Of a stretch of 32,432 nucleotides of DNA, positions 1 to 32,432 are shown piece after piece (positions within the stretch are counted from its first letter, which is position 1; the number at the start of each line of letters is the position of its first letter). Position numbers and translations under genes: made by a program. The stretch lies in NCBI GenBank assembly GCA_013152815.1, contig JAADFO010000046.1, positions 1 to 32,432 on the forward strand. Reading direction: 5' to 3'. The DNA is from Nanobdellati archaeon. GTDB lineage: Archaea > Nanobdellota > Nanobdellia > Woesearchaeales > JAADFO01. The notes below the pieces were generated by a model. It ran no database searches, was not told where the DNA came from, and saw only the letters and a list, made by a program, of their open reading frames with translations.

Positions 1-73
1 CATGAAGATGTCGAAGAAGAACGACCAGCAGAAGACCATCGATAAGATCAAAGAGATTCTAAGAAGAATCTAA
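1..73 (+). CDS. 3' end of an unidentified CDS (partial)
   Basis: The frame from position 2 reads ..MKMSKKNDQQKTIDKIKEILRRI* and stops at TAA 71-73. Confidence 0.55.
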   Translation, partial: MKMSKKNDQQKTIDKIKEILRRI

Positions 74-114
74 TGGAGCAAACCATTAAATATCCTCTTT
101 CTCGTTTCAAGAAA

Positions 115-387
115 ATGAGCGACAAACAATGGTGCTGCTACATCCTCGAGTGCCAGGACGATTCATTATACACAGGCATGACCAATGACATAGAAAGACG
201 GATGGCGGCCCACACGGCAGGCACCGGCTCAAAGTACGTCAGACAAAAAGGGTTCAGCAGGCTCCTCCATGTCATCAAAGCTGTCGACAAAGTAGACGCT
301 GCAAAGATGGAATATAGAATCAAACAATTGGAAAGAAATGAGAAGATAACCTTCTTCATCAACCATCCGAACCGGATCATTCCTTGA
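115..387 (+). CDS. GIY-YIG nuclease family protein (UPF0213/YazA-like); start could be 73
   Basis: WCCYILECQDDSLYTGMTNDIERRMAAH...GSKY...A.KME..IK is the typical small GIY-YIG pattern. Confidence 0.85.
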   Translation: MSDKQWCCYILECQDDSLYTGMTNDIERRMAAHTAGTGSKYVRQKGFSRLLHVIKAVDKVDAAKMEYRIKQLERNEKITFFINHPNRIIP

Positions 388-844
388 TGTAGACTTTCTT
401 CATGACGACCTTCTCTTTAGGCCGGTCATTGAAACCGACCTTCATCTGGCCTATCTTCATGAGGACCTTATCCCCCTCGACGACCCTGCCGAAGATTGAA
501 TGCTTGCCATTGAGCCAGGTACAGGGTGCCAGGGTGATGAAGAACTGGCTTCCGCCGGTGTTCGGACCGGCATTTGCCATAGATAACATACCCATCTGGT
601 CATGAGAAAGCGACGGATGAAACTCATCTTGGATCTCATAGCCAGGACCTCCCGTTCCCCTACCCTTTGGACATCCGCCCTGTATCATGAAACCCTTGAT
701 GATCCGGTGGAAGATCAGCCCGTCATAGAAGCCCTTCTTCACAAGATCGATGAAATTCTTTGTCGTGATCGGAGCTTTATCCTCGAAAAGCTCAATCTCC
801 ATGGTGCCCATATTCGTCTCGATGACTGCGATTGCGTTTGCCAT
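377..844 (-). CDS. Cyclophilin-type peptidyl-prolyl cis-trans isomerase
   Basis: FYDGLIFHRII.GFMIQGG, SMANAGPNTGGSQFFIT and WLNGKHSIFG motifs. Confidence 0.95.
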   Translation of the reverse strand: MANAIAVIETNMGTMEIELFEDKAPITTKNFIDLVKKGFYDGLIFHRIIKGFMIQGGCPKGRGTGGPGYEIQDEFHPSLSHDQMGMLSMANAGPNTGGSQFFITLAPCTWLNGKHSIFGRVVEGDKVLMKIGQMKVGFNDRPKEKVVMKKVYIKE

Positions 845-888
845 GGAGCAAAGAAAAGAGCGATGCTATTTAAGATTAATCAGAAAGC

Positions 889-905
889 ATAGCCCCACCG
901 GGATT
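889..905 (-). repeat. Extra copy of the tRNA-Gln 3' end (16/17 identical to 981-997)
   Basis: atagccccaccGggatt (889-905) versus atagccccaccCggatt (981-997). Confidence 0.9.
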
Positions 906-981
906 GCTTTGCTGCCAGAAATTCAGCAGGATTTCTGAGCACGTTCGAACGCGGGCTGGGATAATACGTTCGAAGAACGTA

Positions 982-1099
982 TAGCCCCACCCGGATTCGA
1001 ACCGGGGTCCCGACCTGTCTCTCAACAGAGAGGCGCTCAGAAACACCTGCGTTTCTGTTGTCCAAAGGGTCGGATGATTGGCCGCTACACTATGGGGCT
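982..1099 (-). tRNA. tRNA-Gln(TTG) with a 45-nt canonical 37/38 intron (1017-1061); CCA not encoded
   Basis: Minus strand: AGCCCCA TAGTGTAGCGGCCAATCAT CCGACC CT-TTG-G [intron] A GGTCGG GAC CCCGG TTCGAAT CCGGG TGGGGCT A. Bulge-helix-bulge (BHB): CTTT/AGAG helix, GGA and ACA bulges, CAACAGA/TCTGTTG intron stem. Confidence 0.95.
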
Positions 1100-1200
1100 G
1101 TATGTTGGTACTGGGCTTGAGCCCTGTCGGGCGAAACCCCAGGCGGGCTCCAGAATCGCAAGAGCGAACCAACCGACAGGTTGGGAGCACATCTGGGGTT

Positions 1201-1218
1201 GCTACACTATGGGGCTGT
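1201..1218 (-). repeat. Extra copy of the tRNA-Gln 5' end (18/18 identical to 1084-1101)
   Basis: gctacactatggggctgt occurs at 1084-1101 and 1201-1218. It equals tRNA nt 1-16 plus 2 leader nt. Confidence 0.92.
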
Positions 1219-1247
1219 TCAGTAAGAAACCGAAGACGAAGAATCAG

Positions 1248-1263
1248 TATATAAAGCTTACCG
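1248..1263 (-). promoter_or_regulatory. BRE-TATA promoter for the tRNA-Gln unit
   Basis: Minus strand CGGTAAGC-TTTATATA, ~32 nt upstream of the outer 5' tRNA copy. No TATA box is seen directly upstream of the intact tRNA. Confidence 0.7.
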
Positions 1264-1265
1264 CT

Positions 1266-1859
1266 TCATTTCACTTTACGGGCATCAATAGCGAGGATTG
1301 CATTGAAGAGAGGGGATTGGTTCAGATACGTCAGGTAGTCGATCATCAGATGCTTATCGCTCTTACTGGGGAAATGGTTTGGCTGATGCTTGTCGCTTTC
1401 CTTGAGATTTGCCTTAGAATTCAACGAAACGCCCCGGGAGTTTCTGGAGACATAAAGATCCTTCGAGAGATCCTGGGGGTGTGAAGCATCATACTTCTTT
1501 CTGTCAGCCTTATCGATGACCACAGCATCTTCACGGTACGAAGCATATCTCCCATCAACATCGAACTCTGCAAGGGCCATAAGCCTAAGCAGATTTTTGT
1601 TATTCAACTGTCTGCTCGTCGCAGCATGATACATTCGGTCGTCTGTATGCGTCTCTGGTTTAGCAGTCACATCAAGCTTCAGGCTTGTAGCGTACTGGAG
1701 AAGTGTTTTAAGTCGGTCATCATAGGCAGCCCTGGCATGCATCACAGCAACAGCACCTTCACTGTGATAGCTCTTTTCAGTCCGCAAAGCACTCTCGGAG
1801 AGCAAGGCTTCCTGAAAATGATCACCAAATTCCCTGTCGATGATAGTGTTAATTGCCAT
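1266..1859 (-). CDS. Hypothetical protein (197 aa)
   Basis: Long ORF with a TTTATAAA box ~25 nt upstream of the ATG. No recognisable motif. Confidence 0.7.
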   Translation of the reverse strand: MAINTIIDREFGDHFQEALLSESALRTEKSYHSEGAVAVMHARAAYDDRLKTLLQYATSLKLDVTAKPETHTDDRMYHAATSRQLNNKNLLRLMALAEFDVDGRYASYREDAVVIDKADRKKYDASHPQDLSKDLYVSRNSRGVSLNSKANLKESDKHQPNHFPSKSDKHLMIDYLTYLNQSPLFNAILAIDARKVK

Positions 1860-1981
1860 TCTTTGGTGGTAAATGATAACCCATTTATAAAGATTCTCCC
1901 TTTTCGAACTATCCGAATGCCATCCGAAATTCTCTGGAAAAAAGCATATGACGCATCCTTTCTTAACAAAAAATGGAAAGA

Positions 1982-2008
1982 TTTAAAATGTACTTACAAT
2001 ACTTACAA
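1982..2008 (+). promoter_or_regulatory. TATA box followed by tandem TACTTACAA x2 (putative operator of the TA operon)
   Basis: TTTAAAA at 1982-1988; TACTTACAA at 1991-1999 and 2000-2008. Confidence 0.55.
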
Positions 2009-2023
2009 AAGGTGGACTGAGTG

Positions 2024-2221
2024 ATGTTGAAGTTCAGCATACATGCGCGCGAACGAATGGCCCTGCGATGTATCAGCAAAGAGCAGATCAGAGAGGCCAT
2101 AAAACGAGGATCAAAACACCTCCAGAAACCGAATAAGATAGTATCGGAATACCGCTATTTCAGTGTGGTCTTCACCGTCCAGAAGGATTGCATATATGTA
2201 ATAACCGTACAAATAAGATGA
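2024..2221 (+). CDS. DUF4258-like (RelE/BrnT-fold) putative toxin
   Basis: FSIHARERMALRCIS.EQI.EAI..G and the C-terminal YVITV match the DUF4258 pattern. ATGA overlap with the next gene. Confidence 0.75.
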   Translation: MLKFSIHARERMALRCISKEQIREAIKRGSKHLQKPNKIVSEYRYFSVVFTVQKDCIYVITVQIR

Positions 2222-2595
2222 AACGCGAAAAAACTACCGGTTTTTTGCGTGATCAGAAATCTATCAGATTTCTGACATGCCCAACCTGCAACAAAGGCCA
2301 ATTGAAGAAAGGCAAGAGGAAAGAGATCATGTTCGGAGTAGACCTGGGAACCTATCCTGCAGAAATATGCGACCATTGTCACGAATCGTACACTGACGAG
2401 GAAACGACCGAGAAGATACTTCAAGCAGCGAAAGATAAAGGCATCTGGGGCCTTGGCAAACATACAAGGATCACAAGAAGCGGTAACTCTCTTGCGGTTC
2501 GCATACCAAAAAAACTCGCTGATTATTTAGGTCTGAAAGAAGGAATGGACACTTACATCCATCCAGAAGGAGATAAGATAATTCTAGAACACTAG
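2218..2595 (+). CDS. YgiT/MqsA-type zinc finger fused to an AbrB/MazE DNA-binding domain (putative antitoxin)
   Basis: CPTC...CDHC.E.Y zinc ribbon followed by ITRSGNSLAVRIPKKLADYLGLKEG (AbrB signature). Confidence 0.85.
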   Translation: MKREKTTGFLRDQKSIRFLTCPTCNKGQLKKGKRKEIMFGVDLGTYPAEICDHCHESYTDEETTEKILQAAKDKGIWGLGKHTRITRSGNSLAVRIPKKLADYLGLKEGMDTYIHPEGDKIILEH

Positions 2596-3350
2596 CTCCA
2601 GAGCTCGAGCATGTCCTCTTCCATGAAGTGAAGATTGCCGGGGACGATGAGACAATGAGGCGGTCTCCCGAAATCCTTCCTGTGCACCTTCTCTGCCTCT
2701 CCGAACTTCAGGATCCTATCCGGACTTCCAAGCCGTGCACAACCGACGCAGGCTCCATCCTTGGGAAAGACACCTTCCTGCCGTCTTCCTTCGATGGACG
2801 TCAAACGTTCGATTGCCTGGTTGACGGTCATGAACCTGTCCTCAGCAGGCCGCAGATCAAGCAACACCAGGGTATGCAATCCCTGCTTCTTGTTGGCAGC
2901 AATGACGTCGTAGGGAGTCTCGACATCAAACCCGTCCTCGGGGAAGGGTATCGAGGTGGTCTTGCCGAACTTGTACAGCTCCAGGCCGACCTCGCCGACG
3001 GCATTCAGTATCGACGCGTTGTGCACCACTTCGATGGGCACAGCCATCTTCTTGGCCCGCAGAAAGAGGTCGGTGTGCGTCGTCGCGCCGAAGGGATCGC
3101 CGATGACAAGCAGGGCAACATCTGCATCTTTCGCTTCACGAAGGATGGTCTTGTCTGAATCGATCTCGATGGCCTTCCTATCACAGACCATAATCTTCTT
3201 CTCGTAGAACTCCTCAAGCTTCGAGACAGGCACCTGCAAAAAGGAGGTATACCCTTCCAGGTACACCTTGGCACATTGCTTCACCATCTCAAGACCCTTG
3301 ACAGTGATGTCCTTCTCGTCATTGAGCCCGATGCCGATGAGATGCAGCAT
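2592..3350 (-). CDS. dph5: Diphthine synthase
   Basis: LIGIGLNDEKDITVKG, GDPFGATTHTDL, GLELYKFGKT and GLHTLVLLD motifs. Confidence 0.95.
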   Translation of the reverse strand: MLHLIGIGLNDEKDITVKGLEMVKQCAKVYLEGYTSFLQVPVSKLEEFYEKKIMVCDRKAIEIDSDKTILREAKDADVALLVIGDPFGATTHTDLFLRAKKMAVPIEVVHNASILNAVGEVGLELYKFGKTTSIPFPEDGFDVETPYDVIAANKKQGLHTLVLLDLRPAEDRFMTVNQAIERLTSIEGRRQEGVFPKDGACVGCARLGSPDRILKFGEAEKVHRKDFGRPPHCLIVPGNLHFMEEDMLELWS

Positions 3351-3395
3351 AGCAATAGCTCAACCGAGGGACTATAAAAGGATTACGAAGAAAAA

Positions 3396-3592
3396 GGCCA
3401 TTATGGAACCCTACAGAGAGATGCCAGATGCCTGCCCTACTCCATCGACGAGGACCCTCTACGATGCATAGGAACCCCGTCGATGTCGCCTGGCCCATGC
3501 CATCATTGTCCTCCTTTCAGTCGGAAATGCTGACAGTGATGGCACAGACGGTCATGCATCTGGCAGAAGAGCAGAGGGTTTCCATAATAGCC
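3396..3592. mobile_element. MITE (197 bp) with imperfect terminal inverted repeats and a 9-bp target-site duplication
   Basis: Ends are GGCCATTATGGAA...TTCCATAATAGCC. GAAGAAAAA directly abuts both ends (3387-3395 and 3593-3601). Subterminal inverted repeat TGCCAGATGC/GCATCTGGCA. No transposase. Confidence 0.8.
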
Positions 3593-3596
3593 GAAG

Positions 3597-3656
3597 AAAA
3601 AAGAAAAAAATGCCTCTGCTTTTCAGGTTTTGGGGGGTGATGAAAGAGCAGAGGCA
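3597..3656 (-). terminator. Hairpin plus T-tract downstream of ftsZ
   Basis: TGCCTCTGCT-TTTCA / TGAAA-G-AGCAGAGGCA stem (3611-3656), followed on the minus strand by TTTTTTTCTTTTTT. Confidence 0.55.
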
Positions 3657-3701
3657 AGAAGTCCTTCAAGACGATGATCCTTGCCTACAGTCCCAAAAGG
3701 G

Positions 3702-3726
3702 AAAAAAGCCCCACTATCCCAGGGGC
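3702..3726 (-). terminator. Hairpin plus T-tract immediately after ftsZ
   Basis: Minus strand GCCCC-TGGGATAGT-GGGGC-TTTTTT. Confidence 0.5.
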
Positions 3727-3772
3727 CCGGGCCACACAAGGTGGAGACGCACTGCACAGAGTCGTGGGGATC

Positions 3773-4864
3773 CTAATTGATGATCTCGATTCCCAGCTCG
3801 TCCTCGAACTCGGTGAGTTCGACGGTCTGCGGAGCCTTCTTGGCCCGCTCTGCCTTGCCAAGTATCCAGGGGCTGTGGACACCGGTGATAATGGTCATCA
3901 CTGTGACTTTTCCCTTCATGTTGTCGTCGATTCTAGCGCCCCAGATAACATTGGCATCGTCATCCAGGCTCTCGGTGACGATATCTCCGATCTGCGATAT
4001 CTCGTCCAGTGTCATGTCAGGTCCGCCGGTGACGTGGATCAACGCGCCGGTGGCTCCCTGGTAGCTGATGTCCAGCAGAGGATTGGTCAAGGCTCCTTTG
4101 ACTGCCTCCTGGACCCTGTTGTCAGTGTCTGATGCGCCGACGCCGATGACAGCGACGCCGCCGTTGGTCATGATGGCCTTGACATCGGCATAGTCGAGAT
4201 TCACCAAACTCGGGATGGCGATGGTCTCGACGATGCCTTTGATCATGGTCGCGATGAGCTCGTTGGCGACAGCGAAGGCCTGCTGGATGGGCAGGTTCCC
4301 GGCGATCTCCACCAGGCGGTTGTTGTCGATGACGATGACCGTGTCAGAGACCTTGCGGAGCTGCTGCAGCCCGAACTCGGCCTTGTCCACTCTGGCCCGC
4401 TCGATCTTGAAGGGCATCGTGACCGTGCCGATGACGATGGACTTCATCTCCTTCGCGACGCCGGCGACGACAGGAGCCGCTCCAGTTCCCGTACCGCCGC
4501 CCATGCCGGCACAGACAAAGGTCATGTCCGCTCCTTTCAACGCTTCCTTGATCTCACCCAGGGATTCGGTCGCCGATTCAGCTCCCCGTTCAGGGTAGCC
4601 TCCGCAGCCGAGACCCTTGGTGACGTCCTTTCCGATGAGGAATTTCTTGTCGGCCTCTGTTATCTTGAGATGCTGAAGGTCGGTGTTGCAGGCCAGGATC
4701 TCAGCGCCCTTGATGCCTTTCTTATAGAGCCAGTTGACCATGTTGTTGCCGGCTCCGCCGACGCCGAACACCTTGATGTTCGCTTTGCCCACGGTCACGC
4801 CCTCGAAGGTGGTTTCTTCAGCCAGGTTCTGTTCTTTCAGTGCGTTCTCCACGATAAAGTCCAT
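3773..4864 (-). CDS. ftsZ: Cell division protein FtsZ (archaeal FtsZ2-like)
   Basis: GVGGAGNN, GMGGGTGTG and NLDYAD motifs. PFKIERAR and IDNNRL resemble the FtsZ2 clade. SD GGAGGGG precedes the ATG at 4864. Confidence 0.95.
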   Translation of the reverse strand: MDFIVENALKEQNLAEETTFEGVTVGKANIKVFGVGGAGNNMVNWLYKKGIKGAEILACNTDLQHLKITEADKKFLIGKDVTKGLGCGGYPERGAESATESLGEIKEALKGADMTFVCAGMGGGTGTGAAPVVAGVAKEMKSIVIGTVTMPFKIERARVDKAEFGLQQLRKVSDTVIVIDNNRLVEIAGNLPIQQAFAVANELIATMIKGIVETIAIPSLVNLDYADVKAIMTNGGVAVIGVGASDTDNRVQEAVKGALTNPLLDISYQGATGALIHVTGGPDMTLDEISQIGDIVTESLDDDANVIWGARIDDNMKGKVTVMTIITGVHSPWILGKAERAKKAPQTVELTEFEDELGIEIIN

Positions 4865-4982
4865 TTTTTCTTCCCCTCCTTTTTTGCTTGAGTCCATGCA
4901 GTCGCTGCAGGGTCTATCGCCTGACAACCCTGTTCAATAGGTGTCTAGTATAGGGACGCATAGCAAATAGACTTTCCAGTAA

Positions 4983-4997
4983 CGAAAAGTTTAAATA
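4983..4997 (+). promoter_or_regulatory. BRE-TATA pointing into the hairpin array (no downstream ORF)
   Basis: CGAAAAG-TTTAAATA. Confidence 0.55.
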
Positions 4998-5030
4998 CTA
5001 TAACGGTCTCTAACCTCTTAGAACAAAACC

Positions 5031-5145
5031 TGTTACTTGCGCCAACAAGTGACAATCTGGATTTTTGGTTCGCCAAAACCAACAATCCTCGTCGGTAATA
5101 ACCATTCAAGCGCACATTGAGTTCCGCCAAAAACTCAATTCTTGA
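5031..5145. ncRNA. Candidate structured RNA or leader: three hairpins sharing the loop CGCCAA
   Basis: Stems 5031-5054, 5059-5088 and 5116-5139 have different sequences and the same loop core. Confidence 0.55.
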
Positions 5146-5169
5146 TTTTCTTATTTATCTTATAACTAC

Positions 5170-5185
5170 TATTTAAAGTTATCTG
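5170..5185 (-). promoter_or_regulatory. BRE-TATA pointing toward the hairpin array and ftsZ
   Basis: Minus strand CAGATAAC-TTTAAATA. The predicted start (~5146) falls at the edge of the third hairpin. Confidence 0.5.
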
Positions 5186-5224
5186 TGATTCATAATATAT
5201 TTTCTGAAGACTAAGAATTCACGT

Positions 5225-5926
5225 TCAGCGCTTCCTTTGTTTAAGGGATTGCTTCACCTTGTCATGCACGTCCAGGGTCCTGTCCTGGATCTGTTGGAAG
5301 AGGGTCTTCGATCCCCTGCGGAAGAGCTGCTTTCCCTTCTCCAGGTTCTTCTGCACCGTCGTGCTCCATACCCTCGTCGAGGTGTCCAGGTTCGCTATCC
5401 GCGCGCCCCAGCGTTCAAGGAAGACCATGTCGGTGAGCTTGTAACGTTCCGGGACAGGCACCTTCTCGTCCGGATACCCCAGGGTCAGGATGAGCTCCAC
5501 GTTAACATAGTCCGGCGCACCGACGGCTGCACGCATCATGTCCTGGTCGAACGCCCCGACCATGCAGGTCGCGAGACCGATGGCGTGGGCTGTAAGAGCC
5601 ATGTTCTCGGCGATGGTGGCGCAGTTCATGATCGAATAGGCCTTCTCTCCCCGCTCTCCATAGAACTGCCTGGCCCGCTGCGGCTCTGCGACGATGGCAA
5701 GGATGACCGGAGCCGTCTCGATCCAGTACTGCTGAAGGGCGGCCTCTGCGATCTTCTGTATCCCGGCACGTTCACGCACCAGGATGACCTTGTAGTTCTG
5801 GAGATTTCCTGCAGTGGGAGCGAGCCTGCCGGCATCGAGGACACGGCCTATCTGGTCCATGCTCAACGGTGTGGAAAGATATTTCCGGATAGAACGGCGG
5901 CAACGCATACATTCTTCAACATCCAT
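5225..5926 (-). CDS. Nitroreductase family protein with a C-terminal extension
   Basis: RRSIRKY, APTAGNLQ, ENMALTAHAIGLATC and LTLGYP motifs. Confidence 0.9.
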   Translation of the reverse strand: MDVEECMRCRRSIRKYLSTPLSMDQIGRVLDAGRLAPTAGNLQNYKVILVRERAGIQKIAEAALQQYWIETAPVILAIVAEPQRARQFYGERGEKAYSIMNCATIAENMALTAHAIGLATCMVGAFDQDMMRAAVGAPDYVNVELILTLGYPDEKVPVPERYKLTDMVFLERWGARIANLDTSTRVWSTTVQKNLEKGKQLFRRGSKTLFQQIQDRTLDVHDKVKQSLKQRKR

Positions 5927-5988
5927 GGGAGCAGGCATCGTGAATAAACATTTAAATAAGGACAGCATATTTAAACTTTGTGATGGCC

Positions 5989-7812
5989 ATGCGATACAAG
6001 GATCTGGTTCTCGTCTATGAGCATGTCCGGTCGACGACAAAACGTCTTGAGAAGACCGCCGAGATAGCATCTCTCCTCAGAGAGACGCCGGCAGAGGACA
6101 TGGTGAAGATCATGCTGCTCCTCAAGGGAGAGCTCTATCCTCAGTGGGACCGGCGGGAACTGGGGGTCGCGGCAAGACAGGTGCTCAAGGCACTGTCCCT
6201 CTCCTATGGCATCCCTATCCAGCGGATCGAGAAGGACTGGTCCAGGATAGGAGATCTTGGATCTGTCGCAGAGAAGCTCTCTGCCAGGAAGACCCAGGCC
6301 ACGCTCTTCTCAAGGTCACTGACCATCGAAGATGTGTTCTCCACCCTGAGGAAACTCGCCCAGATGGAGGGCAAGGGGACCGTCGACCGGAAGACAGCCC
6401 TCCTGGGAAGGCTCCTGACCAGCGCAACACCCATCGAAGCGAAATACATCATCCGCACGGTGCTCGAGGAATTGCGGGTCGGCATCGGAGAAGGGACCCT
6501 CCGGGACGCCATCGCCTGGGCGTTCTTCCCGCGGATAAAGGGCATCAACGACCAGGGAGAAGGCAAAGGACAGGTCCAGCTCACGTCGCTGGAAGAGCTG
6601 CAGAGACATCTGGACGACCGGGACATGCTTCTGGTCTTCAAAGAGGAGACGATGGCCAGGGAAGCCTACAAACAGCTGGTCAGTAAGGTGCAGCGTGCGC
6701 TCAACATCATGACCGACCCGTCCCTGGTGGCAGAACTTGCTGCGACGAAAGGATGGAGATGCCTGGACAAGGTCACTTTCAGGATCATGCGCCCCCTCAA
6801 GGTCATGCTCGCCCAGAAGGTCAAGGACGAGGAAGAAGGCCTCAAGAGGGTAGGCAGACCATGCATCGTCGAGTACAAATACGACGGCTTCAGGATGCAG
6901 ATCCATCGGGACAGGGAGGACATACGCCTGTTCACGAGACGTCTTGAAGAGGTGACCGCACAGTTCCCTGAGGTCATCGAAGCGGTCAGGACGCACACCC
7001 CTGCAGAGCAGTTCATCCTCGACGCCGAGGCAGTGGGAATGGACCCCAAGACCCAGACCTATCTGCCGTTCCAGCATGTCTCACAACGCATCAAGAGGAA
7101 GTACCGCATCGAAGAGCTCGCTTTACGGCTCCCGGTGGAGGTCAATGTCTTCGACATCCTGACCTATCAGGGGAAGTCCCTGATCGAACGGCCTTTCAAG
7201 GAGCGGAGGAAGCTCATCGAGAGGCTGGTCGATGGAGAGCAGGGGAAGATACGGCTTTCAGCATCCAAGGTCGTCTCGACGCCAGAGGAGGCCAGGACGT
7301 TCTATGAGAAGTCGCTCGAGGCAGGCAATGAAGGCATCATGTTCAAGAACCTCGACGCACCCTATTCGCCGGGCTCCCGGGTTGGTTCCATGGTCAAGCT
7401 CAAGCCGGTGATGGATACCCTGGACCTGGTCATCATCGGTGCGGAATGGGGCGAGGGAAAAAGGGCGACCTGGCTCACTTCCTTCTCGGTCGCCTGCAGG
7501 GACGAGGAGGGAAATCTCCTGGGCATCGGCAAGGTGGGCACAGGAATCAAAGAGCTTGAGTCAGAAGGGGCGACCTTCCAGCAGATGACCGACCTCCTGA
7601 GGCCGTCGATCATAGAGCAGAAGGGCAGGGAAGTCATCGTGAAGCCGAAGGTCGTCGTCGAGCTGTCCTTCGAGGAGATCCAGAAGAGCACATCCTACAG
7701 CTCAGGGTATGCGCTGCGGTTCCCCCGGCTCAGGAACCTCAGGGAGGACCGGTCGGTGGAGGACATAGCTGACCTTGCTACCGTCGAGGACCTCTACTTC
7801 TCGCAGAAGTGA
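5989..7812 (+). CDS. lig: ATP-dependent DNA ligase
   Basis: EYKYDGFRMQIH, EGIMFK, VKLK, GKVGTG and ALRFPR motifs. Confidence 0.97.
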   Translation: MRYKDLVLVYEHVRSTTKRLEKTAEIASLLRETPAEDMVKIMLLLKGELYPQWDRRELGVAARQVLKALSLSYGIPIQRIEKDWSRIGDLGSVAEKLSARKTQATLFSRSLTIEDVFSTLRKLAQMEGKGTVDRKTALLGRLLTSATPIEAKYIIRTVLEELRVGIGEGTLRDAIAWAFFPRIKGINDQGEGKGQVQLTSLEELQRHLDDRDMLLVFKEETMAREAYKQLVSKVQRALNIMTDPSLVAELAATKGWRCLDKVTFRIMRPLKVMLAQKVKDEEEGLKRVGRPCIVEYKYDGFRMQIHRDREDIRLFTRRLEEVTAQFPEVIEAVRTHTPAEQFILDAEAVGMDPKTQTYLPFQHVSQRIKRKYRIEELALRLPVEVNVFDILTYQGKSLIERPFKERRKLIERLVDGEQGKIRLSASKVVSTPEEARTFYEKSLEAGNEGIMFKNLDAPYSPGSRVGSMVKLKPVMDTLDLVIIGAEWGEGKRATWLTSFSVACRDEEGNLLGIGKVGTGIKELESEGATFQQMTDLLRPSIIEQKGREVIVKPKVVVELSFEEIQKSTSYSSGYALRFPRLRNLREDRSVEDIADLATVEDLYFSQK

Positions 7813-7853
7813 CGGAACAATCTCCTGTTTCACCTTATAAAGTCACACAGAGA

Positions 7854-7897
7854 TTTCCAAATATGGAAGGGCTTTCCAAAAATGAAAAGCTATAAAA
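7854..7897 (+). promoter_or_regulatory. Two tandem palindromic operator-like sites abutting a TATA box
   Basis: TTTCCAAATATGGAAG (7854-7869) and TTTCCAAAAATGAAAA (7873-7888), then TATAAAA (7891-7897). Confidence 0.6.
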
Positions 7898-7920
7898 GCT
7901 CAGGTTCCCTGCAATGACCC

Positions 7921-8457
7921 ATGGAGCCGACAGAGGTCATCGAGCAGCTCATCGATTCGAAACTGCTTCGGATCCTGCGGCTCTTCATCCAGGAGAAGGA
8001 CACGGACTTCTACCTCAAGGAGATCTCCGACAGGACCAAGGTTCCTGTCGCATCGGTCTTCCGCATCGTCAACCGGCTGGTCCTCCTGGGCCTCGTCACC
8101 CGGAAGAAGATCAGGCGTTTCAAGCTCTACACCTGCTCAGAGGACAAGTCGGTGAGGTTCCTCGAGAGCTTTCTCATGGAGAGCAGGCACATCCTCCGGG
8201 AGTTCCTTGTAGAGGCAAAGGAGATCCCCGGGGTGAACATGATCATCCTCCACGGCAAGGAGGAGAAGGACCGTGCCAACATCCTGCTCATAGGGGAGCA
8301 TATCGATTCTGCGAAGGTCAAGGAGCTTGTCGCCCAGACCCATGAGAAGCATCATTATACCTTGTCGGTGTTGGAGCTCACCGAGCAGCAGTTCGGCCAG
8401 ATGGCACAGATGGGCCTCTACGCAGGAGAGAAGAGGGTGATGTGGAGGAAGGGATGA
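7921..8457 (+). CDS. Winged-helix regulator with a degenerate nucleotidyltransferase-like C-terminal domain
   Basis: FYLKEISDRTKVPVASVFRIVNRLV HTH. IILHGKEEKDRANILLIG resembles the MNT fold without the GS and DxD residues. Confidence 0.75.
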   Translation: MEPTEVIEQLIDSKLLRILRLFIQEKDTDFYLKEISDRTKVPVASVFRIVNRLVLLGLVTRKKIRRFKLYTCSEDKSVRFLESFLMESRHILREFLVEAKEIPGVNMIILHGKEEKDRANILLIGEHIDSAKVKELVAQTHEKHHYTLSVLELTEQQFGQMAQMGLYAGEKRVMWRKG

Positions 8458-8546
8458 TCAAGGGAATGGCTTTTCCCGCCAGGTAAGAAGAGGAGCGATC
8501 AGAAATTCCGTCGCCCGAAGCCCATCCCAAACAGGAACGTTTAAAA

Positions 8547-8963
8547 CTATGCTTTCCTGCTCTTGAGTTTAGGTAAGAGCATACTCACAAAGAGAATGAT
8601 CTCCTCTGCTTCTATCTTCAAGACTGTTTTCCCACGATAATTGATATCATTCCGTATCTGTCTATACCTATCGCTTCTCTCAAATTCGGACAGAGAAAGG
8701 ATTCCTTGCTCCTTTCCGAAAGCAAGGATGGCTTCATGAGAGTAGGGTTTGTATCCGGCTGCAGCCAAGAATGATTGCAGCACCTCTCTTAGGACCTCAT
8801 ATGCAGATTCAAACCGAAAAGGCGCAGTCTCCTCTGACAGCGGAAGGTTTTTCAGGTCTTTGAGCCTCGCTTCTGACTGCTTGAGAAGGGAGTCTGCTTC
8901 TGCAGGATCAGGAGAGATCTTCCTGACTTTCTTCTCTTCAAGATAGGCGGTAAATGACTTCAT
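8547..8963 (-). CDS. HEPN domain protein (putative toxin)
   Basis: Helical protein with AYE, SHE and RNDINY (R-x4-Y). It is coupled to the upstream MNT gene by an ATGA overlap. Confidence 0.75.
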   Translation of the reverse strand: MKSFTAYLEEKKVRKISPDPAEADSLLKQSEARLKDLKNLPLSEETAPFRFESAYEVLREVLQSFLAAAGYKPYSHEAILAFGKEQGILSLSEFERSDRYRQIRNDINYRGKTVLKIEAEEIILFVSMLLPKLKSRKA

Positions 8964-9493
8964 GGAATGTCAAGATAACCATCCAAAACAGTTCCATTTG
9001 CAAGGGTGGACAAAAATTCTTTTTCAATACAGTCCCTATCAAGTATTTGCACTGATATTTTTCGAAGCAGTTTCTTTTCATATATCTTTAGATCCAATCT
9101 TGGACCTCTTTTCGAAAGAACAGCAATATCGATGTCACTGCTTTCAATATCCTCTCCTTTTTCGTAGGAGCCGAAAAAGATGATGCATTCTGGCCGTCCG
9201 AATATATCAATAAGATAGGCGACCAACCCGGACTCATAGACGCTGATCAGATTATGGGCTCTTTTCAAGACTTTGAATGCGATCCCGTCTGTATTTGCCT
9301 TAGTAAGCACAAGATTCCTTTCTTTCTTTCTTGTTATGAGCTCTTGTTCAACAAGTTCTTGCACAAGCTTTCTTGTCCATGGGAAGGAAATCCCTGATGC
9401 TCTGGACAGTTCCCGTAAATGGAATACTCTCGTAGGGAAGGTAAGGTAGAACCAGAGTAGGTGATCCCGTTTACTAGTAAGTTTTGCTTTCAT
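8960..9493 (-). CDS. wHTH-MNT minimal nucleotidyltransferase (putative antitoxin)
   Basis: N-terminal HTH (HLRELSRASGIS) and FFGSYEKGEDIESSDIDI (GS-x10-DxD). Confidence 0.88.
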   Translation of the reverse strand: MKAKLTSKRDHLLWFYLTFPTRVFHLRELSRASGISFPWTRKLVQELVEQELITRKKERNLVLTKANTDGIAFKVLKRAHNLISVYESGLVAYLIDIFGRPECIIFFGSYEKGEDIESSDIDIAVLSKRGPRLDLKIYEKKLLRKISVQILDRDCIEKEFLSTLANGTVLDGYLDIP

Positions 9494-9525
9494 TTGATAA
9501 CTATAATTATCAACGGATATTTAAA
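9494..9525 (-). promoter_or_regulatory. TATA box plus a 20-bp palindromic operator for the MNT-HEPN operon
   Basis: TTGATAA-CTATAA-TTATCAA (9494-9513) lies between the start codon and minus-strand TTTAAATA (9518-9525). Confidence 0.7.
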
Positions 9526-9541
9526 GTTTATCATTAGAAAA

Positions 9542-9644
9542 CGCCCCTGCCGAGATTTGAACTCGGGTTACAAGATGTTTGCAAGCCAGACAGAGGTTGT
9601 GGCTTCCGCAATCTCGCGTCCTATCCAGACTAGACTACAGGGGC
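9542..9644 (-). tRNA. tRNA-Arg(GCG) with a 29-nt 37/38 intron (9577-9605)
   Basis: GCCCCTG TAGTCTAGTCTGGATAGGACG CGAGA TT-GCG-G [intron] A TCTTG TAAC CCGAG TTCAAAT CTCGG CAGGGGC G. TTGC/GCAA BHB helix. Confidence 0.93.
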
Positions 9645-9699
9645 TCGGGCCGGACCGAAGAAAACAGGAGAATCAGGGGGCTTTTAAGTGTTTCTAGGC

Positions 9700-10623
9700 T
9701 CACCCCGATATCTTGTCAGAAAGGTTGTCAAGGGAGGCTTTCCCCCGCTTCTTTATCGTTGAGACCTTGGCCTTGACCCTTGGCCTATGGTAGGCGATGC
9801 CGTCCTTGATGGTGCGGACGGTCTTGGTCTTCAGGGTCGGCCTGAGATAGCGGAGGTGTTTCTGGGAAAGCGTCGCATAGGCAGGCAGCTTCATGAGGGT
9901 TGTGGTCGGCTTTCCCATGACAAGATTCTTCTTCCTGCGGATGGCATCGAGAAAGCTGCCCACCTCATCCGCCTCGCTGTAGGTGACCACCTTGCCGACC
10001 TCCATGAGGGTGTGGGCATCTGATCCGCCGTGGAAGGGCTTGCCGGTCTCCAGGGCGAGCTTGGTGGCGTTGAGGTTCATCTTCATCGTATGGGTGCCGC
10101 AGAGCACCTCGATGGAGTCCAGGGAGTCGAGGACCGACTCAGGGACATAGCCCCGCTTGATCCCTCTGACGATGCCCATGGGCGAGGGAGAGTAGGGATG
10201 GGCAGCAGCGATGATGGCGTTGAAGGAATGCCCCTGGTCGATGATCTCCTGGATGTGGCAGTTGGTGAACGCGTAGGGATTGGCGGTCTTCTTCTTCTCC
10301 ACATGCTTGAGGTAGAACGCCTCGAGATCATGATAATCATAGAAGTAGAAGAGGAGATGGGCCCGCTCGAAGGTGGTCAGTTCCATGCCGGGGATGATCA
10401 GGACGTCGGACTTTCGCGAGAGCGCGTCCTTGACCCCCTTCACTTCGTTGTGGTCGGTGATGGCCACGCCGAAGCCTTTCTTCCGGGCCTTGCGGAGGAG
10501 ATGGCCGACATGGGTGTAGGAGTCAGAGTATCGCGTATGGATATGCATGTCCACAGGATGATAGCCCTGGTCGGCCAGCGCCCGGTGGTCTGGCTTGAGA
10601 AAATCTATCCTTGAGTTGAGCAT
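9700..10623 (-). CDS. PHP-domain metal-dependent phosphoesterase (start may be 10647)
   Basis: DMHIHTRYSD, AITDHN, PGMELT, AHPY and GGSDAH motifs. Confidence 0.9.
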   Translation of the reverse strand: MLNSRIDFLKPDHRALADQGYHPVDMHIHTRYSDSYTHVGHLLRKARKKGFGVAITDHNEVKGVKDALSRKSDVLIIPGMELTTFERAHLLFYFYDYHDLEAFYLKHVEKKKTANPYAFTNCHIQEIIDQGHSFNAIIAAAHPYSPSPMGIVRGIKRGYVPESVLDSLDSIEVLCGTHTMKMNLNATKLALETGKPFHGGSDAHTLMEVGKVVTYSEADEVGSFLDAIRRKKNLVMGKPTTTLMKLPAYATLSQKHLRYLRPTLKTKTVRTIKDGIAYHRPRVKAKVSTIKKRGKASLDNLSDKISG

Positions 10624-10740
10624 CGTGCGTCTTCTTTCTTTACCCATCCTGATTTATCAATCTTTCCATATCGATCTTTCCATCGTTCACCGCGACGGGT
10701 GTTCTGCCTGTGATCGGTCATGCGTCTTGAGAACAGATAA

Positions 10741-12084
<1,344 letters not shown>

Positions 12085-12127
12085 ACAGTGCACAAAAAGA
12101 TCGTAAAAAAAACGTATATCATGCGCA

Positions 12128-13621
<1,494 letters not shown>

Positions 13622-13697
13622 TTAAATATTTCGCTCGCCGCTCTGAGCACAGATCACAGGAATAGATTTAAGAATCATCGGAGACGCCCTCAGGGCC

Positions 13698-15248
13698 ATG
13701 CAGATGAAGAAGGTTTCTCAGGAGAGCAGTCCATTGCTCAGTCTGGTCAAGGACACGCTGAGGCTCAAGAAACAGGCGTTGGTCTTCTGCAACACCAAGC
13801 GCGGCGCAGAGAAGGCGGCAGAAGACTGTGCAAAGAAGATCAAGGAGACGACGCCAGAACAGTTAGCAGAAAAGATCCTTGGCATCTTAGCATCGCCGAC
13901 CAAGCAATGCAGACGCCTCGCAAGATCGATAGAGAAAGGCATGGCTTTCCATCATGCAGGACTCCACCAGAAGCAGCGGGAAATCATAGAGGATGCTTTC
14001 CGTGAAGGGAACATTAAGATTATTTGTTCCACACCGACCCTGGCAGCAGGTGTTGACCTTCCTGCCTTCCGCACCATCCTCAGGGATGTCAAACGCTTCG
14101 GCAGGCGTGGCCTGCAATATATCCCTGTCCTGGAATACCTCCAGATGGCCGGACGCTCGGGAAGGCCGAAGTATGACAAGAAAGGGGAGGCCATCATGAT
14201 CGCTGCCAGCGAAGGCGACAGGGAAGAGCTCATCGAACGGTACGTCAAAGGCGTTCCAGAGCCCATCCTCTCGAAACTCGCCGTCGAGCCTGTGCTGAGG
14301 ACCTATCTCCTCTCGTTGATAGCGTCCCGGATGGTCCGCAATCGAAGCCAGCTCCTGGCCTTCTTCGAGAAGACCTTCTGGGCCCACCAGTATGAGGATT
14401 TCTTCCGCCTGGAACAGAAGATAGATTCCATGGTGGCCCTGCTCGCAGAATGGGGGATGATACAGGAGGAGGGAGAGGACACTGATTTTGTGTCGGCAGA
14501 CCGGCTGCAGGACCATGGCCTGCGGGCGACCCCTGTCGGGAAACGGGTCGCCGAGCTCTATCTCGATCCCCTGACCGCATACCTGCTCATCCAAAGGATG
14601 CGCCGCACCTCTCAGAGGAAGGTGGCTGACTTCTCCTGGCTCCAGATGGTCAGCCATACCCTGGAGATGGCTCCCCTGCTGAGGGTGAGGGTGAAAGACC
14701 AGGAGATGATCGAAGATGCGCTGGTACAGTACGACGGATCCCTTCTTGACCTGGAACCGACCATGTATGATTTCGAATATCAGGAGTTCCAGAATTCCAT
14801 CAAGACCGCCCTGTTCCTGCTGGACTGGATAAGCGAGAAGGACGAGGAATACCTTCTCGAGACCTATGGCATACGGCCGGGAGAGATCAAGGTGAAGCTT
14901 GACCTTGCCGACTGGCTGCTCTACGCTTCAGGAGAGCTCGGCCGCATCCTGGGGTTCCTGCCTCTGCTCAAGGACCTCCAACGTATGCGGGTACGTCTCA
15001 AGTATGGGGTGAAGGAGGAACTTCTCTCCCTGCTCAGATTCAGGGGCATCGGCAGGGTCAGGGCAAGGAAGCTCCATGACAACAGGATACGGACCGTCGC
15101 CGATGTCAAGCATGCAGAGCTCGGGAAGCTCATGGCGCTCATCGGCAAGGCGGCCGCCAGGTCTCTCAAGACACAGGTAGGCGAGAACATCCCTGAAGAA
15201 GTCAAGACCAACAAGAGGAAGGGTCAGATAAACCTCAAGGACTACTGA
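13698..15248 (+). CDS. Hel308/Ski2-like SF2 helicase lacking the N-terminal RecA domain
   Basis: Motifs IV (ALVFCNTK), FHHAGL, V (TPTLAAGVDLPA), VI (QMAGRSGRP) and HhH (GIGRVRARKL) are present. No Walker A or DExH. Confidence 0.85.
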   Translation: MQMKKVSQESSPLLSLVKDTLRLKKQALVFCNTKRGAEKAAEDCAKKIKETTPEQLAEKILGILASPTKQCRRLARSIEKGMAFHHAGLHQKQREIIEDAFREGNIKIICSTPTLAAGVDLPAFRTILRDVKRFGRRGLQYIPVLEYLQMAGRSGRPKYDKKGEAIMIAASEGDREELIERYVKGVPEPILSKLAVEPVLRTYLLSLIASRMVRNRSQLLAFFEKTFWAHQYEDFFRLEQKIDSMVALLAEWGMIQEEGEDTDFVSADRLQDHGLRATPVGKRVAELYLDPLTAYLLIQRMRRTSQRKVADFSWLQMVSHTLEMAPLLRVRVKDQEMIEDALVQYDGSLLDLEPTMYDFEYQEFQNSIKTALFLLDWISEKDEEYLLETYGIRPGEIKVKLDLADWLLYASGELGRILGFLPLLKDLQRMRVRLKYGVKEELLSLLRFRGIGRVRARKLHDNRIRTVADVKHAELGKLMALIGKAAARSLKTQVGENIPEEVKTNKRKGQINLKDY

Positions 15249-15576
15249 CGACCCCATCATCTTTCTTCGCGCCACGGCCGAATCGCTGGACATGGCCACA
15301 GTCAAGACAGGTAAATACCAGATGATGCTGGGTCATCCTGACCCTGACATTCTTCCCCTGTCTCAGGAAATGGCCGCAGTTCTTGCAAAAACTTCGTTTC
15401 TGTCCAGATGTCAGAGAGATACGAAAACGCATGGCTGTCTTCCTGGCCTCTTTCACATGCTTTGAAGCGAGGACGTCATCACGGACAGATGCCTTCTCTG
15501 CCTCGACAAAGAGGTGTCGGATGGCCTCTTTCGCCAGCTTCGCCTGCTCCTGCTTGCGCTTGTATCTTGCGGCCAT
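15235..15576 (-). CDS. rnp4: RNase P protein component 4 (Rpp21)
   Basis: A...I..LF..A, ARKTAMRFRI, KRSFCKNC and TCLDCGHVQRF motifs. Confidence 0.88.
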   Translation of the reverse strand: MAARYKRKQEQAKLAKEAIRHLFVEAEKASVRDDVLASKHVKEARKTAMRFRISLTSGQKRSFCKNCGHFLRQGKNVRVRMTQHHLVFTCLDCGHVQRFGRGAKKDDGVVSSP

Positions 15577-15628
15577 CTGGAGCCATAGTTGAATAACCTA
15601 TATAAAATGACGGATTTTCTGCTTCTCC

Positions 15629-16912
15629 ATGCGAAGGTTCCTCAAGCGTCTTACAGAAAAGCTGACCAACGGGTTCTTCGAGAAAGAGCAGGAGACCGAA
15701 GAGGTCACGGTCAGAAGAGAAGACCTGGAAAAGCTGTTCGATGAGAAGGCAGTCTCTTTGATAGAACAGGAGAAGGCAAGGGTCGGACGCTTTGTCGGAG
15801 AGCTTGAGAGCATAAAAAGTTCCATCAGAGAGGACCTCAGCCTGCTGGAGCACGCCCAGCTGAAGAACAAGAACATCCCCAACAAGCACCTCCAGCTCCT
15901 TGAGGGCAACCGACCAGCTTATATCCAGAAGATGCATGATTTCAACGAGAAGCTGTCCCTTGAAGATTCTTTCGATGCATTGGAGCCTTTCGTCGAGAAG
16001 ACAAGGAGAGGGCTTGAGCATCTCTCCAAGTCCACCACAAAATCGTACATGATCCTCCAGGAATTCTTCGCCAACGAATCATTCAAGGTCGCCAGGGACA
16101 TCAAGAAGGTGGATGAGCTGGTGGAATCCATAGAAGGGTATCTGTCGTCATCGCCCTATGCCTCCTATCTGAAGATCAAAGGGCTCTTCGGGAAGCTTCG
16201 GAATATCGATGCGAGAAAGCGGGAGCTTGAGACGGCCCTCAAACAACGGAAGGCAGGGATAGCCCGTCTCAAGAAAGAGAGGAGAGAGCTGGAAGCGGAG
16301 ATAGCCGCCCTGAAGAGCGGGGACGCTTACCAGGAACACCTGCACGTGGTCGGAGAGAGGGCTGTCCTCGACCAGAGGAAGCAGGAACTGAAGAACGCGA
16401 TCTCCCGGGATTTCGCGCAGCTCGCCAAGGCCATGAAGAAATATGAACGCATCGCCCTCGACCCTGGCTGGCTCAGGAAATATCTTGCCGATCCGTTCAA
16501 GGCGTTAGGAGAAGATGAGGATCTGGAGATCGTCCCCCTCTTCGGCAAGATGAAGGAGCGTCTGCAGGACAGGAAGATCGACGTCAAGAATCCTGGGAAG
16601 ACCATCGATGTCCTGACCGCTTTGGAGCAGGAGAGGCTTGCCAGATGGCAGAGGACCCTGTCCGGGCTGCGGCAGGACATGGCTGCTCTCGAGGAGCGTG
16701 ATGCGCCTGCGTCAAAGGTCCTTGTCGGACTGAAGGACAAGGAAAGACGGCTTCCGCTGCTGGAACAGGACATCCACAGGGAACAGCTGCTTCTGGAAAG
16801 GGAACAGAAGACCCTCTCTCCCGAGGAGAAAGAGCAGACGTACCAGCTGATCGTCAGAGAGATGGAGAGCTTCCTCAACATGAACATGACCCTGAAGGAT
16901 AAAGAAGGATAG
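15629..16912 (+). CDS. Coiled-coil-rich hypothetical protein (427 aa)
   Basis: Long E/K/L-rich ORF with TATATAAA ~25 nt upstream. Confidence 0.8.
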   Translation: MRRFLKRLTEKLTNGFFEKEQETEEVTVRREDLEKLFDEKAVSLIEQEKARVGRFVGELESIKSSIREDLSLLEHAQLKNKNIPNKHLQLLEGNRPAYIQKMHDFNEKLSLEDSFDALEPFVEKTRRGLEHLSKSTTKSYMILQEFFANESFKVARDIKKVDELVESIEGYLSSSPYASYLKIKGLFGKLRNIDARKRELETALKQRKAGIARLKKERRELEAEIAALKSGDAYQEHLHVVGERAVLDQRKQELKNAISRDFAQLAKAMKKYERIALDPGWLRKYLADPFKALGEDEDLEIVPLFGKMKERLQDRKIDVKNPGKTIDVLTALEQERLARWQRTLSGLRQDMAALEERDAPASKVLVGLKDKERRLPLLEQDIHREQLLLEREQKTLSPEEKEQTYQLIVREMESFLNMNMTLKDKEG

Positions 16913-16977
16913 TTCAAGCGGGAAAGACCCTTCGCAGGACAAGGACGAACAAGAGAGGACCGGAGGACCGTTCTGGT

Positions 16978-17589
16978 TCACTGCAGAGAACGGAGCAGAC
17001 GCCGTCGGTCGACCATCCCGGTCTCAAGACGGGCAATCTTCTTTCTGAGGGCTGCGACCTCTTTGGAGAACTGGCTCTTCACCGACACCAGCTCCCGGGA
17101 GAACCCCTGTTCTGCCTTCCGGAGTTCATCATGATGGCGTTTCCTGATGGTGTCGAGCATCTTCACAGAGACCAGGTCGGAAGGGATCCTCATGTCGATC
17201 TCGTGCAATCGTCGGTCCATGGTCTCGAGCAGGAACTGAGCATCCTTTTCGGTGATGAACTCTTCCTGCTGCCCCAAGATCCTCGTCTGCTGTTCGCCGA
17301 TGGATGCCACGTTCTCTTCAAGGGAAGCGATGTTACGGAGGAGATCATGGACAGGATCCATCTGGATGAGCAGCTGCTCAAGATGCTTGTCGAAGGCTTC
17401 CTGGGTGATGTACCCATGGCCGTTGAAGAACCGCTTCTCCACCGACGCCATGACCGACGATGTGGCAGTCTGCATCTGATGCTCGACGACAGAACGCTGC
17501 AGCTGCAGGGTCGTCTTCATGTTCTGCATGTCCCTTTTGATGTTGGAGAATGCAGAACGGAGCTGCTGGTCAGATAGTTGATATGCCAT
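16978..17589 (-). CDS. Coiled-coil hypothetical protein
   Basis: ORF from MAYQLSDQQLRSAFSNIKRDM with heptad-like composition. SD-like GAGGGGA upstream. Confidence 0.7.
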   Translation of the reverse strand: MAYQLSDQQLRSAFSNIKRDMQNMKTTLQLQRSVVEHQMQTATSSVMASVEKRFFNGHGYITQEAFDKHLEQLLIQMDPVHDLLRNIASLEENVASIGEQQTRILGQQEEFITEKDAQFLLETMDRRLHEIDMRIPSDLVSVKMLDTIRKRHHDELRKAEQGFSRELVSVKSQFSKEVAALRKKIARLETGMVDRRRLLRSLQ

Positions 17590-17720
17590 GGGTCCCCTCA
17601 GACAGGCACCTCTTCTGTGATAAGAAGCAGGTGTGGAAGCCAGCAATATCGCAGGTCATTTATAAATTTTTTCCATGGACCCTGTGCGCATCGTAGAAGA
17701 GGGACATGGCAGAAGAGCGT

Positions 17721-18284
17721 TCAGAGCTCGGCGAAGAGCTTGTACTTCTCGTTGCCGGTGAGTTCGCTCATGATGCGGCGGACGATGACCTTCTCCGGGT
17801 CAGGCATGAGCTTGACCCTGCTCTTGAGGTCGGCGAAACTCTCAAAATCCCTGTCCTTCCGCTCTTCGAGGATCTGCCACATGTGTTTCTTCCCGAGCCC
17901 CGGAAGGAGCTCGAGCTGGTGCATCCTGGTGGTGAGCGGCTGGGCCCTGTTGAAGAAGGCGAGGAAGCGGTCAGGGCTCTTCTTGACGATGTCTTCGACC
18001 ACGAACTGGAGCTCTGAACGGGCAGTGGACGTCAGCCGGTCGACGGGAAGCTTGCCGATGATGTGATGGATCTTCTCGCGCTTCCCTTCGCCGATATAGA
18101 TCTTCTCGTAGGGCTGGAGAAAGATCTCCTTCTTCGGAGCGAGTTCCAGGAGGAAGAAATGGTCAAGACCGACCGCCTGGGCGATGGGGGTCTTCCGATG
18201 GCTGGGCTGGGAATCGAAAGGATAGCCGTTCGGCAGGAAGTCCAATACGATGGCGTATTCTTCCTTGATCTTACCTAGTTCCAT
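17721..18284 (-). CDS. DUF655 family putative nucleic-acid-binding protein (HhH)
   Basis: EEYAIVLDFLPNG, F.LLEL and RMHQLELLPGLGKK motifs. Conserved position after rpoF. Confidence 0.9.
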   Translation of the reverse strand: MELGKIKEEYAIVLDFLPNGYPFDSQPSHRKTPIAQAVGLDHFFLLELAPKKEIFLQPYEKIYIGEGKREKIHHIIGKLPVDRLTSTARSELQFVVEDIVKKSPDRFLAFFNRAQPLTTRMHQLELLPGLGKKHMWQILEERKDRDFESFADLKSRVKLMPDPEKVIVRRIMSELTGNEKYKLFAEL

Positions 18285-18343
18285 CAATATCCCCCCCTTG
18301 TTCAGACCCGGCCTCTGACCATCAAATACGAGCGAGATGACAT

Positions 18344-18373
18344 CATGATGCAAATGAACATGATGCAAATGAA
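18344..18373. repeat. Perfect 15-bp tandem duplication
   Basis: CATGATGCAAATGAA at 18344-18358 and 18359-18373. Confidence 0.85.
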
Positions 18374-18396
18374 GGTGGATGGGTTCCGGACGGTCT

Positions 18397-18738
18397 TCAG
18401 ATGAACTTGACGACCGTATCGACGATCCGCTTGCTGTTATCCTTGTTGATGGTGAGGGTGTACCCCTGCAGGATGATCTTGAGCTCATCGACGGTCTTCG
18501 GCAGGAGATCGATGATCTTCGCCATGTGGAGCGGTTTCAGCCGCGGAACCTTGAGGGCGTCCAGTTCCTTGTAGAGCTTCTGGGCGTCCTTCGGACTCAG
18601 AAGGTCTAGCTGTCCGAGATAGTCATAGGTCTTGTTGGCCCGAAAACTCAGTTCCTCGTCCCGCTTCTTGATATGCTTAAGTTCAGCATAGACCTCAGCC
18701 ATGTTCATGGGCTGCTCTTCGAGTATTTCCGGTTTCAT
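18397..18738 (-). CDS. rpoF: RNA polymerase subunit Rpo4 (RpoF)
   Basis: ELSFRANKTYDYL and KIIDLLPKTVDELK motifs. Lies between rpl21e and DUF655. Confidence 0.88.
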   Translation of the reverse strand: MKPEILEEQPMNMAEVYAELKHIKKRDEELSFRANKTYDYLGQLDLLSPKDAQKLYKELDALKVPRLKPLHMAKIIDLLPKTVDELKIILQGYTLTINKDNSKRIVDTVVKFI

Positions 18739-19043
18739 GCTTTTTCTCCTTCATCGATCCTCTTGAGATGGACAGGATGGACGATGACGTTCTTCTGCGC
18801 ATTGCCGTCATGCAGACGTATCTCATAGCAGTCCCCTTTCCGGGCGCCGATCACGCCCACATGCCCATGGAATCGCCTATGATAGAGGCCTTTCTGGACA
18901 GCAGGCTCTGCCGCCAGGGTCACCTTGTCCCCTTTCTGGAATTCCTGCAGAGAATCCCGTATGCTGATCTTGCCCTTCGCCCGATAATGCTTCTTCATCA
19001 GGTGACGGGTCTTTCTTCGTAATCCACCGGTTCGTGTCGCCAT
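18735..19043 (-). CDS. rpl21e: 50S ribosomal protein L21e
   Basis: GLRRKTR, F.KGDKV, HRRFHG..G and VHPVHLK motifs. Confidence 0.95.
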   Translation of the reverse strand: MATRTGGLRRKTRHLMKKHYRAKGKISIRDSLQEFQKGDKVTLAAEPAVQKGLYHRRFHGHVGVIGARKGDCYEIRLHDGNAQKNVIVHPVHLKRIDEGEKA

Positions 19044-19345
19044 ATTCTTCTTTTTCCATTACTCTTGCTTATCGCTATGGTAGAGGTTATCCTAATGAAG
19101 ACTACTCGCATAACCCAATGCGGAAATCATGCAGTCATATATAAATCTTATTCTTATGCGGGCATTATGTTGGCTATTACATGAAGAAAGAGGCAGGAGG
19201 AGACAGAGAAGAAGAGAGGCAGCCGGGCGGCAGGGGATTTCGACAACCAAAAGCTTTAAATAGGCCCAGATGTTCCCGGGATGCAATCCTAACGTGTTTT
19301 CTGGCAATAATGGCAATAAATGAGTAGATGACCTACACCAATAAA

Positions 19346-19993
19346 ATGGAAACAGACCAAAACAAATTTCTCAAGACAGGGACCACCACCATCGGCATCG
19401 TCTGCAAGGACGGCATCGTCATCGGAGCGGACAAACGGGCGACCGCAGGGAACCTCATCGTAGACGCCCAGGCAGAGAAGGTGCATGACATCGGCAATGA
19501 GATGGCCATCACCATCGCAGGGATGGTCTCTGACGCTCAGCTCCTGACCAAGCTGATCAAGGCGGAGATCAAGATAAAGGATATGCGGACCCTCAGGAAG
19601 ACCACGGTCAAGGAAGCGAGCAACCTGCTGGCAGGCATCGTCTATGGCAACATCCGAAGGATGTCCATGGTCCCTGGAGTGACCCACTTCCTTCTTGGAG
19701 GGAAAGACAACACCGGATACCACCTTTATGACATCTTTCCCGACGGCTCCATCACCCACATCGACAAGTTCATCGCTTCTGGTTCAGGGAGCGTCATCGC
19801 CTATGGTGTCCTCGAGACCCAGTGGAAGCCTAACCTCTCCATCGATGAGGGCATGAAGCTTCTGGCGAAGTCGGTGAACGCTGCGATCCAGAGGGACTCT
19901 GCGTCGGGGAACGGACTGGACATCGTGACCATCGACGCCAAAGGGCTGCGGTTCGCGGTGAGGAAGCAGACCAAGGTCAGCGTGGAACTATGA
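19346..19993 (+). CDS. psmB: Proteasome subunit beta
   Basis: Propeptide ..KTG|TTTIGIV, ADKRAT, SGSGS and RDSASG motifs. Confidence 0.95.
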   Translation: METDQNKFLKTGTTTIGIVCKDGIVIGADKRATAGNLIVDAQAEKVHDIGNEMAITIAGMVSDAQLLTKLIKAEIKIKDMRTLRKTTVKEASNLLAGIVYGNIRRMSMVPGVTHFLLGGKDNTGYHLYDIFPDGSITHIDKFIASGSGSVIAYGVLETQWKPNLSIDEGMKLLAKSVNAAIQRDSASGNGLDIVTIDAKGLRFAVRKQTKVSVEL

Positions 19994-20103
19994 TGTTCCC
20001 GCAGGTCCTTTTTTTCACTGCAGGAACATGCAGACATCAGTGAGATAACAGAACAGACTCAATCTAGTGAAGATAAAGATTAAAGACAGGAAGTGTGAAC
20101 ACC

Positions 20104-21999
20104 ATGGCAGATATCATCAAAGAGATACTCAAACAATTGCCGGCCAACAAGATCAGTGAAGCCTGCTTCGAGGCGGCAAATATCGTGCTGTACACCACGG
20201 ACAAGGAATTCTTCCTCAACAACGAGGGACTCATCAAGAAGGTGGTCGATTCCATCAAGAAAAGGGTCGAACTGCGGCCTGACCCCTCCATCACCCTGGA
20301 CCCGGAGAAGGCAGAGGAGATCATCAAGAAGACCCTCCCCGAAGAGGCCAAGGCATCGCAGGTCATCTTCGACCCCCAGCGTTCCATCGTCATCATCGAG
20401 GCAGAGAAGCCGGGCCTGGCCATCGGGAAGCAGGGAGCGAACCTGCGCCATATCAGGGAGAAGACCCTCTGGGTGCCGCTCATCAAGAGGACGCCTGCCA
20501 TCAGGAGCATCCTCATCGAGAACGTGAGATCGGTGCTCTATCAGAATTCAGACTACCGCAGGAAGTTCCTCGACAAGGTCGGCCACCGCATCTATGACGG
20601 CTGGATCCGCGAGAAGAAGAAGGAATGGGTGAGGCTCTCCATGCTTGGCTCCGGACGCCAGGTGGGACGAAGCTCCATGCTCCTGCAGACGCCTGAATCC
20701 CGGGTGCTCCTTGACTGCGGGGTGGACGTGGCCTCCAACGACGACAATGCCTATCCTTTCCTCGAAGCGCCTGAGTTCTCCATCAAAGAGCTCGACGCGG
20801 TCATCATCTCCCATGCCCATCTCGACCACGTCGGATTCCTCCCCTATCTCATCAAATACGGCTACAGAGGCCCCATCTATTGCACAGAACCGACCCGGGA
20901 CATCATGTCCCTGCTCCTCCTGGATTTCATCAAGATCATGCGGGGAGAGGGGAAAGAGCCCCTGTTCACGTCGGATGAGATCAAGGAGATGGTGAAGCAG
21001 ACCATCACCCTGAGCTACAAGGAAGTCACCGACATCACGCCGGACATCAGGATCACGCTCTACAATTCAGGTCATATCATCGGAAGCTCCATGGTACACA
21101 TCCACATCGGGAACGGCCTCCACAACCTGGTCTACGGAGCAGACATGAAATATGGAAGGACTGCCCTCCTCGACCCTGCGGAGACCCAGTTCCCCCGCTG
21201 CGAGACCTTCATCCTGGAATCGACCTACGGCGGCAGGGACAATGTGCTGCCGTCGAGGAAGGACTGCGAGAAGCAGCTCGCCGACTCCATCATGCGGGCC
21301 ATCAAGCGGAGAGGGAGGGTGCTCATCCCGGTCCTGGGAGTCGGCAGGGCACAGGAGGTCTTCCTCATCGTCGAGGATCTCATCCGCACCGGAAAGATGG
21401 AGAAAGTTCCTGTCTATATCGACGGCATGATCTGGGACGTGACTGCCATCCACACGGCCTATCCAGAATACCTCAACGCTGCCGTCCGCAAGAAGATCTT
21501 CCACAAGAACGAGAACCCGTTCCTGTCGGACATCTTCAAGAGGATCGGGTCTGCGAAGGAACGGCGCATGGTCATCGAGGAGAGCACCCCGTTCATCGTC
21601 CTGGCCACATCCGGCATGCTCCAGGGCGGCCCTTCGGTGGAGTACCTCAAGGCCTTCGCGAGCTCTGAACGCAACGCGCTCATCTTCGTCGCCTACCAGG
21701 GAGCAGGCTCTCTGGGACGGAGGATCCAGCAGGGAGACCGTGAGATAGCGTTCCAGAAGGGCCATGCTCAGGAGGTCATCGGGATCAAGCTTGAACTCAC
21801 CACCATCGACGGCCTGACCGGCCATTCAGGACGAGGGGAGCTCATGAACTTCGTCCATAAATGCGACCCCCGGCCCAAGAAGATCATCATCAACCACGGC
21901 GAGAATTCCCGCTGCCTCGACCTCGCGAGCTCGTTGCACAAGACCTACCGGCTCGAGACCGTCGCTCCGAGGAACCTCGAGGTCGTCAGGTTGAAGTGA
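20104..21999 (+). CDS. fttA: aCPSF1/FttA beta-CASP ribonuclease with KH domains
   Basis: KPGLAIGKQG KH motif; SHAHLDH, GHIIGS, ESTYG, GRAQE, TSGML and HGE motifs. Follows psmB, as in many archaea. Confidence 0.95.
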   Translation: MADIIKEILKQLPANKISEACFEAANIVLYTTDKEFFLNNEGLIKKVVDSIKKRVELRPDPSITLDPEKAEEIIKKTLPEEAKASQVIFDPQRSIVIIEAEKPGLAIGKQGANLRHIREKTLWVPLIKRTPAIRSILIENVRSVLYQNSDYRRKFLDKVGHRIYDGWIREKKKEWVRLSMLGSGRQVGRSSMLLQTPESRVLLDCGVDVASNDDNAYPFLEAPEFSIKELDAVIISHAHLDHVGFLPYLIKYGYRGPIYCTEPTRDIMSLLLLDFIKIMRGEGKEPLFTSDEIKEMVKQTITLSYKEVTDITPDIRITLYNSGHIIGSSMVHIHIGNGLHNLVYGADMKYGRTALLDPAETQFPRCETFILESTYGGRDNVLPSRKDCEKQLADSIMRAIKRRGRVLIPVLGVGRAQEVFLIVEDLIRTGKMEKVPVYIDGMIWDVTAIHTAYPEYLNAAVRKKIFHKNENPFLSDIFKRIGSAKERRMVIEESTPFIVLATSGMLQGGPSVEYLKAFASSERNALIFVAYQGAGSLGRRIQQGDREIAFQKGHAQEVIGIKLELTTIDGLTGHSGRGELMNFVHKCDPRPKKIIINHGENSRCLDLASSLHKTYRLETVAPRNLEVVRLK

Positions 22000-22147
22000 G
22001 ACCTGGCCGGAGGAACCCTTTCTTCAGCCTTTTCTTCACCATCGCTTTCTCGGCAGGCTTGCCGACGGAGACAGGATACGCTCACCACTAGAGAATGCTC
22101 CATAAAGAATTTAAAGGCAGCAGACCACTCAGGAAGAATACGAAGGG

Positions 22148-22540
22148 GTGTCTTTTGTGGTGAAGAAAAAGAAGGCTTCTCAGCAGGCTCCGGGAGCCGT
22201 CCCTAAGAAGGCGAAGGCAAAGAAGACGAAGAATCAGAGAGCTTCGCCGTCAAAGAGTCGGGGTCGGCCGATACATGCAGATGTCCCGACAGAACATTAT
22301 TTTCTGCTGATCGACGGTTCGGCCATCAGAGGATTAGAGGAACTGGCAGATGCCTTCGACCAGATGAGCGACGACGTCTTCTATTATCATGTCAACGAGT
22401 TCAAGAATGACTTTGCCAACTGGATCAGGGACATCTTCGATGAGAAGGAACTGGCAGAGCATATCGAGCTTGCGAAGTCCATCGAACATGCACACATAGC
22501 AGTCCTGAGACATATCATCAAACAGCTGAAGAAGGTCTGA
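22148..22540 (+). CDS. DUF5752-like protein with a Lys-rich N-terminus
   Basis: F.L.DG..I..L.EL...M.DD.F.YHVN..KNDFANWI motif. Confidence 0.75.
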   Translation: MSFVVKKKKASQQAPGAVPKKAKAKKTKNQRASPSKSRGRPIHADVPTEHYFLLIDGSAIRGLEELADAFDQMSDDVFYYHVNEFKNDFANWIRDIFDEKELAEHIELAKSIEHAHIAVLRHIIKQLKKV

Positions 22541-22598
22541 TCGTCCGTGCCTGGACAGGAAGCCTGGGGAGCAGGAGACAGCAGACAAGGAGAGGAAG

Positions 22599-23081
22599 AT
22601 GGGACGCAAGAAAGAAGAGATCAACATGAAGCAGGTGCATGAGTGGCTTTCTGACTGCCTTCCGGACAAGGCATTCTATCTCACTTCAGGGGTCTATATC
22701 CGCAATCTCCATGAGCTCTATGACGCTCTGCTCCATATGAGAGATGAGCTGTTCACTGACCATGTCAACAAGAAGAAGAACGATTTCTACAACTGGATCC
22801 AGGGAGTGGTCGGAGACAGGGTGCTGGCAGAACAGATCAAGCCTGTCAAGGACAGGCTCAGGATGGTGTTGGCCATCAGACGCAGGCTCGATGAGCTCGA
22901 GGCGGTGGAGCACACCTTTGAGGATCAGGCAGCCGAAGAAGAAGGCATCCCTGTCCCCAAGAGAGAGGATCGCGAAAAGAAGAGGATGACGCTTGCCTGG
23001 GAACTGTTTTTTATCGGTCTCATCCTGGGATTGATCGTCGGCTATGTGCTGGCATTCTATGTGCGGCCGCTCATCGCCTGA
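22599..23081 (+). CDS. DUF5752-like paralog with a C-terminal membrane anchor
   Basis: Same motif (FYLTSG..IRNLHEL..HVNKKKNDFYNWI) and a hydrophobic tail LFFIGLILGLIVGYVLAF. Confidence 0.78.
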   Translation: MGRKKEEINMKQVHEWLSDCLPDKAFYLTSGVYIRNLHELYDALLHMRDELFTDHVNKKKNDFYNWIQGVVGDRVLAEQIKPVKDRLRMVLAIRRRLDELEAVEHTFEDQAAEEEGIPVPKREDREKKRMTLAWELFFIGLILGLIVGYVLAFYVRPLIA

Positions 23082-23105
23082 AGCCGGTCCTGGACCGCAC
23101 CCCCT

Positions 23106-23759
23106 TCAACCGAAGCTTTTCAGGATGACGCTGATGTCCTTGCCTTCGATGACCTGGTCGCAGGTCTGTCTCAGCTCATCTGATCGGCAGTTGAAGGCTA
23201 TGGAAAACCCTGCCATCCTGGCAGCTTCCACATCGTTCTGATGGTCGCCTATGAAGACGGTCTCTGCGAGAGGGATGCCTTCCCTGCCGGCAAGCTGCTT
23301 CAACGCCGTCGCCTTGTGCTTGAAATCATACTTCGTAGGAGTGATGCCGATGAGCCTGTTGTCGCCGTCAAAAACCAGCCTGTTGATATAGACCGCATCG
23401 AAGATCTCCTGATAGTCAGGCAACACGGATTCCAGTGCAACATCCAGGGACCCTGATATGATGGCAAGCTTGATCCCTCGTTCCCTGAGCGCTTCCAAAG
23501 TCTTTCTCGCCCCGCTCACCAGCCGAAGATGCGAAAGCGCCTGCAGGACATCGTCCCGGGTGACCCCTTTCCTGACCCAGAGGCCGACATCATGGACCGC
23601 CCAGTCGTGGTAGGAGAGCTTCCCGGCGAAGAAGGATTCCTTTGCCTGGACCCGTTCGTCGACGTCGGTCCCGAGACGTTCATGGAGGGTCTGCCAGATG
23701 AAGGTGATATTCTCGATGAGAGTGCCGTCGAGGTCGAAACAGACGAGCCGGAAAGCCAT
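23106..23759 (-). CDS. HAD-family phosphatase (SerB-like)
   Basis: FDLDGTL, IISGS, K and GDHQND motifs. Confidence 0.9.
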   Translation of the reverse strand: MAFRLVCFDLDGTLIENITFIWQTLHERLGTDVDERVQAKESFFAGKLSYHDWAVHDVGLWVRKGVTRDDVLQALSHLRLVSGARKTLEALRERGIKLAIISGSLDVALESVLPDYQEIFDAVYINRLVFDGDNRLIGITPTKYDFKHKATALKQLAGREGIPLAETVFIGDHQNDVEAARMAGFSIAFNCRSDELRQTCDQVIEGKDISVILKSFG

Positions 23760-23821
23760 GGCATCGGGAAAGGCCTGAATTATTTAATGCTTCGCCCCGA
23801 TCGATATCCTGATCGAGAGGG

Positions 23822-24706
23822 TTAAGCATCGATGCCGAAGAGCATCTTCACCAGGAAGCCGATGCCGAAGGAGAGCAGAGCCACCCCGAGGCTGATGGCA
23901 GCCATCCGGAGGAACCGTCTCCGGAACGGAAGGTCGTTGGTCACCGAGGTATAGAAGGTAAATAAGAAGATGATCATGACCGCGATGACCAGGGAGCATA
24001 CTAATGCGATGACAGCAGAGGAAAGGAGCAGAAAAGGCAGGATAAGGAATGTCACCGTGAAGATGTAGGCCACGCCTGTATAGAAGGATGCTATGAGCGG
24101 GCTCTTCGTCTCCCCTTGCTTTGTCGTCTGCTCTTCTTTCATGGAAAGGTATTCAGAAGCTGCCATGGAAAGCGATGCTGCAATGCCGGTGATGAGGCCG
24201 ACCAGGGCGATGAGCTGGCTGTCCTGCAGTGCCAGGGTGAAACCGGCCAGGGCTCCGGTGAGCTCGACCAGCGCATCGTTGAGTCCCAGGACGATGGAGC
24301 CGACGTATTCCAGGTGTTGTTCTTCAATCATGCCGATAATCTTTTTTTCGTGTTCCTGCTCGTCCTTCTTGATGCTGATGGCTGCAGGATAGGATCTGCC
24401 TATCCGGGCATAGGTCGTCTGGGCGAGGTCCTCGCCGCGTTCCATCAGTTTGAGACCGAAGACCAGGCCGAAGATGCGGGAAATCATGAAATAAAGAAAG
24501 ATCTTCCAGCGATTGGGGGATGCCTTTTTCTTCGTGAGTTTCTGCCAGAATGCTGCATGTCTCGCTTCGTCGGCTGCGATGGATTGCAGGATCTTCCGGT
24601 TCTTCCGGTTCTTCTCTTTCTGTGCAAGTTTCGTATAGATGATATGTTCGGTGAGCTCATTTATCTGCGCCTGTTCTATCTCTTCCATGACCTTCCTGCT
24701 GAGCAT
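23822..24706 (-). CDS. Rubrerythrin-like/VIT1-CCC1 fusion (putative iron transporter)
   Basis: N-terminal E..H pairs (DEARH, DEQEH). C-terminal VLGLNDAL, SMAASEYLS and several TM segments. Confidence 0.88.
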   Translation of the reverse strand: MLSRKVMEEIEQAQINELTEHIIYTKLAQKEKNRKNRKILQSIAADEARHAAFWQKLTKKKASPNRWKIFLYFMISRIFGLVFGLKLMERGEDLAQTTYARIGRSYPAAISIKKDEQEHEKKIIGMIEEQHLEYVGSIVLGLNDALVELTGALAGFTLALQDSQLIALVGLITGIAASLSMAASEYLSMKEEQTTKQGETKSPLIASFYTGVAYIFTVTFLILPFLLLSSAVIALVCSLVIAVMIIFLFTFYTSVTNDLPFRRRFLRMAAISLGVALLSFGIGFLVKMLFGIDA

Positions 24707-24827
24707 GGCTGGAGGAAGTGACAAGCTCATTTATATACTCTCCGCAGCCAGCACAGGGAGAATGTAATCACTCCGCAATAGTGATACTACGAAACATTTA
24801 TATAGTAGTGCCACTGCTCAGTAACAC

Positions 24828-25358
24828 ATGAGTCGCTTCAGAGAGGCCGTTGCCTTTGTCGACAGGAAAGACATCCTGCTCATTTTCGTGATCTTTCTTG
24901 CAGGCTTTGTCACGGCATCCCTGCTGCCCATCAACGCACTGGAATCCCCTGCCCAGATCCCTGGCATCTCTGATCTTGTCGGCCCCGGAGAGGTCGCCTC
25001 ACCGAAGGACTGGATACCCGAAAAAGACATCCATGTCTACAATGACCGGGTGATCATCGATGTGAAGAACCCTGAATGGGCCGCCTTCACCGACACCAAC
25101 TCCATGGACCCGGTCTTCGACAAGGGAAGCAATGCCATCGAGATCGTCCCCACATCGTCCGAACAGGTGACACCCGGAGAGATCGTCAGCTATCAGTCCC
25201 GTTACGCCTCAGGCACCATCATCCACCGGGTGAAGGAGACAGGGCAGGATGAGGACGGCTGGTATGCCATCATGCAGGGAGACAACAATCCCCGTCCGGA
25301 TCCGGGGAAGGTCAGGTTCGACCAGATACGGCGGCTGGTCGTCGCCATCATCTACTGA
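24828..25358 (+). CDS. Signal peptidase I-like (S26, Ser-His type)
   Basis: N-terminal TM; TNSMDP, IIHRV and GDNN..PD motifs. Confidence 0.82.
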   Translation: MSRFREAVAFVDRKDILLIFVIFLAGFVTASLLPINALESPAQIPGISDLVGPGEVASPKDWIPEKDIHVYNDRVIIDVKNPEWAAFTDTNSMDPVFDKGSNAIEIVPTSSEQVTPGEIVSYQSRYASGTIIHRVKETGQDEDGWYAIMQGDNNPRPDPGKVRFDQIRRLVVAIIY

Positions 25359-25424
25359 CACCGCCTGCAAGACAGACAACACCGACGAGAAGAGGCCCCT
25401 CCTTCCTGCGACCCATGAAGGACG

Positions 25425-26030
25425 ATGGAACAACACCAGAACGCCCAGAACCTGTATCTCCATCTCAAAGAGATTCTTCCGCATAACAATCCCCTGGACA
25501 CTGCGCTCGCCGTGATTACGGAAGAGGGCCAATGGAAGCGGCTCAGGCAGGACTATGCACGGGTCAAGATAGCAGAGGAACCAGGACTCGACATGTGTGA
25601 AGCCATGACATGCGCGGGCATCGAGATAAACATCCACCGGATAGTGTACGGACAAGGAAGGTTCGTCGACGAGAAGGCCGGTCTGTACACAGAAGGCACA
25701 GGAGGAGAAGGCCCTTCCCAGGAGAACCTTTTCCTGAAATATACGGCAGCAGGCGGCAACGGCAGGGACATCGACCTGGCGGTAGGGTCGATCGGTACCG
25801 ATCGCATCCGTATGGAACAGTACGTCTCTGAATACATGGACTTCTTCGTCGATGCAGGACTGGCAGAGAGCTACCAGGAAGCGTATCAGAAGACCGCAGA
25901 GGATATTCTCGGACGGCTCATCCGGCTGCAGGTGACCAGGGAGGATCCGGGAGTCATCAGACAGTGGAGCAAGCTGCTCACAGCAGAGCAGCGGCTCCTG
26001 CTCGGCATACGGCCCGATAGAAGAGGGTAA
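25425..26030 (+). CDS. Hypothetical protein (201 aa)
   Basis: ORF with genome-typical codon usage. No motif recognised. Confidence 0.65.
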   Translation: MEQHQNAQNLYLHLKEILPHNNPLDTALAVITEEGQWKRLRQDYARVKIAEEPGLDMCEAMTCAGIEINIHRIVYGQGRFVDEKAGLYTEGTGGEGPSQENLFLKYTAAGGNGRDIDLAVGSIGTDRIRMEQYVSEYMDFFVDAGLAESYQEAYQKTAEDILGRLIRLQVTREDPGVIRQWSKLLTAEQRLLLGIRPDRRG

Positions 26031-26108
26031 CGTTCTTCAGAGCCTGTTTCTCCATCAAGGCCCATTTCTCCATCAAGTTTTTATACTTCAGGGATGCTCT
26101 GTCTTCCC

Positions 26109-26996
26109 ATGGAAAAAGACCTTGCGGACTGGCGGTCAGCGGGAAGGATCTCTGCCCGGGCGTTGGAGTATGGAAGGACGCTCATAAGGCCGGGTGCGAA
26201 GCTCCTTGATGCCTCAGACAAGATCGAAGAGAAGATCCGCGCACTAGGGGGAGAGCCGGCTTTCCCTGCCCAGATATCGCTGGACCATAACGCTGCCCAT
26301 TACTGCGCAGACCCTGACGACCTCACCATATTCAAGGACCAGGTGTGCTGCCTCGACGTCGGAGCCCATGTAAACGGAGCCATCGGAGACAACGCCCTGA
26401 CCGTCGACCTTTCTGGAAAGCATCAGGACCTGGTACAGGCGGCGAGAGATGCCCTGGACAATGCCGTCGCCATCATCAGGCCGGGCATCACCCTCGGAGA
26501 GATCGGGAAGACCATCCAGGAGACCATCCAGAAAGCAGGGTTCGCTCCCATCAAGAACCTCTCCGGCCATGGCCTGGACAGGTATCAGGTGCACACACCA
26601 CCACAGATCCCGAACTTCGATTCCGGCGAGACCGCAACACTGGAAGAAGGCATGATCATCGCCATAGAGCCTTTCGCCACGACCGGAAGAGGACTGATCA
26701 AGGAGACCGACACCGCGAACATCTTCTCCATGGAACAGCCGAGACCGGTGAGGAACCCGCTTGCGAGGAAACTCACAAAAGAGCTCACAGAGCTCAGGGG
26801 CCTGCCCTTCACCTCCAGATGGCTCACCAGAAAGTATCCGGCCTTCAAGGTGGCATTCGCCCTGAAAGAACTGAGCCAGCATCATGTCATCCATTCGTAC
26901 CCGCCCCTGATTGAAGTGGACCATGGACTTGTTGCCCAGGCAGAGCATTCCCTGCTCATCACCGAAGACGGCAATGAGATACTGACCCTGTCCTAG
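26109..26996 (+). CDS. map: Methionine aminopeptidase, type II
   Basis: PAFP, AAHY, LDVGAHVNGAIGDNA, NLSGHG, AIEPF and VAQAEHS motifs. Confidence 0.95.
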   Translation: MEKDLADWRSAGRISARALEYGRTLIRPGAKLLDASDKIEEKIRALGGEPAFPAQISLDHNAAHYCADPDDLTIFKDQVCCLDVGAHVNGAIGDNALTVDLSGKHQDLVQAARDALDNAVAIIRPGITLGEIGKTIQETIQKAGFAPIKNLSGHGLDRYQVHTPPQIPNFDSGETATLEEGMIIAIEPFATTGRGLIKETDTANIFSMEQPRPVRNPLARKLTKELTELRGLPFTSRWLTRKYPAFKVAFALKELSQHHVIHSYPPLIEVDHGLVAQAEHSLLITEDGNEILTLS

Positions 26997-27076
26997 TTCT
27001 GCTCCATCTCTGCCAGAGAACAGAGAACAATCGTCGAAACAGAAGGCATTTAAACTACGCCCGGGCCTGTCAGAAC

Positions 27077-27457
27077 ATGCGCATCCCGAAGAGGTACGGT
27101 CAGTCAAGAACTTCTGCATGCCCTTTCTGCGGAAAGCAGGGCATCACCCACAACGACCAGGGCATACCGGTCTGCAATGCCCACCGTTCGACGAGGCTTC
27201 CGGACATCAGATGCGTCTGTGGAGAGTGGCTGGAGGTCGCGACCGGCAGGTTCGGACCCTATTTCCGATGCCTGAACTGCGGCAACATCAATTTCAGACG
27301 CGGACTGGAGATGGCCGGCGATCTCACGTCCCCTGCGGCAGAAGAGACAGAGCAGGGAGAGAAGAAGGACAAGAAGGATGATCATTCCGACAAACACAGG
27401 GTCAAGAAAGCTCCCACCGAGACGGTCATCACATCACAGGAACTTGATCTCCTGTGA
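27077..27457 (+). CDS. Zinc-finger hypothetical protein
   Basis: CPFC..C..H and C.C..C..C clusters; charged tail. Confidence 0.75.
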   Translation: MRIPKRYGQSRTSACPFCGKQGITHNDQGIPVCNAHRSTRLPDIRCVCGEWLEVATGRFGPYFRCLNCGNINFRRGLEMAGDLTSPAAEETEQGEKKDKKDDHSDKHRVKKAPTETVITSQELDLL

Positions 27458-27516
27458 ACAGAAGAGGACAGGAGACAATAGAAACATATTAATAAAGGAA
27501 AGACAAGAGACAGATC

Positions 27517-28209
27517 ATGTGTTTCACTCCGTTAGTCTCCCTGACCACAGCGCTCATCGAGTTCTTCTTTGCCGCGATCATCCTGCTGGCCTTCAGGAAG
27601 AGTACGGTCACCCGGTTCATGGGCGCCCTCATCATCGGACTGGGGACATACCAGTTCACCGAGTTCATGCTCTGCACCACAGGCAATGCCCAGGTGTGGG
27701 GCACCATGGGCTTCCTGACCTACACCATCCTTCCGGCGATCGGCCTGCATTTTGTCCTGCGCCTGACAGGAAGAGTGCATGAACCGTTCATGCTCTACAT
27801 CCCCACAATCATCTTCGAATCCATCGCCCTCTTCTCACGGGGTTTCATCATCGAGGGGACCTGCACCGACCTCTTCGTCCAGGTGAAGAACACCCTGTTC
27901 TATGACCACAGCCTTCTTTTTCTTTACACGCTCTACTACTTTGGCTATATCCTCATGGCCACATATCTTCTGGGAGAAGCATACCGCGAAGAGACAGACC
28001 GCCACAGAAGACGGATCTATGGGCTGGTGCTCGCAGGCATCCTTGTCAGCCTGCTCCCTCCGCTCTTCCTGATCATCCTCTTCCCTGCCATGAGCATCAT
28101 CTTCCCGTCGGTCTACTGCGAGTTCGCCCTCTTCCTTGCGGCCATCGCCTTCCTGGCAGCCCATGCCGACGACCGTCATCGGAGAAGAGAAAGAGGAGTG
28201 AGAGCATAG
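27517..28209 (+). CDS. Multi-pass (~7 TM) membrane protein
   Basis: Repeated hydrophobic segments. Ends 1 bp before the ATPase start. Confidence 0.8.
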   Translation: MCFTPLVSLTTALIEFFFAAIILLAFRKSTVTRFMGALIIGLGTYQFTEFMLCTTGNAQVWGTMGFLTYTILPAIGLHFVLRLTGRVHEPFMLYIPTIIFESIALFSRGFIIEGTCTDLFVQVKNTLFYDHSLLFLYTLYYFGYILMATYLLGEAYREETDRHRRRIYGLVLAGILVSLLPPLFLIILFPAMSIIFPSVYCEFALFLAAIAFLAAHADDRHRRRERGVRA

Positions 28210-28210
28210 G

Positions 28211-30964
<2,754 letters not shown>

Positions 30965-31052
30965 GGAAGCGACTCCTGGCTGGCCATGCATCAGGGTAGA
31001 CAGGATGGAGAAGGGCTTTCCAGCGGCAGAAACAGCAGAGCGTATCATCTCT

Positions 31053-31835
31053 TTATCTCTTGTACATCATGTTCTTCGAGATTCGCGCCACCATCGTCCG
31101 TGGGAAAAGCCGGACAAGAAAGATGAGGAACTTGTTCCGGAAACCGGGAACAGCATCCAGCCTGCCCCTGAACAGTGCGTCGATACCCACCTGTGCGACC
31201 ATCTCTGGAGACATTCTCGGAAAGGAAGCCAACGGCTTCACATGATGGACGCCCCGAGCGACCCGGAAGAAGTCTGTCTGCGTGGCGCCGGGAGAGAGGC
31301 AGGTGACCGTCACCCCATGGTCCTCCAGTTCCTTTGCCAGTGCCTCGGAGAAGTTCAGGACATAGCTCTTTGAGGCCCCGTAGGCTGCAAAAGAGGGAGT
31401 TGGCTGGAATGCTGCCGTGCTTGCGATGTTGAGGATGCGTCCTCTGCGACGTCGTTTCATCTCGCTGCCGTAGAGGCGGCAGAGACCGGTCAATGAGAGG
31501 ATGTTGAGGTTGAGCATGGACCCTACGCGGCTGATGTCGCTCTTCACATGCTGGCCATAGACACCGAAGCCTGCGTTGTTCACCAGGATGTCCACGTCCA
31601 TGCCTTTTGACCGGGTGAAAGAGAAGACCTTCTCTTCTGCTCCGGGAAGAGAGAGGTCGATTGCAATGGCAGATACCATGACACCTTCCTTCTGGAGCTC
31701 TTTCCTGGTCGCTGAGAGCCGGTCCTTGTTCCTGCTCACCAGAAGAAGGTCATAGCCTTTCTCGGCGAGGAGCCTCGCTATCTCTTTCCCTATGCCAGAA
31801 CTGGCCCCGGTGACCAAAGCGAGCTGTCTTTTCAT
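31053..31835 (-). CDS. Short-chain dehydrogenase/reductase
   Basis: TGASSGIG, NNAG and YGASK motifs. Confidence 0.93.
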   Translation of the reverse strand: MKRQLALVTGASSGIGKEIARLLAEKGYDLLLVSRNKDRLSATRKELQKEGVMVSAIAIDLSLPGAEEKVFSFTRSKGMDVDILVNNAGFGVYGQHVKSDISRVGSMLNLNILSLTGLCRLYGSEMKRRRRGRILNIASTAAFQPTPSFAAYGASKSYVLNFSEALAKELEDHGVTVTCLSPGATQTDFFRVARGVHHVKPLASFPRMSPEMVAQVGIDALFRGRLDAVPGFRNKFLIFLVRLFPRTMVARISKNMMYKR

Positions 31836-31939
31836 GATGACTGACGAAAGAAGAGGGAACTATTTAAGCATGACTGAACCTGAGAAAGAGAGAGCAGATA
31901 GATTTATTAATCGATAATCATCACAGGAAGGCGATACCC

Positions 31940-32074
31940 ATGTTCGTCATCGACAGAAACATCTTCTACCTGCTGTGCCTGATCTTCGGTTTGTTCTGGG
32001 TCCTGGTAGAGGGATGGATAGCCTATTGGGTCTATCGGGCGTATAGGTTGCTGGACAGGACCCTGGGAAAATGA
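31940..32074 (+). CDS. Small membrane protein (44 aa; absent from the ORF track)
   Basis: MFVIDRNIFYLLCLIFGLFWVLVEGWIAYWVYRAYRLLDRTLGK*. TTTATTAA upstream; ATGA overlap with the next ORF. Confidence 0.65.
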   Translation: MFVIDRNIFYLLCLIFGLFWVLVEGWIAYWVYRAYRLLDRTLGK

Positions 32075-32432
32075 TTTCAGCTTCCCTGTTCCTCCGACTG
32101 GCGAGGATAGAGGGCATCCTCTGGAGCATTGCAGACGTCTTCCTGGTGTTCTTCGTACTGCGGGTGGCAGATGTCTTCAGAAGGCATCATCATCTGGAGA
32201 CCCATAGACGATTATATGTCCTGCTCTTCCTCAGTTTCCTGTTCTCCTCGCTGCTCCTGATCGTTCAGGACCTGTTCTCTTACCTGATGGTAGAGATAGT
32301 GGTCCTCGATATACAATATTTCATCTTGATTTATGTCATCATCAGGAACCGAGGACTCATCGGAAAAAGCAAGGTGATGCAAAGATCCAGAGGAGACGAG
32401 ATGGAAAAGAGAACACGGTTCACCGGCACTGG
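32071..32432 (+). CDS. Membrane protein, partial (runs off the window)
   Basis: MISASLFLRLARIEGILWSIADVFLVFFVLRV... stays open to the window end and has about three hydrophobic segments. Confidence 0.7.
   Translation, partial: MISASLFLRLARIEGILWSIADVFLVFFVLRVADVFRRHHHLETHRRLYVLLFLSFLFSSLLLIVQDLFSYLMVEIVVLDIQYFILIYVIIRNRGLIGKSKVMQRSRGDEMEKRTRFTGT

What the first reader, a model, noticed from the sequence alone, without database searches (positions are those of the whole stretch)
889..1263. Nested tRNA-Gln: intact gene enclosed by a second 5' end and a second 3' end
Seen: tRNA nt 1-16 are duplicated perfectly 117 nt upstream, and the last ~16 nt are duplicated 92 nt downstream with one mismatch. 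The outer copies can form their own acceptor stem (AGCCCCA/TGGGGCT+A) around the inner tRNA. The only TATA box sits upstream of the outer copy, so the primary transcript would be ~330 nt. Known: integrase att sites usually duplicate only one tRNA end, and split tRNAs (Nanoarchaeum, Caldivirga) use complementary leaders. Inference: this could be a tRNA-in-tRNA precursor, split exons of a second Gln isoacceptor, tRNA-mimic processing signals that release small RNAs, or a relic of an insertion into an older tRNA-Gln.
Basis: partly seen in the sequence, partly recalled or inferred. Interest (0 to 1): 0.82.

Follow-up and report, generated by a model that had tools for sequence, protein, structure and literature searches.

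The report
Hairpin inserts duplicating both tRNA ends
A glutamine tRNA gene of a small archaeon looks nested only because two different gene-less hairpin inserts sit at its two ends, each beside a spare copy of that end, and relatives of one insert lie inside other tRNA genes as introns, which hints at how archaeal tRNA introns arise.

Summary
The repeats are real. An 18-nt exact copy of the tRNA-Gln(TTG) 5' end lies 117 nt upstream, and a 16-nt copy of its 3' end (one mismatch) lies 92 nt downstream. The nested or split-tRNA reading is not supported. The inner gene has an ordinary 37/38 intron. A full tRNA-Gln(CTG) gene exists elsewhere with the same layout. Neither outer insert has a splicing (BHB) motif, and the outer copies are the ones that lose pairing. 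The two inserts belong to repeat families. 19 of 36 tRNAs of this genome carry their own 3' end again behind an insert. The upstream insert (hairpin plus covarying dual stem) occurs in 36 of 161 genomes of the order. It lies behind tRNAs with a 3' copy, before tRNAs with a 5' copy, at non-tRNA sites with direct repeats, and inside tRNAs as BHB-flanked introns. Best reading: two independent insertions of non-autonomous single-stranded-DNA hairpin elements with target-derived duplications. No moving enzyme was found (Y1 transposase, RT, TnpB and Cas1 do not co-occur). The closest known case is the E. coli tRNA-linked repeats.

The parts
1248..1255 (-). TATA-like box, the likely original promoter, in front of the outer 5' copy
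   Evidence: only TATA-like match in 1320-1051; the Gln(CTG) paralog also has its TATA-like box in front of the outer copy; function inferred
1201..1218 (-). outer copy of tRNA nt -2 to 16; reads on to 1197 with the D-loop GG replaced by AA
1111..1196 (+). element A, antisense to the tRNA: hairpin 1111-1142 with a CUYGA/GARA internal loop, then a dual-stem module (P1 1143-1146/1156-1159, P2 1150-1154/1192-1196, inserted GNRA-capped hairpin)
   Evidence: homologs behind G000 tRNA-Cys (C60), -Leu (C30), -Val (C71); matches the family pattern; stems read from the sequence, family covariation
1102..1110 (+). linker between the inner 5' end and element A
   Evidence: sequence; in the C53 paralog the linker resembles the original leader
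982..1099 (-). functional tRNA-Gln(TTG) gene: exons 1099-1062 and 1016-982, anticodon 1065-1063
   Evidence: ARAGORN with introns; Rfam RF00005 41.2 bits
1017..1061 (-). 45-nt canonical 37/38 intron with strict BHB; contains a stem like the small hairpin unit
   Evidence: near-identical in the Gln(CTG) gene
965..981 (-). trailer fold-back hairpin at the start of insert B
   Evidence: compensatory change in the C53 paralog
943..963 (-). degenerate inverted copy of the tRNA's own nt 53-73
   Evidence: I10; 16 of 21 Watson-Crick, and 1 of 26 other tRNA arms scored as well
913..941 (-). small hairpin unit, also found inside a MITE, in IS605-like ends and in other tRNA inserts
   Evidence: present/absent polymorphism among MITE copies
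889..905 (-). outer copy of tRNA nt 58-73 plus one base; G63C would break the T-stem; reads on to 882 at 88%

Best explanation
The locus is one ordinary intron-containing tRNA-Gln(TTG) gene hit by two independent insertions of gene-less hairpin elements. SHOWN: element A sits antisense at the D-loop with a copy of nt 1-16(20). Insert B sits behind the gene as trailer hairpin, inverted own T-arm, small hairpin unit, then a copy of nt 58-73. Each copy has the host gene's own sequence, the inner copy keeps the pairing, and both inserts recur at other tRNAs. INFERRED (about 0.45 for this step): the elements move as folded single-stranded DNA and enter at loops of folded target strands (tRNA D-, anticodon and T-loops, MITE hairpin loops), probably at the replication fork. 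Synthesis resumes a variable distance back, giving 0 to ~50 nt of target duplication, and in class B a fold-back copy. Only insertions that leave a working gene survive. Those that re-copy the gene end give the flanking repeats; those without duplication survive when exon and insert form a BHB, and become tRNA introns. The tRNA would be made from the old promoter with a ~125-nt leader trimmed by RNase P, with the intron cut by EndA (both genes present; processing inferred). The enzyme is unidentified.
For: 19 of 36 G000 tRNAs have nt 61-72 repeated downstream with <=2 mismatches (n). By local score >=11: 16 of 36 versus 0 of 36 in the control; G003 8 of 29, G001 1 of 16, G002 1 of 14, other order loci 2 of 25. 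Where copies differ, the inner base pairs in 28 of 28 and the outer fails in 22 of 28; 14 of the 28 are at boundary position 61, and of the 14 internal ones 8 break and 6 become G-U. Shared insert bodies lie behind different tRNAs. The element A pattern gave 72 loci in GTDB, nearly all labelled Woesearchaeota, Nanoarchaeota or archaeon. It is in 36 of 161 order genomes against 1 control hit. A flanking direct repeat >=11 was seen in 31 of 74 versus 11 of 726 controls, including non-tRNA sites, with lengths to ~55 nt. Polarity over 134 elements: sense copies at the T-arm have a duplication in 13 of 14; antisense copies at the anticodon arm or T-arm lack one in 20 of 21 (automatic and imperfect). 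About 11 of 30 hand-picked intragenic copies splice out at a BHB at 37/38, 59/60 or the D-arm. Empty versus filled MITE copies show that the small unit and an A-like module are inserted. Loops are mostly C(GAA)G 50, C(AAA)G 18, C(GTA)G 8 of 134; that such loops are DNA-type is recalled. Inverted copies show G-U 10 and A-C 10, no RNA-strand bias. RNase P RNA and EndA are present in 4 of 4 family genomes.
Against: No mobilising enzyme was found. Among the 36 A-positive genomes, Y1 transposase is in 11 (47 of 125 negatives; Fisher p 0.56), RT in 2 (32 of 125), TnpB in 0 and Cas1 in 1. No transposase, RT or integrase was among 109 neighbouring proteins (109 of 254 ORFs; one LAGLIDADG). No same-genus genome exists to show an empty allele of this exact locus. 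In a 2D equilibrium model of the full precursor the inverted copy sequesters the inner T-arm (p 0.997) and the acceptor stem forms with the outer 3' copy (0.60 inner-outer, 0.26 outer-outer). The inner cloverleaf is ~16 kcal/mol worse, so the precursor must fold co-transcriptionally, terminate early or be trimmed fast; this is not shown. P1 of element A shows many G-U pairs on one strand, which fits RNA as well as DNA. 60 of 134 elements had neither a tRNA match nor a duplication.
Confidence: 0.75

Rival explanations
1. The outer copies are kept as processing signals or a folding switch: the precursor is cut at the tRNA-like ends and releases structured small RNAs, as proposed for E. coli TLR-derived sRNAs. 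Compatible with an insertion origin.
For: The inserts lie in the tRNA transcription unit. The dual stem of element A covaries (58 cells changed on both sides versus 22.5 shuffled, 0 of 500, on 31 of 134 copies chosen for having the stems). The trailer hairpin has a compensatory change between the two Gln loci. TLR repeats are suggested to be RNase E sites (PMC8144298, passages).
Against: Element A is antisense in the window's transcript but sense behind other tRNAs. Outer copies decay, and the T-loop TTC is kept in 4 of 33. Presence is patchy: G003 tRNA-Gln(TTG) has neither copy, and G002 has a different 5' insert. No G-U excess in the inverted copies.
Confidence: 0.1
2. Retro-insertion: element RNA is reverse transcribed at a nick in the tRNA gene (target-primed), giving a fixed 3' junction and variable target duplications.
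For: The element's 3' end abuts the duplication closely (T-arm 54-59, D-arm about 15-21), while the 5' side is variable. Duplication length varies.
Against: RVT_1 was found in 0 of 4 family genomes and in 2 of 36 A-positive genomes versus 32 of 125 negatives (kin are not independent). The pattern was in 0 viral contigs. This route does not explain class B's fold-back copy.
Confidence: 0.07
3. Collapsed integrase islands: attL/attR remnants of elements that once integrated at the tRNA 5' or 3' end.
For: tRNA ends are classic att sites, and partial tRNA copies flank archaeal islands of 9-23 kb (PMC9897764, passages).
Against: The same insert body sits at many isotypes, each with the host's own end. 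It also occurs without any duplication, and at non-tRNA sites. G000 has 1 tyrosine-recombinase hit, not beside the locus.
Confidence: 0.04
4. One reading: the outer pieces are exons of a second tRNA-Gln, or the outer stem is the processed substrate.
For: The outer stem is favoured in 2D folding of the whole precursor. The promoter lies in front of the outer copy.
Against: A full Gln(CTG) gene is present. No BHB at 0 of 52 registers. The outer 3' copy breaks the T-stem and lacks TTC; the outer 5' copy lacks the D-loop GG. Double-ended genes occur at about the rate expected from two independent events.
Confidence: 0.03
5. Assembly artefact.
For: Metagenome-type assembly in 76 contigs; some repeat copies elsewhere contain N runs; no reads were available.
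Against: The copies differ from each other. A paralogous locus has the same layout with diverged inserts, and the families recur across many genomes.
Confidence: 0.01

Closest known systems
E. coli tRNA-linked repeats (TLRs; tyrT/RtT, rrA/B/F) (PMC8144298, passages read)
   Same: Short non-coding units in a tRNA transcription unit that end in a copy of the 3' end of the gene just upstream (18-19 bp there; 12-24 nt here); tandem copies occur; origin unexplained.
   Different: Archaeal; also duplicates 5' ends (antisense orientation); the same body also occurs as introns and at non-tRNA sites; class B adds an inverted copy of the host arm. No Rfam hit to RtT or any other family at the inserts.
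att-site duplications of integrative elements in archaeal tRNA genes (PMC9897764, passages)
   Same: A complete gene plus a partial copy of one end around foreign DNA.
   Different: Inserts of 45-150 nt with no integrase; the duplicated piece is host-specific for each isotype while the body is shared; forms without duplication exist.
Casposons (PMC5137440, passages)
   Same: Target at the tRNA T-loop region; target-derived direct duplication of about 15 bp.
   Different: No terminal inverted repeats; variable duplication (0 to ~55 nt); Cas1 in 1 of 36 carrier genomes and not in G000.
Non-autonomous palindromic elements: MITEs, Rickettsia palindromic elements (PMC10969869, passages); REP/RAYT and IS200/IS605 PATEs (recalled); mitochondrial double-hairpin and GC-cluster elements (search listing only)
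   Same: Small, gene-less, multicopy, hairpin-forming, nested in other repeats and in RNA genes.
   Different: No TIRs or fixed TSD; strong bias to tRNA loops; no association with Y1 transposase.
tRNA intron transposition in Thermoproteales (as described in PMC4033280 and 10.64898/2026.10.13.758758, passages)
   Same: Related sequences occur as introns at different positions of different tRNAs.
   Different: Here the same sequence also exists outside introns, as flanking inserts with duplications and at non-tRNA sites, so a free mobile form is visible.

Membership tests
Split / nested (trans-spliced) archaeal tRNA | isoacceptor lacks a full-length gene | tested here: not met
   full Gln(TTG) and Gln(CTG) genes
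Split / nested (trans-spliced) archaeal tRNA | BHB at the exon junctions | tested here: not met
   0 of 26 and 0 of 26 registers; control intron 4 bp + 7 + 7; relaxed motifs beyond this test not modelled
tRNA-linked repeat (TLR-like) | unit ends in a copy of the upstream gene's own 3' end | tested here: met
tRNA-linked repeat (TLR-like) | sequence homology to E. coli TLR/RtT | tested here: not met
   no Rfam match over 700-1500 except tRNA and two sub-threshold hits; the non-Rfam TLRs were not compared
tRNA-linked repeat (TLR-like) | transcribed and processed to a small RNA | not testable with these tools
   no run listed
MITE | terminal inverted repeats | tested here: not met
   none at the ends of A or B, unlike two true MITE families in the same genome
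MITE | fixed-length target-site duplication | tested here: not met
   0 to ~55 nt
Integrase island att sites | integrase gene between the repeats | tested here: not met
   inserts 99 and 75 nt; no real gene
Casposon | Cas1 solo and TIRs | tested here: not met
REP/PATE (Y1 HUH-moved) | co-occurrence with, or flanking of, a Y1 transposase gene | tested here: inconclusive
   no co-occurrence (11 of 36 versus 47 of 125, p 0.56); the full A hairpin was not seen in the flanks of 8 Y1 loci read; a similar mini-hairpin core lies at the left end of 3 of 38; G000 has one Y1 gene with an internal stop
Retroelement (TPRT) | reverse transcriptase available in the host | tested here: not met
   0 of 4 family genomes, 2 of 36 carriers; an RT supplied by a virus or too diverged for RVT_1 is not excluded
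Archaeal tRNA intron (element A copies inside tRNAs of other genomes) | BHB at the boundaries, and removal restores a tRNA | tested here: met
   about 11 of 30 chosen copies at 37/38, 59/60 or the D-arm; 6 ambiguous, 13 none; no null model run

The most novel reading that the evidence does not exclude
A class of gene-less single-stranded-DNA hairpin elements moves by an undescribed host-encoded route (no transposase, RT or integrase of its own) and inserts at loops of folded DNA strands. It is a direct, ongoing source of new archaeal tRNA introns. End duplications like those in this window and introns are two surviving outcomes of one insertion reaction.
Probability: 0.4. Interest if true: 0.87.

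Novelty: new variant of a known kind. Interest (0 to 1): 0.66.

Why it matters
How archaeal tRNA introns arrive is an open question. A 2026 preprint on Asgard archaea tested copying, mobile elements and reverse transcription and found no general route (10.64898/2026.10.13.758758, abstract and passages). Here one recognisable ~55-100 nt element is seen in four states: intron, 5' duplication, 3' duplication and non-tRNA insert. That makes the route testable with population reads and in vitro assays. It also offers a parallel for the unexplained E. coli TLRs. Practically, these inserts hide tRNA genes from standard callers (find_trnas found 0 genes in the window), which may bear on 'missing' tRNAs reported for this group. 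The window itself is one instance of a family that earlier notes of this scan met many times.

Tried and rejected
Rfam: no ribozyme, riboswitch or RtT hit at the inserts; resemblances to hammerhead, twister, HDV-like, k-turn and group II domain V cores were judged by eye from memory and dropped. A sequencing-run search listed none, so no reads were laid; this is no evidence either way. RNase P loss as a reason for special ends was rejected: RNase P RNA in 4 of 4, HARP in 0 of 4. Viral origin: pattern in 0 viral contigs. Enzyme candidates Y1_Tnp, RVT_1, TnpB, Cas1 and tyrosine integrase gave no link. Neighbour genes of 72 loci: no recurring family (largest cluster 3 of 254 ORFs). A HUH-motif regex over 1306 G000 ORFs printed no hit. 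A simultaneous pseudoknot in the short A forms is doubtful, since the third loop is 0-2 nt in 40 of 71; I call it a dual-stem module. RNA-level selection on the inverted copy was not supported. The first ARAGORN run at relaxed threshold gave mostly noise and was cut. Literature searches found no description of this family. The library lacks most subscription papers, and bioRxiv supplements were not seen.

Full report
OBSERVATION. The repeats are as described. Window 1218-1201 equals 1101-1084 (18 nt, spacing 117), and 905-890 matches 997-982 with one mismatch (spacing 92; 24 nt at 88%). The gene between them is tRNA-Gln(TTG), minus strand 1099-982. It is not uninterrupted: it has a 45-nt intron at 37/38 with a strict bulge-helix-bulge (BHB) motif, 4 bp plus 7 and 7 flanking pairs. 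The default tRNA scan missed it. The only TATA-like box on the minus strand in 1320-1051 is 1255-1248, in front of the outer copy. The neighbours are a cyclophilin gene downstream and an unassigned 197-aa ORF upstream. The host is a 1.49-Mb archaeon. Records sharing its motif are mostly labelled Woesearchaeota or Nanoarchaeota, so I infer that lineage; I did not test it with a marker tree.

NOT A SPLIT OR NESTED tRNA. A full tRNA-Gln(CTG) gene lies on contig C53 with a near-identical intron. It too has a 5' copy (147 nt upstream, different insert body, same end motif) and a 3' copy (homologous insert). Each copy carries that gene's own bases, not those of the TTG gene. Neither outer insert of the window forms a BHB in any of 26 + 26 registers; three registers give a 4-bp helix, with at most 1 + 2 flanking pairs. 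The outer 3' copy has C at 63, which would break the T-stem, and lacks the TTC of the T-loop. The outer 5' copy has AA for the D-loop GG. Across 33 tRNAs with a 3' copy in this genome and relatives, the inner base pairs at all 28 differing positions and the outer fails at 22. 14 of the 28 are position 61, the edge of the copy; of the 14 internal ones 8 break and 6 become G-U. TTC is kept in 4 of 33. In a 2D equilibrium model of the whole precursor, the inverted copy in the downstream insert captures the inner T-arm (p 0.997). The acceptor stem then forms with the outer 3' copy (0.60 inner-outer, 0.26 outer-outer), about 16 kcal/mol better than the inner cloverleaf. The model has no tertiary terms or kinetics, but the precursor's folding is a real open point.

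A GENOME-WIDE PATTERN. In this genome 19 of 36 tRNAs repeat nt 61-72 downstream with at most 2 mismatches. By a local score of 11 or more the count is 16 of 36, against 0 of 36 in wrong-side controls. Relatives give 8 of 29 (G003), 1 of 16 (G001), 1 of 14 (G002) and 2 of 25 (other order loci). These n are tRNAs with 150 nt of flank that passed a T-loop filter; for relatives at most 30 loci per genome were fetched. 5' copies scored in 4 of 36, of which 3 are clean (both Gln genes and the C34 gene) and one is a decayed near-full copy. Two independent events then predict about 1.6 double-ended genes; 3 are seen. G003's tRNA-Gln(TTG) has neither copy, and G002's has a 26-nt 5' copy around a different insert.

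ELEMENT A (upstream insert). Read on the + strand it is a hairpin with a CUYGA/GARA internal loop (1111-1142), followed by two interlocking stems that end exactly where the duplicated tRNA sequence begins. Homologs lie in sense behind tRNA-Cys, -Leu, -Val and -Tyr of this genome, each followed by that tRNA's own 3' end. An exact 23-base pattern found 72 loci in GTDB, 3 of them with bacterial labels. It found 96 stretches in metagenomes (80 fetched) and 0 in viral contigs. A relaxed pattern is in 36 of 161 genomes of the order against 1 control hit (one of the 36 is G134, flagged unpublished; without it 35 of 160). Scan loci partly overlap the family-level loci, so these counts are not additive. 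Of 74 GTDB copies, 31 have a flanking direct repeat (score 11 or more) against 11 of 726 mismatched controls. These include non-tRNA sites; some appear to be protein-gene ends and reach 25-55 nt. The dual stem scores 9 or more in 54 of 130 copies against 22 of 390 shuffles. On 31 copies chosen for having it, all 6 P2 pairs and 4 of 5 P1 pairs change on both sides (58 cells against 22.5 shuffled, 0 of 500). The selection and the kinship of copies inflate this, and the hairpin is invariant by construction. The third loop is 0-2 nt in 40 of 71, too short for a true pseudoknot, so the stems may alternate.

THE SAME ELEMENT AS AN INTRON. An automatic placement of 134 distinct copies gave: sense at the T-arm, 13 with duplication and 1 without; sense at the 5' end, 1; antisense at the D-arm, 10 with and 4 without; antisense at the anticodon arm, 1 with and 13 without; antisense at the T-arm, 7 without; no tRNA match, 24 with and 60 without. 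Some positions are extrapolated wrongly, and some tRNA cases fell in the last class. For 30 hand-picked intragenic copies, a BHB whose removal gave an ARAGORN tRNA was found in 17. About 11 of these are at credible sites: 37/38 in L121, L243, L136, L337, L338, L115; 59/60 in L123, L168, L322, L327; the D-arm in L131 (no null model). All intron-type copies seen are antisense, like the window's copy.

INSERT B (downstream). It reads: trailer hairpin, inverted degenerate copy of the host's nt 53-73, a 29-nt hairpin unit, then the direct copy. Homologs follow Gln(CTG), three Val, two Glu and Ser(TGA) genes, and a shorter class starts its copy at nt 62. The inverted piece fits its own tRNA best: 16 of 21 Watson-Crick here, and 1 of 26 other arms scored as well. 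Over 12 such inserts (of 29 examined) G-U and A-C mismatches are equal at 10 and 10, so there is no sign of RNA-strand selection. The small unit is shown to be an insertion: 8 copies of a 230-nt MITE carry it, one carries two related units in tandem, and the window's own copy (3382-3611) and two others lack it. A second MITE family has an A-like module inserted in a hairpin loop, with empty copies alongside.

MECHANISM. Shown: target-derived, variable duplications; shared bodies; nesting in hairpin loops; decay of the outer copies. Inferred: the elements act as folded single-stranded DNA. Their loops are mostly C(GAA)G, C(AAA)G and C(GTA)G (76 of 134), which I recall as DNA-type mini-hairpins. 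They would enter at loops of folded target strands, most simply at the fork by strand transfer or template switching, with synthesis resuming 0-50 nt back. Selection keeps what leaves a working gene: re-copying of the gene end, or a spliceable BHB. RNase P RNA and EndA are present in 4 of 4 family genomes and HARP in 0 of 4, so a long leader can be trimmed. I found no enzyme. Among the 36 carriers, Y1 transposase is in 11 (47 of 125 others, p 0.56), RT in 2 (32 of 125), TnpB in 0 and Cas1 in 1. Genomes are incomplete, kin are not independent, and the pattern under-counts carriers. No transposase, RT or integrase lay among 109 of 254 neighbouring ORFs. I put 0.75 on the two-insertion reading and about 0.45 on the ssDNA route within it.

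COMPARISON. The closest known case is the E. coli TLR family, whose units end in 18-19 bp of the upstream gene's 3' end and have no known origin (PMC8144298, passages). Integrase att sites (PMC9897764, passages), casposons (PMC5137440, passages) and MITEs or RPEs (PMC10969869, passages) each fail a defining test. Intron transposition is described for Thermoproteales (PMC4033280, passages). A preprint on Asgard tRNAs leaves the route of intron arrival open (10.64898/2026.10.13.758758, abstract and passages). Passages of 10.64898/2026.05.13.725050, PMC12558985 and 10.64898/2026.09.22.753630 did not mention these inserts. Nine searches found no description; subscription papers and preprint supplements were not seen. 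Earlier AI notes of this scan (59 findings) describe what appears to be the same family in other genomes. They are leads, not independent support, and I saw them after forming this reading.

VERDICT. The repeats are real, but not a nested tRNA. They mark a chance double hit by an apparently undescribed family of tRNA-targeting hairpin elements that also forms tRNA introns. New variant of a known kind; interest 0.66.

Noticed in passing
window 3382-3611: One copy of a ~230-nt MITE (terminal inverted repeats, 8-10 bp direct repeats; about 14 copies in the genome); this copy lacks the small hairpin unit that 8 others carry.
   Followed up: partly
window 9542-9644 (-): tRNA-Arg(GCG) with a 29-nt intron and no end duplication.
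   Followed up: partly
window 73-387 (+); 2021-2595 (+); 20095-21999 (+): GIY-YIG nuclease gene next to the cyclophilin; a DUF4258 / MazE-like gene pair; an FttA-like beta-CASP gene. No link to the inserts was tested.
   Followed up: no
window 1266-1859 (-): 197-aa ORF with no Pfam match ending just before the tRNA promoter.
   Followed up: no
G000:C2:4788-5112, C2:31671-31979, C12:2620-2927, C75:7898-8197, C43:14123-14309, C58:12055-12229, C44:48610-49019: Second MITE family (190-310 bp) with empty and filled forms; at C44 it lies directly beside a copy of the first MITE. No transposase for either family was identified.
   Followed up: partly
G000:C12:13268-13378, C20:1183-1433, C43:16688-16879, C51:32126-32370: Gene-less cassettes resembling IS200/IS605 ends (resemblance recalled, and compared with Y1 loci), some with hairpin units inserted in their loops.
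   Followed up: partly
G000:C57:13796-14179 (-): RNase P RNA match of 384 nt versus 320-349 nt in three relatives, with extra segments.
   Followed up: partly
G000:C4 upstream of 9732-9817 (-): A decayed near-full copy of tRNA-Ser(CGA) with a hairpin unit lies directly upstream of the gene.
   Followed up: no
G000:C48:27981-52739: An ORF of 8253 aa with internal repeats.
   Followed up: no
L039:1446 (+), L053:1729 (-): Element A in sense directly between promoter and tRNA 5' end, its last stem overlapping the tRNA's first bases, without duplication.
   Followed up: partly
L342 (G001:C159, about 8540-8610): Orphan tRNA-Gln 3' fragment followed by a B-like insert, with no full tRNA in front.
   Followed up: partly
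L128, L133: Element A just upstream of a cysteinyl-tRNA synthetase gene in L133 and apparently the same gene in L128.
   Followed up: no

Follow-up and report, generated by a model that had tools for sequence, protein, structure and literature searches.

A conserved hairpin array between facing promoters upstream of ftsZ suggests an undescribed RNA switch on cell division in many DPANN archaea

Introduction

The described systems closest to the locus reported here are bacterial pairs of a target RNA and a countertranscript. The title of a 1998 article by Asano reportedly names 5'-rUUGGCG-3' as a loop motif, and that of a 1992 article by Blomberg is said to place the tap leader peptide in the CopA/CopT control of plasmid R1. 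RNAI of the I-complex first binds via its top loop, according to passages of PMC10724649, in which primers show CGCCAA. CopT bears a YUNR U-turn and makes its first pairing through CCG/GGC (excerpts of PMC10798244), and YUNR loops speed loop-loop binding on either partner (sections of PMC4485353 and PMC10798244). In pT181 and pIP501 a countertranscript kisses a leader that precedes the coding region, thereby ending transcription early (passages of PMC3753616), and in Shigella a kissing countertranscript, RnaG, on the icsA leader likewise ends transcription early (parts of PMC5394118). A comparison of another kind is offered by cdrS, which lies directly upstream of ftsZ2 in other archaea (excerpts of PMC8406309 and PMC7439475) and which, in the relevant passages of PMC7439475, is reported in all archaeal clades except DPANN, where it was not detected.

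Here we analyse an array of hairpins upstream of an ftsZ gene in a window of 32,432 nt, the whole stretch of archaeal DNA under study, and compare it with its relatives and with the systems above.

Results

Three hairpins with one loop lie between facing promoters

A sequence-only reading of the window had placed three CGCCAA hairpins at 5031-5054, 5059-5088 and 5116-5139 (the last extended by 5106-5110/5141-5145), and all of them match, with CGCCAA at 5040, 5071 and 5125. Likewise present are the inward-facing BRE-TATA elements (TTTAAATA at 4990-4997 on the plus strand and 5177-5170 on the minus strand) and the T-rich tract that follows the third hairpin on the plus strand, while the palindromes upstream of both promoters were absent from that reading. 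The features of the locus are as follows:

3773..4864, minus strand: ftsZ (putatively of the FtsZ2 clade), presumed target; Pfam Tubulin and FtsZ_C, TIGR00065 ftsZ at 397.9 bits
4865..5147, minus strand: predicted ftsZ 5' leader of ~280 nt with three UUGGCG (YUNR) loops; start placed 30 nt from the TATA box
4873..4879, minus strand: ftsZ ribosome-binding site GGAGGGG, from the sequence, outside the predicted antisense RNA; relatives are also G-rich before the start codon
4961..4978, plus strand: palindromic box T-NN-AA-N-ATATAT-N-TT-NN-A upstream of the antisense promoter, from a position logo of 67 antisense promoters
4982..4997, plus strand: antisense promoter, BRE and TATA (TATA 4990-4997), a conserved reverse promoter
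5020..5160, plus strand: predicted antisense RNA of ~130-140 nt (AGAA at 5020-5023, fold z -3.68) with three CGCCAA loops and a U-rich 3' end; both ends predicted
5031..5054, both strands: hairpin nearest ftsZ, loop CGCCAA on plus and U-UGGC-G on minus at 5040-5045, from the sequence
5059..5088, both strands: middle hairpin, loop 5071-5076, from sequence and folding
5106..5145, both strands: first leader hairpin, core 5116-5139, loop 5125-5130; its stem covaries across relatives
5140..5162, plus strand: U-rich tract, the A-rich start region of the sense promoter (A-run counts) and probable end of the antisense RNA
5170..5185, minus strand: sense (ftsZ-directed) promoter, TATA 5177-5170 and BRE, from sequence and conservation
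5189..5206, minus strand: palindromic box upstream of the sense promoter, logo consensus as at the antisense promoter
5225..5947, minus strand: nitroreductase-family gene (Pfam), the upstream neighbour, outside the element

The predicted antisense RNA and the leader overlap exactly over the hairpin array, and the folding z of 5020-5150 was -3.68 on the plus strand and -1.67 on the minus strand. The window shows no enrichment of CGCCAA (10 sites versus 14.0 expected), yet three of the sites are packed into 91 nt. The 1.49-Mb genome has 615 sites, both strands counted, and only 7 of them are enclosed by a Watson-Crick stem of at least 5 pairs; three of these 7 are the array hairpins. The element is single-copy in the source genome, where no other standout hairpin with the array loop was found, and many relatives have a last leader hairpin with the stem type of the one at 5031-5054. 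A DNA sequencing run gave contigs of relatives only, one of which spans 5046-5203 with 29 differences. No conserved ORF was found in the space directly upstream of ftsZ2. An Rfam scan returned only a tRNA over the window and three chance matches (E 3.7-8.7) over the array region, and none of 18 archaeal loci matched a family, while both plasmid controls did.

The source genome has three ftsZ genes. A copy of another clade is 51% identical to the window gene and is followed by SecE, Spt5 and L11, which we take to be the context of ftsZ1; the window gene is therefore assigned to ftsZ2 by inference. It is chromosomal and set among housekeeping genes, and no hairpin element was found at the other two ftsZ genes. 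The second ftsZ2-type paralogue (68%, G000:C14:23400-24900) is without hairpins; its promoter contains two copies of a 13-letter repeat that resembles the core of the palindrome, spaced by 22 nt. The gene directly upstream of ftsZ2 varies: of 99 loci, 19 have a nitroreductase gene there, 29 have dph5 and 25 have a wHTH gene, the last being found somewhere in 39 of the loci. In the window, the wHTH protein (7921-8457, plus strand) has a probable nucleotidyltransferase-like C-terminal fold typical of the phylum, and is a candidate palindrome-binding factor.

Several other features were observed. Two toxin-antitoxin-like pairs lie in the window, namely a DUF4258 and a MazE-domain protein at 2021-2595 (plus) and an MntA-like nucleotidyltransferase with a 138-aa partner matching no family at 8547-9493 (minus). 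The tRNA matched by Rfam at 9542-9644 (minus, 103 nt, probably intron-containing) was missed by ARAGORN, and ~930-1060 looks tRNA-like by eye in the ORF list and was not called. Elsewhere in the source genome, at G000:C1 ~10980-11250, tandem small ribbon-helix-helix-like ORFs (46-47 aa) stand behind a strong promoter, one matching Pfam RHH_1, so that small RHH genes do exist in this genome outside the ftsZ2 locus.

The array shares its loop pair and layout with plasmid copy-control RNAs

Among the closest systems, ColIb-P9 Inc (RNAI)/repZ (Rfam RF01087) has the same loop pair, UUGGCG on the target and CGCCAA on the countertranscript, the archaeal RNAs being predicted from DNA. In the ColIb-P9 plasmid record UUGGCG occurs at 325, inside the Rfam PK-repZ match, and the loop flanks resemble those of the first hairpin of the window. 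The plasmid has one hairpin, together with a pseudoknot and a leader peptide, in a bacterial setting, whereas the archaeal element has several hairpins on a chromosome and neither device. With R1 CopA/CopT it shares the YUNR U-turn on the target and an antisense RNA that leaves the ribosome site of the main gene uncovered; CopA/CopT acts on repA via the tap leader peptide, in contrast to the archaeal element, which has no leader peptide and ftsZ as its target. The likeness to ColE1 RNA I/II lies in the facing promoters, an overlap of ~100-130 nt and three same-loop hairpins (the ColE1 RNA I match, Rfam RF00106, holds three TACCAA loops), and some archaeal lineages use UUGGUA/CUGGUA loops; RNA II, however, is a replication primer and the U-turn there is on the short RNA, whereas the long archaeal RNA is a message, which in most cases carries the U-turn itself.

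The facing countertranscript promoter, full complementarity to the 5' part of the target, a YUNR loop on one partner and a G/C kissing core of the plasmid pairs are all found here at the DNA level, and the target is not a replication initiator or primer. Because no Rfam model matched in the 18 loci and the target is a chromosomal division gene, the element is not a member of the plasmid families; by analogy, it most likely works as their copy-control pairs do. The earlier statement that no described family fits stood, but the identity of the loop with the motif of ColIb-P9, a known one, had escaped that reading.

Two further comparisons concern other parts of the arrangement. CsrB/RsmZ RNAs also repeat one short motif, GGA, in loops and linkers; they are free-standing RNA genes with no facing promoter, whereas the archaeal motif is YUGG-NN and has no Rfam match. 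The cdrS-ftsZ2 arrangement shares the position upstream of ftsZ2 and the same presumed job, but CdrS is a ribbon-helix-helix protein and the space of the archaeal element holds no conserved ORF.

The element is widespread in the class and its stems covary

We fetched 110 ftsZ loci and, after removing 7 with less than 400 nt upstream and 3 duplicates, retained 100, the window included. The records of close relatives are mostly titled Woesearchaeota or Nanoarchaeota. Among L039-L118 many are titled Methanosarcinales, one Euryarchaeota and one Alphaproteobacteria; their FtsZ groups with Woesearchaeota and the element is present, so these titles look like wrong labels.

YUGGCG occurs upstream of ftsZ2 at least once in 74 of the 100 loci, at least twice in 64 and at least three times in 40, with 195 sites on the ftsZ strand versus 1 on the other, and the repeats range in copy number from 1 to 6. 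The motif is missing from 26 of the 100 loci. A covariance model found 57 of 151 genomes of the window's class at E ≤0.01, many of them weakly, and of the 29 best loci besides the window 26 lie at ftsZ (tblastn), two end at a contig edge and one is false. By eye, ten families from other orders than that of the window also showed YUGG-type arrays. The element is thus widespread within the class, and it is not universal, because some genomes are without any visible array.

Covariation was assessed in 61 loci (59 distinct), chosen for the motif plus a reverse promoter, with rows anchored on the loop and kin not independent; in this set the stem of the first hairpin was paired in 82.5% of cells, versus 52% in shuffles and 40-57% in slid controls, and all nine pairs had two-sided changes. 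Inside the stems, wobbles of both strands were counted (21 G-U, 25 A-C and 12 other), and their placement was uneven, with 15 G-U versus 0 A-C next to the loop and 5 G-U versus 27 A-C at pairs 3-6; transition bias could contribute to this G-U/A-C balance. The median folding z over 64 elements was -1.2 for the sense and -2.4 for the antisense strand. The element is real and conserved, and selection acts on structure, loop and both promoters; the stems covary and the loop is kept.

Observations were also made outside these arrays. Apparently the same facing-promoter layout stands before ftsZ with other repeats (GAGGCG, or UCGGCUAA three times) in L453 and L455 (family f63) and L457 (f82), and a divergent metagenome ftsZ group (L244, L246, L249, L251, L256, L260 and L263) has another conserved upstream region, rich in TTGGA/CTGGA. 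In viral sequences the first-hairpin pattern had no match and the last-hairpin pattern matched at least 120 stretches. A terminator-like hairpin of staphylococcal phages with a UUGGCG loop (L307:590-635, similar in L307-L426) has a 16-letter core in common with the archaeal last hairpin; among the matches listed, the commonest viral contexts are near-identical to it, and no Rfam match was found in 8 such loci. The likeness of the phage and archaeal hairpins is probably convergence or chance, and the phage hairpin may itself be a sign that these phages use antisense control.

Conserved promoters frame the array on both sides

A reverse BRE-TATA followed 19-24 nt on by AGAA was found in 67 of the 100 loci and in 59 of the 73 hairpin-bearing ones, compared with 2 on the opposite strand and 1.1 +/- 1.0 in shuffles. 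The pattern was derived from the same first 100 loci, hence held-out sets were searched: in another order it was present in 15 of 22 loci (opposite strand 3, shuffles 0.4), and in metagenome loci, a mixed set including divergent ftsZ copies, in 16 of 64 (opposite strand 0, shuffles 0.9). Archaeal transcription is expected to start 29-33 nt from the first TATA base, and AGAA stands at this distance in 97 loci selected on that pattern, versus 15 of 328 and 16 of 365 other promoter-like sites. Ahead of the antisense start, only 46 of 116 loci carry a T4 tract. The reverse promoter occurs with either orientation of the upstream neighbour (in 35 of 49 loci with a co-directional and 31 of 50 with a divergent one); it is therefore not the promoter of that gene, and this reading was rejected for divergent neighbours.

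On the other side, a sense promoter lies upstream of the first hairpin in 64 of the 73 hairpin-bearing loci, 29-79 nt before the first loop, and an A-run of at least 4 was found in 43 of 64 sense promoters versus 118 of 328 other sites. Since no consistent third promoter was seen in the 41-145 nt between the reverse TATA and the ftsZ start, ftsZ2 is probably transcribed from the upstream promoter through the array, as judged from promoter motifs.

The palindromic box ranks first (sense) and fourth (antisense) among 365 core-promoter-like sites in the genome and is a probable transcription-factor site. It also scores high at G000:C39:3870, C60:19865, C72:23121 and C58:11670 (topoisomerase VI-like, TFE-like and two small ORFs). 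A palindrome regulon suggested by the score at the topoisomerase VI-like gene found no support, as 26 genomes gave 6 promoter calls of which 2 had the box, one being the source genome.

Devices of the plasmid systems were looked for in the leader. An ATG-led frame of at least 8 codons was found in 3 of 74 loci only; in 74 of 97 loci TTC is directly followed by a stop codon, and these stops follow from the antisense start motif, so that a leader peptide was rejected. As for a pseudoknot partner, 3 of 64 canonical loci have CGCCA close to the start, and complements in 12 chosen loci were nowhere consistent. Sequestration of the ribosome site was rejected as well, since pairing of the real 5' part with the site did not exceed that of shuffles (33 of 80); cognate leader duplexes were not better than permuted ones (29 of 300), and blocking the array raised ribosome-site accessibility in 43 of 80 loci in a test that is biased. 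No intrinsic terminator was found, this being a bacterial-type signal from which archaeal termination differs.

Loops change in concert and can be inverted

Among hexamers with at most one change from TTGGCG in the 100 loci, TTGGCG occurred 190, TTGGCT 21 and TTGGCA 16 times, and the common ones keep YUNR. In a wider set of 212 loci the hairpin loops comprised 208 YUGG, 16 YUGA, 12 CCAR and 325 other, and 427 of 667 YTGG sites lay outside stems, ~210 sites being expected from composition; one clade has long unstructured UUGGU runs. The variants also include UUGACG, UUGGGC and UUGGGG. Whole arrays have changed to UGGUA, UGGAC, UGGCU, UGGGC or UGACG in separate lineages, and in 18 changed loci, related ones included, 46 of 107 site pairs were identical versus 12.1 when permuted (maximum 26). 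Such concerted change needs either cross-kissing of non-cognate loops or one common partner.

In family f65 the same promoters enclose a pair of orthologous hairpins, with loops mostly UUGGGG/UUGGGA. In three of its genomes the polarity is inverted: on the ftsZ strand, both loops read CGCCAA in L220 with the stems kept, both read CGCCCAA in L202 with the first stem kept, and in L205 the first loop reads CGCCAA and the second is without the motif, again with the stems kept. These three genomes of one family occupy three places in the FtsZ tree, split by supported branches, so polarity has switched about three times, in either direction, and function is independent of which strand bears UUGG. 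With mixed loop polarity one RNA could kiss itself, a possible reason why loops switch together.

Discussion

The reading that we favour, and hold to be probable though far from settled, is that the ftsZ2 leader and a countertranscript of ~130 nt pair loop to loop and thereby throttle ftsZ2. The sense promoter would give an ftsZ2 mRNA with a long leader, whose 5' part would form between two and six hairpins, each topped by a U-turn (YUNR) loop, in this case UUGGCG; the facing promoter inside the leader would give a short RNA spanning exactly the hairpin array, with complementary loops. The two RNAs would meet loop to loop, as in CopA/CopT, Inc/repZ and ColE1 RNA I/II, and pairing would then spread; as output, the leader would be terminated early, cleaved or degraded, with polymerase collision contributing, and less FtsZ2 would be made. 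As a wide gap separates the antisense RNA from the ribosome site, control most likely falls on the transcript, and premature termination or decay is favoured by elimination and by analogy with pT181 and icsA/RnaG, although those systems use a bacterial intrinsic terminator and none was found here; early termination of their kind would be the likeliest archaeal output. We infer that both RNAs are made, that they kiss and repress, and the step at which they act. Counting against this reading are the absence of the devices through which the plasmid systems usually act, the loci with no YUGGCG or no visible array, and the origin of the inversions in just three genomes of one family. The sign could also be the opposite, in that the antisense 5' tail, by covering the U-rich stretch of the T4 tract, could allow read-through, and a common activator box on both promoters could make a delay or pulse circuit. 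Among the three options of the sequence-only reading, that of an ftsZ leader paired with an antisense RNA has the strongest support, from the conserved promoters, the plasmid kissing pair and the invertible polarity. A further elaboration, which we think rather unlikely, is an inhibitor-dilution size sensor in which an unstable antisense RNA, its level tracking gene dose per cell volume, would hold ftsZ2 down until growth dilutes it.

The main rival retains another of these options, the CsrB-like sponge, in a form that we regard as tentative and do not prefer: the repeats would be sites for one CsrB/RsmZ-like RNA-binding protein that binds UUGG in loops and linkers of the leader or of a titrating RNA, and the antisense RNA would only mask them. 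Consistent with it are the 427 of 667 YTGG sites found outside stems, the large unstructured runs of one clade, and a copy number varying from 1 to 6. Its best argument is the concerted change of loops across lineages, which cognate kissing alone does not require; L021 keeps the usual first and last stems while its loops change, as though they tracked a single partner. Where CGCCAA has been inverted onto the mRNA strand, in L202, L205 and L220, the leader has however lost the sites, a change that a sense-antisense pair would tolerate and a leader-bound protein would not. Moreover, the genome has no other standout hairpin with this loop and so no visible regulon to titrate for, and no candidate protein was found, the nearby wHTH gene being linked no more than dph5 or nitroreductase. 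The invariant loop, its uniform polarity per locus and its concerted inversion are also what plain transcriptional interference leaves unexplained, an account in which the facing promoters exclude each other or the polymerases collide, with the hairpins serving each RNA for pausing, processing or stability rather than as kissing loops; it is improbable to us, even though both promoters are conserved with a common upstream palindrome, two of three f63 genomes keep facing promoters with other loops by eye, and icsA/RnaG exemplifies facing transcripts with attenuation (passages of PMC5394118).

Three more readings would move the function away from a leader-countertranscript pair, and we give them very little weight. 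If the hairpins acted in DNA, as cruciforms or as protein-bound single-stranded loops with both strands shown at once, inversion and the equal G-T/A-C counts would be tolerated; the wobbles, however, are strand-biased by position (15:0 next to the loop, 5:27 at pairs 3-6), the 195:1 strand bias has no reason in a cruciform, and the stems are short and A/T-rich in DNA that, between converging polymerases, is overwound and so disfavours extrusion, which makes this reading most improbable. Hardly to be credited is a ColE1-type replication origin, with the sense RNA as primer and the short RNA as inhibitor: three same-loop hairpins between facing promoters are indeed the ColE1 layout, but the sense RNA leads straight into the ftsZ ribosome site, and cdc6 is 185-343 kb away in four of four single-contig genomes (of the three inspected among them G019 is without canonical loops, and G190 is the fourth). 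GC skew over about half of two single-contig genomes gave no clear switch at the element and is uninformative. The last option of the sequence-only reading, a loop mimicking a tRNA 3' end, proved weak in view of variants such as UUGACG, UUGGGC, UGGAC and UUGGGG, and with it the T-box-like converse, in which UGG loops would read the CCA end of uncharged tRNA and link division to amino-acid supply; either we consider extremely doubtful. UGG is the most constant part of the loop, and UGGN pairs with NCCA in T-box antiterminators; against this, lineages differ in the fourth base, for which all four values are seen, loops with UGAC exist, and inverted leaders are without UGG; Rfam gave no T-box match, and UGG here stands in terminal loops, from which it can be lost.

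Antisense control through kissing loops is thus a known mechanism, and we rate the element as its appearance in a new domain and role and as a new RNA family, also for Rfam. No paper describing such an element was found in the literature searched; motif catalogues of supplements or subscription journals could hold one. If the favoured reading is true, a conserved kissing-loop antisense system would operate on an archaeal chromosome with the exact loop of an enterobacterial plasmid, arrived at or borrowed, and the natural loop inversions and concerted changes would offer ready-made tests of U-turn loop conservation. Were the dilution sensor true, plasmid-style counting would occur on a chromosome at the place of CdrS, the several identical loops serving as many pairing starts. 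DPANN archaea keep FtsZ2 while CdrS is undetected in them, and the element is a concrete, class-wide candidate for division control; judged by its sequence features, it suggests an undescribed RNA switch on cell division in many DPANN archaea.
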